Shown: positions 1-64,000 of the stretch, piece after piece
Position numbering within the stretch: position 1 is the first letter of the stretch
How the letters are laid out: the number at the start of each line of letters is the position of its first letter
From: Dissulfurispiraceae bacterium
GTDB taxonomy: Bacteria; Nitrospirota; Thermodesulfovibrionia; Thermodesulfovibrionales; Dissulfurispiraceae
Direction: 5' to 3'
Assembly (NCBI GenBank): GCA_036781645.1
Contig: DAIQAO010000003.1
Span: 2,865 to 66,864, forward strand
Length of the DNA stretch: 64,000 nt
The notes under the pieces: model-generated
What the model was told of the DNA's origin: nothing
The model's input: the letters and a program-made list of their open reading frames with translations, nothing else
Databases searched by the model: none
Program-made: the position numbers and the translations under genes

Positions 1-1
1 C

Positions 2-247
2 GCAAGGTATTACAATGAAGAACTCCGCTCCGTTGATAAGTGTAATTTCTGCTTCGAAACAAGACTCTCAAAAGGTTTGAAAACAACCGCCTGTGAAGAG
101 GCTTGCCCTGCAAAGGTGAGAATATTCGGAGACCTTTCAGACCCCAACAGTGAGGTTTATAAAATGGTTCATCAAATAGAAAAGACCGTATGGGTTATGC
201 GTCCTGAAAGCGGCGCTGCTCCGAATATCTTTTATACAAGAGGATAG
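2..247 (+). CDS. 4Fe-4S ferredoxin-type iron-sulfur subunit of a molybdopterin-family oxidoreductase (C-terminal part; 5' end lies outside the window)
   Basis: Own translation of frame 2: ...DKCNFCFETRLSKGLKTTACEEACPAKVRIFGDLSDPNSEVYKMV... It has a CxxC...Cx3CP cluster motif and the RIFGDLxDP tail typical of PsrB/NrfC/TtrB-type subunits. Stop TAG at 245-247. Confidence 0.7.
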   Translation, partial: ARYYNEELRSVDKCNFCFETRLSKGLKTTACEEACPAKVRIFGDLSDPNSEVYKMVHQIEKTVWVMRPESGAAPNIFYTRG

Positions 248-283
248 ATGGTGAATGGTCTATAGTGATAAAAGGAGGAATAG

Positions 284-664
284 GTGAAGGCTTTAAAGAT
301 AGCTGTGACAATAATCGTTGTTCTAACAGGACTGTACTTTTTTGGCAATGCGGTTTTTGCCCAACAACCGGTGGATGAAGGCCTTATTATATATACAAAA
401 CCAGTTAAATCCGTAATCTTCAACCATAAAGCCCACTCTGAGGACTATGGTATAAGCTGTAATATCTGTCATGACAAGTTATTCCAGATGGAGGCTTTAA
501 GCGTTGAGAAGAAAGCCGATTTCAATCATAAAGCCTTCAGCAAGGGCAAATATTGTGGAGCCTGCCATGACGGCAAAAAAGGCTTTGCAATGGATAAGCA
601 ATGCACAAAATGCCACATCGGCGTGAAAGGCTATAATAAACTTCAAAAACAAAATAAGAAATAA
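284..664 (+). CDS. periplasmic triheme c-type cytochrome (cytochrome c3/c7 family)
   Basis: N-terminal signal-like helix. Three CxxCH motifs (CNICH, CGACH, CTKCH). FNHKAH repeats typical of class III cytochromes. GGAGG Shine-Dalgarno (SD) upstream of a GTG start. Confidence 0.8.
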   Translation: MKALKIAVTIIVVLTGLYFFGNAVFAQQPVDEGLIIYTKPVKSVIFNHKAHSEDYGISCNICHDKLFQMEALSVEKKADFNHKAFSKGKYCGACHDGKKGFAMDKQCTKCHIGVKGYNKLQKQNKK

Positions 665-668
665 AGAC

Positions 669-713
669 GGGGAAAAGGCTGGTTAGCTGAATCAGTCTTT
701 CCCCAGCTTTTTT
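669..713. terminator. imperfect GC-ended hairpin followed by T6, between convergent genes
   Basis: GGGGAAAAG...CTTTCCCC arms (669-704) then TTTTTT (708-713). It lies between the stop of the cytochrome gene (+) and the stop of the 752..1108 gene (-). Confidence 0.5.
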
Positions 714-751
714 GCAAATATAGTTGGCTGTCACCAAAGAATAGAGAACTG

Positions 752-1108
752 TCACTTCTTCCTTGTCATAAATTCAAAAAAACCTGAAACCAAGCTCGTA
801 AAAATACCGCCAAGCAAAGAGCTTATCAAAACCATTATACCTATTGCTATAAAAACACAGATTATTACGATAAAGTCACTGCTCTTAAAACCACCTCCAA
901 AGAGCAGATTAAGGTCGTTTGCAACAGCATCCGCCCATCCGCCATCTCCTGAGCCGATAGTTCCTCCCATTATTAAATCCATGCCTAAAGCAATTGCCAG
1001 CCCCAAAATCCCGCCGCCTATCGCTCCATATTTGAATGCTTTTTTCAAATAATATCCCCAAAAGACAGTGAATAGTAGTTGGTAGTTAGTAAAATTTTTT
1101 GATACCAT
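752..1108 (-). CDS. small glycine-rich integral membrane protein, unknown function
   Basis: 118-aa ORF with 3 hydrophobic segments and GGG/GxxxG-rich stretches. It lies 20 nt downstream of the response regulator on the same strand. Confidence 0.5.
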   Translation of the reverse strand: MVSKNFTNYQLLFTVFWGYYLKKAFKYGAIGGGILGLAIALGMDLIMGGTIGSGDGGWADAVANDLNLLFGGGFKSSDFIVIICVFIAIGIMVLISSLLGGIFTSLVSGFFEFMTRKK

Positions 1109-1128
1109 CGACTATCCACGGTCTTTTT

Positions 1129-2484
1129 TCAATCTTCTATCTTATATTTCTTGAATTTTCTGTAAAGCGTGGCGAGGTCAATGCCAAGTGTTGCCGCCGT
1201 TTCTTCTTTGTTTTTATTGTTCGCAAGATATGTATTGAGGAGAACCTTTCTCTCGTAATCGCTCAGGTGGGTCTTGAGAGTGGAAAGTTCTTTATGTTCC
1301 TCCTCCAACTTTAATTTATCAGGCAAATTATCCACTGTTATCATATCACCGTCAGCAAGGATTACAGCCCTTTCTATCACATTTTTAAGCTCTCTTATAT
1401 TCCCGGGCCAGGAATATTCTATCATCAGATTAAGGGCTTCATTTTCTATGCCTTTAATAATTTTATTCTGCTTATCTGATAATGTCCTGACAAAATGCCT
1501 TGCGAGCAAATCAATGTCTTCCTTACGCTCCCTCAAGGGCGGTATTCTTATTTCTATGACATTAAGCCTCCAGTATAAATCTTCTCTAAATTTACCCTCT
1601 TTTACCCTGCTGTTTATATCTGTATTTGTAGCAGACACTATCCTGATATCGACAATATTAGGTTTGGTATCCCCAAGGGCATATACCTCGCCTGTCTCGA
1701 TAACCTTCAGAAGTTTTGCCTGAAGATTGAAAGGCATATCGCCTATCTCGTCTAAAAAAAATGTTCCTTGATGAGCAAGGGTTAGAAGTCCGGGTTTATC
1801 GGCAACTGCCCCAGTAAAAGCGCCCTTTTTATAACCGAAGAGTTCGGATTCGAGGAGTCCTTCTGGTATGGCAGAACAATTAATACTGATAAAGGGGTTG
1901 TTGTGACGAGGACTGTTGTGATGAATTAATTCAGCTACGAGTCCTTTACCAGTTCCGCTTTCGCCTAAAATTAGTATATTGCTTGTAGTAGGTATCACCT
2001 TTTTAAGAGTTGCCAAAATCTCTTGCATAGCAGCGGAATTTCCTATAAACTCACCAAAAGAAACGGCTTGCTGGCTAACCTGCTGCCTTAAAGCAATATT
2101 TTCTCTCTGGAGTTTTTTCTGCTCTATGTTTTTCCGCACAGTCAAAAGAATTTCTTCGTTATAGAAAGGCTTGATGATATAATCACCTGCCCCCTTTTTC
2201 ATGGCATCAACCGCTGACTCAATGGATCCGTATGCAGTCATGATTATTACGGGGGTATCAGGGGTTATTTCTTTTGCTCTTTCAAGAACCTCCATACCGT
2301 CAACTCTTCCCATTTTAAGGTCTGTTAAAATGACATCAAAGGCTTCTTTCTTAATCATCTCTAAAGCTTTTTCGCCGCTGTTTGCTGTCTTGACGTCATA
2401 ATCCTGCCTTCGGAGAATAAACTCCAAAGCATTGCAAATATCTTTCTCATCATCAACAACTAATATCTTCGGTTTCGAATACAT
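1129..2484 (-). CDS. sigma-54-dependent two-component response regulator (NtrC/AtoC family)
   Basis: Receiver domain (ILVVDDE...DLKM). AAA+ sigma-54 activator core (GESGTGKG, GAFTGA, ELFGY). C-terminal Fis-type HTH. Confidence 0.92.
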   Translation of the reverse strand: MYSKPKILVVDDEKDICNALEFILRRQDYDVKTANSGEKALEMIKKEAFDVILTDLKMGRVDGMEVLERAKEITPDTPVIIMTAYGSIESAVDAMKKGAGDYIIKPFYNEEILLTVRKNIEQKKLQRENIALRQQVSQQAVSFGEFIGNSAAMQEILATLKKVIPTTSNILILGESGTGKGLVAELIHHNSPRHNNPFISINCSAIPEGLLESELFGYKKGAFTGAVADKPGLLTLAHQGTFFLDEIGDMPFNLQAKLLKVIETGEVYALGDTKPNIVDIRIVSATNTDINSRVKEGKFREDLYWRLNVIEIRIPPLRERKEDIDLLARHFVRTLSDKQNKIIKGIENEALNLMIEYSWPGNIRELKNVIERAVILADGDMITVDNLPDKLKLEEEHKELSTLKTHLSDYERKVLLNTYLANNKNKEETAATLGIDLATLYRKFKKYKIED

Positions 2485-4518
2485 TTATGTCTTGTTCCCC
2501 CCGTCTTTAAGTGGCAGGGTTATCTTAAATAAACTGCCCTTGCCGGGTTCGCTCTCGACTGTTAATGTTCCGTTCATCTTCTTGATGATATTATAACTGA
2601 CTGCCAGACCAAGACCTGTTCCTTTCGCCTTTGTCGTAAAGAAAGGATCGAATATCATATTAATGCAATCCTTCGGTATTCCTACTCCGGTGTCTTCGAA
2701 CTCCACTACTATATTGTCAGCCTCCATATAACTTCTAATCGTCAGTGTTCCGCCATCGGGCATTGCATCTATGGCATTTAATGTAAGATTAACAAAAACC
2801 TGTGACAGCTGATTATAATCCACAAGAATTTCGGGCAAAGAATCTGAGAGCTCACTTTTAAATACGATATTTTTAGCTTTTTTATCGTATTGTATCAATT
2901 TAGTAGAATATTCTATTATCTCATTTATTTGGCAAGGTTTTAATTCGCCTGTCTGCATCTTCGAAAATCCGGATAGTTGTTTCAATATCTCTGATATTCT
3001 CCGAATATGAAAATATATTGTTTCAAGGCTTTCCTGTTTGAATTTATCGGCCTCCATCTCCCGCAATATCTGGACAAAAGAGAAGACAGAGGTCAACGGA
3101 TTGCCTATTTCGTGGGCTATGCCTGCCGCAAGCCTGCCGATAGACGCAAGTTTTTCAGAGTTTATTATCTGATCCTCCAGCTTTTTAATCTCGGTAACAT
3201 CCTGAATCAGTCTTATATATCTGTATATCTGACCGCTTTCATCCCTCACAGGTGCCGTTATCATCTGAAGAAATCTCTTTTCGTTGTCTATAGACATTAT
3301 AGTCGTCTCAATGCTATCCTTTGCATATGTGCTCGATATATCGCAATCATGCCATAATTCCTCGCAATATTTACCAACCACCTCCATATTGAACATTTCT
3401 TTTATCTTGTCATTAGCCCATAATATTTTGCCCCTCTGATTAATAAGTATTATCCCTCCGCCTATTGCATTGAGAATCGTCGTTAACTTCTCCCTTTCTC
3501 TGATAAGCGCTGCTGTCTTGAGGTTTACGGCTTCTTCAAGCTCGGCGGCGTATTTTCGCATGCTTTCCTGCCTTATCTCGAGTTCTTTAGCCAAAATCCT
3601 TTTTTTATTTGATAGAAACAAGGCGCCAGCAACAAATATTGTAGCCAGCAGGATAGATAAAATAAGATATGAATAAATCCCCATGCTTTTTTCAGTAATA
3701 TGGACAATATCGGAATAATTTGCAGAGAGGAAAACCCGCCAGGAAATCTCATCCATCCCCACCTTGGAAAATGCTATCACCTTATCAATGCCTGAAGGAC
3801 CTATGACCCTGCCTTTTAAATTTTCCATGTCTTCAACAGCTATCTTCTCATAATCAAAGCTCTTATGACACTGAAGACATGTATTGTCGGCGGCATAAAT
3901 ATTCCTGCCAGCCATTTCGGGATGAGTCGGGTGATAAAGGAGAGTTCCTTTGTCAGTAAGAACCCATGCATTGCCCTTTCTCAAAGCCTGAAGGCGGTTG
4001 AGAAAATGTTTTGCCAAATCCGATGAACTTACAGCTAAGACAATTGCCTTATCAGAGCCGTCTATTGCCGAGAGGAAAAAAATTGTTCCCTCAGTTTCTA
4101 CAAGAACAGGATTGCCGGGGGGATTTGATTTCATCTTGCTCAGCAAATGCTTTGTTGTATTTCTGAGTGAATCCATATCTCCGTCATAAAAAAATACATC
4201 GCCGCCCATACTGATTATACCCAAGTTTGTCTTTATATCTGGTTTGATTACGGGAGACCTTGATTTAAGCCACTCGATATCTCCTTGGCCTTTGATTTTC
4301 ATCTTTGAGGCGATGTGCGAAATAAATGCTGTCTGTTCTTTCATATCCATAAGGTATTCCCTTAGGCTTGATGATACCGTCTCTGTGAGTATCAGTTGCT
4401 GAACATTAAAATCCTCTGCTATATCAGTCTGGAGGGAATGCTGAAAAAATATATTCAGGCTGATAAGAACAGTAGTAATCAGCAAAAGAGGTGTGATTAA
4501 GGCGAGATATCCTTTCAT
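2485..4518 (-). CDS. sensor histidine kinase with a periplasmic sensor domain (contains CxxCH), a PAS domain and HisKA/HATPase
   Basis: Two TM helices (aa ~5-25 and 281-302) flank a ~255-aa periplasmic domain carrying CLQCH. H-box is AHEIGNPL. C-terminal GxGxG ATPase motifs. Its stop abuts the regulator start. Confidence 0.9.
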   Translation of the reverse strand: MKGYLALITPLLLITTVLISLNIFFQHSLQTDIAEDFNVQQLILTETVSSSLREYLMDMKEQTAFISHIASKMKIKGQGDIEWLKSRSPVIKPDIKTNLGIISMGGDVFFYDGDMDSLRNTTKHLLSKMKSNPPGNPVLVETEGTIFFLSAIDGSDKAIVLAVSSSDLAKHFLNRLQALRKGNAWVLTDKGTLLYHPTHPEMAGRNIYAADNTCLQCHKSFDYEKIAVEDMENLKGRVIGPSGIDKVIAFSKVGMDEISWRVFLSANYSDIVHITEKSMGIYSYLILSILLATIFVAGALFLSNKKRILAKELEIRQESMRKYAAELEEAVNLKTAALIREREKLTTILNAIGGGIILINQRGKILWANDKIKEMFNMEVVGKYCEELWHDCDISSTYAKDSIETTIMSIDNEKRFLQMITAPVRDESGQIYRYIRLIQDVTEIKKLEDQIINSEKLASIGRLAAGIAHEIGNPLTSVFSFVQILREMEADKFKQESLETIYFHIRRISEILKQLSGFSKMQTGELKPCQINEIIEYSTKLIQYDKKAKNIVFKSELSDSLPEILVDYNQLSQVFVNLTLNAIDAMPDGGTLTIRSYMEADNIVVEFEDTGVGIPKDCINMIFDPFFTTKAKGTGLGLAVSYNIIKKMNGTLTVESEPGKGSLFKITLPLKDGGNKT

Positions 4519-4614
4519 GTAAATATTTTAACATTTAATTTGGCTTACATGGAAAAATAGCGAGAAGTGTGTTTTTACATGCAAAGTGATTTGCTTTATA
4601 TCGATTAGTGAGAG

Positions 4615-5826
4615 CTAAAGTTTAATCTTTTGAGTTTTAAGGGCATGGGCAAGGATTAAACCACAGATGAAGGCTACTGCGAGATTGGACGCAAGGGTGA
4701 TTCCGAGCATAGTGACGGCGACGAAAATCTCTTTTTTATCCTTTAAGTCCTGTATCATTATCGCAAGCTGAGAACCGGCAAAAAAAAGTAAAACCCCTAA
4801 GACAGCCCCGGGTAAAAGCCCGAACAATGCCATTGCGCTTTTACCGAAGAAAACTCCCAAAACCACAAAAATAGTTCCTATCATCAAGTTAGCCCCACCT
4901 GTTCTCGCACCAAAGAAATAGTGGGCAGCAGCGCCTCCAGCCCCGTGACACATGGGGATTCCACCAAAGAAAAAGGCAAGAATGTTCGCAATTCCTTGAC
5001 TGTTTGAAATAGAGCGGTAGGACATTTTTTCTGCCCTATTACCGAAAAGCTGTCTTGTCGTATCTACCTGAGCTATGCAGGCATTACCAATAGTCATGGG
5101 TATCTGGGGCAGGACAACAATCGGGACAATCAATAACAAGTCGCTCCATGATGGTATTCCGTATGGCATAAAGGATGGCAAATAAAATCCCACTTGAATA
5201 TCATCCGCTTTGAGAGGCTTGCCCATGAAAAGTCCGGCAAGAATGCCGCCGAAAACTACGATGACAGCGGCAGGTATTTTTCGGTTGTCGAGAAGGATAA
5301 AGGTGATTACAATCCCTATAATCCCGATTATAATGCCTACATTAATAGAGGCAACGGACTGAACGACAAGATTTGGATCAGGCTGAATAATGAATTGAAC
5401 ACCCTTTATCATTAATAATATCCCCCCTGCAAGTTGCACACCCCGAACAGTGCTTGTTGGAGTGTATCTCCCTATAAGATGAATCAAGCCGGTTATGCCC
5501 AGCAGCAATGTAAAAATACCCATCCACAGACTGGCAGAAGTTATCTGTAGCGGGGTGAGTCCCATTGCTATAGCGTAAGCAGAAATTATCTTCATGGGCT
5601 GAACAGGGCAGGTAACCTTAAAATACAAACCCGAAATCAAATAGAAAACGCCTATCGGTATTAGAACATTGACGGCATTCATACCGTTTATTATTATTAG
5701 GGCTATAACCAATGGAAGCATGGTGCCCAAATCGCCTAATGCGCCGGCGAATTCGAACCTATTAAAAACAAAAGCGGGGAGAGTGGGCTTGCTTTGTTCA
5801 GTATTTAATGTAGGCTGCTCTTTCAT
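4615..5826 (-). CDS. putative sulfate/molybdate-type anion transporter (MOT1/SulP-like)
   Basis: 403-aa polytopic membrane ORF. The N-terminal FEFAGALGDLGTMLP motif resembles the MOT1-type molybdate/sulfate transporter family. Confidence 0.55.
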   Translation of the reverse strand: MKEQPTLNTEQSKPTLPAFVFNRFEFAGALGDLGTMLPLVIALIIINGMNAVNVLIPIGVFYLISGLYFKVTCPVQPMKIISAYAIAMGLTPLQITSASLWMGIFTLLLGITGLIHLIGRYTPTSTVRGVQLAGGILLMIKGVQFIIQPDPNLVVQSVASINVGIIIGIIGIVITFILLDNRKIPAAVIVVFGGILAGLFMGKPLKADDIQVGFYLPSFMPYGIPSWSDLLLIVPIVVLPQIPMTIGNACIAQVDTTRQLFGNRAEKMSYRSISNSQGIANILAFFFGGIPMCHGAGGAAAHYFFGARTGGANLMIGTIFVVLGVFFGKSAMALFGLLPGAVLGVLLFFAGSQLAIMIQDLKDKKEIFVAVTMLGITLASNLAVAFICGLILAHALKTQKIKL

Positions 5827-5897
5827 ACAGTTAAATTATACCTTCTACAAACGATTTCTCGATAACCCGTTTTTTAATAGGGCGATTTAACAACTTT

Positions 5898-7136
5898 TTA
5901 CAAGAGATGATACAAAATTAGTGCGGCTGTTAATACAATCAAACAACCCGGGATTATTTTTTTATAAATCTCCCACATATCTGCCTTAAAATACTCTCTC
6001 GTAAGAACAAGACAGAGATGAACGGGCGAGAGCAATACCCCTATGAAACCTGCTGCAAAGGCAAGGGTCATCTCGTTCAGGAAGGCTCCACCGCTTATGC
6101 TTATAAGCAAAGGAAAGGTGCTGCTTACAAAGGCTATAGTTATCCCCGTCAGTAAGCCTGTTATAAATGGCAATATCAGCAAAATTGGCAAAAGGGGCAT
6201 TCCCGAGTCAGAAAAATATCTACTCAACTGCCCAACCGCCCCCGAGTTTTCCATCGTCATTTTAAATAACATTGTGCCAATTATGAGAACAACAACTTCG
6301 ATGGCAAAGCCATATTTTAAAAACCTTAAAATATCAGCACCCTTAAACTTGTAAAATACGAGCAAAGATAAAATAGTCAAAGCCAACGCATAGTGGAGTT
6401 CAATATCAAGAGCTATCACAAGAAATAAAATCAAAATCAAAGGGAAAAAGCTCCAATAGGGATGGCTCCGTTTTAGTTCCGACGATTCGGTATATCTCTC
6501 ACTCTTTTCGTTTTTAAAAAAAACCTCCCTATCCACTTTAAATTCTCCAGATATAGACCTCATGCTAAAGATAAAGCCTGTTGCAAAGATCAAAATTGTG
6601 TATATCAGATTTGCCAATATGAAAGACCTGAGTTCTATATGGCTTATGGCGGCGGCAAGCAGGATGCCTGGATAAAGAGGCAGGATGCACTCCCACGGAT
6701 GCCTGAACCAATAGTTTATAAAGCCTTTCTCTTCCTGAGACATTTTAAGCCCCTTAGTGGATTCGTCAACCATGGGGGCTGAAAAATAAGCCCCACCCAA
6801 AGAAGGCAGAAGCCCTATTAGCGCCGGCATAGAAATTATCACAAACTTTTTCTTTTTAAGCAGGATACGAGCAGACGAAGTCATCAGTGCAAGAACTTGC
6901 TTTTCTCTCAGAATAATCTCGAGAACCCTTATCAATGTTAGTGCAAAGAAGAGTTTGATTGTGACTGCATCTGTCACAGTTAGCTTGATTGTTGAAATAA
7001 TAGCGTCCAGCGGCATTAGATACAAGAGCGCCAAAAGTCCTGAAGCGGTCATCAATACATAACCTATATTCCACTTGAGCCGGATTAAAACAAGAATGGC
7101 TATTAAAACAGCTGAAATCTTAATCACATCGAACAT
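5898..7136 (-). CDS. polytopic membrane protein, putative permease (DUF401-like)
   Basis: 412-aa ORF with more than 10 hydrophobic segments. The GGAYFSAPMV motif is reminiscent of DUF401. Family assignment is tentative. Confidence 0.45.
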   Translation of the reverse strand: MFDVIKISAVLIAILVLIRLKWNIGYVLMTASGLLALLYLMPLDAIISTIKLTVTDAVTIKLFFALTLIRVLEIILREKQVLALMTSSARILLKKKKFVIISMPALIGLLPSLGGAYFSAPMVDESTKGLKMSQEEKGFINYWFRHPWECILPLYPGILLAAAISHIELRSFILANLIYTILIFATGFIFSMRSISGEFKVDREVFFKNEKSERYTESSELKRSHPYWSFFPLILILFLVIALDIELHYALALTILSLLVFYKFKGADILRFLKYGFAIEVVVLIIGTMLFKMTMENSGAVGQLSRYFSDSGMPLLPILLILPFITGLLTGITIAFVSSTFPLLISISGGAFLNEMTLAFAAGFIGVLLSPVHLCLVLTREYFKADMWEIYKKIIPGCLIVLTAALILYHLL

Positions 7137-7189
7137 TTAAAAATTATAACATGCTTAGACTTTTCTAAAAAAAGAGAATTAGTGCCCAA

Positions 7190-7219
7190 TTGACAGACAA
7201 TAATCCTTATATCTATACT
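7190..7219 (+). promoter_or_regulatory. sigma-70-like promoter TTGACA-N18-TATACT immediately before the ATG at 7226
   Basis: TTGACA at 7190-7195 and TATACT at 7214-7219. No SD lies between the -10 box and the start codon. Confidence 0.35.
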
Positions 7220-7225
7220 TAAACA

Positions 7226-7642
7226 ATGAAGAAAATAGCGGTCATAGACGGGCAAGGCGGTGGAATAGGCAGCCTTATAATCAAGAGATTAAAAGAGGAA
7301 TTCGGTGAATCTTTTGAAATAACAGCACTGGGGACAAACTCCACAGCAACCACCTCTATGATGAAGGCAAGGGCAAACAAAGGCGCTACGGGAGAAAACG
7401 CAATTATTCTGAATGTCAAAAAAGCCGATATAATAGCAGGACCTCTAAGTATAATCCTCTCAAACGGCTTTCTTGGTGAACTTACACCTTCAATAGCTGA
7501 AGCCGTTTCTTCTTCGCCTGCAAAAAAATTCCTTCTACCCCTCAATCAAGAAGGGGTTGAGATTATGGGTGTCTTAAAAGAACCTCTGCCTCATCTGATA
7601 GATCATTTAATTGATAAAATAAAGGAGGTAAAAGATGTGTGA
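7226..7642 (+). CDS. DUF3842-family protein
   Basis: The N-terminus MKKIAVIDGQGGGIGSLIIKRLKE is characteristic of DUF3842. It overlaps the next gene by 8 nt. Confidence 0.6.
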   Translation: MKKIAVIDGQGGGIGSLIIKRLKEEFGESFEITALGTNSTATTSMMKARANKGATGENAIILNVKKADIIAGPLSIILSNGFLGELTPSIAEAVSSSPAKKFLLPLNQEGVEIMGVLKEPLPHLIDHLIDKIKEVKDV

Positions 7643-7826
7643 AGCTAATGTTTATGTAATCAGAAATGGGCAGGAAGAATTGTATCTTGAAAATGTTGAT
7701 ATCCTCTTGCCGGAAGGAGATAAAATCTTTCTAAGAAACCTCTTTGGAGAGCAGAAAACCTTTGACGGCATTGTCAAGGAAATCTCTTTGCTTAAGCACA
7801 AGATCCTGCTCGAGGAAAAGAAGTGA
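7635..7826 (+). CDS. CooT-family small (nickel-binding) protein
   Basis: 63 aa starting MCEANVYV, which is the CooT-type N-terminal Cys2 signature. Translationally coupled to the DUF3842 gene. Confidence 0.6.
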   Translation: MCEANVYVIRNGQEELYLENVDILLPEGDKIFLRNLFGEQKTFDGIVKEISLLKHKILLEEKK

Positions 7827-8346
7827 TTTTGTCTTTCAAATATCGTTCAACGGCGGCTGACCAGACTTCATAACCTTTGTCACTGATGTGAACACCATCA
7901 TCGAGCAGTAGCAGGCGGTCTGCCTTGTCATTGGGCTTCGTAAAAAGGGTGTAAACATCAAGGTAGTCAGCACCATAACTACTACTGATATCCTTTAGAG
8001 AACTATTTATTGTCCGAATCAGTTTGTTGTCTATCCAATAAAGGGACACGGGCAGGACGCTCTGAACTACTATCGTTGCTGTATTATAAATGCCCTTCAA
8101 TGCGCTTACAATGCCTTTATAAGAGCCAACAATATCAAAGTCCTCCATGGCTATATTATTAATCCCGGTCATGATGAATACAAAATCTATCTCTTTCACT
8201 CTGGAAACCAGGCGGGGTAGTCTCTCAAGCAATTCCTCCACTCTCTCGCCGGAAATACCCAGATTCAATACTTCGTGCTGAGGAAAACGAGCCTCCCAGT
8301 CATAAAATTCTATAAGGGAATCACCTATAAACATAAGCTTTTTCAT
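7792..8346 (-). CDS. SGNH/GDSL-family hydrolase
   Basis: Block I is FIGDSL. GINN and DGVH blocks are present. Confidence 0.8.
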   Translation of the reverse strand: MKKLMFIGDSLIEFYDWEARFPQHEVLNLGISGERVEELLERLPRLVSRVKEIDFVFIMTGINNIAMEDFDIVGSYKGIVSALKGIYNTATIVVQSVLPVSLYWIDNKLIRTINSSLKDISSSYGADYLDVYTLFTKPNDKADRLLLLDDGVHISDKGYEVWSAAVERYLKDKITSFPRAGSCA

Positions 8347-8365
8347 TATGAAGTTGACCTTCTCC

Positions 8366-10006
8366 TTATATAAATAATGAACGCTGTGCCTTCAAAGATG
8401 CCCCGATAAAAGCCGTAAATAAAGGATGGGGCTCCAGCGGTTTTGATTTGAATTCAGGGTGAAACTGACACCCCAGAAACCATGGATGGTCTTCGAGCTC
8501 GACTATTTCAACAAGCTCTCCATCAGGAGAAACCCCGCTAATGATAAATCCTTTTTGGGTGAGTATATCTCTATAAGCATTATTAAATTCATATCTATGG
8601 CGGTGTCTCTCGGTTATCTCCCTTTGACGATACGCCTCATATGCTCTGGTTGACTCCTTGAGAATACAGGGATATGACCCGAGCCTCATCGTGCCTCCCT
8701 TCTGGGAATCTTGAGTCCTCATTTCTTTTTTGCCTGTTCTATGGTTATACCAGCTTTCCATCAGATAGATTACAGGATGTTCAACTACAGGGTCAAATTC
8801 CATACTGTTGGCTTTAAGACCGCATACATTGCGGCAGAACTCTATAACTGCGCATTGCATACCAAGACATATGCCAAAAAATGGAACTTTTTTCTGTCTC
8901 GCATATTTTACGGCTTCTATTTTCCCCTCAATACCTCTGCTCCCGAATCCTCCGGGCACCAAAATGCCGTCAACATCTGCCAAAAGCCTTCCAGCACCCT
9001 TTGCCTCAATTTCCTCTGAATCAACCCATTGAAGCATTACCCGTGCATTATTCGCTATACCGCCATGGGAGAGTGCCTCCATAAGGCTTTTATAAGCATC
9101 CTTAAGACCGATGTATTTCCCTATTATAGCTATGCGGGTTTCCTTCTCGGGGTTTTTAATTTTATTGACTACATCAGACCAAACCGACAAGTCAGGTTCT
9201 TTGTTGTTGAGAGAGAGTTTGGCTTCAATAACCTTATCAAGATTTTCTGACTTATAATGAATCGGAACCTCATACACTGTCTCAACATCAACGGCTGATA
9301 TAACAGCATCGATATCGGCATTGCAGTGTATTGCGATCTTGCGTTTCATATCTTTTGGTAGGGGTATTTCAGATCTGCAGAGTAAAACATCAGGCTGGAT
9401 ACCTATCTCCCTAAGTTCTTTAACGCTATGCTGGGTTGGTTTGGTCTTGAGTTCTCCTGCAGTTTTTATGTAAGGAACAAAGGTCAGATGGACATACAAC
9501 ACATTTTCCCTGCCGACATCATATCTGAATTGCCTGATAGCCTCAAGAAACGGCAGGCTCTCGATATCCCCAACTGTGCCGCCTATTTCGACTATCAAAA
9601 CGTCCGTTGAATCTGTAACGGCAGACTTTATAGCAAGTCTTATCTCATCTGTAATATGAGGAACCACCTGAACAGTATTTCCTAGATAGTCCCCCCTGCG
9701 CTCCTTTGTTATAACATTGTTGTATATCTTGCCAGTGGTGTAATTGTTAAATACAGTAGTCTTGCAGCTCGTAAACCTTTCATAGTGCCCTAAATCCAGA
9801 TCGGTCTCACAGCCGTCGTCTGTTACATAGACCTCGCCATGTTCAAAAGGGCTCAATGTTCCGGGATCAATGTTGATATAAGGGTCGAGTTTCTGTATGG
9901 ATACCCGCAGTCCTTTTGCCTCAAGCAAAGCGCCTATGGCAGAAGCTGCTATGCCTTTGCCAAGCGCAGAAACAACTCCGCCAGTTATGAAGATATACTT
10001 AGACAT
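8366..10006 (-). CDS. pyrG: CTP synthase
   Basis: [19 protein letters not shown]-terminus. The GATase domain has GICLGMQ and HRHRYE. Confidence 0.97.
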
Positions 10007-10767
10007 TCCCTGACCCTTTCTAAATCCTCAGGTGTATCAACGCCGATCGTTTCATGCTTTGTAATCGCAATTTTAATTTTAAATCCATGCTCGATCGCCC
10101 TTAATTGTTCGAGCTTTTCAATTCTTTCGAGCCGCGAGACGGGAAGTTTCGCGAATTTTAACAAAAATGCCCCTGAATAAGCATATATCCCAATGTGTTT
10201 GAATAGCTCGCCAGTAAAGGGCTCCATCCCGATATTATATAAGTCCTTCCACTCGTCTCTGCAATAGGGTATTGGTGACCTTGAAAAATAGAGGGCAAAT
10301 CTTTCTGCATCAAAGACCACTTTAACTATATTCGCATTAATTAGTTCGTGATAACTTTCTATTTTTTTTGCGAGGGTTGCCATATTAGCCCTGCTATCAT
10401 CTAAAAGCCCGACCACAGTTTCTATCATCTCGGGCATTATCATAGGCTCATCCCCTTGAACATTAACAACTATATCAGAAGGCGAGATTTCTTTGTTTAT
10501 CTCGGATATTTTTAAAAAGGCTTCTGCAACTCTATCAGTCCCTGATTGATGGGTATCGGAAGTCATTACGGCGTTTCCTCCAAAGCTTTTTATAGCCTCA
10601 ATTATAGCTTCGCTGTCGGTAGCCGCAAAAACCTTCTTTATGTTCTTTGCCTTTGAAGATCTTTCATATACATGCTGTATAAGGGGTTTCCCCATTAGAG
10701 ACTGAAGAGGCTTTCCCGGAAAACGGGTTGAGGCGTAACGGCAGGGTATAATGACGATAGCGGACAT
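9985..10767 (-). CDS. kdsB: 3-deoxy-manno-octulosonate cytidylyltransferase
   Basis: [20 protein letters not shown] and NVQGDEP motifs. 22-nt overlap with the pyrG start. Confidence 0.95.
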
Positions 10768-10918
10768 ATATGTTTTTATGATACCATAATTAGTTTTATA
10801 TTTGTTTAAACTCTAATGAGCTTAAAATTCCGTGATAGGTTTTCAAAATTCCTTCAATCAACGAAGCTAATAGAGAGGGCTGGTGAGGAATTTTTATTCG
10901 ACACCTTATTCTTGATAT

Positions 10919-12487
10919 ATGAAAAATAGGAAATTTTTTGGCGTTTCTCCAAGTCTTTTACCTTTTTTTTTCTCTGGTTTGCTCCTTGTCTTGTCCTTTC
11001 CAAATATAGATCTTTATTTTCTTGCCTGGTTTGCTCTTGTCCCAGCTCTTGTCTCACTTTATGACAAAGGTATGAAATTTGCTTTTACGGCTGGGCTCTC
11101 CCTTGGAATGGTTTATTTTTTTGGAACCACCTACTGGATTTACCACGCCCTGCATGTATATGGTTCTATGCATCTCTCCTTAAGTATCTTCCTAATTATC
11201 TTGCTCTGCCTATATTTAAGTCTTTACACCGCCATGTTTTGCCTTCTTTATAGCATCATTCTCAAAAAAACCCCCCTTCCTTCCCTTTTAATAGCCCCCT
11301 GCATATGGACATCCCTTGAATTCATTCGCTCTTATGCACTAACAGGGTTTCCTTGGTCAAGCTTAGGGTATAGTCAGTATAAATTTCTCCCTTTAATCCA
11401 AATTGCCGATATAGTAGGTATTTATGGCGTATCTTTCTTAATAGTAGCCTTTAATGGTCTAATAGCCGATGTATTTATTACAAAAAAAATCAGGATTGAT
11501 AAACCCCTTTATTCATCTCTTCATTTTATCGTAGGTTCGCTCTGCCTTCTCATAATTTTTGTTATAGTTTTATCATATGGCTTTTTCAGACTTTATCAAG
11601 AAAGGAGTGATACGACCTTTAAAGCCGCTATTATTCAAGGCAACATAGAACAGGATAGGAAATGGGACATAGCTTATCAGAGAGAGGTTTTGGACGTGTA
11701 CAAGGGATTGACCACCCAATCAATAAGCAGAGTTCCTGATATCGTTATCTGGCCCGAGACGGCACTCCCTTTTATTTTCAGAGAAGACAAATATCTTACG
11801 GAAGATCTGATATCTTTTCAAAAGGAACTTGGCTCCTATATGCTTTTTGGTAGTATTCTTATAAAGGAAAACGAGGAAACAACAAAGAACGCCTTAATAA
11901 AGAAAAATAGATTATCCAATAGTGCTGTTCTTCTGGATAAAAATGGCAATATTACATACTTATATGATAAAATGCATTTAGTGCCTTTTGGCGAGTATGT
12001 ACCTCTAAGGAACATCCTTTTCTTCATAGACAAGCTTGTTTATGGTGTTGGTGATTATTATCCCGGTGACATTTATCTCACCGCCGTTACACCATTTGGA
12101 AGCTTTGCAACCCTAATCTGTTATGAAATTATCTTCCCCGGTATGGTGAGAAAGTTTTACATGCATGGGGGCGATTTTATTGTGACGATTACAAACGATG
12201 CCTGGTTTGGAGATACCCATGGACCTCATCAGCACTTCAGTATGGCGGTCTTCCGTGCTGTTGAGAACCGAAAACCCGTTCTAAGAGCCGCAAACTCAGG
12301 TATATCTGGGTTTATAGACAGTAGCGGTAGGATAATGGAGACTTCCAAGCTTTTTGAAAGGACGTATTTATTCGGTGAGGTCGCTAAAGATAAAACCATA
12401 ACTTTTTACACAAAATATGGAGACATATTCTCTTTCTTGTGCATTATTATAACGGCTGCTCTGTTTATGTCTTTAAAAAAACTCTGA
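10919..12487 (+). CDS. lnt: apolipoprotein N-acyltransferase
   Basis: Multi-TM N-terminal half plus a C-terminal CN-hydrolase domain (WPE, LICYE). 522 aa. Confidence 0.9.
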   Translation: MKNRKFFGVSPSLLPFFFSGLLLVLSFPNIDLYFLAWFALVPALVSLYDKGMKFAFTAGLSLGMVYFFGTTYWIYHALHVYGSMHLSLSIFLIILLCLYLSLYTAMFCLLYSIILKKTPLPSLLIAPCIWTSLEFIRSYALTGFPWSSLGYSQYKFLPLIQIADIVGIYGVSFLIVAFNGLIADVFITKKIRIDKPLYSSLHFIVGSLCLLIIFVIVLSYGFFRLYQERSDTTFKAAIIQGNIEQDRKWDIAYQREVLDVYKGLTTQSISRVPDIVIWPETALPFIFREDKYLTEDLISFQKELGSYMLFGSILIKENEETTKNALIKKNRLSNSAVLLDKNGNITYLYDKMHLVPFGEYVPLRNILFFIDKLVYGVGDYYPGDIYLTAVTPFGSFATLICYEIIFPGMVRKFYMHGGDFIVTITNDAWFGDTHGPHQHFSMAVFRAVENRKPVLRAANSGISGFIDSSGRIMETSKLFERTYLFGEVAKDKTITFYTKYGDIFSFLCIIITAALFMSLKKL

Positions 12488-12658
12488 TTTCTCTGGTAAG
12501 AATGCACAAAAGCTTATATTTTTATTGCCTGTTTTAATCTATAGAACCGATACATGAAGGGAATTCTCTCTTTACTATCTGTGAATATATCCTTTCGATA
12601 AAACGCTACATCAATGGAAACAAAAGCTTAGAGAATTAAGAAGGGGTAAGGGAAATTG

Positions 12659-13757
12659 ATGTTACAAAAAGAACTTTCAGAAGAGTTGGCTGAATTAAAA
12701 AGAAGGATATACCACCTCAGAGGTTACCTTTGAATTTGATACAAAAAAAGAGGAATTATTAAAAATTGATCAGGAACTTTCTTTAAGCTCGTCTTGGTCT
12801 AATCCTGACAGAGTAATTGAGTTACAAAAACTCAAGTCTGATATTCAGGAGACTATTTTACCAATCGAAGAATGTCTCGATAGGATAGTTTATCTGAATA
12901 ATTCGTTAAATATATTGGAAGAAGAGGGAGGGGAACTTTTTCAAGAAGAATTAAAACAGGAAATTAAGAAAGTTAAAGATATTCTTGCTGCTATTGAATT
13001 GAGACTTCTTTTTTCCGAAGAGACTGATAAAAATAACGCCATAGTTACTATCCACCCTGGAGCTGGAGGAGTTGAAAGTCAGGACTGGGCTCAGATGCTC
13101 ATGCGAATGTATTTGAGGTGGGCAGATAAGAAGGGGTTTAAAACAGAGATTATAGATTTGCAGTTAGGTGACGAAGCTGGAATTAAAGATGTTACTTTTA
13201 CTGTATTAGGTAGCTATGCCTTTGGTTACCTTAAGGCAGAAGCTGGTGTTCACAGACTTGTCAGGATATCACCATTTGATGCTAATAAAAGAAGACATAC
13301 ATCATTTTCAGCAGTTCTCGTTTACCCTGTCATAGAAGATAATATAAAAATCGATATTAGGGACGAAGATTTACAAATCGATACTTTTAGAGCTTCTGGA
13401 GCCGGGGGTCAACATGTAAATAAAGTATCTTCAGCTGTGAGGATTACTCACATACCAACAGGAATAGTAGTTTCGTGTCAGAGTGAGAGATCTCAATTAA
13501 GAAATAAGATGACAGCTATGAAGGTTTTAAAGTCAAGGCTATACAACATAAGTAAGGAAAAGAAAGAAAAGGAACTCGAAAGTATTGTAGGGGATAAAAA
13601 GGATATATCGTGGGGAAATCAAATAAGATCATATATTTTACAACCTTATAGCCTTGTTAAAGATCATAGAACGGGATTAGAAATAGGGAATGTAAGTTCT
13701 GTCCTTGATGGGGAAATTGATGTTTTTATTGATGCGTTTTTGAGGAAGTCTTTGTAG
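12659..13757 (+). CDS. prfB: peptide chain release factor 2, requiring a programmed +1 frameshift at CTT TGA (12728-12733)
   Basis: Frame 0 reads MLQKELSEELAELKRRIYHLRGYL then TGA. The +1 frame continues EFDTKKEELLKIDQEL... into the 12915..13757 ORF, which carries SPF and GGQHVNK motifs. An internal SD-like AGAGG sits 6 nt upstream of the slip site. Confidence 0.95.
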
Positions 13758-14075
13758 TTCTTCGCTTTTAATTTTTAAAGTCTTTTAGTAATTAGTAATA
13801 TATTAATGTTGAAATGTTTATAAGAACGGAGAAGTCTTTTGAATCAGCAATTTTGTTTGTAAATATATTTGATAAATATTTCTTACTTAAAGGGTGTTTT
13901 TTGTTGAAAACTTTACACTCATAACAATTGAGATTTTATTGAAACTATTTTAACGGCTGTTTTATAATTTTGTTGCTGAAAAGACAGGTTTTTTAACAAT
14001 TGTTAATAAAATGTTTATAAATATCTATAAATTAAAGTGAAATTAGCTTTTAAACCATTGATAATATTATAAAAT
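13758..14075. other. candidate chromosomal replication origin (oriC): AT-rich non-coding gap upstream of dnaA
   Basis: 318 bp, visibly very AT-rich, with no ORF. Repeated words: AAATGTTTATAA x2 (13812, 14009), TAACAATTG x2, ATTTTGTT x3. Classical prfB|dnaA-dnaN-gyrB context. Confidence 0.45.
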
Positions 14076-15416
14076 ATGAACCCTCAAGAAGTATGGAATA
14101 ATTTTCTCGCTGCAGTAGAAAAGAAGGTTGGGGGTAATCTTTTTGATCTGTGGTTTAAGCCTATGAAATTGATTAGTCTCGATGACAATCGAGCAACTGT
14201 AGAGATACCTAACAGATTTTTCAAGGAATGGATAGAGGATTATTACCCTAATATTCTCGAAGAGATAATTGGTAATATCTGTGGGCGGCAGCTCAAGATT
14301 ATTTATAACGTTAAAAATTCTGATCAGGAGGATGTCAAGCTAAGGAGCGTAGCAGCGGCTTTAGAAAATAGAAAGAATAAGCTTGCAAAAAGGGGTATTT
14401 TCTTAAACCCAAAATATACCTTTGAGAATTTTGTAGTTGGTCCTTCAAATCAATTGGCAAATGCTGCCGCAAAAAAGGTCGCAGAGAGCCCCGGTTCGAC
14501 ATATAATCCTTTATTTATTTACGGAGGGGTTGGATTAGGCAAGACACATCTTATTAATGCTATAGGTAATTTTATAATTGATGCAAATCCTTCTCTTTCA
14601 ATTTGTTATCTCTCGTCTGAACAGTTTATAAGTGAGGTAGTATCTTCACTTAGGCATGATAAGATGACCGATTTCAAAGAGAAATACAGAAATCTCGATG
14701 TCTTGCTTATAGATGATATTCAATTTATCGCCAAAAAACCAGCAACTCAGGAGGAGTTTTTCCACACTTTTAATTCTCTTTATGAGAGACAGAGGCAAAT
14801 TGTTATCTGCAGCGATAGGCCGCCGGTTGAAATATATGACATAACTGATAGACTACGGTCGAGATTCAATACTGGCTTAATTGTTGATATTCAAGTGCCT
14901 GAGGTGGAGACTAAGATGGCGATTATTTTTAAGAAGTCGAGTAAGGAACACCTGAAAATGCCTGAGGATGTAGCATATTTCATAGCCTCACGGGTAAAGT
15001 CGAATATTAGAGATTTAGAAGGCTGTTTGATTAAATTGGGGGCATACTGCAATTTGACAGAAACGCCTGTAAGTCTTGATGTTGCAAAAGAGGTTCTCAA
15101 AGATCTGATAATAGATGAAGATAAACCCTTGACAGTGGAAGATGTTCAAAAGGCAGTGTGCGAATATTACGGAATAAAGCTACAGGATTTGAAATCTAAA
15201 AGGAGAACCAAAGAGTTGGTTGTGGCGCGACAGGTTGCAATGTTTCTTACAAAGCAGAACACAAAACTATCGCTTTCAGAGATCGGCAATAACTTTGGGG
15301 GCAAGGAACACGCTACGGTTATATACGCCTGCAAACAGATCGAAGAGAGAAGGCTTAAAGAAGAAGACATAAGCAGGGCGATAGAAAACATCAGTAAGAA
15401 ACTCGGGATAAATTAG
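14076..15416 (+). CDS. dnaA: chromosomal replication initiator protein DnaA
   Basis: Walker A GGVGLGKTHL, LLIDDIQF, and the C-terminal DnaA-box binding domain (VARQVAMFL). Confidence 0.97.
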   Translation: MNPQEVWNNFLAAVEKKVGGNLFDLWFKPMKLISLDDNRATVEIPNRFFKEWIEDYYPNILEEIIGNICGRQLKIIYNVKNSDQEDVKLRSVAAALENRKNKLAKRGIFLNPKYTFENFVVGPSNQLANAAAKKVAESPGSTYNPLFIYGGVGLGKTHLINAIGNFIIDANPSLSICYLSSEQFISEVVSSLRHDKMTDFKEKYRNLDVLLIDDIQFIAKKPATQEEFFHTFNSLYERQRQIVICSDRPPVEIYDITDRLRSRFNTGLIVDIQVPEVETKMAIIFKKSSKEHLKMPEDVAYFIASRVKSNIRDLEGCLIKLGAYCNLTETPVSLDVAKEVLKDLIIDEDKPLTVEDVQKAVCEYYGIKLQDLKSKRRTKELVVARQVAMFLTKQNTKLSLSEIGNNFGGKEHATVIYACKQIEERRLKEEDISRAIENISKKLGIN

Positions 15417-15524
15417 AATTTAGAATAAGGAGTCTTTATATCTTCAAGTAGTAAACACCTTTTACCCTGTTTTATCCTGACGAATTATTGTAGAGCCGTC
15501 AAAAGTAATATTTAGGAGGGAATA

Positions 15525-16643
15525 ATGAAGATAAAAGTGGAGAAAGACCTATTACAAAGGAAATTGGCTAATGTTCAGAGCATAGTTGAAAAGGCTGGAT
15601 CAGATTTTCGCCAGATATTAAACCACTTTCTTCTTAATGCAGAGACGCATAAATCATTTATAATGGCAACAGATCTCGAGACGGCTTACAGAGAACCGGT
15701 TGAATTGGAGATTGAAAAAGAAGGAACAATCTGTATTCCCTGCAAGAAATTCTTCGAGATTATTAGGGAAATGGAGGGCCCTTTATCTCTTGAAACCATC
15801 GAAGACAAATGGTTAAAAATTACATGCCAGAGAAGCAATATACGGCTTGCTTGTCTGCCTGCAGAAAATTTTCCAAAATGGCCTGATTTACATGGAGAAA
15901 TAGAGATCTATCTGACTGTTTCGCTTCTCGATCAGATAATAGAGAGGTCTCTCTATGCGGCAAAAGAAGCGGAGATAAGATTTTTTCTCAACGGATTGCT
16001 TTTTAAGATAATGCCTGATAATACACTCATTGTTGTGGGCACAGATACACACCGTCTTGCTCTTGTCAGTAGTCCTCTGGAGATAAAAGATAAAGCCATG
16101 CTCAAAGAACCAAAGGACATTTTGATATCCAAGAAAGCTATCGCAGAAATAAAAAAGATCTTGAGCGATACCTCAGACATGGTAAATATAACCATAGGGA
16201 AAAATCATGTATTATTTAAAGTTAATGAGGTGGATCTCCTGACAAGACAGGTAGAAGGAACCTTCCCCGACTATACACGGGCGATACCAGAATCCTTTGA
16301 GAAAAATCTTATTGTTGATAGAAATGCCTTTATTAAAACCTTGAGAAAGGTTTCGGTTATAAGCAAGGAAAGGGGCTATATAGTTAAATTTGACATCAGT
16401 AAAAATCTTCTGACACTCACAGCAACCGATCCTGACTATGGTGAAGCGGTGGATGAGATAGAGACTGATTATAATGCAGAGCCCTTTAGCATAGCGTTCA
16501 ATGCGAGATATCTTTTAGAGGCAGCTAACGCAATGGCTACTGAGAGAGTAGTAATGAGGTTTCTCGATGCCCAGAAACCTGTAATGATGCAGCCGGAAGG
16601 GTTGGATGATTATAAATGTGTGATAATGCCTTTAAGGTCTTAA
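15525..16643 (+). CDS. dnaN: DNA polymerase III beta sliding clamp
   Basis: 372 aa immediately after dnaA. Typical clamp features (GTDTHRLA, MPLR C-terminus). Confidence 0.95.
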   Translation: MKIKVEKDLLQRKLANVQSIVEKAGSDFRQILNHFLLNAETHKSFIMATDLETAYREPVELEIEKEGTICIPCKKFFEIIREMEGPLSLETIEDKWLKITCQRSNIRLACLPAENFPKWPDLHGEIEIYLTVSLLDQIIERSLYAAKEAEIRFFLNGLLFKIMPDNTLIVVGTDTHRLALVSSPLEIKDKAMLKEPKDILISKKAIAEIKKILSDTSDMVNITIGKNHVLFKVNEVDLLTRQVEGTFPDYTRAIPESFEKNLIVDRNAFIKTLRKVSVISKERGYIVKFDISKNLLTLTATDPDYGEAVDEIETDYNAEPFSIAFNARYLLEAANAMATERVVMRFLDAQKPVMMQPEGLDDYKCVIMPLRS

Positions 16644-16675
16644 GAGGTTGTAATTATAAGTAACTTGTATTTTAA

Positions 16676-19120
<2,445 letters not shown>

Positions 19121-19166
19121 AAGAGTTATGTTGCTCTCAATGTTTTGATCCCCCAAACTAAAAACC

Positions 19167-20219
19167 ATGCATAAACGAATAGATCCGTTTGAGTTTATCT
19201 ATTTTTTAGGGTATTCAATCGTCAAAAAATATAAGCTCTCAAGACAAAAAAGGCTTCCGAGCAAGGTTATAAGTATCGGCAATATTACGACAGGAGGAAC
19301 TGGCAAGACCCCTGCGGTGATCGCTTTTGCACAGGAAGTCAGAAAAAGGGGGCTTTCGCCTGTCATATTAATAAGAGGCTATAAAGGCAAGGCAAAAACC
19401 CCTATGTTGGTGAACTTCCCAAAGAATTATCAACAAACATTGGATGAAGAAAAGGACAAGGCATTCTTATCAGCCGACATGCTTGGCGATGAAGCTTTCA
19501 TGATGTCTGAGAAGCTGAGAGATGTCCCTCTGGTAAAATCTCCGGATAGATATCTCGGGGGACAACTCGCTCTTGAGAGGTTGAAAGGTCTCGTTCCAGA
19601 AAATAAAATAGTTTTCATTCTTGATGACGGCTTTCAGCACTGGTCTCTTTATAGGGATATTGATATTGTGCTTGTGGATGGTATCAATCCATTTGGAAAC
19701 CGCAAATTGCTGCCCTTTGGGACTTTAAGGGAGCAGCCATATGAGCTAAAGAGAGCAGATTTTCTGGTAATCACCAAAAAAAGAAATGAGGAGCTTAATA
19801 GTAAGTTCAAGTTGATTAACCCTAAAGCCCCTGTTTACTTCGCAGAATACAAGGTTAGCGATGTCAGATACCCCGACGGCAGGAGTATCTCGCCAGAGGA
19901 AGTGCAAAACAAGAGATTTTTTGCCTTTTGTGGAATAGCTCAACCACTGTCATTCAAGGAACTCATCTCGTCTCTTAAGATTAATGTCTGTGGATGGGAG
20001 GAATTTCCAGACCACTACAATTATCGGGAAAAAGATATTTTGAGGGTTAAAAAAATTGCAGATAAGCTTAATTGTGATTTTCTTATCACTACCGAGAAGG
20101 ATATCGTAAAAATCAGGGAATATAAAAATCCGCCCAATCTGTTATATGTGGATATTGAATTTTCCCCTGAAGCCAACTTCTACGAAGAGGTTATTAAAAA
20201 GATACTCCGGGACTGTTAA
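19167..20219 (+). CDS. lpxK: tetraacyldisaccharide 4'-kinase
   Basis: P-loop VISIGNITTGGTGKTP and DDGFQH motif. Confidence 0.9.
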   Translation: MHKRIDPFEFIYFLGYSIVKKYKLSRQKRLPSKVISIGNITTGGTGKTPAVIAFAQEVRKRGLSPVILIRGYKGKAKTPMLVNFPKNYQQTLDEEKDKAFLSADMLGDEAFMMSEKLRDVPLVKSPDRYLGGQLALERLKGLVPENKIVFILDDGFQHWSLYRDIDIVLVDGINPFGNRKLLPFGTLREQPYELKRADFLVITKKRNEELNSKFKLINPKAPVYFAEYKVSDVRYPDGRSISPEEVQNKRFFAFCGIAQPLSFKELISSLKINVCGWEEFPDHYNYREKDILRVKKIADKLNCDFLITTEKDIVKIREYKNPPNLLYVDIEFSPEANFYEEVIKKILRDC

Positions 20220-20301
20220 TTCTATCGCCGAAATTAGACTTCCCTAATGCCAGGTTGAAGAAGTTAGCAGAGGAGAAGAAATTAACCTCTACTAGCAATT
20301 C

Positions 20302-22386
20302 TTAGGTTATCTTTGAGAAATCAGCAATACGCATAATGAGAGTTTGAATCTCTTTTATGATGGCAAGACGATTCATTCTTATTTCTTCACTTTTGTCCAT
20401 AACCAGGACCTTTTCGAAAAAGTTGTTTATTGAATTCCGTAGGATCTTTAGGATCTTGAGTGCATTAATATAGTTGAAGATTTCTAACTGATAATTAATC
20501 TCGTCACGGACACTCTCAAAATCCTTATAAAGCAGCCTCTCTTCTTCCTGCACGAACAGGTCTTTTTTGACAGGGGCGGGAACGGATTTTGGGGCTATAT
20601 TGTTAATTCTCTTAATTGAAAGTAATAATGAATCGAAATCAGGGTCGTCTTTGAAGTTAATCAGTGCCTTCATCCTCTCCTTTATTCTATGGAGAGGGGT
20701 TGTCCATACAAAAGGCATTACCGCTGCTATGATATCCCCAGGATATCCCTGAGATTGAAGAATATAATCTATTCTCTGCTCAAAAAATGCCGAAAGGGAA
20801 TTCATAAGTTCACTTTTTTCCTTAATCTCATGGGGCTTTAAGGCGATATCTAACATATTTTCGAGACTTAAATCATAACCTTTTTCCATGGCGATCAGGA
20901 TAATTCCGTGTGACTGCCTTCTAAGAGCAAAAGGGTCTTCAGAACCTGTTGGAGATAAGCCCAGCGTAAAGAAAGAAGCAATATTATCGAGTTTATCTGA
21001 AAGGCTTACGATCGCTCCTATATCTGTCACCGGTAGCAAATCGCCCGTATGTGAAGGAAGATACTGCTCACGCAAAGCCTTGGAGATAGATTCGTTATAG
21101 CCTTCTTTTGATGCATAATAACTACCTATAATGCCCTGTAGTTCGGGAAACTCTCTCACTACACCGGTTATGAGGTCAGTCTTTGACAAAAGCGCAGCAG
21201 TATTGACATCGTCTATCCTTTCAGGACAACAGTGGGTGCATATGGAGCTGGCTATAAATGCTATCCTTTGAGTCTTGTTGTAAAGGCTTCCGAGCCTGTC
21301 ATGATAAACTACGTTTTTAAGTGCTTCAAGCCTGTTTTTTAAAGGAGTTTTTGAATCTTCTTCAAAATAAAAACGAGCATCCTCAAATCTTGCTCTGATA
21401 ACCCTTTCAGCGCCCTTTCTGACGGTATCAGCGTTGGCGCTCCTTGTATTGCTGATGATAATAAAATTGTTGATAAGCCTTTTAAGGGAATCCTCCAGAG
21501 CAAAATACTTCTGATGTCCTTTCATGACGGTAACCAATAGTTCGTGTGGAAGAACAAGATGTTCAGGAGAAAAAGTCCCCAAAACAGGCACAGGATACTC
21601 TACCAAAAAAGCAACATGTTCAAGCAGGTCTTCATCCCAGATTACTTGTCCACTTACTTCAGCAGCCAATTTGTTAGCGCCTTCTATTATTAGTTTTTTT
21701 CGCTCTTCGTGATTAACTATGACATAGTTATTTTTGAGAAAGTGTATATATGATTTAGGGTCTTTTATCTCAAATGACGCAGGAGAGAGGAACCTGTGTC
21801 CCCTTGTCATTACATTGCTCGCTATACCATCTATCTCAAAACTTACCTTCTCGTTATTATAAATTGCGAGAATCCAGTGGATAGGTCTGACAAACCTAAG
21901 GTCGCCATCTCCCCATCTCATATTTTTAGGAAAGTTAAGAGTAAGAATAATCTTTTTCAGCACTTCAGGCAGAACATCTGACGCATCTTTGGCTTCTTCT
22001 TTAATAACGGCTACTATATATGTCCCTTTACCCTTCTCTTTTCTTTGTAATTCGTCGATAGATATCCCATGGGCTTTTGCAAATGCTTCAGCCGCTTTTG
22101 TTGGATTGCCCTCTTGATCAAATGCTGCATTGACAGGGGGCCCCCATATTTCTTTTTCTAAGGCTACCTGTCTTTTTTCGACTTCTACTATAAGAACAAG
22201 TCTTCTTGGAGTAGCGTAAGTTTTAATCTCACCATGAGGCAACCTGTTATCTCTGAAAACATTCTCTGCAATAGACTTCAAATTGTTTAATGCATTGGTA
22301 AGAAAACGGGCAGGAATTTCTTCCGTGCCAAGCTCCATCAAGAGTGTGCTTGTGTTGTCTGAAATTATCTCTTTGTTATTATTCAT
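20302..22386 (-). CDS. glyS: glycine--tRNA ligase beta subunit
   Basis: 694 aa. LLMELGTEEIPARF N-terminus. Directly downstream of glyQ. Confidence 0.95.
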   Translation of the reverse strand: MNNNKEIISDNTSTLLMELGTEEIPARFLTNALNNLKSIAENVFRDNRLPHGEIKTYATPRRLVLIVEVEKRQVALEKEIWGPPVNAAFDQEGNPTKAAEAFAKAHGISIDELQRKEKGKGTYIVAVIKEEAKDASDVLPEVLKKIILTLNFPKNMRWGDGDLRFVRPIHWILAIYNNEKVSFEIDGIASNVMTRGHRFLSPASFEIKDPKSYIHFLKNNYVIVNHEERKKLIIEGANKLAAEVSGQVIWDEDLLEHVAFLVEYPVPVLGTFSPEHLVLPHELLVTVMKGHQKYFALEDSLKRLINNFIIISNTRSANADTVRKGAERVIRARFEDARFYFEEDSKTPLKNRLEALKNVVYHDRLGSLYNKTQRIAFIASSICTHCCPERIDDVNTAALLSKTDLITGVVREFPELQGIIGSYYASKEGYNESISKALREQYLPSHTGDLLPVTDIGAIVSLSDKLDNIASFFTLGLSPTGSEDPFALRRQSHGIILIAMEKGYDLSLENMLDIALKPHEIKEKSELMNSLSAFFEQRIDYILQSQGYPGDIIAAVMPFVWTTPLHRIKERMKALINFKDDPDFDSLLLSIKRINNIAPKSVPAPVKKDLFVQEEERLLYKDFESVRDEINYQLEIFNYINALKILKILRNSINNFFEKVLVMDKSEEIRMNRLAIIKEIQTLIMRIADFSKIT

Positions 22387-22390
22387 TAAG

Positions 22391-23260
22391 TTACCTCTGT
22401 AGTAATGGGAAGCCCATTTTCTCTCTCTGTCTTAAGAAGGCTTCTGCACAAAGCCTTGCAAGAGCCCTGACCCTTGCAATATAACCTGTTCTTTCTGTGA
22501 CGGATAAGACACCCCGTGCATCAAGCAGATTAAAGAAATGTGAACTCTTCAGACAGTATTCATAAGCCGGTAAGACCAAACCCAACTCATTCATTCTTTT
22601 AGACTCTTTCTCACAAAATTCAAACTGGGTAATAAGCAGTTCAGGGTTTGAGTAATCAAAATTGAATTTAGAGAATTCTATCTCCCCCTGCTTATGTATT
22701 TCCCCATATTTAATGCCCTTACACCACTTTATCTCGAATACATTTTCAATTTCCTGTAAATACATGGCTATTCTTTCAAGTCCATATGTAATTTCCAGAG
22801 AAACAGGTTTCAAATCAATACCACCTACCTGCTGAAAATATGTAAATTGGGTTATTTCCATGCCATCCAGCCATACTTCCCATCCGAGCCCCCAGGCGCC
22901 TAAAGTTGGGGATTCCCAGTCATCTTCCACGAAACGGATATCGTGTTTTGTCGCTTCTATACCGATATAGGCAAGGCTTTCCAGATATAAATCCTGACTT
23001 TCCAGTGGAGATGGTTTTATAATAACCTGATATTGGTAGTAATGCTGGAGTCTGTTGGGGTTTTCACCATACCTGCCGTCAGTCGGCCTTCTGCTTGGCT
23101 GGACATATGCTGTTTTCCATGGTTCAGGGCCAATTACCCTAAAAAAGGTCGCTGTATGAAAGGTCCCCGCTCCCACTTCTATATCATAAGGTTGCAGAAG
23201 GATACAGCCCTTCTTTGCCCAAAACTCATTCAGTTTCATGATCAAATCCTGAAAATACAT
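22391..23260 (-). CDS. glyQ: glycine--tRNA ligase alpha subunit
   Basis: [19 protein letters not shown]..., [19 protein letters not shown]. Confidence 0.97.
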
Positions 23261-23552
23261 ATGCCCCTCTTAACAGTCTTTATTTATACAACTAAGTGTA
23301 ATGGAAATTTATGCCCTCAACCCCCCATAGCTTTAAAAGTAATTTAGGCAGGCAGAACATGGTTCTGCATAGATAGACAAACTTCCCATATTCTTCAGCG
23401 AAACATTAACAAAACCCAGGTTTATAGCCGCCTCCCCGTGATAAATAGATCGCAATCAAAGCATAAAGCTAATAGAAAACGCTTTGAGGGATTCACATAA
23501 AAGATATAAATGTTAAAGGAAAAGCAAATCCTTTGTCAATTGCCCCTTTCTA

Positions 23553-23708
23553 CCCTAAAATAGCGATAGAAAATCATCATTGCGACTTAGAGCGAAGCGA
23601 TAGAGAAGCAATCGTAGTTTTTAAAAGATAAGATTGCCACCGACCCTTTGGGTTCTCGCGATGACTGATAAATCAACCGTTTAGTGATTCTATCGATATT
23701 TTTTTAGG
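23553..23708. repeat. palindromic intergenic element, copy A (family 1)
   Basis: Termini CCCTAAAATAGCGATAGAAAATCA / TGATTCTATCGATATTTTTTTAGG are inverted repeats. The interior has CATCATTGCGA...GAAGCAATC...GATTGCC...TCGCGATGAC nested inverted repeats shared with copies B and C. Confidence 0.7.
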
Positions 23709-23758
23709 AAATATACTCACTATTGAAAACAAACTCTTCTTTCTGTTAACCTTTCAGA

Positions 23759-24532
23759 ATGCACCCCGTTTTATTCAAGATAGGTCCTCTGGAGATAAGA
23801 TTTTACGGTTTAATGTATCTGCTCGCAATACTTTTGAGCATTTACCTTGTCACAAAAGATGCTCAAAGGAAAGGTATTCCTTTAACTAAAGACGACATAA
23901 TTAATCTCGTTTTTGTGGCTGTCCTTGCTGGTCTTATAGGCGCAAGGGCATATTACGTTATTTTCAACTGGGAATATTATGGCGCCAATTTAAAAGAAAT
24001 TCCCGCCATCTGGCGTGGTGGATTAGCAAGTCATGGAGGTTTCATAGCTGGATGCATTGCCGTATTAATTGCCTTAAGGCGCTATAAAATCCCTGTTTTG
24101 AAATTCGGGGATACTGTTGTTCCCCTCGTGATACTCGGTGAAGCCTTTGTAAGATTTGGAAATTTTATGAACGGTGAGGCTCACGGAATGCCCACGAATT
24201 TGCCATGGGGGATAGTCTTTCCGAGAGGAAGTCCTGCCGGAGATGAATTTCCCAATATTCCCGTTCACCCTACAATGCTGTATCAGCTTTTTTACAATCT
24301 TGCAGTTTTTTTAATTGTATGGTTTGGGCTGAGGACAAGGCATTTCAGGGACGGTTTTATCATTGCCGTAACTGTAATACTATACTCGATCGGGAGGTTT
24401 TTCATAGAGGGCTTGAGGGCAGACAGCCTTTATATTGGCGGTTTAAGAACTGCTCAGGTAATGAGTATTCTGCTCACGTTGGCTATGGGCTATTTGATAA
24501 TTGCAAAACAACTCTGGAGACGCGGAAGATGA
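23759..24532 (+). CDS. lgt: prolipoprotein diacylglyceryl transferase
   Basis: PIRFYGLMY, GGLASHGG and HPTMLYQ motifs. 257 aa. Confidence 0.93.
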   Translation: MHPVLFKIGPLEIRFYGLMYLLAILLSIYLVTKDAQRKGIPLTKDDIINLVFVAVLAGLIGARAYYVIFNWEYYGANLKEIPAIWRGGLASHGGFIAGCIAVLIALRRYKIPVLKFGDTVVPLVILGEAFVRFGNFMNGEAHGMPTNLPWGIVFPRGSPAGDEFPNIPVHPTMLYQLFYNLAVFLIVWFGLRTRHFRDGFIIAVTVILYSIGRFFIEGLRADSLYIGGLRTAQVMSILLTLAMGYLIIAKQLWRRGR

Positions 24533-25713
24533 GTCTTGAAGCTCCTAAGGGATTTCTTTTCTCAACGGCAGAGGCTGCCATTAAGAAACCTGGAAGAAAA
24601 GACATTGCCCTGATATATTCTGAAACCCCTTGCGTCATGGCGGGTATGTTTACCACAAATAAAATAAAAGCAGCGCCTGTCAGACTGGATATGCAAAGGA
24701 TAAAGAGAGGCATTGGGCGTGCTGTCATTGTCAACAGTGGCAATGCAAATGCCTGTAACGGCAGCCAGGGCATGGATGATGCGTTTGAGATGAGCGAGAC
24801 CATTGGGAATCTCCTTAAGGTAAAGAAAGAACATATATTCATCTGCTCAACGGGGGTTATTGGCGCACCGATGCCGATGGATAGAATCCGTCCGAAACTA
24901 CCGCTGTTGGTTAAAAATCTTGGCAAATCATCGCTTGGCGATGTTGCTTCTGCAATTATGACCACTGACACTTTCCCCAAGATTGCTTATAGAAAGATAA
25001 CATGTGGGGAAAAAGAGATTGTTATTTCTGCTATATGTAAAGGCGCCGGAATGATATCCCCGAATATGGCAACAATGCTTTGTTTCATCATCACAGATGC
25101 TAATATTGAGAGAGCCGCCCTCGATGCTTCTTTAAGGTCTGCAGTCTCCCAGTCCTTTAACAGGATAACTATCGACGGCGATATGTCAACGAACGATACT
25201 GTTCTTATTATGGCTAATGGGACGGCCAGCAATAACATTATAAAAAAGGGGACAAAAGATTACAGAATATTTTCCGAAGCCCTTTCAGATATTACTTTTG
25301 AATTGAGCAGGCTTATTGTTAAGGATGCTGAAGGGGCGAGCAAGCTGGTCGAGATAGAGATAATCAATGCAAAAAGCTCCTCTGACGCCTTTAAGGCTGC
25401 TTTTGCTATAGCCAATTCACTGCTCGTAAAAACGGCTATTTATGGCAATGACGCTAATTGGGGGAGGTTAATGGCAGCCCTGGGATATTCAGGGGCAATG
25501 ATAAAAGAGGAGTTTGTGGATATTTATCTCAATGACCTCAAAGTAGCACAAGGCGGCATAACAACAGGCAGTGACATGGAGGCTAATGAAAAATTAAGAG
25601 ACAGGGAAATAAAGATATTAATTGATTTAAATCTTGGCAGAGGCTCAGCAAGGGTATTAACCTGTGATCTCACTGAAGATTATGTAAGGATAAATGCTGA
25701 ATATAGAACTTAA
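24529..25713 (+). CDS. argJ: bifunctional glutamate N-acetyltransferase / amino-acid acetyltransferase
   Basis: The start is taken at the internal ATG (MSLEAPKGFLFSTAEAAIKKPGRKD), overlapping the lgt stop as ATGA. Autoprocessing site region MATML and C-terminal YVRINAEYRT. Confidence 0.92.
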   Translation: MSLEAPKGFLFSTAEAAIKKPGRKDIALIYSETPCVMAGMFTTNKIKAAPVRLDMQRIKRGIGRAVIVNSGNANACNGSQGMDDAFEMSETIGNLLKVKKEHIFICSTGVIGAPMPMDRIRPKLPLLVKNLGKSSLGDVASAIMTTDTFPKIAYRKITCGEKEIVISAICKGAGMISPNMATMLCFIITDANIERAALDASLRSAVSQSFNRITIDGDMSTNDTVLIMANGTASNNIIKKGTKDYRIFSEALSDITFELSRLIVKDAEGASKLVEIEIINAKSSSDAFKAAFAIANSLLVKTAIYGNDANWGRLMAALGYSGAMIKEEFVDIYLNDLKVAQGGITTGSDMEANEKLRDREIKILIDLNLGRGSARVLTCDLTEDYVRINAEYRT

Positions 25714-25732
25714 AAACAGTAGAGGACAAATT

Positions 25733-26071
25733 ATGAAAATATTTGATGTCAAAAATATGGCTGTTGATGCGAAATTCGGGGAGTATATCGTTGGCTATAA
25801 GGAGACAGGCAGCCATGCCTGTTATTTGATTTATGGGATTTTGAAGCCGGGTGAAAAAGACAGGCTTGTTAAGCCGGGTAAGGGGCATGAGGAGATAATC
25901 CTTGCTATGTAGGGAGATTTGGAGGTCTTCGGCAATTACACTGGAAGGCTGAAAGAAGGCTATGCAATACATATAGTAGGTGATAATGAATGCATTCTGG
26001 AAAATGCCGGCAGTAAGGATGCTGTTTATAATATAATATGCGGGGGTCATTCAGCAGGCGGACATCATTAA
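25733..26071 (+). pseudogene. small cupin-fold protein gene interrupted by an in-frame TAG (25910-25912)
   Basis: MKIFDVKNM...GKGHEEIILAM then TAG. The same frame continues GDLEVFGNYTGRLKEGYAIHIVGDNECILENAG...HH to TAA at 26069-26071. Together these give cupin motif-1 and motif-2-like strands. Confidence 0.55.
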
Positions 26072-26166
26072 TGGTGGATAGTGATATAGTATCGAGAGAG
26101 AAGCCGAAAATACAAGTGAGTTTGTTAGCATATTGACTGAAAGGTTATCAATACTTGCGGCAAAGT

Positions 26167-26345
26167 CCGAAAAATAGAGATAAAACGGTGAACCCTTTTA
26201 TTTATCCATCATTGCGAGCCCCCAAGAGGGTGTGGAGCAATCCCTTATAAAAAAGACGAGATTGCTTTCCCTTCGGATAAGCTCAGGACTGGCTCTTTCG
26301 CTTCGCTCTGGGTCGTAATGACAGTTTTCTATGTCTATTTTTCGG
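26167..26345. repeat. palindromic intergenic element, copy B (family 1)
   Basis: Termini CCGAAAAATAGAGATAAAAC / GTTTTCTATGTCTATTTTTCGG. The interior has CATCATTGCGAGCC...GGAGCAATC...GATTGCTTTCC...GGGTCGTAATGAC. Confidence 0.7.
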
Positions 26346-26442
26346 GCGCTTGCAATTCATTTATTTTTAGAGATAAATCGTGTATCATTATGAAATTTGT
26401 TTCTTATGTAATTCAGCAAATTAAAATAAACGGAGGGATTTT

Positions 26443-26664
26443 ATGGAAGTTGTAAAGGCTCTTGAAGAAAAGGTTTCCTTTATTGTAGAAAAGGTCAAGG
26501 CACTTAGGGAAGAAAAGGCAAATCTCGAGAACAGGGTGAGCCAGCTTGAAGATACCGTAAGGATGAAAGAAAGGGAGATAGAACAATTAAAAGATGAGAA
26601 GGCGGCGGTTAAGGGTCAGATAGAGGAACTTTTAAAAGAACTCGATTCTATGGAATTAAGGTAA
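26443..26664 (+). CDS. coiled-coil protein, ZapB-like cell-division factor
   Basis: 73-aa all-heptad coiled coil directly upstream of zapA. Confidence 0.45.
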   Translation: MEVVKALEEKVSFIVEKVKALREEKANLENRVSQLEDTVRMKEREIEQLKDEKAAVKGQIEELLKELDSMELR

Positions 26665-26671
26665 TGCAGGG

Positions 26672-26950
26672 ATGGGCAGTGTTGATGTATATATTTTAGG
26701 GCAGAAATATGTTATCAAAGGTGAGGAGTCGCCTCAGTATATTGAACAGTTAGCCAGTTTTGTGGATGCTAAACTCAAGGAAGTCTGTTCTACCACGCCG
26801 AATATTACTCCTCTAAAAGCCGCCATACTGACCTCATTAAATATAGCAGATGAACTGCATAAACTTAAAAATGAATATAGTTCTGTCACTGCCAATATCA
26901 AAAATATTGATAACAAAACTGATGCTATTTTAGGGCTTTTTGACTCATGA
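26672..26950 (+). CDS. zapA: cell division protein ZapA
   Basis: VDVYILGQKYVIKGEE...LKAAILTSLNIADEL pattern typical of ZapA. 92 aa. Confidence 0.8.
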   Translation: MGSVDVYILGQKYVIKGEESPQYIEQLASFVDAKLKEVCSTTPNITPLKAAILTSLNIADELHKLKNEYSSVTANIKNIDNKTDAILGLFDS

Positions 26951-27015
26951 TCTTTTTGGCTATTAAAGCTCCATTTTGAATAAATCGTTTAGTGTAGCAG
27001 AAAGGATAACTGGGA

Positions 27016-27390
27016 ATGCATGAAATAACTATTTCCATAGGTAGCTTCACGCTCAGGGCTCAACTATTTGATACCGCCTGCTCAAGGGCAATAGTTGCTA
27101 AACTTCCTATTGAAGCCGTTCCTGAGGAATGGGGTGATGAATTTTATTTTGAGATTCCTGTGACCTTCCCCCTCGATGAAACATCAACAATCTCTGTCAA
27201 AGTTGGTGATATCGGTTATTGGCCCCCAGGCAGGGCGCTTGCTATCTTTTTTGGCCCCACACCTATGAGCAAAGACGATAACCCTGTTCCCGCAAGCGAG
27301 GTGAATCTCGTGGGTAAAATTGTTGACGATGCAACAGTCTTGAGAAAGGCAAAGGGGTCAAAAAAAATTTTAATTGAGGCTGGGCGATAG
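27016..27390 (+). CDS. cyclophilin-like fold protein (TM1367-like family)
   Basis: ...WGDEFYFEIP...GDIGYWPPGRALAIFFGPTP... This pattern is characteristic of the Cyclophil_like family. Confidence 0.6.
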   Translation: MHEITISIGSFTLRAQLFDTACSRAIVAKLPIEAVPEEWGDEFYFEIPVTFPLDETSTISVKVGDIGYWPPGRALAIFFGPTPMSKDDNPVPASEVNLVGKIVDDATVLRKAKGSKKILIEAGR

Positions 27391-27463
27391 TCTCAAAATC
27401 TCAATAGTTTTAATTTAAGTTAAGGAAGTAATAATACCATGAAAATTCAATGGGAGATTACAA

Positions 27464-28729
27464 ATGCTTGATTCAAGATTTGTGAGAGATAATATTGATT
27501 TGCTTAAAGAAGCCCTTGTAAAAAGGGGTTATGACGTCGACCTGTCAGATTTTATAAATCTTGAAAAAGAAAGACTCAAGCTGCTTAGAGAATCTGAAGA
27601 ACTCAGAAATAAAAGGAATGTTGTCTCTGAAGAAATAGCAAAAATGAAGCGACAGAAGCTCGATGCGCAGTCCTTAATAGCAGAGATGAAAATTGTCTCT
27701 GACAGGATAAAGAGTCTGGAAGAAAGCCTCATAAAAATGGAAGAGAAGAACTTTTTTTTCCTTCTTAATCTGCCTAATATCCCTCATCATACGGTTCCTC
27801 AAGGAAAAGACGAGACTGAAAATAAAGAGATAATGAGGTGGGGCGAGATCAGAGAGTTTGATTTTACTCCATTGAACCACTGGGACATCGGAGAGGCTCT
27901 CGATATCATAGATTTTGAAAGGGGTGGCAAGATTGCAGGTTCAAGATTTTCAGTCCTGAAGGGGCAGGGCGCGAGACTCGAAAGGGCGCTCATGAATTTC
28001 ATGCTCGACCTTAATACATCTAAGGGATACAAGGAAATATTTCCGCCGCTTATGGTCAACAGAGATACCATGATAGGCACAGGGCAACTGCCTAAATTTG
28101 AGGCTGAGCTTTTCAGGATTGCCGATCCCGAATACTTTTTAATCCCCACCGCTGAGGTGCCTGTGACGAATCTTCACAGGCAAGAGATTTTGAGAGAAGA
28201 CCAGTTGCCCATTTATTATACAGCATATACACCCTGTTTCAGGAGAGAAGCGGGCTCTTATGGCAAGGATGTAAGAGGGCTTATACGGCAGCATCAGTTT
28301 AATAAGGTGGAACTTGTTAAGTTTACTAAGCCTGAAAATTCTTACGATGAACTCGAAAAGCTCACCGCAGATGTCGAAGACATTCTTCAAAGACTCAAAT
28401 TGCCATACAGAAAGATTGTTCTCTGCACAGGAGATATGAGCTTTTCATCTGCAAAAACATACGATCTGGAGGTCTGGCTCCCGGGCCAGCAAAGATACAG
28501 GGAAATTTCATCCTGCTCAAATTTTGAGGACTTTCAATCCAGAAGGGCTAATATCAGATTCAAAAGAGAGGGCAAAAAAGGAACTGAGTTTGTCCACACC
28601 CTTAATGGTTCGGGGCTCGCCTTAGGAAGGACTCTCGTGGCTGTCCTTGAAAACTATCAACAAAAAGACGGAACAGTTCTTGTGCCAGAAGCCTTGATAC
28701 CATATATGAACGCCGAAATAATCAAATGA
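27464..28729 (+). CDS. serS: serine--tRNA ligase
   Basis: N-terminal coiled-coil arm and class II motifs (FRREAGS, GSGLA...[11 protein letters not shown]). Confidence 0.97.
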
Positions 28730-29520
28730 TAAAAGCAGGTTTTTACCAAACGAATCCCATTTTTGGCGACAAAGACTATAATATTAATAAAACACTTACC
28801 ACCATTAAATCAACCGAAGCCGACCTTATTGTCCTCCCCGAATTTTTTGCCACAGGATATCAGTTTGCCTCAATGGATGAAGTTGAAGCATTGTCAGAGC
28901 CAATACCTGATGGGGAAACGACGCGTGAAATTATAAAGTTATCGGCAGAAAAAAGGGTGTTTATCGTTGCGGGCATTCCTGAGAAAAAAGGTGATAAGTA
29001 TTACAATTCAGCTATTTTTATAGGCCCTACTGGTTTAATAGGTATATACCGCAAGGCACACCTTTTTTTTGAAGAAAAGCTTTTTTTTACCCCTGGAGAC
29101 ACTGGGTTTAAGGTCTGGGATACAGAAATTGGGAAAGTCGGCATAATGATTTGTTTTGACTGGTTCTTCCCCGAATCTGTGAGAACATTAGCCCTAAAAG
29201 GCGCTGAATTGATTGTCCATCCATCAAATCTCATACTTCCCTACTGTCCGCATGTTATGCCATACAGATGCCTTGAAAATAGGGTTTTTACGATTACAGC
29301 CAACAGAATTGGTTTTGAAAGCAGGAAAAGCGGCCAGACACTAAGATTTATAGGCATGAGCCAGATTATTTCCCCGTTGGGTGAGATTTTAGCAAGGGCA
29401 TCTGATGATCAGGAGGAGTTAATCACGGTTGAAATAAATCCAGAATTAGCACGAAATAAGTCAATAAATCCTTACAATGACTTATTTAAAGACAGAAGAC
29501 CAGAGATGTATGTTATCTAA
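28726..29520 (+). CDS. carbon-nitrogen hydrolase (nitrilase superfamily)
   Basis: Glu (LPEFF), Lys (YRKAHLF) and Cys (GIMICFD) catalytic-triad blocks. Confidence 0.85.
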
Positions 29521-29543
29521 TATTTAAATAAACAAATATCTAA

Positions 29544-30044
29544 ATGCAGGATGAAATACTCGAGATAGTCGATATCGAAGGCAAAACCATAAGTATAGCG
29601 CCGCGACTTCAGCTTCATAGCCAGACATATCTTTTACACAAGGTTGTCCATGTCCTTGTTTTTAATACTGAAGGAGAGCTCTTGCTACAGAAGCGCTCTA
29701 AAAATAAAGACATCTTCCCCGGCAAATGGGATACCTCGGTAGGCGGACATGTTCTGCCTGGTGAAAATATTTTAGATGCTGCCAAAAGAGAGACTAAAGA
29801 AGAACTTGGATTCATGCCTGAAGAAATCCACTTTTTATATTCCCATATTTTTTCAGGAAGCCTTGAGAGGGAATTTGTTTATACATTCTCAACAACCTTG
29901 AAAGAGAATTGCGAGTTTAACAAAGAGGAGATAGAGGAGATTAGATTCTGGAAGTTTCAAGAGATGCAAAGTCTTATAGGCAGCGGCGTTTTCACCGAGA
30001 ATTTAGAATCTGAGCTTCAGCAATATTTGAAAAGATTTGAATGA
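29544..30044 (+). CDS. NUDIX hydrolase
   Basis: Nudix box GGHVLPGENILDAAKRETKEELG. Confidence 0.85.
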   Translation: MQDEILEIVDIEGKTISIAPRLQLHSQTYLLHKVVHVLVFNTEGELLLQKRSKNKDIFPGKWDTSVGGHVLPGENILDAAKRETKEELGFMPEEIHFLYSHIFSGSLEREFVYTFSTTLKENCEFNKEEIEEIRFWKFQEMQSLIGSGVFTENLESELQQYLKRFE

Positions 30045-30058
30045 CCAATGGAAAAACA

Positions 30059-30132
30059 TGCCCCCTGCAGGAGTCGAACCTGCGGCACCAGGTTTAGGAA
30101 ACCTGTGCTCTATCCTACTGAGCTAAGGGGGC
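30059..30132 (-). tRNA. tRNA-Arg (anticodon CCT)
   Basis: The reverse complement folds as a cloverleaf: acceptor GCCCCCT/AGGGGGC, D arm GCTC/GAGC, anticodon stem CAGGT/ACCTG with loop TTCCTAA, T arm GCAGG-TTCGACT-CCTGC. CCA is not encoded. Confidence 0.9.
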
Positions 30133-30147
30133 TCGAGCTTAAAGAAT

Positions 30148-30156
30148 ATTATATCA
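30148..30156 (-). promoter_or_regulatory. extended -10 promoter element TGATATAAT for tRNA-Arg
   Basis: The minus strand reads TGATATAAT, ending 15 nt upstream of the mature tRNA 5' end. The -35 region is weak. Confidence 0.45.
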
Positions 30157-30189
30157 TAGAACATCTCAGAAACTAAAAGGCAACTATAA

Positions 30190-30368
30190 CCCTAAATCGG
30201 CGATAGAAAAAACATTGGAAACAACTAATTTGACAAGAGGAATAGATTTGAGCGGCTTGCACCATCGTAGTGAGGGGTGATGGCGATCTCGGAGGAAGGC
30301 AAGGACGCCTTCCGAGAAGGAGCGAAAAACTGTTCCCTTTGTGAGAAAAAGGCTCTATCTCTTTTGGG
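30190..30368. repeat. palindromic intergenic element, divergent copy D (family 1)
   Basis: Termini CCCTAAATCGGCGATAGAAAAA / GGCTCTATCTCTTTTGGG. The interior has hairpins CCATC...GATGG and TCTCGGAGGAAGGC-AAGGA-GCCTTCCGAGA. Confidence 0.5.
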
Positions 30369-30520
30369 TAATAACTATAAATAAATCGTCTAAAGGTTTG
30401 TTGGAATCTCATAAAAAGCGATTTAGCTACAGTCATATGTATCAATAGTGGATAGCTATATTTTAAGGGATTTTGTTAATTTTAAAGAAGGAAGACTTTA
30501 ATTTATAAATTGTTTGTCTT

Positions 30521-31426
30521 ATGATTTCCGTTGTAATTCTTACAAAAAATCCAGGTAGAAGAATTGAGGAAGTGCTCACTTCAGTTTTTATGCAAAAAGT
30601 TGAGGATAAAATTGAAGTGATTGTGATTGATTCGGGATCGACAGACAACTCTCTCGACATTGTAAATAAATTTGATGTGCGGTTAATCAAGATTAATCCC
30701 AAAGATTTTGGGCATGGCAGAACGAGAAACTATGCAGTGAGTTTATGTAAGGGTAATTATATTGTGATGCTCGTGCAGGATGCTATACCTGTTGATGAGA
30801 ATTGGCTTTCGGAGCTTGTTAAACCTCTAAAAAAGAGTGCGAATATCGCTGGGGTATATAGCAGGCAAATTCCCTATAAAGAGGCAAAAATTATGGAAAA
30901 ATCATTCTTATCCTATAAATACCCTGATAAAGAGGCAACAAGAAATAAGAAAAATATTCTAAATATTAAGGATGTCTTTTTCTCGAACGTCAGTTCTTCT
31001 ATGAGAAAGGATTTATTGATGGCTTTTAAATTTGATGAAAACCTTATCATGAGCGAAGATCAGCAATGGGCTAAAACCGTAATTGAAAATGGCTACAACG
31101 TTTTTTATAACCCGAAATCTGTTGTATATCATTCCCATAACTATTCATTAACAACTGTTTTTAAACGTTTCTTTGATTCAGGGGTAGCCTTGAAGAATTT
31201 GGAGCTTATAAATGCTGGAAACTATAAGGATGGTTTGGCTTATTTGTGTTATGAAATGAGATATTGTTTGAAAACTTCGGGGGTTGTTAACTTTTCCATA
31301 TATCTTCCATATCTTACATTGTATGAATTAATGAGGATTTCGGGTTTTGTTTTGGGACAGAATTATAAAAAGTTGCCAAGGTTTCTTTTGAAGAAATTTT
31401 CTTTTCATAAATATTATTGGGATTAG
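30521..31426 (+). CDS. family 2 glycosyltransferase
   Basis: ISVVILTKN...VIDSGSTD...GHGRTRN...MSEDQQW (DxD/ED motifs of the GT-A fold). Confidence 0.85.
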   Translation: MISVVILTKNPGRRIEEVLTSVFMQKVEDKIEVIVIDSGSTDNSLDIVNKFDVRLIKINPKDFGHGRTRNYAVSLCKGNYIVMLVQDAIPVDENWLSELVKPLKKSANIAGVYSRQIPYKEAKIMEKSFLSYKYPDKEATRNKKNILNIKDVFFSNVSSSMRKDLLMAFKFDENLIMSEDQQWAKTVIENGYNVFYNPKSVVYHSHNYSLTTVFKRFFDSGVALKNLELINAGNYKDGLAYLCYEMRYCLKTSGVVNFSIYLPYLTLYELMRISGFVLGQNYKKLPRFLLKKFSFHKYYWD

Positions 31427-31525
31427 ACCGAGAATAATAGGCTACTCGAGTTTAAATAGTAACGACTTTATTAAAATAAAATGTTTTGGATTAGCATTTA
31501 GGGTTTTATAAAATTTCACAGGTTT

Positions 31526-31661
31526 CCAAAATAATATTCAAGCAGGGATATGACACGATTTCTTTGCCCAAGAACTACCTTCTCACATATGTAAGCCTTT
31601 GAGAGACTTCCTATTAGTTTTATTGATTTTGTATAACCTTTTGGTTCTATCGCCGATTTCG
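31526..31661. repeat. repeat element E: a 55-bp family-2 repeat (31528-31582) plus a family-1 right terminus (31643-31661)
   Basis: AAATAATATTCAAGCAGG..ACGATTTCTTTGCCCAAGAACTAxCTTC is near-identical to 50906-50960. GGTTCTATCGCCGATTTCG matches the family-1 terminus. Confidence 0.5.
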
Positions 31662-31716
31662 AAACTTAGAAGTGACTTGACACTATCCCTCAAAATAGGT
31701 TATTTTTCGGTAACTT

Positions 31717-31788
31717 GGGCGATTAGCTCAGTGGGAGAGCGCTTCCTTCACACGGAAGAGGTCGCAGGTTCAATCCCTGCATCGCCTA
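31717..31788 (+). tRNA. tRNA-Val (anticodon CAC)
   Basis: Acceptor GGGCGAT/ATCGCCT (G1:U72), D arm GCTC/GAGC, anticodon stem CTTCC/GGAAG with loop TTCACAC, T arm GCAGG-TTCAATC-CCTGC. CCA is not encoded. Confidence 0.9.
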
Positions 31789-31907
31789 CTTTATTTTGGA
31801 TAAAATCACCAGTTTGCTATTAAAGGTTTATATGGCAACCTTTGCTGTTAGAATTTTTAGCGGATATTACTTAAACTGTAATTAAACAAAATAAGGAGAA
31901 CAGTTAC

Positions 31908-32180
31908 ATGAAAAAGGCTTTTTGTATTTACCTTTGTTTAAGCCTTGCGCTTTTTATTACTTTTCCAGCGTATTCCCAGACAAAAGATGCTGACAATAAG
32001 TCTCTTTTTGAGAAAAAATGCAGTACCTGCCATAGTATTGATAGGCCTAAATCCAAGAAAAAGACCGAAGATGAATGGAAGAAAACAGTCATGAGAATGA
32101 AAAATGTTAATGGCGCCGCTATAACAGATGAAGAGGCTAAAAAAATTATTGATTATCTCTCTAAAACCTTACCTAAATAA
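31908..32180 (+). CDS. small secreted monoheme c-type cytochrome
   Basis: Signal peptide and a single CSTCH motif. 90 aa. GGAG SD. Confidence 0.75.
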   Translation: MKKAFCIYLCLSLALFITFPAYSQTKDADNKSLFEKKCSTCHSIDRPKSKKKTEDEWKKTVMRMKNVNGAAITDEEAKKIIDYLSKTLPK

Positions 32181-32185
32181 TTGCC

Positions 32186-32617
32186 GTGATTTCGATTAAG
32201 ATTTTAGTGGCTTTAATGATACTTTTTTTCTCTTTTGTTTCTCTTTTTACTATCCTCGAAATATTCGGAAGGGAAGATAGAAGACTTAGCATTGACAAAC
32301 TGAAGTCTTTTCATAAGATTTCGGGGAGGATGCTTTTTGTTTTAATTATTGTCAATGTGCTTTTAGGTATTTATATGCTAACAAAGTTAGCTACTGAGGG
32401 AATTAATTTTTCAGCCTTTGGAGTGATACACGCTATTTTAGCAACCGTAGTTTTAATAATCTTTTTTCTCAAGATTCTGTTCATCAAAAGATATAACAAA
32501 TTTTATAATCATGCAAAGGTTCTTGGAATTTTGTTAGTCTTTTTCACTATTTTCTTATTTTCCGTAAGCGGCGGCTACAAAATCATAAATAGATTGGGGT
32601 TATATTTTTATCAATAG
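32186..32617 (+). CDS. four-helix membrane protein, unknown function (several conserved-looking His residues)
   Basis: 143 aa, 4 hydrophobic helices, GTG start 5 nt after the cytochrome gene. Any b-haem role is speculation. Confidence 0.45.
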   Translation: MISIKILVALMILFFSFVSLFTILEIFGREDRRLSIDKLKSFHKISGRMLFVLIIVNVLLGIYMLTKLATEGINFSAFGVIHAILATVVLIIFFLKILFIKRYNKFYNHAKVLGILLVFFTIFLFSVSGGYKIINRLGLYFYQ

Positions 32618-33034
32618 TCAGTCATTGTAAAGTTGCCTTGAAAAGGCTATACGGTTTTCCGTTGTGACGAGTTCCTCCATCAAAGACATTACACTCTCGT
32701 TACTCTTTAATACAGGATAGTTTTCAATCAAGGCAAATAATCTTCCAAGAGCTTGAGTCAATAGGTTTTCTGCAGCAGCTTTTTCGTGAACGCTTGAAGC
32801 TGCCATCGCTTTTGCTCTCGCTAATGTAACAGCTTCAATGGTCTGCCTCTCAAAATCCATGTAGCCTCTTACCACAGTTACAAGATTAGGAATCAGGTCA
32901 TGCCTCCGCTTAAGCTGTATATCTATCTGCGACCATGCATTTCTAATATCTTTTAAGGCAATGAGCTGATTATAGACCCAGATCAACCACAAGATTGACA
33001 ACACTATAATACCTATGATGACCCAGCTAATCAT
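32618..33034 (-). CDS. LemA-family protein, apparently C-terminally truncated
   Basis: N-terminal TM plus YNQLIALKD...QLKRRHDLIPNLV...NRIAFSRQLYND. It stops where LemA proteins normally continue for about 40 more residues. Confidence 0.75.
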   Translation of the reverse strand: MISWVIIGIIVLSILWLIWVYNQLIALKDIRNAWSQIDIQLKRRHDLIPNLVTVVRGYMDFERQTIEAVTLARAKAMAASSVHEKAAAENLLTQALGRLFALIENYPVLKSNESVMSLMEELVTTENRIAFSRQLYND

Positions 33035-33199
33035 CGCTATTCAACCTTAATTTCACACACATAAATTATCAGAAACATTTTTATATAATTATATCTTAAT
33101 TCCAAAAATGAGGTTGGGAATTTCTTTTTTCATTTTCATTGTTTATAATAGTTTATAATTATTCAATAAAAACAAATCTTATAGAAAGGCTCGGCAAAA

Positions 33200-34042
33200 G
33201 TGGCAGAATTAATTACAAGCAAAGATATTGGCTTTCTCAAAGAACAGGCTCGCAGGATTAGAGTGGCGATTGTAAAGATGCTCACAGAGGCAGGTTCGGG
33301 ACACACGGGCGGCTCTCTATCTTCTGCGGATATAGTAGCAGCCTTGTATTTTTATAAAATGAAACACAAACCGTCAGACCCGAAGTGGGAGTTAAGAGAC
33401 AGATTCATTCTCTCCAAAGGGCATGCAGCCCCTCTTTTATATGCTGCTTTAGCCCTAACAGGGTATTTCGATCAGAATCTTTTAAAAACTCTCAGAAAAT
33501 TTAATTCGCCCTTACAGGGTCACCCCTCATCTAAACTCTTACAGGGAGTTGAGATATCAACTGGTTCATTGGGGCAAGGATTGTCAATCGCCAATGGTAT
33601 AGCATTGGGGCTTAAGCTAAGCAATATCCACTCGAGGGTTTATTGTCTCCTTGGAGACGGGGAGATACAGGAGGGACAGGTTTGGGAGGCGGCGATGACG
33701 GCAAGCCATTATTTATTAGATAATGTATGTGCGATAGTTGATTTAAACGACCTTCAGATAGACGGAAGATGTTCAGAGGTAATGAAAATCGAACCAGTTG
33801 CAAAAAAATGGGAGGCTTTCGGCTGGCATGTATTTGAAATAGACGGGCATAACATGGAGCAGATTGTTGAAACCCTTGATGCTGCTGAAAAAATTAAGAT
33901 TAAACCATCGGTTATTTTAGCAAGGACAATAAAAGGCAAGGGGGTCTCGATTTTTGAAAACAAGGTTGAATATCACGGCATCTCACCTACTGTAGATGAA
34001 CTTGGGATAGCCTTGAAGGAGCTTGGAGAAGATGGGAAGTAG
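33200..34042 (+). CDS. transketolase, N-terminal (TPP-binding) subunit
   Basis: SGHTGGSLS, GHAAP and GDGEIQEGQVWEA motifs. 280 aa, split-type transketolase. Confidence 0.9.
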   Translation: MAELITSKDIGFLKEQARRIRVAIVKMLTEAGSGHTGGSLSSADIVAALYFYKMKHKPSDPKWELRDRFILSKGHAAPLLYAALALTGYFDQNLLKTLRKFNSPLQGHPSSKLLQGVEISTGSLGQGLSIANGIALGLKLSNIHSRVYCLLGDGEIQEGQVWEAAMTASHYLLDNVCAIVDLNDLQIDGRCSEVMKIEPVAKKWEAFGWHVFEIDGHNMEQIVETLDAAEKIKIKPSVILARTIKGKGVSIFENKVEYHGISPTVDELGIALKELGEDGK

Positions 34043-35012
34043 AACACAGGAAATTAGTGGAAAAAAAGATAACGGAAGTTTTTTCGGGGTTGCAATCGCC
34101 ACAAGAGATGCATATGGTGAGGCACTCGCCGAACTCGGCAAGATAAATGAGAAAATAGTTGTGCTCGATGCAGACCTTTCCGGCTCCACAAAGACAAAAA
34201 AGTTTTCAAAGCTATTTCCTCAAAGATTTTTTAATATGGGTATATCTGAACAAGATATGGTAGGTACTGCATCTGGTTTATCCCTGACAGGCAAGATACC
34301 ATTTGCTTCCACTTTTGCTATTTTTGAGACAGGCAGGGCGTGGGAGCAAATCAGGCAAACGGTATGCTATTCAAACCTTAATGTGAAACTGGTTGCCACT
34401 CATGGCGGTATTTCTGTAGGCGAAGACGGGGCATCGCATCAATCACTCGAAGACATAGCATTAATGAGGGTTTTGCCTAATATGACTGTTATTGTCCCTG
34501 CTGATGGCTTAGAGACTAAACAAGTCATTAATGCTATTTCGGAATATGTAGGACCCGTTTATGTCAGGCTCGGTAGGGCAAAAGTGCCTTCGGTAATGCC
34601 TGCCGACTATTCCTTCAATATAGGGAATGCCCATGTGTTCAATATTGGCAGTGATGCCGTTCTGATAGCAAACGGCATAATGGTAGCCGCAGCATTGGAG
34701 GCAAGGGATATTCTAAAGGCAAAGGGTATTGACGCAGGCGTAATTAATATGTCAACAGTTAAGCCCATCGATACCCGAGTTCTTCTTGAAGTCGCTAACA
34801 AAACTCCCCTGATCGTCACTGCTGAAGAGCATTCCATAATAGGCGGTCTGGGCAGCGCCGTATCAGAATTTTTGTCGGAAAATCACCCTGTTAAAATTAT
34901 CAGAATAGGTGTCAGAGACTCATTTGGATGCTCGGGTAAACCTTCTGAACTTCTCAGTTTTTTTGGGTTGACAAGCGAAAATATAGCAAAAACTGTTATA
35001 AACAATTTATGA
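34032..35012 (+). CDS. transketolase, C-terminal (pyrimidine-binding) subunit
   Basis: RDAYGEAL, FNMGISEQDMVG and HQSLEDIA motifs. ATG at 34032 is preferred over TTG at 34023. Confidence 0.9.
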   Translation: MGSRTQEISGKKDNGSFFGVAIATRDAYGEALAELGKINEKIVVLDADLSGSTKTKKFSKLFPQRFFNMGISEQDMVGTASGLSLTGKIPFASTFAIFETGRAWEQIRQTVCYSNLNVKLVATHGGISVGEDGASHQSLEDIALMRVLPNMTVIVPADGLETKQVINAISEYVGPVYVRLGRAKVPSVMPADYSFNIGNAHVFNIGSDAVLIANGIMVAAALEARDILKAKGIDAGVINMSTVKPIDTRVLLEVANKTPLIVTAEEHSIIGGLGSAVSEFLSENHPVKIIRIGVRDSFGCSGKPSELLSFFGLTSENIAKTVINNL

Positions 35013-35033
35013 CCAAATACGATGTAGCGAAAA

Positions 35034-35687
35034 ATGATAACATTTAATAATGTCTCAAAATCTTATAACAATATAACCGTTCTAAGGCATATTACCTTCG
35101 AAGTAAAAAGGGGAGAGATGGTTTTTATAACAGGTCCAACAGGCTCTGGAAAAACAACCTTGCTAAAGCTTATTTACCACGCTGAAAAGCCGGACGAAGG
35201 GGAAATCAGGGTCGGAAATTTCAAAGTGACCTCATTGAATAAAAAAGAGATTCCATATCTCAGGAGAAATATAGGCATTATTTTTCAAGACTTCAAGCTC
35301 ATTGACAATATGACCGTATTTGATAATGTTGCATTAAGCCTTCAGATAAGAAAAGCCAAAGACATTAATAATTTTGTTTATGAGGCTTTGAAAAAAGTCC
35401 ATCTGAGGCATAAGGCAGACAGTTATCCTAAAATCCTTTCGGGAGGTGAACAGCAAAGGGTCGTAATTGCAAGGGCTATTGCCGCGAAAACAGAGCTCAT
35501 ACTCGCAGATGAACCGACTGCAAATCTCGACCCAAATACTGCAACCGCTATAATGCAGCTCATAAACGAAATAAATATTCAGGGAGCAACCGTCATAATT
35601 GCAACCCACTACAGGGAGCTCTTCAGAAACACATGGAAACGCGTTTTTAGACTCGACGAAGGCAATCTAATAGAGAGAGTCACATAG
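35034..35687 (+). CDS. ftsE: cell division ATP-binding protein FtsE
   Basis: Walker A GPTGSGKTT, signature LSGGEQQR, Walker B LILADEPT. Followed by ftsX. Confidence 0.92.
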   Translation: MITFNNVSKSYNNITVLRHITFEVKRGEMVFITGPTGSGKTTLLKLIYHAEKPDEGEIRVGNFKVTSLNKKEIPYLRRNIGIIFQDFKLIDNMTVFDNVALSLQIRKAKDINNFVYEALKKVHLRHKADSYPKILSGGEQQRVVIARAIAAKTELILADEPTANLDPNTATAIMQLINEINIQGATVIIATHYRELFRNTWKRVFRLDEGNLIERVT

Positions 35688-35691
35688 AGCT

Positions 35692-36561
35692 ATGCATTAT
35701 ATACTTAAATCAACATTTCAAAGCATTCTAAAGGAAAAGTGGATTAATATCCTCTCTGCCCTCGCTATTGCCTCAAGCCTTCTTATAATGGTTGTAACTT
35801 TTCTCCTGGTTTATAATTTTCACCTTGCGACAAACCGCCTTCCCGAACTTTTCTCTGTAGTCATATATTTGAAGGATAACCTATCCAGAGAGGAAACAGA
35901 TGAAATAATTAATCAGTTAAAACAAAGGAATGATATAGCGGGGGTTAAGTATATCTCAAAGGCGGATGCACTAGATGACTTTAAGAAAACAGTTAAAACT
36001 GCCAAAGCTATTTTAGAAGGAATTGATGATAATCCCTTTTCTTCTTATATAGAGCTTAAACTCAAAAGAGAATTTGTTTCACGCTCGGCTGTTGAGAACA
36101 TTTCAGCGGATATCAAAAAGATCAACGGCGTAGAAGAAACCTACTTTGCCGAAAGGATTGTTGAAACTATTCACTTTCTTAAAAAATCTGTGCACGGGGT
36201 TGGTATTTTTTTATTAGCGATTATCTCTGTTGTTGTCATATTCATATCTTACAGCACCGTTAAGATCCTGTTTTACCGCAAGCAGGAAGAGATTGAAATC
36301 ATGAAGCTTCTTGGGGCAACAAATAATTTTATCAAGGCTCCCTTTATTCTGGAAGGCGGGATGCTCGGTCTCGCAGGGGGGCTCTTTGCTGTAATTGAAG
36401 TTATGATTATTTTTATGGTTATAAAATATCAACTTAGCGGTATGCTGCCGGTTTTTGAGGGAATCGTCTTGCCGTTGCTAATCTTTCCTTTTTTGATTTT
36501 GACAGGCTGCTTACTTGGGATAATAGGCTCTTTTATAGCCATTGGCAGACTGAGGATTTAG
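35692..36561 (+). CDS. ftsX: cell division permease-like protein FtsX
   Basis: 289 aa: TM, periplasmic domain, then 3 TM. Follows ftsE. Confidence 0.9.
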   Translation: MHYILKSTFQSILKEKWINILSALAIASSLLIMVVTFLLVYNFHLATNRLPELFSVVIYLKDNLSREETDEIINQLKQRNDIAGVKYISKADALDDFKKTVKTAKAILEGIDDNPFSSYIELKLKREFVSRSAVENISADIKKINGVEETYFAERIVETIHFLKKSVHGVGIFLLAIISVVVIFISYSTVKILFYRKQEEIEIMKLLGATNNFIKAPFILEGGMLGLAGGLFAVIEVMIIFMVIKYQLSGMLPVFEGIVLPLLIFPFLILTGCLLGIIGSFIAIGRLRI

Positions 36562-36562
36562 A

Positions 36563-37792
36563 ATGTCCAGAAGAAGTTCCCTGCCGTTTGTTTTTTACGC
36601 ATCTCTTGTAATTCTGCCTTTAATATTACTTATTTTTTTGTTTTATTATTATGGATATGCAAACGCTAGGAATCTTCAGGAAGAATACAAGAAAACGCAG
36701 CAGGAACTCAAAACACAAAAGAAAAAGCTCGAAACCGTAAAAAAAACAGAAAGAAATATCCTCGAGGATCTGGGGAAAATTAGTGCCGAGCTTGCAGAAA
36801 TTGAGAATAAACTCAATATACAAAGGACAAAGATTAGTGAGCTGCGTTCTAATATCCACACCCTGCAGGGAGAGATAAATAATTACAACAAAAAATTAGC
36901 ATGGCAGAGAGAACTCCTAAAAAAGAGATTGAGAGCCCTTCAAAGGATTACTTATGAAAACGATCCAGTCCTGATAGTTTTAAGCGGTGAAGATCCTTCC
37001 CATGTTCTGAAGTCAATCAGATACCTAAAGGATATATCAGCCTATGATCAGTCCCTCATTAAACGATATCTCGCTACTGTTGCAACTCTCAGTGAAAAGG
37101 TTAAAAAACTTAAAGGTTTTGAGGTAGAACTGCAGAAAGAAGAGGATTCACTAAAGATGCTCGTTGAATCTCAAAAAGAAAAGAAAAATCAGAAGGAAAA
37201 GTTTCTCGCAAGCGTCAGAAAAGAAAAAAGTCATTATGAAAATATGGTTAAAAGCTTACAAGAATCTTCAAACAAGATACTCAAAATTATTGAAGAGGCT
37301 AATAGAAAAGAAAGAGAACTAAGGAAAAAGAAAGGCATTGAGACGAAACCCGGAACCAAAGACGAGGATTTGCCCGAATACAGCGCCTTTACTAAACTAA
37401 AAGGGAAACTTTCCTGGCCTGTAATTGGGACTATTGCACTGCCTTATGGTTCTCAGGCAGACCCCATTTTCAATCTCCCGGTTTACAGAAGCGGAATTCA
37501 TATCAAAACTCACCCCAACTCTGAGGTAAGATCTGTCCATGAAGGCAAGGTTGTCTTTGCAGAGAGTTTTAAAGGTTTTGGTCAATTAGTCATAGTAAGC
37601 CATGGTGGAGGATATCATACTCTTTACGGTAATCTGGCAAGAATTTTTTCAACAAATGGAGCTATAATAAAAGATAAGCAAACTATCGGAGAAGTAGGGG
37701 AGTCGCAATTGCTGGGAACTACAGCCTTGTATTTTGAGATAAGATACAAAGGCAAACCCCTCAATCCTGAACATTGGCTCAAAAAATCTTGA
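36563..37792 (+). CDS. murein hydrolase activator (EnvC-like: coiled coil plus M23/LytM domain)
   Basis: Long coiled coil followed by a C-terminal LytM-type domain (GIHIK...VIVSHGGGYHTLYGNL...YFEIR). Confidence 0.8.
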   Translation: MSRRSSLPFVFYASLVILPLILLIFLFYYYGYANARNLQEEYKKTQQELKTQKKKLETVKKTERNILEDLGKISAELAEIENKLNIQRTKISELRSNIHTLQGEINNYNKKLAWQRELLKKRLRALQRITYENDPVLIVLSGEDPSHVLKSIRYLKDISAYDQSLIKRYLATVATLSEKVKKLKGFEVELQKEEDSLKMLVESQKEKKNQKEKFLASVRKEKSHYENMVKSLQESSNKILKIIEEANRKERELRKKKGIETKPGTKDEDLPEYSAFTKLKGKLSWPVIGTIALPYGSQADPIFNLPVYRSGIHIKTHPNSEVRSVHEGKVVFAESFKGFGQLVIVSHGGGYHTLYGNLARIFSTNGAIIKDKQTIGEVGESQLLGTTALYFEIRYKGKPLNPEHWLKKS

Positions 37793-37839
37793 TTGGGTTA
37801 GTTAATTATCTATTTAAAATAAATTCGGAGGATAAATAG

Positions 37840-39111
37840 ATGTTTTTTAAAATGACAAAAAAAAGATTGATTTTAACGGCTTTTGTATGTGCCATAAGTG
37901 TAATAGCATTCCTTGCCGGCACATATACCCTTAGAACTGTAAGCGCCCAAAGCGGCTATGAAGAATTGAAGATATTCACAGAGGTAATTACCATCATAAA
38001 CAAAAACTATGTTGACGATGTTAAGACTAAAGATATAGTGTTATCAGCAATCAAGGGTATGGTAAGCTCTCTTGACCCCCATTCAGCGTATCTAACAGCT
38101 GATGCACTGAAGGAACTACAGGTGGAAACAAAGGGTGAGTTTGGAGGCATAGGCATCCAGATCGGCGTAAAGGATGGGATTCTTACGGTTATAGCCCCGA
38201 TTGATGATACGCCAGCCTTTAGGGCGGGGATTAAAGCCGGGGATAAGATACTCAAAATCGGCGCTGAGAATACTAAGAAAATGGAGATACATGAAGCTGT
38301 ATCAAAAATGAGGGGGCAAAAAGGGACATCAGTTACCCTCACAATTTTCAGGGAAGGCTGGAAAGAAACGAAAGATTTTACTATCGTAAGGGACATCATA
38401 AAGATTAAGAGTGTAAAGCCAAAATTACTAAGCGACGGCATCGGGTATGTTAAACTCACGCAGTTTCAAGAATCTACTGCAAACGACCTCTTAGCAGCTC
38501 TTAACAAACTCAAAAAGGACGGGATGACCTCCCTCATCTTAGATTTGAGAAACGACCCCGGAGGGCTTTTGAATATAGCTGTTGACACCGCCGACATATT
38601 TCTTCCCCCTAAAAAACTGGTTGTTTACATTAAAAACAGGAGCGGCGAGAAGATTGATTATTATACCGAAAAAGAAAATCCATACTTTGAAGAAATCCCG
38701 ATGGTTGTTCTGGTTAATCAGGGCAGTGCAAGTGCATCCGAGATCGTTGCAGGCGCCTTAAAAGACTGGAATAGGGCAATAATTATAGGTGTGCAGACAT
38801 TCGGAAAAGGTTCTGTCCAGAGCATCATCCCACTGAGTGATGGCTCAGGGCTCCGTCTTACAACTGCAAAGTATTATACACCAAAGGGAACAAGCATACA
38901 CAATGTCGGCATTACACCCGACATTATCGTCAAACAGGAAACAAAAGAACAACCTTCACATAAAGAAAAGGAGGTTTCAAAGGAAGACAAACAAAAAGAG
39001 GATATAATGCCCGTTGAGATTGATGAAAAAGATGATACTCAACTGCAAAGGGCTATTGATACTCTTCGAGCATGGAAGGTTTTTGAGAAAATGCTTAAAA
39101 AGGCGGCTTAA
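37840..39111 (+). CDS. carboxy-terminal processing protease (S41 family)
   Basis: PDZ domain (GGIGIQI...GDKILKI) and catalytic region (NQGSASASEI, FGKGSVQ). Confidence 0.9.
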   Translation: MFFKMTKKRLILTAFVCAISVIAFLAGTYTLRTVSAQSGYEELKIFTEVITIINKNYVDDVKTKDIVLSAIKGMVSSLDPHSAYLTADALKELQVETKGEFGGIGIQIGVKDGILTVIAPIDDTPAFRAGIKAGDKILKIGAENTKKMEIHEAVSKMRGQKGTSVTLTIFREGWKETKDFTIVRDIIKIKSVKPKLLSDGIGYVKLTQFQESTANDLLAALNKLKKDGMTSLILDLRNDPGGLLNIAVDTADIFLPPKKLVVYIKNRSGEKIDYYTEKENPYFEEIPMVVLVNQGSASASEIVAGALKDWNRAIIIGVQTFGKGSVQSIIPLSDGSGLRLTTAKYYTPKGTSIHNVGITPDIIVKQETKEQPSHKEKEVSKEDKQKEDIMPVEIDEKDDTQLQRAIDTLRAWKVFEKMLKKAA

Positions 39112-39116
39112 AACCA

Positions 39117-39791
39117 ATGAGCCGGTTAATCCTTGATATCGAAACATCTGGGGTAGATTTTGAATCATTAGATCCTGCCATCCAGGACTACCTTCTGAGA
39201 TGGACTGAAACTCCAGAAGATATAGAAAAGGTTAAGCAGAGCCTCTCTTTTTATCCTCAAACTGCTGAAATAATTGCACTGGGAATGCTTAACCCTGATA
39301 CAAACAATGGCAGGGTTTATTTTCAAGCGCCTGCAAAAAAGATTCAGTCGTTTCAACAGGACGGGATTATATTTGAGAGCGCTACCGAATATGAAATACT
39401 GACCTCATTCTGGAATACAATCAAATCCTATGACAAGTTAATTACCTTTAATGGGAGGGGATTTGACTGCCCATTTATTATAATTCGTTCTGCTGTAAAT
39501 AAGATAAGACCTACAAAGGAACTCCTTCCCAATAGATATTCGGATTTGCATATAGACCTCCTCGATCAACTGTCTTTTTACGGTGCGAGTAAGAGGAAAT
39601 TCAGCCTCGATATCTGGTGCAGGACTTTCAATATTAAAAGTCCGAAATCAGATGGGATTACCGGCTATGAAATAAAAGATTTATTTATGTCTGAGAGATA
39701 TGAAGATATAGCGCGTTATTGTGCAGGGGACTTAAGGGCGACGAAAGAACTGCTATCAGTCTGGGAAAACTATATACGCTTTCAGTCTTAA
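39117..39791 (+). CDS. RNase H-like / DEDD-type 3'-5' exonuclease domain protein
   Basis: LILDIETSG... and FNGRGFDCPF motifs resemble the PolB-exonuclease-like family. Confidence 0.6.
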   Translation: MSRLILDIETSGVDFESLDPAIQDYLLRWTETPEDIEKVKQSLSFYPQTAEIIALGMLNPDTNNGRVYFQAPAKKIQSFQQDGIIFESATEYEILTSFWNTIKSYDKLITFNGRGFDCPFIIIRSAVNKIRPTKELLPNRYSDLHIDLLDQLSFYGASKRKFSLDIWCRTFNIKSPKSDGITGYEIKDLFMSERYEDIARYCAGDLRATKELLSVWENYIRFQS

Positions 39792-39878
39792 GGCTTATTA
39801 ATCCCTTGAACCGTGGCCTATAAATAGAGATTTAAGCCTCGCACTAATATCTCCATTACTGCTTCTTAAGCTCTTAAT

Positions 39879-40358
39879 ATGGATGAATATCGTTTTATAG
39901 CCGATGCCATGCTCGGCAGACTTGCCAAATGGCTTAGGGTCATGGGGTATGACACCCTCTATTTCAGTTTAATAGATGATCCCGAGCTTATCAAAATAGC
40001 AAGACAGGAGCAGAGGATAATTTTAACAAAGGATACCTTATTAGCAAAGAGCCAGAAAGCTGACCCTGTTTTACTTATCCATTCAAATTATGCCGGCGAG
40101 CAGTTAAAAGAGGTGTTAATTTTCCTGCGGAATAAAACCCCCTTCCTACCAGAATTATCTCCGCGTTGTGTATCCTGCAATGGACAACTTATAACTATTG
40201 GCAAAGAATCAGCCATGAATAATGTTCCTGATTATATATTTCTGCAACAAAAAACGTTTCTCCTGTGCTCAGATTGCGGGAAGATTTTTTGGCATGGGTC
40301 GCATAAAAAAAGAATGGATGAAATGGTCAGAAATGTATTGAGGGAGCTAAAGATATGA
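39879..40358 (+). CDS. Mut7-C (PIN-like) RNase domain protein with a zinc ribbon
   Basis: FIADAMLGRLAKWLRVMGYDT N-terminus. CxxC...CxxC (CVSCNG / CSDCGK). Confidence 0.75.
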   Translation: MDEYRFIADAMLGRLAKWLRVMGYDTLYFSLIDDPELIKIARQEQRIILTKDTLLAKSQKADPVLLIHSNYAGEQLKEVLIFLRNKTPFLPELSPRCVSCNGQLITIGKESAMNNVPDYIFLQQKTFLLCSDCGKIFWHGSHKKRMDEMVRNVLRELKI

Positions 40359-40418
40359 AAAACCGGCAGACTATTGAATATACTCTATCGATTGAAAGTT
40401 TTCTCCGAGACATTCGAG

Positions 40419-41300
40419 TTAGAAATTAAACAGCCGTTCAGGTTTTATACTGCCTCCTGATATCTTCCCTATCCCTATAATTTTGCCTTCAGGGTCTTTG
40501 AGTCTTAAGAAAACTGGAGGCTTAACCGCCGTTAGATTTGCTGAATCTAAGTCATTCAAATTCACTGTATTGCCGTTTTTGATTCTCCGTAGTTCGCTAT
40601 CAGAAAACCTTAACTCAGGGAGATGTCCTAACGCATAATCAATTGTATATAAAGCCTTTTTCTTCAGAGGCAGTTCCTCAAGCTTAGCTGAATTCTCGAT
40701 TTTGAAACTGCCAATTTTAGTTCGTTGGAGTTCTGTCATGTGCGCACCTACATGAAGAGCCTCTCCAATATCATTGCAAAGGGAGCGAATATACGTGCCT
40801 TTAGAGCAAGACACCTTTAAGGTAATTAAGGGGAGGGTGTAATCGAGTAATTCTATTGAGTATATGGAAATTTTTCTCGGCTTCAAGTCCAGTTTAACTC
40901 CACTTCTGGCAAGTTTATAAAGCGGTGTGCCGTTGAGTTTTATGGCTGAGAACATTGGGGGTGTTTGTTCGACATCTCCGATAAATTGCTTCAAAACCTC
41001 TTTTATCTCGTCTTCTGAAACTCTGAAATCCTTTACTGTTTTAATCAACTTTCCTTCGGCATCATATGTATCAGTCGTCTCTCCCAGTTTTAATGTCGTA
41101 ATATACTCTTTGTCGAGCAAAGAGAGATAACCTGTAATCTTGGTTGCCTCATTCAGGCATATTAGGAGAATTCCAGTTGCGAGGGGATCGAGGGTTCCGG
41201 CGTGTCCGGCTTTTCTTGACTTAAAATATCTCTTCACGGCTTTAACCGCTTCTTGTGATGTAACATCTCTGCCTTTGTTAAAATTCACGATAATGTTCAT
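40419..41300 (-). CDS. truB: tRNA pseudouridine(55) synthase
   Basis: GHAGTLDPLATGILLI catalytic Asp motif. PUA-like C-terminus. Confidence 0.93.
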   Translation of the reverse strand: MNIIVNFNKGRDVTSQEAVKAVKRYFKSRKAGHAGTLDPLATGILLICLNEATKITGYLSLLDKEYITTLKLGETTDTYDAEGKLIKTVKDFRVSEDEIKEVLKQFIGDVEQTPPMFSAIKLNGTPLYKLARSGVKLDLKPRKISIYSIELLDYTLPLITLKVSCSKGTYIRSLCNDIGEALHVGAHMTELQRTKIGSFKIENSAKLEELPLKKKALYTIDYALGHLPELRFSDSELRRIKNGNTVNLNDLDSANLTAVKPPVFLRLKDPEGKIIGIGKISGGSIKPERLFNF

Positions 41301-43360
41301 AGTGTTCTGAGTTTGCCGATGCCAGTGAGCTCAAATATTAGCGAAACATTATATTCTGCAGACCTCGTCGAATCTTTAGGCTTTCTCGAAAAAATGGCAT
41401 TCAATGCCCAGCACTGTTGCTTGTATAAGGTCCTGAGGGAGGAATCCCGAAGCCCGCCCTTCTTGGCATCATATGACAAATTAGCGCCTACAGCAAGCCT
41501 TTTAGATATTGCATTCTCTAAACCTACAGAAAAAAACTTGATATCATTAGTTCTATCATATCGTTCCCCTGCAAATAGAGAAATCTTTTCAGATACCCTG
41601 ATATTTATCATTGAATTAAACCTTTCTGCATGGTTTTTATTAAAGTCATAAGCCGCCTCAAATCTCAGAATAAACGGTTCACTACTAATTGCTACATCCA
41701 TTGTTAGCGGCAGCAGGTTCTTGAGGTTGGTTTTAGGATTCAGATCATATGGCTGAATCAGACGAACAGATGCATTTAGATTCTTTGCCCTGATGGAATT
41801 ATAAAGGGATAATTCAAGCTGTGATGTCTTGTTCATGAGCTCGATGAAATCAAATACTTGGGGCTGGTCAATCCCTGAAATATATCTATATCCGAGAGAT
41901 AATTCAACATCATGAACGAAGGAACTATAAAATTTATAAAATCTTGTCAGGGCACTTGCCCTGTATTCCATAAGTCCTTTGCGAGGGGTTGAGTTATCAC
42001 CTGTGTATGAAGAAAGGTTGTAAAGAGACTGAATCAGCGAGACAGATTGAAAAAACCGTACCGCATCCCCGAAGGAATGTGAAAGCGTAGGGTTTAAAAG
42101 GAGCCTTTGTCCCTTTGTCTCTTTCTCCCTGTAAAAATTCGATATGCTCGAGGTCAAACTCAAAAGGAAAGGGCCTATTCTGGTCGGCTGAATTGTATAG
42201 CCAATTTCGGGAAGTTTCTGGATGGTGTGAGCGTCTTCATCCGCCAGATCAACCCAGTACTGGTTAAGAAAATAAAGCCTCGAATTACTAAAAGGTAGGT
42301 AGAACTCAGCAGATGACTGAAAAAACCTGTTTACATCGGTAAGCCCTCCCAGACTGGTTATCCTGCCGTCTAAGTTATATCCATATTCTTTATAAAAATC
42401 GGGATCGTTAATATAATTAATTCTTATAAAACCTTCCAATTTATTAAACTGAAAACGGTCTTCTACCCTGAAAGCAGAAAAATCTCTCTCAAGCTTTCTA
42501 TCCCTTAAATGATATGCCTGCCATGTGCCAATGCCTGTTGAATCCAGATACCTGTATTCAATACCCTTGCCATATCCTCTCCTGCTCAGATAATCAAGAT
42601 AAAAGGTTGCATCTCTGTCGTCATCAATCGCCCAGTAAAAGGCTGGGCTGAATTGAAAGCCTTTCTTTGAACTCGTTCCTACAATGGGCGGAAGAAATCC
42701 TGTCTGACGCTCAGTCATTATGGGTGTTAGAATATAAGGGGTATATATAACGGGCAAGCCTTTGATTTTATATGTAACATTTTTTGCGGTCAGGGTTTTA
42801 CCAAGCTCAATATTCACATCCTCCCCCTTGAAGCACCAGTCAGGAGATTGAAGAATTTCATCTGAAGGCTGTTCGGAGTATCCAATCGGGAATCTTTCGG
42901 GGGTTAAATAAGGCTCTGAGTTGCAGGTTGTAAAAGATGCGTAAGGGGCGTAGTATGAACTTTCCCCCGTTTTCGATATGGTTTTCCCTGTAATCCAATA
43001 ATTGTCTTTTTTGAAGAAAATGATCGCATCATGTATATTGCCCGTTTTAGTGTCAAGATTTATTAAGGCTCTCTTTGCCGTTATAGCGACATCTTTGTCT
43101 TGAAAAACTATGCTGCCTTCCGTTTCAGCCTCAGATGTTAATTCATTAAACGCTAACCTGTCAGCTGTTATTGTTATATGCTCCTTTTGAAGTCTGACAT
43201 TGCCTGTGGCGATATAAACGGCATCTTCAGGATAATACTCAAGAATTTCAGCCGTGATTACAGCAGCAAGACAATCTTTTGTTGGGCAAATCAGTAATAA
43301 AAGAAAAATTAAAGATATAAAAAAAATGTTTGAAAGGCTCTTTTTTGCCTTTACAATCAA
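41297..43360 (-). CDS. lptD: LPS-assembly outer membrane protein LptD
   Basis: Signal-like helix, N-terminal OstA-like domain, then a large beta-barrel region. The start is assigned to TTG at 43360, overlapping the folC stop as TTGA. The annotated 730-aa extension would overlap folC by 133 nt. Confidence 0.8.
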   Translation of the reverse strand: MIVKAKKSLSNIFFISLIFLLLLICPTKDCLAAVITAEILEYYPEDAVYIATGNVRLQKEHITITADRLAFNELTSEAETEGSIVFQDKDVAITAKRALINLDTKTGNIHDAIIFFKKDNYWITGKTISKTGESSYYAPYASFTTCNSEPYLTPERFPIGYSEQPSDEILQSPDWCFKGEDVNIELGKTLTAKNVTYKIKGLPVIYTPYILTPIMTERQTGFLPPIVGTSSKKGFQFSPAFYWAIDDDRDATFYLDYLSRRGYGKGIEYRYLDSTGIGTWQAYHLRDRKLERDFSAFRVEDRFQFNKLEGFIRINYINDPDFYKEYGYNLDGRITSLGGLTDVNRFFQSSAEFYLPFSNSRLYFLNQYWVDLADEDAHTIQKLPEIGYTIQPTRIGPFLLSLTSSISNFYREKETKGQRLLLNPTLSHSFGDAVRFFQSVSLIQSLYNLSSYTGDNSTPRKGLMEYRASALTRFYKFYSSFVHDVELSLGYRYISGIDQPQVFDFIELMNKTSQLELSLYNSIRAKNLNASVRLIQPYDLNPKTNLKNLLPLTMDVAISSEPFILRFEAAYDFNKNHAERFNSMINIRVSEKISLFAGERYDRTNDIKFFSVGLENAISKRLAVGANLSYDAKKGGLRDSSLRTLYKQQCWALNAIFSRKPKDSTRSAEYNVSLIFELTGIGKLRTL

Positions 43361-44706
43361 AGCTTTTCCCTCAAATCTCCGAGCACAGCCTTTTCGCCGA
43401 GGGCTTCCATTGCCTCTCCAATTGTATAAAAAGAGCCTGTAATTAAGATAAGCGGTTTGCCATTCTTGATTTGGGCTCCGTTCCCCCATGATTTTCCAAT
43501 ATCAAGAGCCATTTTCAATGCCTCTTTAACCGATGTAGCTGTCCTCGAATGGAAACCCTCCTTTAACGCCAGATTATGGAGTGCTTGAGGTGATGCTGCC
43601 CTGCCATAATTTGGTGAGGTAAAAATAATTTCATGACAGATGGGCATAAGAGGCTTTAGTATTCCAAGTATATCCTTATCGGACATGATACCTGTGACAA
43701 GAATAATTCTGTATTGTGAGAATTCCTTTTTCAAAAACTGAGATAGCTTGTTGGCAGCATCGGGGTTATGCGCCCCATCAACTATAATAAGCGGGTTTTT
43801 GGAGACTATTTCAAGCCTTCCCCTCCATACCGTTGAAGCCAGACCTGTTTTTATCTTCTCAATATCTATTTTATTATGATTTAGCCCAACCAACACAGCC
43901 TTGACAGCAACACAGGCATTTATCAACTGATAGTCCCCTGCAAGGGGTGTAAAAAGATTTGAGAGATTATAAGCTTTAGGGTCAAGATAATTAAATTTAA
44001 CCCCATTAATATCGGATATAATCATATCGCCATTAAAATCTCTGCCATACAAATAAAGAGGCGAAGTCTGCTCCATTGAGGTTTTGAGGATCACTTCTTC
44101 AGCCTCTTTTTCCTGAACTGAAGAAACAATGGGAATGCCGCTTTTTATTATGCCTGCCTTCTCTCCCGCGATAGCGGTGAGAGTATCACCAAGAAATTCC
44201 TTATGATCGTAGCTTATCCGCGTTATTACAGACGCTGCTGGAGTTATAACATTTGTGCAATCAAGCCGCCCGCCCATGCCAACCTCAATGACACCCCAAT
44301 CAATACCCTTTCTGCTGAAATATAAAAAAGCCATCGCAGTGACAAACTCAAAAAAGGTTGGTGTCTCTACATTAAGAGAATCAATGACAGATTTTACCTC
44401 CTGAGTGAGCTCTACAACCTCTGACTCGGTAATCTGGGTGCCATTGATAGTCATCCTTTCTGTGAAGCTTACAAGATGAGGTGATGTAAAAAGCCCAACA
44501 CTGAAGCCGTGTGCCCTTAGAATTGAGGCAATCATGGCTGATACAGAACCCTTCCCGTTAGTGCCAGCGATGTGGAATGTGCGAAAATCTTTATGAGGCG
44601 AACCCAAACTTGCGAGAATCAATGATATTTTCTCGAGGCCAAGTTTCACGCCATACTTTTGAAGGGCATATAAATAGTCTATTGATTTTTGGTAATCATT
44701 ATTCAT
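43357..44706 (-). CDS. folC: bifunctional folylpolyglutamate synthase / dihydrofolate synthase
   Basis: Mur-ligase P-loop HIAGTNGKGS. 449 aa. Confidence 0.93.
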   Translation of the reverse strand: MNNDYQKSIDYLYALQKYGVKLGLEKISLILASLGSPHKDFRTFHIAGTNGKGSVSAMIASILRAHGFSVGLFTSPHLVSFTERMTINGTQITESEVVELTQEVKSVIDSLNVETPTFFEFVTAMAFLYFSRKGIDWGVIEVGMGGRLDCTNVITPAASVITRISYDHKEFLGDTLTAIAGEKAGIIKSGIPIVSSVQEKEAEEVILKTSMEQTSPLYLYGRDFNGDMIISDINGVKFNYLDPKAYNLSNLFTPLAGDYQLINACVAVKAVLVGLNHNKIDIEKIKTGLASTVWRGRLEIVSKNPLIIVDGAHNPDAANKLSQFLKKEFSQYRIILVTGIMSDKDILGILKPLMPICHEIIFTSPNYGRAASPQALHNLALKEGFHSRTATSVKEALKMALDIGKSWGNGAQIKNGKPLILITGSFYTIGEAMEALGEKAVLGDLREKL

Positions 44707-44711
44707 ATTTT

Positions 44712-45488
44712 CTATTTAATAGCCTCTCTTAAACCTTTAATCCAATCTTCAGCAGATGATGGGTTTTCATGTAAAGTTTTCACAATTGCACTGCCCACAA
44801 TCACTCCATCTGCAAGATTGCTGAATATCTTGGCTTCTTCAGGAGTAGAAACGCCAAATCCGATGGCAAGAGGTTTATTCGTTGCTTTTCTTGCCAGTTC
44901 TATATGACTTCTGAAAGTCTCGTCAAGGGCGAGTTTTGACCCGGTTATGCCTGTCATCGAAACATAATATACAAAACCTGTGGAAGCAGAAACTATCTTT
45001 TCGATCCGTTCTTTCGTAGATGTAGGTGCTACGAGAAAAATTGTATCAAGCCCTGCCTTGTCTGCAAATGCTTTAAAATTAACTGCCTCCTCAGGAGGGA
45101 GGTCGGGTATTATAACTCCGTCAACACCAGAATCAATGGCATCGGATACAAATCTTTCTTCGCCGTATTTGAAAATAGGGTTGTAATAAGTCATTAAAAT
45201 AATTGGGATGTCTGTATGCCCCCTTATTTCTTTTACAAAAGGAATGATTTTTTTGAGAGTTACACCAGCCTGCAAAGCCCTCTCAGCCGCCCGCTGAATT
45301 GTTGGACCATCAGCAAGCGGGTCAGAGAAAGGCACTCCAAGCTCAATGATATCTGCACCGCGCTCCTTAAGTAGCATTATATACTCAAAGGTCTTATCGA
45401 GCGATGGATCTCCTGCCATGATGTAAGGGATAAATGCCTTTTTGTTTTTTTCTTTAAGATTCTTGAATGTCTTATCGATTCTGTTCAT
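44712..45488 (-). CDS. trpA: tryptophan synthase alpha chain
   Basis: ELGVPFSDPLADGPTIQ and GFGVS motifs. 258 aa. Confidence 0.96.
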   Translation of the reverse strand: MNRIDKTFKNLKEKNKKAFIPYIMAGDPSLDKTFEYIMLLKERGADIIELGVPFSDPLADGPTIQRAAERALQAGVTLKKIIPFVKEIRGHTDIPIILMTYYNPIFKYGEERFVSDAIDSGVDGVIIPDLPPEEAVNFKAFADKAGLDTIFLVAPTSTKERIEKIVSASTGFVYYVSMTGITGSKLALDETFRSHIELARKATNKPLAIGFGVSTPEEAKIFSNLADGVIVGSAIVKTLHENPSSAEDWIKGLREAIK

Positions 45489-45593
45489 AGTGTTATTACG
45501 CTGATCTCTTCAGTATAATGAATTAATATTATAAATTTTCTCAAAGTGATTTAATTAAGTTATAAACCTGATTCTTCCATCTAATGTAAGCCA

Positions 45594-45746
45594 CTAATTC
45601 CCATCAGTAATCCAGAAGAAAGGGTAGCCAAGATTTTCATTTTTTAAAACCGATAAATCTATCGAGGTCTTCTTAAATTCATCTTGTATAAATTCAAAAA
45701 AAGATATTTTAGATGCAAAATCTATATATATAATCTCTTTATCCAT
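45594..45746 (-). CDS. hypothetical 50-aa ORF directly downstream of the methyltransferase
   Basis: Own translation: MDKEIIYIDFASKISFFEFIQDEFKKTSIDLSVLKNENLGYPFFWITDGN. The ATG lies 1 nt after the methyltransferase stop. It is below the ORF-track size cutoff and I see no recognisable motif. Confidence 0.25.
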   Translation of the reverse strand: MDKEIIYIDFASKISFFEFIQDEFKKTSIDLSVLKNENLGYPFFWITDGN

Positions 45747-45747
45747 A

Positions 45748-47267
45748 CTATTTTTTTTGATAAACAAGCAAATATTGGTGATTTATCTGAAGATTTCCAG
45801 TCTCACATCCACTGCCAGGATGTCCATTGTCTTCATCTGTAACAATTATTATTTCTTTTAAATAGAGATTCTTATTGTCGGCAAGCATATTAAATATTCT
45901 TTTAGCTGTGAGTTCAATGTAATCGCCTATCCTTATATCTTTTGTCTGAATAACGCAGTATCCATCGAGTTCTAAATGGGCTAAATTCAATTGAATAAAC
46001 TCTTTTATATCTTTGAGATATTGATTTGTTAGAGCCGCTGAAGAAGGCGAATTTAAGAGAAAAGGGGTTCTAATAAATATTAAATCATTTTTTGGGGGAA
46101 TAATTTTTTCGTTATTTCTCCCCTGCTCCTTTTTTAAAAAAGAAAAATCTATAATTTGATATGTTTTCTTTTTTGAGTATCTTTTGATAACATTTTCATC
46201 TATGCTATCTTGAAAGTCCTTTGTTGGGAATATCCATACCGTTGTGCCCTCTATTGTATCTATTTTTCTTCTTGAAGTTAGTTTATCGATGTATGGGAAA
46301 ACTACACTATGTTGTGTCGAGGGTTCCTCAACTTTGTAGTGGTCCTGGGAGAGCGGTTTTTCAAAAATAGGAAGATACTCATGAGCCAACAAAAGGAAAT
46401 TGAATTTAATACTGTTTGCATACCAAAAACCAGTTGTCTTGCAATTATGTTGACGCTTAATTATAAGTTCTTTTAATTTAAATCCAGCATTAAGAAAAAC
46501 ATTTATTAACTTGAACCCTAAAGGTATTACATATTTATGTTTTCTCATGTCTCCTACGAGAATGGCACATTGGTGTCCTGGCTTTAATACTCTAAAACTT
46601 TCCTGTGCAACTTTTTCCATTTTTTTAAGAAATGCTCAATATCGAAATAAGATAAGTCCCCATCTTTATTTTCTGTGTATTGGATGATATTAGCATACGG
46701 TGGATGGGCACATATGAGGTCAATAGAGTTGTTGGATAAAAATGATAAATTACAGGCATCACCGACAAAAATCTCTGGTTCATATATTGGTTTTTTACAA
46801 AAGTGTGCGGGAATTTCAAAGTTGAGATTTTTTCTTGTCAACTCTATCGCTTTCTCATTAATGTCAAAGGCAATGCATTTCCTGCTTAATAGTTTCGATT
46901 CCACAGCTGTAGTGCCCGCTCCGCAGAAATAATCTAAGACGAGATCATCCGGTTTAGAGTATTTCAGAATCACATTTCTTGGTATGTATGGTGACCAATT
47001 GCCCCTATATTCCCCGCTATGGGTTGCCCAATTTCCTCTATTTTTAAAACTCCACACAGTAGTAGCTTCTTCATTAAAGTCCTGGGGTTGCCATGTCTTG
47101 ATCTTTTTTTCAGTCTTGATGGAGCTGACAGTAATGCCAACCGCCTTTCTTATTATTTTTTCAAGTTGACGATAATTTATTTTATATTTTCTGCTTATTT
47201 CCAAATCGGTTAAGCCTTGTTCTTTATCTTTTACTATTTCTTTTTCAAGAGAACGGGTAATCATCAC
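45748..47267 (-). pseudogene. N6/N4-type DNA methyltransferase with an internal degenerate duplication, frame-broken at a poly-A run
   Basis: ORF 46584..47267 carries motif I (DYFCGAGTT) and motif IV (AHPPY). ORF 45748..46620 continues the fold (VLKPGHQCAILVGD...). The two frames join if the A7 run (46620-46626 on the plus strand) were A8. Confidence 0.8.
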
Positions 47268-48454
47268 AACTCTATACCTTTAATCCTTGCTACATGCTGA
47301 ACATCTTTATCCCCTCTGCCAGAGAGATTGATGACAATGATTTTGTCGCTGGCTAATGTAGGAGCGAGCTTTACAGCCTCGGCAATAGCATGAGCCGATT
47401 CGAGGGCTGGTATTATGCCTTCGGTATTGGATAAAAGTTCGAAGGCTGAAAGGGCTTCATCATCAGTGGCATAAGTATATTGAACCCTTTTGATATCTCT
47501 AAGATAGGGATGTTCAGGGCCTATCGAGGCATAATCCAAGCCAGCAGATACGGAGTGTGTTCCAAGGACATTGCCGTCATCATCCTGAAGAAGGTAGCTT
47601 TTGCATCCCTGAAAGACCCCTATTGAACCGTCAGCAAACCGCGCTGCATGTTCGCCTGTCTCTATACCTTTGCCTCCTGCCTCTACGCCAATCATCTTTA
47701 CATTATCTTCTATGAACTCATGGAATAAACCCATTGCATTACTGCCGCCTCCAACGCAAGCGATTAGATAGTCAGGGAGTCTTCCTTCTGCCCTCATAAT
47801 CTGCTTTTTAGCCTCAGCCCCTATCACCGATTGAAAATCCCTTACCATAAGAGGAAAAGGGTGTGGCCCGAACACTGTGCCTAAAACATAATGAGTAGTT
47901 CTAACATTAGTAGTCCAATCACGCAGGGCTTCGTTTATGGCATCCTTGAGGGTTTTAGAACCAATAGAAACCTCTATAACCCTTGCTCCTAAAAGTCTCA
48001 TCCTAAATACATTCAGTGCCTGCCTCTGGATATCTTCAGAGCCCATATAGATATCGCATTCAAGTCCTACAAGAGCTGCACCCGTTGCTGTGGCAACTCC
48101 GTGCTGTCCAGCGCCAGTCTCAGCTATTAAGCGTTGCTTATTCATTCTCTTAGCAAGCAGCGCCTGCCCGATCGCATTGTTAATCTTGTGAGCGCCGGTA
48201 TGAGCTAGGTCTTCGCGCTTCAGATATATCTTAGCCCCCCCAAGATGTGCTGTCAGGCGTCTTGCAAAGTAAAGCGGTGTAGGTCTTCCAATGTATGTTT
48301 TCTGGAGCAGGCTCAAATCCCTCTTGAATGCCCTGTCATTCTTTGTCTTTGTGTAGTGATGTTCGAGTTCTTCAAGGGCAGGCATAAGGGTTTCAGGCAC
48401 AAATCTCCCTCCGTATGAGCCAAAGTAGCCTTTTTTATCTGGTGTTATATTAAT
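47264..48454 (-). CDS. trpB: tryptophan synthase beta chain (probable non-canonical ATT start)
   Basis: PLP site HTGAHKINN. The conserved N-terminal [15 protein letters not shown] lies upstream of the first GTG (48400). The only SD-spaced codon there is ATT (48454-48452), 6 nt after GGGAGG. Confidence 0.9.
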
Positions 48455-48561
48455 TTTTAACCTCCCTTTGCAAGCTAAGACTAATTATTATATCACAATG
48501 TTCTGAGGGTATTTTTTATCTGGTTTTACTAATAAGGTCATAAGTAGGAAGACATGGATTA

Positions 48562-48668
48562 TCAAATCCCTCCTAACCTCCCTTTGCCCCCTCGAACTGC
48601 ACTCGGGGCAGGCTCCAGGAGGGAATATACCCCTCTTTGTCAAAGAGGGGTGAGGGGAGATTTTTTGA
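48562..48668. repeat. 107-bp inverted-repeat element (CCCTCC / GGGGAG-rich arms)
   Basis: TCAAATCCCTCCTAACCTCCCTTTG ... CAAAGAGGGGTGAGGGGAGATTTTTTGA. The central perfect palindrome is CCCCTCTTTG-T-CAAAGAGGGG. Confidence 0.6.
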
Positions 48669-48699
48669 TAATGATGCCTTATTTATGCACTCCTTAGTA

Positions 48700-48756
48700 A
48701 TTACCCAAATTTAGCGATAGTAAGGGCTGTTTAGTTTTATCACCGATTTGGGTAAC
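48700..48756. repeat. core-less mini copy of the family-1 element (two termini back to back)
   Basis: TACCCAAATTTAGCGATAGTAAGG ... TTTTATCACCGATTTGGGTA. Both arms match the family-1 terminus consensus. Confidence 0.4.
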
Positions 48757-48913
48757 TATCTGGGTTTTAAACTTATTCTGCTGATTCTGCTATATTATCA
48801 TGAAAAGGGGGGAAAATCCCCCCGCTTAGCAAGGTGAGCTATATTATTGAATCACTCTTCTGATCGGTTGCAAGTAAAAAACTAGATAACAGGAAACTAC
48901 AAGATAAATTATC

Positions 48914-50608
48914 ATGTCAGGCTATACAGGCAAAAGCATAATAGTTGATTTAACAAGACAGGAGATAACGATTGATAAAATTTCTCCTGAACTTTACGAG
49001 GAATATATTGGCGGCAGAGGCATAGGCGTTTCAATGGTTGCTGATAGCATTTCTGCCGATTGTTATTCCCCTGAGATGCCTATTATATTTGCAACTGGCC
49101 CCCTCACAGGCACCCCTTCGATAACATCTGGGAGGATTTCTGTCATATCCAAATCTCCCCTAACAGGAACAGTGTTTGATTGCTCAGCAGGCGGTCGTTT
49201 CGGGACGAGGTTGAAAAAGGCAGGATACGACATTATTGAAATCAGGGGGGTATCGCAAAGTTGGGTTTCCCTTATTATTGACAATGACAAAGTTGTTATC
49301 GCTGACGCATCACGTCTTGCAGGCAAAAACATTTCCAAATTGAAAGATTCTATGGATAATGATTTCTCTTCGGCACTGATCGGCATAGCAGGCGAAAAAC
49401 AGGTTAGATTTGCCGCTATTGTTTTTGATGGACACTATTGCGCGGGCAGGGGCGGCCTAGGCGCTGTGATGGGCGCTAAGAAATTAAAGGCAATATTTGT
49501 CCGAGGTAATGGCGAGATAACAGTCGCTGATACCGATGGACTTCAGAAGGCAAATACAGAGATAATGAGGCTTTTGAGGGCTTCACCTGCTATTTATGGC
49601 GAATTTGGTCTATCAAAATTCGGAACTGCAGCCCTTGTTGATCTTATACACTCAAGAAGGATGGAGCCTACAAATAATTTTAGAGATACTTTCTTCAGTG
49701 AGGCTTCCAATTACTCAGGATATAATCTCAAAAAAAGCTTTAATTCTAAAAATACAGGTTGTGCCGGCTGTCCGGTGCTTTGCAAAAAAGTGGGCAAAAA
49801 CGGAGAGATTATACCTGAATATGAAACGGTCTCGCATTTTGGAGCATTAAACTGCTGTGGAGATATTCAATCAATACTAATGGCGAACGATATATGCAAC
49901 GACTACGGTATGGACACGATAAGCGCCGCCTCAACTATAGCCTGCTACACCGAGATTGAGGGCAAAAAACTATCTCCTTCCGAGATTATCGAACTTCTCA
50001 AGGCTATAGGAAACCGTAGCCAAATTGGAAATAAACTTGCCGAAGGGTCTTTCAGATATGCATCTTATGCTGGATGCCCAGAATTAAGCATGTCAGTTAA
50101 AGGACTCGAACTGCCCGCCTACGATCCAAGAGGCGCCTATGGAATGGCTCTTGCCTATGCCACATCTAATAGGGGGGGATGTCATTTGAGGGCTTACCCT
50201 ATAAGCCATGAGATACTGCGGAAACCTGTTGCTACAGATAGATTTTCCTTCGAAGGCAAGGCAAGAATAATCAAGATAGCAGAGGATCTTAACGCTGTGG
50301 TTGATTCTATGACTGCGTGCAAGTTTATTTTCTTTGCAGCAGGGCTTGAAGAATATTCAAAAGTTTTAAAGGCAGTAACGGGGGATAATCACGATGTCCA
50401 ATCCCTTTTAAGAACTGGAGAGAAAATCTGGAATCTTGAAAGAAGTCTTAATGAGTCCATCGGCTTCAATAAAACCCATGATGACCTGCCAAAGAGGTTT
50501 TTCACAGAAGAAGGCTCTTCAAGTCGAAATATCAAAATCCCGCCAATCAATAGAAAGGAATTTCTTAAGGCAAAGGAAAGATATTATCGGATCAGAGGTT
50601 ACTTTTAA
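48914..50608 (+). CDS. aldehyde:ferredoxin oxidoreductase family (tungstopterin) enzyme
   Basis: GYTGKSIIVDLT...YIGGRGIG N-terminus, the CxxC...C 4Fe-4S ligands (CAGCPVLC) and the GMDTISA block. Confidence 0.88.
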   Translation: MSGYTGKSIIVDLTRQEITIDKISPELYEEYIGGRGIGVSMVADSISADCYSPEMPIIFATGPLTGTPSITSGRISVISKSPLTGTVFDCSAGGRFGTRLKKAGYDIIEIRGVSQSWVSLIIDNDKVVIADASRLAGKNISKLKDSMDNDFSSALIGIAGEKQVRFAAIVFDGHYCAGRGGLGAVMGAKKLKAIFVRGNGEITVADTDGLQKANTEIMRLLRASPAIYGEFGLSKFGTAALVDLIHSRRMEPTNNFRDTFFSEASNYSGYNLKKSFNSKNTGCAGCPVLCKKVGKNGEIIPEYETVSHFGALNCCGDIQSILMANDICNDYGMDTISAASTIACYTEIEGKKLSPSEIIELLKAIGNRSQIGNKLAEGSFRYASYAGCPELSMSVKGLELPAYDPRGAYGMALAYATSNRGGCHLRAYPISHEILRKPVATDRFSFEGKARIIKIAEDLNAVVDSMTACKFIFFAAGLEEYSKVLKAVTGDNHDVQSLLRTGEKIWNLERSLNESIGFNKTHDDLPKRFFTEEGSSSRNIKIPPINRKEFLKAKERYYRIRGYF

Positions 50609-50611
50609 TTT

Positions 50612-50778
50612 CTAACGGAGCGATAAGAAAGGCTTCTTGAGCATTTTTACCATCGAAGAATTTTTTATATTTGGCTTGATCTTTTTTAAAGCAAGGGGGT
50701 TAGCCAAAATTTCATCGAGCTTTCTTTTATAAAGGGTCGTATAAAAATTTTTCGCCAGCCTTTCTATAAAATCTTTAG
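50612..50778. repeat. family-1-like palindromic element, copy G (divergent)
   Basis: Termini CTAACGGAGCGATAAGAAAGGC / GCCTTTCTATAAAATCTTTAG are inverted and match the terminus consensus. Confidence 0.4.
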
Positions 50779-50905
50779 AGTGCTTTATATTTCTAACTCC
50801 TCACGCAGTTCTGAGAATTCAAGAATTAATAAACTATCCCGCTATCGGTTAGCTATATAAGACGCTTTTGGTGTTTTTATCGATATTCTTCTCCATAGGT
50901 GTCTG

Positions 50906-50960
50906 AAATAATATTCAAGCAGGAATTATGAAACGATTTCTTTGCCCAAGAACTATCTTC
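50906..50960. repeat. 55-bp family-2 repeat, second copy
   Basis: AAATAATATTCAAGCAGGAATTATGAAACGATTTCTTTGCCCAAGAACTATCTTC. By eye it differs from 31528-31582 by a few substitutions and one indel. Confidence 0.65.
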
Positions 50961-50968
50961 GTCCATGT

Positions 50969-51107
50969 CCTAAAATAGCGATAAGCACCTCATCATTGCG
51001 ACCCTGAGCAAAGCGAAAGGGAAGCAATCTCGCCTTTATTATTAAGATTGCCACGAACCCTACGGGTTCTCGCAATGGACAGGTATGATTTTTCTCAATA
51101 TTTTAAA
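50969..51107. repeat. palindromic intergenic element, copy C (family 1)
   Basis: CCTAAAATAGCGATAAGCACCTCATCATTGCGACC...GAAGCAATC...GATTGCCAC...TCTCGCAATGGAC...TTTTTCTCAATATTTTAAA. Closely parallels copy A. Confidence 0.7.
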
Positions 51108-51328
51108 TTACGACAAAATTCCCTTTCTTAGTAAGAATTTTTTCTTAGAAAAACTAGGCATTCTTCCAATTATATTTTCCCCGACAAACTGATATTCTTA
51201 AATTAACAAGACAGCAGGAGGTGTTACAAGGGCATTGAAACAATATCAACCGAAGGGCATGGTCGCAGATGCACATTAAGGCATCTCAATAAATCAACTA
51301 ATTTAAGATTAAAAAAAGGAGGTTTAAG

Positions 51329-51730
51329 ATGTTTTTCTACAAAGGTGGACAGACAGTCAAGAAAGGAACTTACTGGGATTCTGAGAGGAGGACAAAGATA
51401 GTTATCGATTCAGAGGGCACCCTGCCGGGAAGCAAAAGGGACATATATTTCAAGCTCCCTGAGAGCTATTTATTAATCCCGCTTCTGCTGTTAGGGTTGT
51501 TTCTCTCGATGGCTCTTCCATACGGGATGGGTGTAGTAGCGTTTATAGCCATAATAATTCTTTCAGCGACACTATACACTGCAGGACTGGCAAGCTTGCG
51601 TCTGTTTAAGGAGATGTTGGGCAAGACAGCTACTTTTGATTATACGCCTACAACTGCTTATATGGCAGGCAAGAAAGTTAAGAAGGTTAATAGGGAAAAC
51701 AAAGAGGCTGATGAAAAGACAGCCGATTAA
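51329..51730 (+). CDS. small two-helix membrane protein, paralog 1 of an unrecognised family
   Basis: 133 aa with AAGGAGG SD. N-terminus MFFYKGGQTVKKGTYW...LPG...IYFKLPE. Hydrophobic hairpin with a PYGMG turn. Lys-rich tail after TPTTAYMAGKK. Confidence 0.75.
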   Translation: MFFYKGGQTVKKGTYWDSERRTKIVIDSEGTLPGSKRDIYFKLPESYLLIPLLLLGLFLSMALPYGMGVVAFIAIIILSATLYTAGLASLRLFKEMLGKTATFDYTPTTAYMAGKKVKKVNRENKEADEKTAD

Positions 51731-51764
51731 AACTCTGTATGAATTTATTTCAAGGAGGTGAGCG

Positions 51765-52172
51765 ATGGGCATTTATCACGGTGGAATAGCTGTCACAAGG
51801 GGTGTTTACTGGAACCCAATTGATGGACAGAGTGTGAGCATCAGGAAGCGAAATATTTTGCCTGGAGATGAGAGCAGGAAATACCTTAAGGTATCTTCAG
51901 CGTGGCTTCTGCTGGTTGCACCCCTTATTGCTATGGTTTTTATACTTTTTTTACCGCTTTTGGGTATAGGCGTTCTATTATCCCTGGCGGCGATACCGCT
52001 TATCAAGCTCTCTTTTGAGGTTATTGCAAGCGCAGTTCGTATATGTTCAGGTCTTCATACAAGAAGGGTTGTGCACAAATGGAGCTTTTCAGGGAAGCTG
52101 CACAAACACAATAAAAGGCTAACTGATGACTTGAATCAAAAACGGGATGGCACAAGCAATAAGAATTGCTAA
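51765..52172 (+). CDS. small two-helix membrane protein, paralog 2 (divergent)
   Basis: 135 aa with AGGAGG SD. GGIAVTRGVYW...LPGDE...YLKV. Hairpin with a PLLGIG turn. Basic tail after HKWSFSGK. Confidence 0.7.
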   Translation: MGIYHGGIAVTRGVYWNPIDGQSVSIRKRNILPGDESRKYLKVSSAWLLLVAPLIAMVFILFLPLLGIGVLLSLAAIPLIKLSFEVIASAVRICSGLHTRRVVHKWSFSGKLHKHNKRLTDDLNQKRDGTSNKNC

Positions 52173-52228
52173 GGTAAAGGTTTTAAAGTAAAACTTTTGA
52201 CGAATTAAAAGCAAACAAGGAGGACAGG

Positions 52229-52654
52229 ATGTATTTCTTCAGAGGCGGACAGATAGTTAAAAAAGGCACTTATTGGGAGCCCGAAAGGAATGTCAAGATA
52301 GTTCTCAAGGATGATGGTGTTTTACCGGGAGACGAGAAACTTATTTACTTCAAACTGCCTGAGTGTTATCTCTTGGTGCCGGTGCTACTGTTTGGCCTCG
52401 TTCTGTCTATGGCTATCCCATACGGCATCGGGGTTGTTTTGTTCTTCCTGCTATGCGGGGTTCACAAATTTCTTTTCTCCGTGATTACAGAGATCGAGGT
52501 TCTCGCAGGAAAGGCTATAGCATATTTTACTGCTGCGTATAGACCTAATAAGGCATTCTTTTCTGGCAGCTCAAGGAAAATTAAGGGAACTAAAAAGTCT
52601 CGAAACGAGAAGTCTAATACTTCAGAGAAAATAGAAAATAAAAACAAAGAATAG
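52229..52654 (+). CDS. small two-helix membrane protein, paralog 3
   Basis: 141 aa with AGGAGG SD. MYFFRGGQIVKKGTYW...LPGDE...IYFKLPE, a PYGIG turn, and RPNKAFFSGSSRK followed by a Lys/Asn/Glu tail. Confidence 0.75.
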   Translation: MYFFRGGQIVKKGTYWEPERNVKIVLKDDGVLPGDEKLIYFKLPECYLLVPVLLFGLVLSMAIPYGIGVVLFFLLCGVHKFLFSVITEIEVLAGKAIAYFTAAYRPNKAFFSGSSRKIKGTKKSRNEKSNTSEKIENKNKE

Positions 52655-52734
52655 GAGGTGTTTTATATGCACACCTTTATGATTTTATAAGCCAGGTAAA
52701 TGAAATTCAATACCTGCTTGCAGTTTTATCCATA

Positions 52735-53058
52735 GTGGGTTTCATTATCTTTGTAGAGGCATTCAAACCGAAACCCTTCAAAGGGTTGAGAAAAATGGTT
52801 GCCGAAGATGTTGGATTTGTGAAAGAGCAGGGCAAGAATAATAATCTTTTGGTTATTAAAAACACTATTGCAGGTGGAGCATATACAGCGCTGTATGTTA
52901 TTGCTCTACCTCTGCTGTTTTTGCACGGCGTTTCCGTTCTGATGAGCAGGTTGTTCAGTTCATTTACATATGTTGGCTGGAGCCCTGTAAGGGCATACTT
53001 CACGGGTAGAAAAGGGGTTAAAAAGTCCTCAGATAAAAATACTGGCGCTGATGCCTGA
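52735..53058 (+). CDS. small membrane protein sharing only the C-terminal motif of the paralog family; 5' end uncertain
   Basis: The C-terminal SPVRAYFTGRKGVKK matches the tails of paralogs 1-3. The GTG at 52735 falls inside a hydrophobic helix. An SD-preceded ATG at 52667 is in another frame (MHTFMIL then stop), which suggests a 1-nt frame break. Confidence 0.5.
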   Translation: MGFIIFVEAFKPKPFKGLRKMVAEDVGFVKEQGKNNNLLVIKNTIAGGAYTALYVIALPLLFLHGVSVLMSRLFSSFTYVGWSPVRAYFTGRKGVKKSSDKNTGADA

Positions 53059-53092
53059 AAACTGAATACCTACAAAAGGAGGGGTTTAAATA

Positions 53093-53560
53093 ATGAAACC
53101 TTCTGTAAAGGTGCGATGGCTGATTGCCCTTGCCGCGCCGTTATTTTTAATAGGGATTTTTATCATAACGGAGTCTCCGGTTTTAGGCAAAGGGTTAAAC
53201 ATGCCGCGCACTATTATCATCAAGCATATACAGAAAGAATATAGCCCGGTGAAATTTGACCATACAGCCCATGTGCCGTTGGCAAGCGGATGCGGGCAGT
53301 GCCACCACATGCATCATGATAAGCAGAACGCTACTTGCAAGGAATGTCATGCTATTGACTCTGGAACTTTCAAGTCTTCTGTCAAAGAGAGTTTTCTACC
53401 CTGTAGTGCATGTCATACGGATAATTCAGCGGACTCGCCGGGGGTGCCCGGACTTAAGGTGGCACTACATAAAAAGTGCTTTGAGTGTCATATAGGCATG
53501 GGCGATCTGGGCGTTTCGCCACAGGGATGCACCAAGACATGCCATACGAAAAAAAAGTGA
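53093..53560 (+). CDS. periplasmic multiheme c-type cytochrome (c3-like; 4 CxxCH plus 1 CxxxCH)
   Basis: Signal anchor. CGQCH, CKECH, CSACH, CFECH and CTKTCH. FDHTAH motif. Confidence 0.85.
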   Translation: MKPSVKVRWLIALAAPLFLIGIFIITESPVLGKGLNMPRTIIIKHIQKEYSPVKFDHTAHVPLASGCGQCHHMHHDKQNATCKECHAIDSGTFKSSVKESFLPCSACHTDNSADSPGVPGLKVALHKKCFECHIGMGDLGVSPQGCTKTCHTKKK

Positions 53561-53576
53561 AGGGAGGTTAAATTCC

Positions 53577-54548
53577 ATGTCTGAAGAGATGAAAGATAAC
53601 AAAGTCGAACAAACAGAAACGCACAAATCAGATAATCCTTCTTCTACCTCAAGAGGCGTTACCAGACGGGGTTTCCTTACACTTTCCGCTGTAACGGCAT
53701 GTGCTGGGCTAGGTATTTCTTCGAAGGCTCACGCCCGCCCTGAATTTAGCGGCTGGCCCGGAAGCTACGGAATGCTCGTGGATTTCACCTTGTGTGTAGG
53801 CTGTAGAAGCTGTGAAAAGGCTTGTAATGAAGAAAATAAACTGCCGGCTCCTGATAAGCCATTTGAGGACGATTCAGTATTTAAAGAGCGCAGACAGCCT
53901 TCCGAACAGGCTTATACGGTGGTAAACAGATACGAGAATACAAAGAATCCAGAAGTTCCGGTTTTCAGAAAAATCCAGTGTAATCACTGCCTTGAGCCTG
54001 CATGTGCTACTGCATGCCCCATAAAGGCATACACAAAAACCCCGCAGGGAGCGGTTATTTACAATGAAGATTTGTGTTTTGGATGCAGATATTGCGTCAT
54101 CGCCTGCCCTTTCAATATTCCGGGCTACGATTATAAGAGTGCTTTAGAGCCCAAGGTTATGAAATGCACCTTCTGTTATCCAAGGATTAAAAATAAGCAA
54201 CTGCCAGCCTGCGCTGAGGCTTGTCCGAGAGGATCGCTTACATTCGGCAAGAGGGATGAATTAATTAAAATTGCGAGAAAGAGGATTATGGATAATCCCA
54301 ATAAATATATCGACCATATTTACGGCGAGCATGAGGTGGGCGGAACATCCTGGCTTTATTTGTCTTCAGTGCCTTTTGAACAGCTTGGATTTCCTTCAAA
54401 TCTGCCAAAGAAACCGCTCATCGAACTGACGGAGGGTTATCTTTCTATGGTTCCTGTTATTTTCACTACATTTCCTGCAATTTTTGCAGCCATATATGCG
54501 GCTACCCGGTACCGAGACAAGCACTCAAAGGAGGATTCTCATGAATAA
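53577..54548 (+). CDS. Tat-exported 4x[4Fe-4S] ferredoxin-type subunit with a C-terminal membrane anchor (NrfC/HmcB/HybA-like)
   Basis: Twin-arginine TRRGFLTL. Four cluster motifs (CVGCRSCEKAC, CNHCLEPACATACP, CFGCRYCVIACP, CTFC...CAEACP). C-terminal hydrophobic helix. Confidence 0.88.
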   Translation: MSEEMKDNKVEQTETHKSDNPSSTSRGVTRRGFLTLSAVTACAGLGISSKAHARPEFSGWPGSYGMLVDFTLCVGCRSCEKACNEENKLPAPDKPFEDDSVFKERRQPSEQAYTVVNRYENTKNPEVPVFRKIQCNHCLEPACATACPIKAYTKTPQGAVIYNEDLCFGCRYCVIACPFNIPGYDYKSALEPKVMKCTFCYPRIKNKQLPACAEACPRGSLTFGKRDELIKIARKRIMDNPNKYIDHIYGEHEVGGTSWLYLSSVPFEQLGFPSNLPKKPLIELTEGYLSMVPVIFTTFPAIFAAIYAATRYRDKHSKEDSHE

Positions 54549-55800
54549 AGACATTAACTATACAACTCATCAAGCCGAAGGAACACATATCAGTTTCAGG
54601 GCGCGACTCCTGGACAAGCTTTTTTTAGGCATGAATGTCGCAGACTACGCAAAATCTCTTGTGACGCCCTTCAATCTATTTGCGGCAGTCATCATAGCAG
54701 CATCGGCGCCCATATTCTATATGAGATATACACAGGGTCTTGCCTCCGTTGTGCATGGAACTAATGAGTATCCATGGAGCCTCCTGCTAAGCTGGGGAAT
54801 TTTTGCAGGTGAACCTTTGTTTGCCGCAGGTTTTGTGGTAGCAACGGCTTATTACCTGCTTGGAATGAAGCGTTACCGTTCTCTGGTTCGTCTTGCAGTG
54901 CTGGGCGGGATGCTTGGTTATGCCTTTGCAGCATCCTATCTTATAATTGACCTGGGGCGCCCGTGGCGCATCTATTGTCCGATGGTGATAAACTTCGGTC
55001 CTTCATCTGTTTTATTTGTAGTTGCTTGGCATGTTGCCCTGTATTGCACCGTTCAGCTTCTGGAATTCTCTCCTTCTATTCTGGAATGGCTTGGCTCAAA
55101 ACGATTGCACAGGTGGGCTACATCCATCACGGTTGCTCTTATAATCGGCGGGGTAATTCTATCAACGGTTCATCAGTCCGCTCTCGGCTCTATGTATCTG
55201 ATTACACCTGCAAAGCTGCATCCCTTATGGTATTCATCATATTTGCCGCTCTTATTTTTCAGCTCAGCGATTTATGCAGCAATGTCTTTTGCTATTGTTC
55301 TTGGATTTGTTGCAAGGAGATATTTCAGGGATAGGTGTGATGAAGAATTCCTCACAAACCTGCCTATACTGACTCTGGGTTTAGGCAAGGGGGCAGCACT
55401 CTCAATGTATGTGTATTTTGCCCTTAAATTGCTTGCCTTAGGTCAGAGCAATCAATGGGTATTACTCGCAACTCCCTTTGGCTATTGGTATCTCGTGGAA
55501 CTTTTGGGTTTTGTTGCGATTCCAATGTTTTTATTCACAGTGGGGGTAAAGAAAGAAAACTTAAATTTAATTAATTTCTCAGCAGTGTTTGCAATAGTGG
55601 GTATTGTGCTAAATAGGGTAAATGTAAACCTCATTGCATATAACTGGAATCTGCCCGACCATTTCAAGCATATAATCCCACCGTGGACTGAAATCATAAT
55701 GATTATGGCGATGATAACTCTTCATATACTCGTTTTCAGGTGGATATTGAATAGATTTCCTGTTACGCGCGAACTGCCGGAATACAAAGGGATGCATTAA
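54541..55800 (+). CDS. NrfD/PsrC-family polytopic quinone-interacting membrane subunit (HmcC/DsrP-like)
   Basis: About 420 aa with about 10 hydrophobic helices. The start is taken at MNKDINY (ATG 54541, AGGAGG SD), overlapping the preceding stop. Confidence 0.8.
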   Translation: MNKDINYTTHQAEGTHISFRARLLDKLFLGMNVADYAKSLVTPFNLFAAVIIAASAPIFYMRYTQGLASVVHGTNEYPWSLLLSWGIFAGEPLFAAGFVVATAYYLLGMKRYRSLVRLAVLGGMLGYAFAASYLIIDLGRPWRIYCPMVINFGPSSVLFVVAWHVALYCTVQLLEFSPSILEWLGSKRLHRWATSITVALIIGGVILSTVHQSALGSMYLITPAKLHPLWYSSYLPLLFFSSAIYAAMSFAIVLGFVARRYFRDRCDEEFLTNLPILTLGLGKGAALSMYVYFALKLLALGQSNQWVLLATPFGYWYLVELLGFVAIPMFLFTVGVKKENLNLINFSAVFAIVGIVLNRVNVNLIAYNWNLPDHFKHIIPPWTEIIMIMAMITLHILVFRWILNRFPVTRELPEYKGMH

Positions 55801-55824
55801 GGTCTAAAAAAGGATGAATTAGGC

Positions 55825-57263
55825 ATGATACCAAAGATTCTAATACAAACAGCAATCGCCTTGAGCATTGTTGTATATGTCTTTGCAGCAACACCGTCAA
55901 CGGTTAACAGTGAAGACATAAATCAATACTGCTTTTCGTGTCATGCCAAAAAAGGCTCCGTAAAAAAATTCATGGAAGGGGAGTCTATTTCAGTATATGT
56001 GAATCCTCAGGCATACGAAAAATCGGTTCACAAAAAGCTTTCGTGCACTGTTTGTCACAATGAATTTTCGGACAAAAAACATCCTGACAGGGTATTCCGC
56101 AATAAGCACCAGTACAGCATAAAAGAGTCCCAGAAATGCCTTCAATGCCATCAAGAAGACTCACTTAAATCCCGCCCTGTGCATGAGCAAATCTTTGCTA
56201 AAGGCAAATCCGGTGGCGCAGTCGTTTGCACCAACTGCCACAGCGCCCATGCGGCAACCCGCATTAGCGGAGGCGGCATAGCAGCGTCAGAAGAGGCATA
56301 TTGCATGAAATGTCACAAAACAGAAAACATCATGAAATTCGCAACCGGCAAAATAGTTTCTACCAAAGTTAATACGGAATCCCTTAAAAGTTCTGCTCAC
56401 AGGAATCTCAGCTGCTCCGACTGCCACTTCAATTTTTCAGCAGAAGACCATCCCAAAAGACGGTTTAGATCCGAAAGGGAGTATAGGATAGCGAGTTTTG
56501 AGATGTGCAGGAGATGCCACTTCGACAAGTATTCTCAGGTTTCAAACAGCATTCACTATGCTATGATCAGCAGTGGAAGACTCAATGCCCCAACCTGCGT
56601 TGACTGCCATGGAAGCCACGAAATTTCGCCGGCTCGCAAGAGCAAAATTTCGACCGTAAGAATGTGTGAGAAGTGCCATCATAAGCCATATGAGTTATAT
56701 GTTAACAGCGTTCACGGCAGCAAACTGCTGACAAGGAACATAAAGGATACACCTGTTTGCATTGATTGTCACTCACCTCATGATATTAAGGCAGTCTCGA
56801 CTTCCGACTTTCATGATAATATTCCTCAAAAGTGCAGCGGATGCCATGCCGATAAAAAGCTCATGAGCAAGTATGGCCTTTCAACCGATGTTTTAAGACC
56901 TATCTTTCAGATTTTCACGGTTTGACTCTGGAGCTTCGCAAAAAAGAAAGGCGGAATATCGGCAAGCAAACATCTCAGATGGCCGTTTGCACAGATTGCC
57001 ACGGCTCCCACGAGATAGTGCCTTTTTCTGGGGCTGATACGCAGGTGATAAAGAGCAGGCTGCTTAAGCGCTGTCAAACATGCCATGCTGATGCGCCAGA
57101 AAATTTCCCTGATGCCTGGCTTTCACATTATAGCGCAACCCTTGCAGCTACACCTGTCCTTTTTGTTGTCGGGTGGTTTTATAAGATTCTGTTGTGGGTT
57201 ATCGTAGCAGGTGTGCTTTTTCAAATAGCTCTTGATATCTGGAGACATATCCAGAATAGGTAA
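55825..57263 (+). pseudogene. 13-heme c-type cytochrome with a C-terminal membrane helix, split by a 1-nt frame change near 56891-56897
   Basis: ORF 55825..56925 has 11 CxxCH. ORF 56922..57263 has a TTG start, no SD and no signal peptide, with 2 more CxxCH and a TM helix. The second frame is open back to 56856 and would read ...STDVLKTYLSDFHGLTLELRK across the junction. Confidence 0.8.
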
Positions 57264-57289
57264 AAATTAAGACAATTAGAGGTCCTATC

Positions 57290-58030
57290 ATGGGATTAAA
57301 TGAAAAAAAGACAGATGAGGAGTTAATCAGGAGATTCGGTTTATACAGAATCATTGAACATTCCCTGCTCATTATACTTTTTATTGCTCTTCTCATAACA
57401 GGGCTTCCTCAAAAGTTTTACTTTCTTCACATCTCACATTCAATCCTGCTCATTTTAGGCGGCATTGATAATGCCAGAGCCATACATCACATAGCGGCAA
57501 TGCTTTTTGTCTTATTGGCTCTACAGCACATTATTATTAATTTTTTTGGCACTATATTTTTCCAGTGGAAACCCTCCATGCTCATAACATTCAAGGATTT
57601 TCATGACGCTGTGCACAATGTCAGATATTATCTCGGCATTGTTGAGAAGCCGGCTATGTGCGGGAGATATACATACAAGGAAAAATGTATTTACTGGCTT
57701 GTCCTTACCGGCGGGCTTCAGATGATAATCACCGGCTTGATACTATGGTTTCCTATCACAATAACCAAATATGTCCATGGTCAGGTTATTCCTATCGCTA
57801 AAACAATTCATTCGAGCGAGGCGATGCTATTATTTGTCCTCGTAGTCACATGGCATATATACGATTCTATATTAAGCCCCGATGTATTCCCCCTTAACAA
57901 GAGTATCTTTACCGGATATATGCCTAAAAAACAGATGAAAAGACTTCACCCCCTTGAACTGCAATGGCAGAAAGAAGAAGCCGACTTAGAGGCAAAAGAA
58001 AGAGTTCAAGCCGTTGTGGATAGTGAATGA
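57290..58030 (+). CDS. b-type cytochrome membrane subunit (FdnI / Ni-Fe hydrogenase cytochrome b-like)
   Basis: 246 aa with 4-5 TM helices. His residues are placed as in diheme cytochrome b subunits (RIIEHSL, AIHHIAA, TIHSSEA, TWHIYD). Confidence 0.7.
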   Translation: MGLNEKKTDEELIRRFGLYRIIEHSLLIILFIALLITGLPQKFYFLHISHSILLILGGIDNARAIHHIAAMLFVLLALQHIIINFFGTIFFQWKPSMLITFKDFHDAVHNVRYYLGIVEKPAMCGRYTYKEKCIYWLVLTGGLQMIITGLILWFPITITKYVHGQVIPIAKTIHSSEAMLLFVLVVTWHIYDSILSPDVFPLNKSIFTGYMPKKQMKRLHPLELQWQKEEADLEAKERVQAVVDSE

Positions 58031-58112
58031 AGTTCAAGTGTCATGTCAGGTGTCATAGAGCCTATGAGTTTATCAAATTGAAAGCAATCCCGAATTGATG
58101 TAAGCTATAAAT

Positions 58113-59937
58113 ATGTTAAAGAAAATCCTAATCGCTGTAATCATAAACATCATAGTGATATCAGTCACTTTAGGAGTTGTAAGTTACATAACCGTCCACG
58201 AAAGCATCAACCAAGCCCTCGAAAACAGAGTTGCCCTGACTAAAATTATCGCAAAATATGTAGATATATCCCTCGACAACAGTATAAACAGGTTATATGA
58301 AATTCCTTATTCCAATAATAGCAATAGTAGAAAAAACAATGCTGAATCTCTACAGGTGCAAAAAAACTCTCGAAACCGTTTATAAGCATTCTGTTTTCAG
58401 TGAGGGCTTTTTGATATTAGATAAACACGGTAATACTCTGCACACTTATCCTGAAAGTATAAAGCACTATCTAAATCTTACCCATGTTGTGCACTTTAAT
58501 GAAGCCGTTCGAGAAGGCAAGCCTGTCATCTCTAATGTTTACACAATTGAGCCAATTCAGAAAAAAGTGATATTTATATTTGTCCCTCGCAAGGATTCCT
58601 CTGGGAGGGTGATAGGCATTATAGGCGGGATGATGGGGCCTACTTCTGAATTGTTTAATGAGCTTCTTTTAAGTGCAAAAAAAGAGTGGGGTGGATTTGC
58701 AGAGATTTTAGATATCAACGAAAATATTGTTGCGTCTTCAAATCCCGCCATGACCTTTCAGTCCCATAACCACGATAATATGATAAGCAAGCTGATTAAA
58801 GAAAATAAATCTGGAATTGTTGAGTGCCGCCATTCATCCTATTATTCAGATTTTGAGATTGAAGATGTTCATTTGCTCACAGTCGTTCCTATCAGGCTTG
58901 CTTCATGGGCTGTCATTATCGGCCAGCCTGAGAGAATAATCTTTTCACCTGTCTTCAGTCTCCAGATCGACTTCCTGATTGTTGTAGTAATCTTTCTTAT
59001 TATATCTACTGTTATCTCAATACATCTGAGCAAGAAAATCGTAAATCCAATCAAATCTCTTATCTGCGCTGCCAAGAAACTCGCATCCGGCGACCTTTCA
59101 ACTCCTATCGGAAAATTTGGGAGTGATGAGACCCTCGAACTAAGCCATAGCTTTGAGGAAATGAGGGAGAAACTTTCTGAATCATACGAAAGGATTAAAA
59201 TTTACAACACCGAACTTGAAAAAATGGTCGAAGCCAGAACTCACGAGATAGATGAAAACAGGCAGATTATCAAACAGTTGCTCATGAAGGTTATCAATTC
59301 TCAGGAAGACGAAAGGAAGCGGGTTGCCCGTGACCTTCATGATACGATATTGCAGGATGTATCTGCTTTTCTGATAAAATTGGAGATATTCAGACAGCAC
59401 CCTGAGATTATATCTCCGCAGAAAATTGACGAAATGCGTGATTTAGCCGTTAAGACAATAGACAATATTCACAATATCATTAAAAATCTCAGGCCATCTA
59501 TGCTTGATGACCTTGGGCTGGAAGCCGCCATAAATGTGCTCTTAAAAACTCAACTTTTATCAAAGGGGATTTCCTGCCAATTTGAGGCAAAATCTCCTAT
59601 TTCAGGCAAGCTGTCTCAAAATGTAGAGATTTCTATTTTCAGGATAGTTCAGGAGGCTATAAGAAACATCGCCCGTCATTCTCAAGCAGAAAATGTCTAT
59701 ATTTCACTTGATATAATAGACTCATCTCTAAAGGTAGCTATTGAGGATGACGGCATAGGGTTTAATGTTGAAGAATTTATGCACCTTCCTTCAGATGACG
59801 GCAGGGGGCTTGGTATAATGGGCATGAAAGAGAGGATATCACTGCTTGGAGGCGTTTTTGATATTCAATCGATATCGGGGAAGGGGACGCAATTATACAT
59901 AACTATTCCATTGGGTGTTGAGGCAAAACATGACTAA
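58113..59937 (+). pseudogene. NarX/DegS-type sensor histidine kinase (periplasmic sensor, HAMP, HisKA_3, HATPase) with an N-terminal frame break
   Basis: ORF 58113..58385 holds TM1 and the start of the sensor domain. ORF 58297..59937 continues with TM2, HAMP, the H-box ERKRVARDLHDTILQ and the ATPase. The frames overlap across poly-A runs at 58332-58337 and 58361-58367. Confidence 0.8.
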
Positions 59938-60588
59938 AACAAAAATCATGATTGCAGACGATCACGCCTTAGTCAGAGAAGGGATAGCCGCCCTTCTCAA
60001 CTTCCATGATGATATAGATGTCGTAGGACAGGCTTCTGACGGTCTTGAGGCTATCAGGCTTGCACACCAGCTCAAACCCGATATAATCCTGATGGACATC
60101 AGTATGCCCACTTTGGGTGGCTTTGAGGCAACCCTCGAGATTAAAAAAACACTGCCTGATACAAAGATTATAATGCTCACTCAATATGATGACAGGGAAT
60201 ATGTCGCCCGTTTTCTGAAGGCAGGGATTTCAGGCTACCTTCTCAAGAAGGCTGTTGGAATGAACTAATCAGCGCCATCAGGGCAGTCCAGAGAGGAGAA
60301 TTTTACCTGTTTTCGTCAATTGCATCAGAGATAGTCGCGGGTTATCTTGACAAAGATAAAAAACCTTCCGAAGATGATTTGTATGAAAAGCTAACCGACA
60401 GAGAAAAACAGGTTCTTAAACTGTTAGCCGAAGGCTATAGTCATAAAGAGATTGCCGCCTGTCTTAATATAAGCGCCAAGACTGTCATAGCCCATCAGAC
60501 GAATATCTCCGAAAAACTCGGCGTCCGTACACGTGCAGGACTCATAAAATTCGCCATCTCCAAAGGAATCATTAAGCTCGAGACATAA
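59930..60588 (+). pseudogene. NarL/FixJ-type response regulator, frame-broken between the receiver and LuxR-type HTH domains
   Basis: Receiver KIMIADDHALVREG...DISMP...GISGYLLKKAVG stops at 60266-60268. A shifted frame continues ELISAIRAVQRGEFYL...LTDREKQVLKLLAEGYSHKEIA. The start ATG at 59930 overlaps the kinase stop. Confidence 0.8.
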
Positions 60589-60611
60589 CGCCTTCTTTGA
60601 GAGTAAGTAGT

Positions 60612-61170
60612 GGGGTCAGAATTGACAGCCTGTTGAAAAACTAACTTTCTGCAAACAAATTTACACATAAAGATTGATTCCACCTTAATCTCAGAAATAA
60701 AAAGCAGAATATTCTTGAAAGATTACCTGTGGCAGAACTAACCCCTATTTCTTCCACTGCCAATGCTACTGCCTTTGGACTTGTTGCAGTCAGAAGCTTT
60801 ATCATCCTCTTTATATTCTGTAATGTTCTTTCTCTGTCCCCTCTCAGATGTAATTCCGTATAGATAACCTATAAACAGCATCCTGAGTAATACCTCAGGG
60901 TCTATGGAAGGGCGGCCTGTATGACTGTATAAATGCTTTACCTTAGCCCGCATGAAAGTGCAATCAATATGCCTGTCTACCAGCCTTAATAGATGACATT
61001 CAGGAATCAAATCTTCTACTTTTACATAGTAGAACATCGGTTCACTTCTTTGTTTCTCTCCTAACAATTGCACCGCCTTAATATTGAATTACTATAGTTT
61101 ATCTTGATGTGTTCTTGATTGAAATAATTTTGTTAGAAGAGTTTTTCAACAGCCTGTCAAGTCTGACCCC
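60612..61170. mobile_element. internally deleted IS element (IS5/IS1182-like) bounded by 30-bp imperfect inverted repeats
   Basis: Left end GGGGTCAGAATTGACAGCCTGTTGAAAAAC (60612-60641). The right end reverse-complements to GGGGTCAGACTTGACAGGCTGTTGAAAAAC (61141-61170), a 28/30 match by eye. It encloses a transposase stub. Confidence 0.7.
60738..61073 (-). pseudogene. transposase N-terminal fragment (DUF772 / InsH-N-type)
   Basis: ...DLIPECHLLRLVDRHIDCTFMRAKVKHLYSHTGRPSIDPEVLLRMLFIGYLYGITSER. After that it runs into unrelated low-complexity sequence and stops. No DDE domain is present. Confidence 0.7.
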
Positions 61171-61171
61171 C

Positions 61172-61336
61172 CCACACACTTTCAGATACAGCTTTGCTAT
61201 TAATTGCCTGTTACAAGGCGTCCCTATTACGGTTTTGCAGGAGTGGCTCGGACATAGGGGCATAAATAAAACACTCATCTACACTAAGATTCTTGCCCAA
61301 GATAGCCGTAGCTTCTTGGACAATGTGAGGATGTGA
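61172..61336 (+). pseudogene. tyrosine recombinase/integrase 3' remnant, truncated by the IS element
   Basis: PHTFRYSFAINCLLQGVPITVLQEWLGHRGINKTLIYTKI gives box II (HxxR), LGH and the catalytic Tyr. It begins exactly at the IS right end. Confidence 0.7.
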
Positions 61337-61621
61337 CAACCTGAAGAAATAGGATTCCGCTTTATAGAAAGCATTTGTTAGTTTTCTCGTTTGTTAGCTT
61401 TGTTCGTTTGGAGAATGGTGTTTGTTTAGAAAAGTTTCTTTGAGTTGTGTGGTTTGTTGGTTAAATCCCTTTTAAAAGCTTAACTTTATAATTATAATTT
61501 ACCATCTGAGAAAACCAACGGTTTTAATCTTAGGCGATAAACACCCAAAGGGTGTTTGCCTGAGAATCCTCCGCCTTTAGGCGCGGGAGAGTCAATTTTG
61601 ATTGAGTCCTTGCTTTATATT

Positions 61622-61656
61622 TTTAATATAATATATATTTAAAATATATATTATTA
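61622..61656. promoter_or_regulatory. AT-only near-palindrome upstream of vapB (candidate promoter/operator)
   Basis: TTTAATATAATATATATTTAAAATATATATTATTA, immediately before the AGGAGG SD of vapB. Confidence 0.4.
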
Positions 61657-61667
61657 GGAGGTGTTGC

Positions 61668-61895
61668 GTGAAGACAGCGAAAGTTTTCCAAAATGGGCAG
61701 AGCCAAGCTGTAAGACTGCCTAAGGAGTTCAGATTTGAGGATGACCGCGTTTTTATTAAAAAATCGGGCAATGTGGTGATACTTATTCCTACCAAAGAGT
61801 CTTGGGCTTCTTTGATAGACAGTCTTGATAAATTCACAAGCGATTTTATGAGCGAAAGAGACCAACCAGCGGTTCAGCAAAGGGAGGCATATTAG
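61668..61895 (+). CDS. vapB: VapB-type antitoxin (AbrB/SpoVT fold)
   Basis: KTAKVFQNGQSQAVRLPKEFRF signature. 75 aa with a GTG start. Confidence 0.85.
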   Translation: MKTAKVFQNGQSQAVRLPKEFRFEDDRVFIKKSGNVVILIPTKESWASLIDSLDKFTSDFMSERDQPAVQQREAY

Positions 61896-62296
61896 TGGAA
61901 TTCATGCTTGACACTAACATATGTATTTATCTAATAAAAAAGAAAAGTCCAAAAATTATCGAACATCTCGAAAGGCAAGCCACGGGAGAGGTTGGCATAT
62001 CATCTATCACGCTTGCGGAGCTTTTCTTTGGGGCATTTAAAAGCGAGCATATTCAGAAAAATAGAGAGGCTTTGCGTGAATTTATTTTACCTCTTGAAAT
62101 TGCTGATTTTGATGAAAAAGCTGCTGAGGCGTATGGAAATATAAGGGCAAATCTTGAGAAAACTGGAACTTCTATTGGGTCAATGGATATGTTAATTGGC
62201 TCTCATGCCTTAAGTCTTGGCGTTGTATTAGTGACTAACAATGTCAGGGAGTTCAGGCGGATAAAAGGGTTAAAAGTTGCAGACTGGACTGTTTGA
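61895..62296 (+). CDS. vapC: VapC-type PIN-domain toxin
   Basis: MLDTNICIYLIK... plus the downstream acidic residues of a PIN domain. It overlaps the vapB stop. An alternative ATG lies at 61904. Confidence 0.85.
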   Translation: MEFMLDTNICIYLIKKKSPKIIEHLERQATGEVGISSITLAELFFGAFKSEHIQKNREALREFILPLEIADFDEKAAEAYGNIRANLEKTGTSIGSMDMLIGSHALSLGVVLVTNNVREFRRIKGLKVADWTV

Positions 62297-62424
62297 TTGT
62301 GCTTAACCGCTGTCTCTAATACTAATATCATTAGAAGCATAAAACAGAGGAGGCGATACATATGGTGGCACAGAGAGACGATTTAGAAGCTGCGCTGAAG
62401 GAAGTAGAAAATAGTTAGTGAATA

Positions 62425-62705
62425 GGGTCAGACTTGACTATTGACTTTCTTTGGCTAAAGCCAATAATACACAGCCAGCTTTGACTTTCTATCTGTATCT
62501 CCTTAAAAATTAGCACATGGCTCGAAAACCTTAAAACGATGGAAGATTGAATGCGGATATAAATGACAAGGAATTAGCAGAATTTTTAGATAAAAACCCC
62601 GCTGTTATTTAACTTTATTTAAAGGTGGAAAATTCATGCCTTTCTAAGATAGAAGCAATTGTGAAGACACTTAAAAAGGAGAAAGTCAATAGTCAAGTCT
62701 GACCC
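62425..62705. mobile_element. 281-bp MITE with perfect 21-bp terminal inverted repeats related to the IS ends
   Basis: GGGTCAGACTTGACTATTGAC (62425-62445) and its exact reverse complement (62685-62705). It shares the GGGTCAGAxTTGAC core with the IS remnant. The interior holds only a degenerate HTH-like fragment. Confidence 0.7.
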
Positions 62706-62735
62706 TGACCCCACCGAATATTTAATCTGCACTTT

Positions 62736-62870
62736 TTACTCCTTCCCCTCCACAATCGCAATCTCTTCTTCTGTCAAACCGTATAATTTATATACCATTT
62801 CATCTATCTTTTGCTCAAGGGCGAAGGTGTTGGCGCTGGGGTCTTTCTTCTTGACCCCATTTGGGAACAG
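62736..62870 (-). pseudogene. 3' remnant of a restriction-modification (type IIG/BREX-like) methyltransferase gene
   Basis: Own translation: ...DPSANTFALEQKIDEMVYKLYGLTEEEIAIVEGKE then stop. The xVYxLYGLTxEEIxIVE tail is typical of that C-terminal domain. The upstream frame is broken. Confidence 0.55.
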
Positions 62871-63180
62871 CTAAACAAAAATATTTTTTCATCATCCTCA
62901 ACATAGGGCACAGAATAAATATAATCTTCCGTTTTTACAAGAAAAACTTTCTGATAAGTTGCATCCCCCATAATTGCTGCTGGCACTTTTAAGTTTTTTA
63001 AAAACTATGATAACTTATATTATAAAAGCGATGGGGAAATATCAATTTATTAATACTAATGGGAATGGCTTTGAGTGGTTAACCCCAGGATGGTGAGGCG
63101 TGAATGTGTTTTCGGTGGAACTCATGGATGCTTCCAAAAATGAGCGAAAAGATAATAGTATTTTTACTCTAAAGTCTTGA

Positions 63181-64000
63181 ATGTTGAAAAATAAAAAAAT
63201 ATTCGGCGTCCCCCTAATTGTAATAACTATCCCTCTCATATTACTCTGTTTATTTATCTTTGTCTTTATATTTCTTCAGAGCCCCCTATTAATTAACGCC
63301 TTGGCGCAGGCTCTCGGTTTAAATATGAGTATCGGGAATATTTCAGTCTCGCCTGCCCTTAGCACAGAAGTTAGAGAATTACGCTTTGAAGAGGCAGGCA
63401 GAGGCGGTATGTCTGTTCTGATATCTCATGCCTCTATTCAGCTAGGCATCAATAAATCTCTCCAGCCAGAGGTCAGAAAGGCAGCTATCCATGAGCCAAG
63501 AGTTTTGATTAATCTTGGAGCTAAGGATAAAAAGCTGGATTTGTCTTTCTTGGGCAAACTGCCGCCTGTCCAGTTTCTCGAGATTACTAATGGAGAGGTT
63601 CATATTTCAACAGGACGAGCTGGAGAGACAATCAGGCTCTGGGATATCAATTTTACATTAAAGGATTTCTCGAGCAAGAAAGGCGGGAGCGTAAGATTTA
63701 AATGCAAGGCAAATATCAAGTCCGCAAAAAATGGAACTGATAACGGCGAGGGACTTTGTGAGGGTAATTTTCATTTCACAAAGATTGCCCCTGAACCAGC
63801 AGGAAGCGGAGTTATAAAGTTCACGCTCAATAACGGTGATTTTCAGGCGCTCAAGATTCAAAGCCTTTTTTTGCATATATCATTGCAAATAAATGCTGGA
63901 GAGCTTATTATAAGCCCTAAAAGCCCATCGGCTGCCTCTTTTACATATAAATCCGACGAGCGGGTTATTAACCTCAAAGATTTGCAGTTCATGCCCCACG
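63181..64000 (+). CDS. large membrane-anchored protein, N-terminal part (possibly AsmA/TamB-like); 3' end lies outside the window
   Basis: Own translation, open from ATG 63181 to the window end: MLKNKKIFGVPLIVITIPLILLCLFIFVFIFLQSPLLINALAQALGL... gives an N-terminal TM then a beta-rich repetitive region. Family assignment is tentative. Confidence 0.5.
   Translation, partial: MLKNKKIFGVPLIVITIPLILLCLFIFVFIFLQSPLLINALAQALGLNMSIGNISVSPALSTEVRELRFEEAGRGGMSVLISHASIQLGINKSLQPEVRKAAIHEPRVLINLGAKDKKLDLSFLGKLPPVQFLEITNGEVHISTGRAGETIRLWDINFTLKDFSSKKGGSVRFKCKANIKSAKNGTDNGEGLCEGNFHFTKIAPEPAGSGVIKFTLNNGDFQALKIQSLFLHISLQINAGELIISPKSPSAASFTYKSDERVINLKDLQFMPH

Follow-up and report, generated by a model that had tools for sequence, protein, structure and literature searches.

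Which kind of protein is encoded by the small genes that head a cytochrome operon in this Dissulfurispiraceae contig, and how might these proteins relate to the redox complex specified downstream? Within the window (the whole stretch of 64,000 nucleotides that was analysed), the original prediction described four consecutive ORFs on one strand as a tandem array of paralogous hairpin membrane proteins from an unrecognised family. The four same-strand ORFs (133, 135, 141 and 107 aa) were borne out. GGAGG-type Shine-Dalgarno (SD) sequences, claimed for every ORF, precede the first three (51318-22, 51754-58 and 52219-23), but none is in frame with ORF4. Similarly, ORFs 1 to 3 (T1 to T3) are genuine paralogs, whereas ORF4 (TB) shares only the C-terminal module. 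The N-terminal likeness of T1 and T3, put at about 60% by eye, amounts to 47 identical residues out of 72 (65%); over their full length the two proteins are 43% identical (BLASTP, E 2e-38). T2, also described as a paralog, is indeed related to T1 (29% identity, BLASTP, E 3e-11). T1 orthologues from 14 related species are 55-80% identical; T3 has no orthologue in some of the related species (L013, L016, L017 and L019). The dN/dS ratio is 0.04 for T1 in the comparison with the related locus L011, where dS is saturated, and 0.14 for T2. Within the species, synonymous changes predominate in T1-T3 (5, against 1-2 non-synonymous). T1, T2 and T3 are real, conserved genes under purifying selection.

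Table 1. Positions in the window of the T array, its upstream region and the genes that follow it.
Feature	Position	Strand	Remarks
Palindromic operator-like site	51132..51147	.	TAAGAATTTTTTCTTA; family consensus TAGGAA-N4-TTCC[T/A]A
Putative promoter and 5' leader	51148..51328	+	TATATT at 51172-77; TGATA-N-GCT-N-AAT box at ~51190-51203
T1 (ORF1)	51329..51730	+	133 aa; beta module, hydrophobic hairpin, FDYTPTTAYMAGKK motif, Lys-rich tail
T2 (ORF2)	51765..52172	+	135 aa; divergent paralog, C-terminal motif degenerate (HKWSFSGK)
T3 (ORF3)	52229..52654	+	141 aa; nearest paralog of T1; motif AYRPNKAFFSGSSRK
TB remnant start	52667..52690	+	ATG behind SD AGGAGG (52653-58); reads MHTFMIL*
TB body	52675..53058	+	-1 frame; HmcD-like transmembrane helix, basic loop, family hairpin, GWSPVRAYFTGRK tail
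Small c-type cytochrome	53093..53560	+	155 aa; resembles HmcA C-terminal part and cytochrome c3/c7
HmcB-like periplasmic FeS subunit	53577..54548	+	NF045715, 409 bits (cutoff 420); Pfam Fer4_11
HmcC-like NrfD-family membrane subunit	54541..55800	+	NF045714, 389 bits (cutoff 550); Pfam NrfD
Membrane-anchored multihaem cytochrome c	55825..57263	+	split by 1-nt deletion, T run at 56891
FdnI/HydC-type cytochrome b	57290..58030	+	
Histidine kinase	58113..59937	+	HAMP, HisKA_3, weak dCache_1 match; frameshift between ~58304 and 58360
LuxR/GerE-type response regulator	59930..60588	+	frameshift, G run at 60257

ORF4, as called mechanically, extends from 52735 to 53058 (107 aa, GTG start). Homology to intact TB orthologues, which begin with MHTLYDF, resumes in the -1 frame from position 52675, and one nucleotide is missing after TB codon 3 relative to L011 and L012. 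Because of this deletion, the SD and ATG of TB are out of frame and can only direct synthesis of the heptapeptide listed in Table 1. The frameshift sequence is identical in four independent assemblies of the species, which rules out an assembly error. Programmed -1 frameshifting at ATG CAC ACC TTT was also considered but set aside, as there is no canonical slippery heptamer. Over residues 4-124, the window's TB is 53% identical to the intact TB of L001 (tblastn). The claim that ORF4 has a C-terminal module in common with its neighbours was upheld by hhalign (96.8% and 98.2%, with E values of 2.7e-10 and 4e-14). Its N-terminal part, an HmcD-like transmembrane helix, differs from the beta module of ORFs 1-3. 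The best match to NF045712, the 38-position HmcD model, was obtained with the TB protein of L025 (31.9 bits, E 9.7e-8; curated cutoff 34 bits). Eight of the 14 TB proteins matched the model at E<=1, the frameshift-corrected TB of the window scored 12.8 bits (E 0.086), and every TB match fell short of the NCBI curated cutoff. Precomputed matches to Pfam PF28260 (DVU_0533) are recorded for the TB orthologues of L025, L026 and L027. DVU_0533 is HmcD, which measures 5.8 kDa in D. vulgaris (PMC10920352). Intact TB orthologues exceed the size of a single-helix HmcD: they run to 126-161 aa and include a further hydrophobic region as well as a conserved tail. Like hmcD, their genes share an operon with HmcB- and HmcC-type genes: both in the window and in the 14 related species, TB immediately precedes the genes for the small cytochrome c and the HmcB-like and HmcC-like proteins. 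The literature searched on HmcD function and on Hmc-like clusters of Thermodesulfovibrionia or Dissulfurispiraceae was uninformative, except for the identity of DVU_0533 with HmcD. Judged from its sequence, TB is a chimera of an HmcD-like helix and the T-family C-terminal module, not a fourth T copy.

The description of the family as unrecognised stood for T1-T3, which have no Pfam or NCBIfam model, but not for the N-terminus of ORF4, which is HmcD-like (NF045712 / PF28260). Profile scans of T1-T3 against Pfam-A, NCBIfam and PHROGs returned no match; 52 close and 67 distant T relatives yielded no consistent match in Pfam or NCBIfam, and the precomputed Pfam entry is blank for every listed T homologue. 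Searches of PDB profiles with three alignments gave, at best, a GPCR helix pair (E 0.05), and a Foldseek search of the AlphaFold model against the PDB had a best E value of 0.67. The beta module has no sequence or structural likeness to any known respiratory subunit. The original prediction had allowed that the ORFs might be ORFans; this possibility fell, as the T family comprises hundreds of clusters (555 at 50% identity). Three profiles collected 77, 262 and 708 matches, and a single metagenome scan produced more than 560. The T proteins form a large family of small membrane proteins that has escaped annotation and could be proposed to Pfam as a new entry.

Every family member combines a four-strand beta module with a short hydrophobic hairpin kinked at Pro/Gly and has a Lys-rich tail preceded by a W/Y-x-P-x-x-A-Y/F-x-G motif. 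The AlphaFold model (pLDDT 72) displays four strands, two helices (45-62 and 67-100) and a tail that is disordered, in agreement with the predicted succession of a soluble N-module of ~45 aa, a tight hairpin with a Pro/Gly turn, and a basic tail. The hydrophobic segment spans ~32-44 residues, with a central proline. Both of its flanks are rich in Lys and Arg, as expected from the positive-inside argument made earlier and compatible with an N-in/C-in disposition, which we infer for the T proteins. The common C-terminal motif proved real: among 386 family members it reads (S)FG-W/Y-x-P-x-x-A-Y/F-L/F/M-x-G followed by a run of lysines, with conservation of 100% for P, 86% for A, 83% for Y and 87% for G. 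Two helices and a charged C-terminal tail are also features of holins and of toxin-like small membrane proteins. This resemblance is architectural only, accompanied by a weak match to a Pfam holin family in 2 of 52 members (E 0.088); PHROGs profiles were unmatched, lysin and phage genes are absent nearby, and synteny with respiratory and regulatory genes is strict, making a function of this kind extremely improbable. Identity with a class II holin in particular is effectively refuted by the respiratory and regulatory context.

The genes downstream of the array would specify a quinone-interacting redox complex. The window's operon lacks the 16-haem HmcA, HmcE and HmcF, and has an FdnI-type cytochrome b instead. 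Similarity of the small cytochrome to the HmcA model is confined to the C-terminal part (38 bits, cutoff 400). As the HmcA, HmcB and HmcC matches all lie below their equivalog cutoffs and HmcE and HmcF are missing, the operon can only be termed "Hmc-like". The multihaem cytochrome is intact in L005 (479 aa). A natural fusion, P0181, connects the T family to this cytochrome: residues 1-61, corresponding to the beta module and first helix, precede a homologue of the entire multihaem cytochrome (E 1e-71), which aligns from the cytochrome's signal peptide onwards. A translationally coupled cytochrome b gene lies downstream.

The placement of the array at the head of the operon was confirmed by a conserved operator/promoter upstream of T1 and by synteny with the redox genes in all 14 related species. 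The distance of 34 nt from the end of the array to the first cytochrome gene was also correct. Gaps within the array and operon are short and none contains a terminator-like site; transcription most likely runs from the T genes into the redox genes. Alignment of 13 upstream regions revealed conserved blocks in the promoter region, which is 69% identical in nucleotide sequence to that of L011. Nucleotide homology to L011 begins exactly at the palindrome, the point at which synteny breaks. No Rfam match to a leader RNA was found in the interval 50500-53200. In nearly all related loci, the palindrome occupies a fixed place ahead of the first T gene; it is a candidate operator to which the LuxR-type regulator presumably binds.

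The loci preceded by this palindrome include T-TB pairs that stand alone. Among the 35 longer metagenome loci, some 10 hold such a pair with no redox gene nearby, and no gene of any other kind was seen to recur beside them. Their existence indicates that co-encoding with the complex is not obligatory. Since the operator precedes both the pairs and the operon, the two appear to form one regulon. It is conceivable, albeit unlikely, that T and TB are the membrane effectors of this regulon: wedge-like hairpins, induced by the two-component system, that would stabilise or shape the cytoplasmic membrane through interfacial aromatic and Lys-rich segments, outside the redox complex and by analogy with LiaI or PspC-type proteins. 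The shortness of the hydrophobic segment, its central proline and its basic flanks fit such a role, as does the variable copy number (one to four T genes, or a duplicated T-TB). However, the multihaem cytochrome fusions and the HmcD-like helix of TB indicate specific partners; no PspA/LiaH-like partner is present in any locus, and no match to LiaI, PspC or related families was obtained in Pfam.

The gene order in the 14 related GTDB species, without exception, is M56 protease, p185, T genes, TB, cytochrome c, HmcB, HmcC, multihaem cytochrome, cytochrome b, kinase and regulator; conservation of synteny with cytochrome/FeS/NrfD genes, put forward earlier as a check, is thus complete in this set. 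Of 35 metagenome loci with a length of 4 kb or more, most show the same order. The M56 protein of the related loci contains HExxH and matches the HtpX and BlaR1 models. The strongest contextual partners of the array are the M56 protease with p185, the kinase with the regulator, and the operator. The original prediction missed these elements, as well as the presence of several frameshifts in the locus of this organism. The 64-kb window contains no M56, p185 or DUF134 gene, and no remnants of them lie in the 720-bp gap upstream of T1.

An alternative role would be in signalling or regulated proteolysis. Tethered to the membrane, T and TB would serve the M56/M48-type zinc protease and p185, or else the HisKA_3 kinase, as substrates or modulators, in a BlaR1-BlaI- or LiaF-LiaS-like arrangement, with the juxtamembrane motif serving as a recognition or cleavage site. 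We regard this as possible though rather unlikely. All 14 related species and most metagenome loci have the M56-p185 pair right before the first T gene, and the set conserved in distant lineages consists of multihaem cytochrome, cytochrome b, M56, p185, kinase, regulator and T. In the distant relatives L031 and L033, a T gene sits beside the M56 protease, p185, kinase and regulator, outside redox genes, a context that suits a regulatory role equally well; the striking conservation of the motif also fits. Against this, T1-T3 are intact and under purifying selection in the window, yet no M56-p185 pair adjoins them or lies anywhere within it. The stand-alone T-TB pairs likewise have none nearby, no locus listing contains a BlaI-type repressor, and the beta module is unlike any DNA-binding or signalling domain. 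A broader scheme, which also strikes us as unlikely, would unite T/TB, M56 and p185, the dCache kinase with its LuxR-type regulator, and the multihaem cytochrome with cytochrome b in a single circuit of a kind not described before. Regulated cleavage or sequestration of T at W-x-P-x-x-A-Y-x-G would relay a redox or ligand signal from the periplasm to gene expression, and the beta module would be a new cytoplasmic signalling or adaptor domain.

The locus bears several lesions in this species. TB is frameshifted in all four readable assemblies and the kinase in all three; the multihaem cytochrome, cytochrome b and regulator carry 1-nt indels that differ between assemblies. Frameshifts in TB, the kinase, the regulator and (in this assembly) the multihaem cytochrome raise the possibility of partial decay of the system in this organism. 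Taken further, the locus might be a relic of a functional ancestral array whose T genes may have no remaining role, a reading that is quite improbable. The absence of M56-p185, the synteny break exactly at the operator, the shared and assembly-specific frameshifts, and a polymorphism that is denser and richer in non-synonymous changes in TB than in T1-T3 would all be in keeping with it. However, T1-T3, the small cytochrome, HmcB and HmcC are undisrupted in every assembly, and the within-species changes in T1-T3 are mostly synonymous. Moreover, decay would concern the state of the locus, not the identity of the family.

The reading that we favour, tentatively and with slightly less than even confidence, is that T and TB are regulator-controlled accessory or organising membrane subunits of the Hmc-like complex. 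T1-T3 would be small inner-membrane proteins with a cytoplasmic four-strand beta module of ~43 residues, followed by a hairpin kinked at the conserved (L)P-(Y/F/L)-G-x-G turn, so that both ends would lie in the cytoplasm; the W/Y-x-P-x-x-A-Y/F-x-G motif would come next to the membrane after the hairpin, ahead of the Lys-rich tail. Their genes would be transcribed first, from the promoter with the conserved palindromic operator, and transcription would continue into the genes for the small cytochrome c, HmcB, HmcC, multihaem cytochrome and cytochrome b. Jointly with TB and its HmcD-like N-terminal helix, the T proteins might then act as accessory or organising subunits and lend a cytoplasmic face to an otherwise periplasm-facing complex. 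We infer both their physical association with the complex and whatever biochemical role they may have. Counted in favour of the subunit reading were paralogy and purifying selection, family size, synteny, the TB module, the HmcD-like helix, the fusions, the gaps and the operator; counted against it were the stand-alone pairs, the context in L031 and L033, the beta module with its lack of known likeness, and the sub-cutoff HmcD scores.

Hmc-type and related NrfCD/cytochrome b complexes transfer electrons across the membrane in anaerobes; we know of no function ever assigned to small subunits such as HmcD. The T family has a module in common with an HmcD-like protein, an occasional fusion to a multihaem cytochrome, a conserved operator, and a dedicated two-component system and membrane protease adjoining. 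The motif, the operator and the fusion offer testable handles on the assembly, organisation or regulation of such complexes in uncultured Nitrospirota and other anaerobes. Like the Hmc, Nhc and Ohc complexes of sulfate reducers, the window's operon combines a periplasmic cytochrome c, an HmcB-type FeS protein and HmcC (NrfD); unlike them, it has a membrane-anchored multihaem cytochrome of ~479 aa and an FdnI-type cytochrome b, which presumably resemble a split CbcL-like module, and adds a two-component system and the T array. HmcD of the D. vulgaris Hmc complex is, like TB, a small membrane protein. The first ~33 residues of TB are alike (M-x-T-L-x-D-F-I-x-x-V-x-G-I-x-Y and a transmembrane helix), and the TB gene adjoins HmcB- and HmcC-like genes; TB differs in its length of 127-137 aa and its extra hairpin, motif and Lys tail, and the window's copy is frameshifted, whereas T1-T3 are entirely devoid of the HmcD-like helix.

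Regulatory systems offer further parallels. In BlaR1/MecR1-BlaI, as in nearly all related T loci, where it lies directly upstream of the T genes, a membrane zinc protease of M56 type is present. The T loci differ in having no penicillin-binding sensor domain and, instead, the ~180-aa membrane partner p185; no Penicillinase_R-type (BlaI/MecI) gene appears in any locus listing, and M56 is found in related loci, not in the window. In Bacillus subtilis, the small hairpin membrane proteins LiaI and LiaF are encoded beside, and controlled by, a HisKA_3 kinase and a palindrome-binding NarL/LuxR-type regulator (LiaSR). The T locus is similar in layout; it differs in the lack of sequence similarity and of a PspA/LiaH partner, in its respiratory context and in a kinase with a putative periplasmic dCache sensor. 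Finally, proteins of the stomatin, caveolin and reticulon type possess short hairpin or monotopic anchors with a central proline and both flanks on the same side of the membrane, an architecture that the predicted T hairpin resembles without homology.

Four consecutive ORFs heading a cytochrome operon had been described as paralogous small hairpin proteins, each preceded by a GGAGG-type Shine-Dalgarno sequence. Such a sequence is present ahead of T1, T2 and T3 alike, and the paralogy of these three lies far beyond chance in BLASTP comparisons: T1 and T3 are 43% identical over their full length (E 2e-38), with 47 identities among the N-terminal 72 residues (65%), and T1 and T2 are 29% identical (E 3e-11). 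The alignment of the fourth ORF with T3 is confined to the last ~45 residues (E 9e-4). Paralogy thus holds for T1-T3 but not for the fourth ORF, which is a different, FRAMESHIFTED gene, here called TB. The array consists of three beta-module proteins and one HmcD-like chimera.

Features of the T-TB array, its upstream palindrome and the genes downstream (positions in the window)
Feature	Position	Length	Description
Operator-like palindrome	51132-51147		reads TAAGAATTTTTTCTTA; 197 nt before the T1 ATG
T1	51329-51730	133 aa	same strand as T2, T3 and the fourth ORF
T2	51765-52172	135 aa	same strand as rest of array
T3	52229-52654	141 aa	same strand as rest of array
TB (fourth ORF)	52735-53058	107 aa counted from GTG	same strand as T1-T3
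Downstream gene 1		155 aa	c-type cytochrome
Downstream gene 2			HmcB-like FeS protein (409 bits, cutoff 420)
Downstream gene 3			HmcC-like NrfD protein
Downstream gene 4		~479 aa	multihaem cytochrome, C-terminal anchor
Downstream gene 5			FdnI-type cytochrome b
Downstream gene 6			dCache/HAMP/HisKA_3 kinase
Downstream gene 7			LuxR-type regulator

Related loci contain intact TB homologues of 126-161 aa, which begin with MHTL(F/Y)DFIS. In the window, AGGAGG (52653-58) is followed by an ATG (52667) reading MHTFMIL and a stop; TB-homologous reading resumes at 52675 in the -1 frame (LYDFISQVNEIQYLLAVLSIVGF...), and tblastn against TB from the related locus L001 aligns residues 4-124 at 53% identity. 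The lesion is a 1-nt deletion after codon 3, where the closest intact species (L011 and L012) have ATG CAC ACA CTA TAT GAT. Since the same sequence, gapless, is found in four independent assemblies of the window species, two of which diverge from the window by about 0.4-0.5%, the frameshift is real in this lineage. A putative product started at the GTG (52735) would be missing half of its first helix. The N-terminal ~33 residues of TB match NCBIfam NF045712, "sulfate respiration complex protein HmcD", in 8 of the 14 TB proteins; the best match (E 9.7e-8, 31.9 bits) lies below the cutoff of 34, and the frameshift-corrected window protein reaches only E 0.086. The precomputed Pfam annotation of three TB orthologues (L025, L026, L027) is PF28260, "DVU_0533"; HmcD is DVU_0533, of 5.8 kDa (PMC10920352). 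The remainder of TB, comprising a second hydrophobic region, the motif W-S-P-V-R-A-Y-F-T-G-R-K and a basic tail, proves homologous to the T proteins' C-terminal part in profile-profile comparison (hhalign probabilities 96.8% and 98.2%, E 2.7e-10 and 4e-14). The juxtamembrane motif attributed to all four ORFs is therefore real, the fourth included.

The description of T1-T3 as an unrecognised family was borne out: they match nothing in Pfam-A, NCBIfam or PHROGs, and 52 close and 67 distant relatives, each scanned singly, match no curated family. PDB profile searches with the family and a Foldseek search with an AlphaFold model of a T protein returned nothing, and no literature on such proteins was found. 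The original prediction also called for a homologue search, which revealed a large family: 77 clusters at 90% identity with a T1-T3 profile, 555 representative clusters at 50% identity in an exhaustive HMMER search (E<=1e-3; 121 with E<=1e-10), 262 and 708 clusters with two more family profiles, and at least 564 confirmed relatives in a metagenome scan. Named sources are few: MAGs of Nitrospirota or Dissulfurispiraceae, one "Myxococcales" and one "Betaproteobacteria" MAG. All 14 T loci from a scan of GTDB species genomes belong to Nitrospirota/Thermodesulfovibrionia, a narrow range due partly to the T1-specific patterns used. The carriers found so far are all uncultured, which restricts what can be tested right away.

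The AlphaFold model (mean pLDDT 72; about 80-89 in the ordered part) comprises four short strands (residues 3-5, 13-17, 22-26 and 39-43), two helices (45-62 and 67-100) separated by a conserved P-Y-G-x-G turn, and a disordered tail. Near-invariant residues are G6, G7, V10, G13, Y15, W16, L32-P33-G34, Y40, P64, G66 and G68; one strain (L008) carries G34E in T3, within the nearly invariant L-P-G motif (window-equivalent 52329). The C-terminal motif, taken over 386 sequences, is (I/V/A)-S-F-G-W-R-P-x-x-A-Y-L-A-G-K-K-K-K, with P conserved in 100%, A in 86%, Y in 83% and G in 87%. Some GTDB loci have an N-terminally different variant, TC, beside T1 (L002 8437-8802 and its equivalents in L014 and L020; also clusters P0096, P0103, P0125 and others). 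TC keeps hairpin, motif and tail, and its N-terminus, longer and polar in some members, is unrelated and devoid of a beta module; the C-terminal module is thus the constant part of the family. Many distant members (e.g. P0132, P0178, P0208, P0214) have an extra conserved C-terminal helix beyond the Lys-rich segment, with the pattern L-x-x-L-E-x-E-I-x-x-R-R-x-x-G-E.

A topology with both ends in the cytoplasm and a tight hairpin between them would fit several features. K/R-rich flanks (9 and 10) border the hydrophobic stretch of T1, TB has zero K/R in its N-terminal flank and a basic loop beyond the first helix, and natural tandem duplications form beta-hairpin-beta-hairpin repeats joined by a basic linker. 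Whole-unit duplications within one polypeptide occur in P0111, P0115, P0129, P0138 and P0196, and locus L115 belongs with the tandem or fusion cases. In many relatives the hydrophobic stretch extends over only about 32 residues, so that the hairpin may be re-entrant instead of fully spanning. In three representative clusters (P0181, P0170, P0189) the beta module and first hydrophobic helix are followed by a multihaem cytochrome. Residues 1-46 of P0181 align with T1, and residues 62-602 with the operon's multihaem cytochrome from residue 1 of the latter, signal peptide included (E 1e-71); a translationally coupled cytochrome b gene lies directly after the fusion gene. As c-type haem domains are necessarily periplasmic, the beta module would be cytoplasmic. 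The fusions argue for T proteins lying physically near the cytochrome c/cytochrome b unit.

The expected recurrence of T homologues near NrfCD/multihaem operons was seen in all 14 GTDB species loci. Each has, in this order, an M56/M48-type zinc protease gene, p185 (encoding a membrane protein of ~180 aa), T1, T2, sometimes T3, and TB, then genes for small cytochrome, HmcB, HmcC, multihaem cytochrome, cytochrome b and kinase. More distant lineages (L031, L033) combine T with multihaem cytochrome, cytochrome b, M56, p185, kinase and regulator. The tight M56-p185-T adjacency, together with the invariant C-terminal motif, supports the main rival to the subunit reading given below, in which T proteins would take part, alongside M56-p185 and the kinase, in signalling or in regulated proteolysis. 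This rival is rather unlikely and is weakened by the window species: M56 and p185 lie ahead of the T array in all related species, but here no M56-p185 pair is found at the locus or elsewhere in the 64 kb, and the T genes are intact nonetheless. An aldehyde:ferredoxin oxidoreductase gene (48914-50608) lies upstream in place of M56-p185; in the comparison of the stretch after it (50609-51131) with L011, nucleotide homology starts exactly at 51132, at the operator. Of 35 metagenome loci spanning 4 kb or more, most keep the cluster of the GTDB species, whole or partial, often with the T-TB unit doubled; roughly ten consist of T-TB pairs standing alone, free of other conserved neighbours, making T-TB the apparent minimal unit.

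Alignment of the regions 5' of the first T gene revealed conserved blocks, the main one being the palindrome TAGGAA-N4-TTCC(T/A)A. Most loci reach a score of 10-12 of 12 with conserved spacing, the palindrome lying about 175-220 nt upstream in most Dissulfurispiraceae-type loci and about 73-99 nt upstream in a second group, where it adjoins a TTTACA-N17-TATACA promoter; in the window, TATATT (51172-77) lies 3' of it. In random 400-mers of similar composition a score of 10 was reached in 4% of trials and 11 never. A second near-palindrome, TAAGAAAGGCTTCTTG (50624-50639, one mismatch), lies just past the oxidoreductase stop; at that stringency two per window are the chance expectation. The conserved operator supports the earlier view of the array as the first part of the transcription unit. 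The intergenic gaps of 34, 56, 12 and 34 nt contain no terminator-like site. Inverted repeats of this type would suit a dimeric LuxR/GerE-type regulator, and the one encoded in the cluster is the candidate binder. Because the same palindrome lies about 80-95 nt upstream of stand-alone pairs of one T and one TB gene (L027, L055, L062, L042, L065), which lack redox and regulatory neighbours, these would belong to the same regulon, suggesting a dispersed one. That T proteins are membrane-acting effectors of this regulon seems improbable; a holin-like role is excluded by genomic context.

By their substitution patterns, the genes are real. Relative to L011, dN/dS is 0.04 for T1, 0.14 for T2 and 0.07 for TB, figures that serve as upper-level indicators only because dS is saturated. 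Synonymous changes predominate in T1-T3 within the species (5 versus 1-2 non-synonymous); the changes in TB are denser and more often non-synonymous. T1-T3, small cytochrome, HmcB and HmcC are undisrupted in all assemblies. TB is frameshifted in 4 of 4 readable assemblies and the kinase gene in 3 of 3; in the window, the latter is disrupted by a single-nucleotide indel at 58304-58360, and 1-nt deletions affect the multihaem cytochrome (T run, 56891) and the regulator (G run, 60257). In L005, a second assembly of the species, the multihaem cytochrome is intact and other indels are found in cytochrome b, kinase and regulator (equivalent to window 57381, 58556 and 60013). The locus looks partly decayed in this organism and its distal half resembles polymorphic pseudogenisation, sequencing errors being a possible alternative source of the distal indels.

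In the reading with the most support, put at somewhat less than an even chance, T proteins and TB would serve an Hmc-like complex as regulator-controlled accessory or organising membrane subunits. This reading draws on the module shared with an HmcD-like protein, the fusions to multihaem cytochrome, the membership of T genes in the operon, and a complex devoid of any other cytoplasmic component. In kind, the T-type proteins come closest to something known, the small accessory membrane proteins found with respiratory complexes, HmcD in particular.
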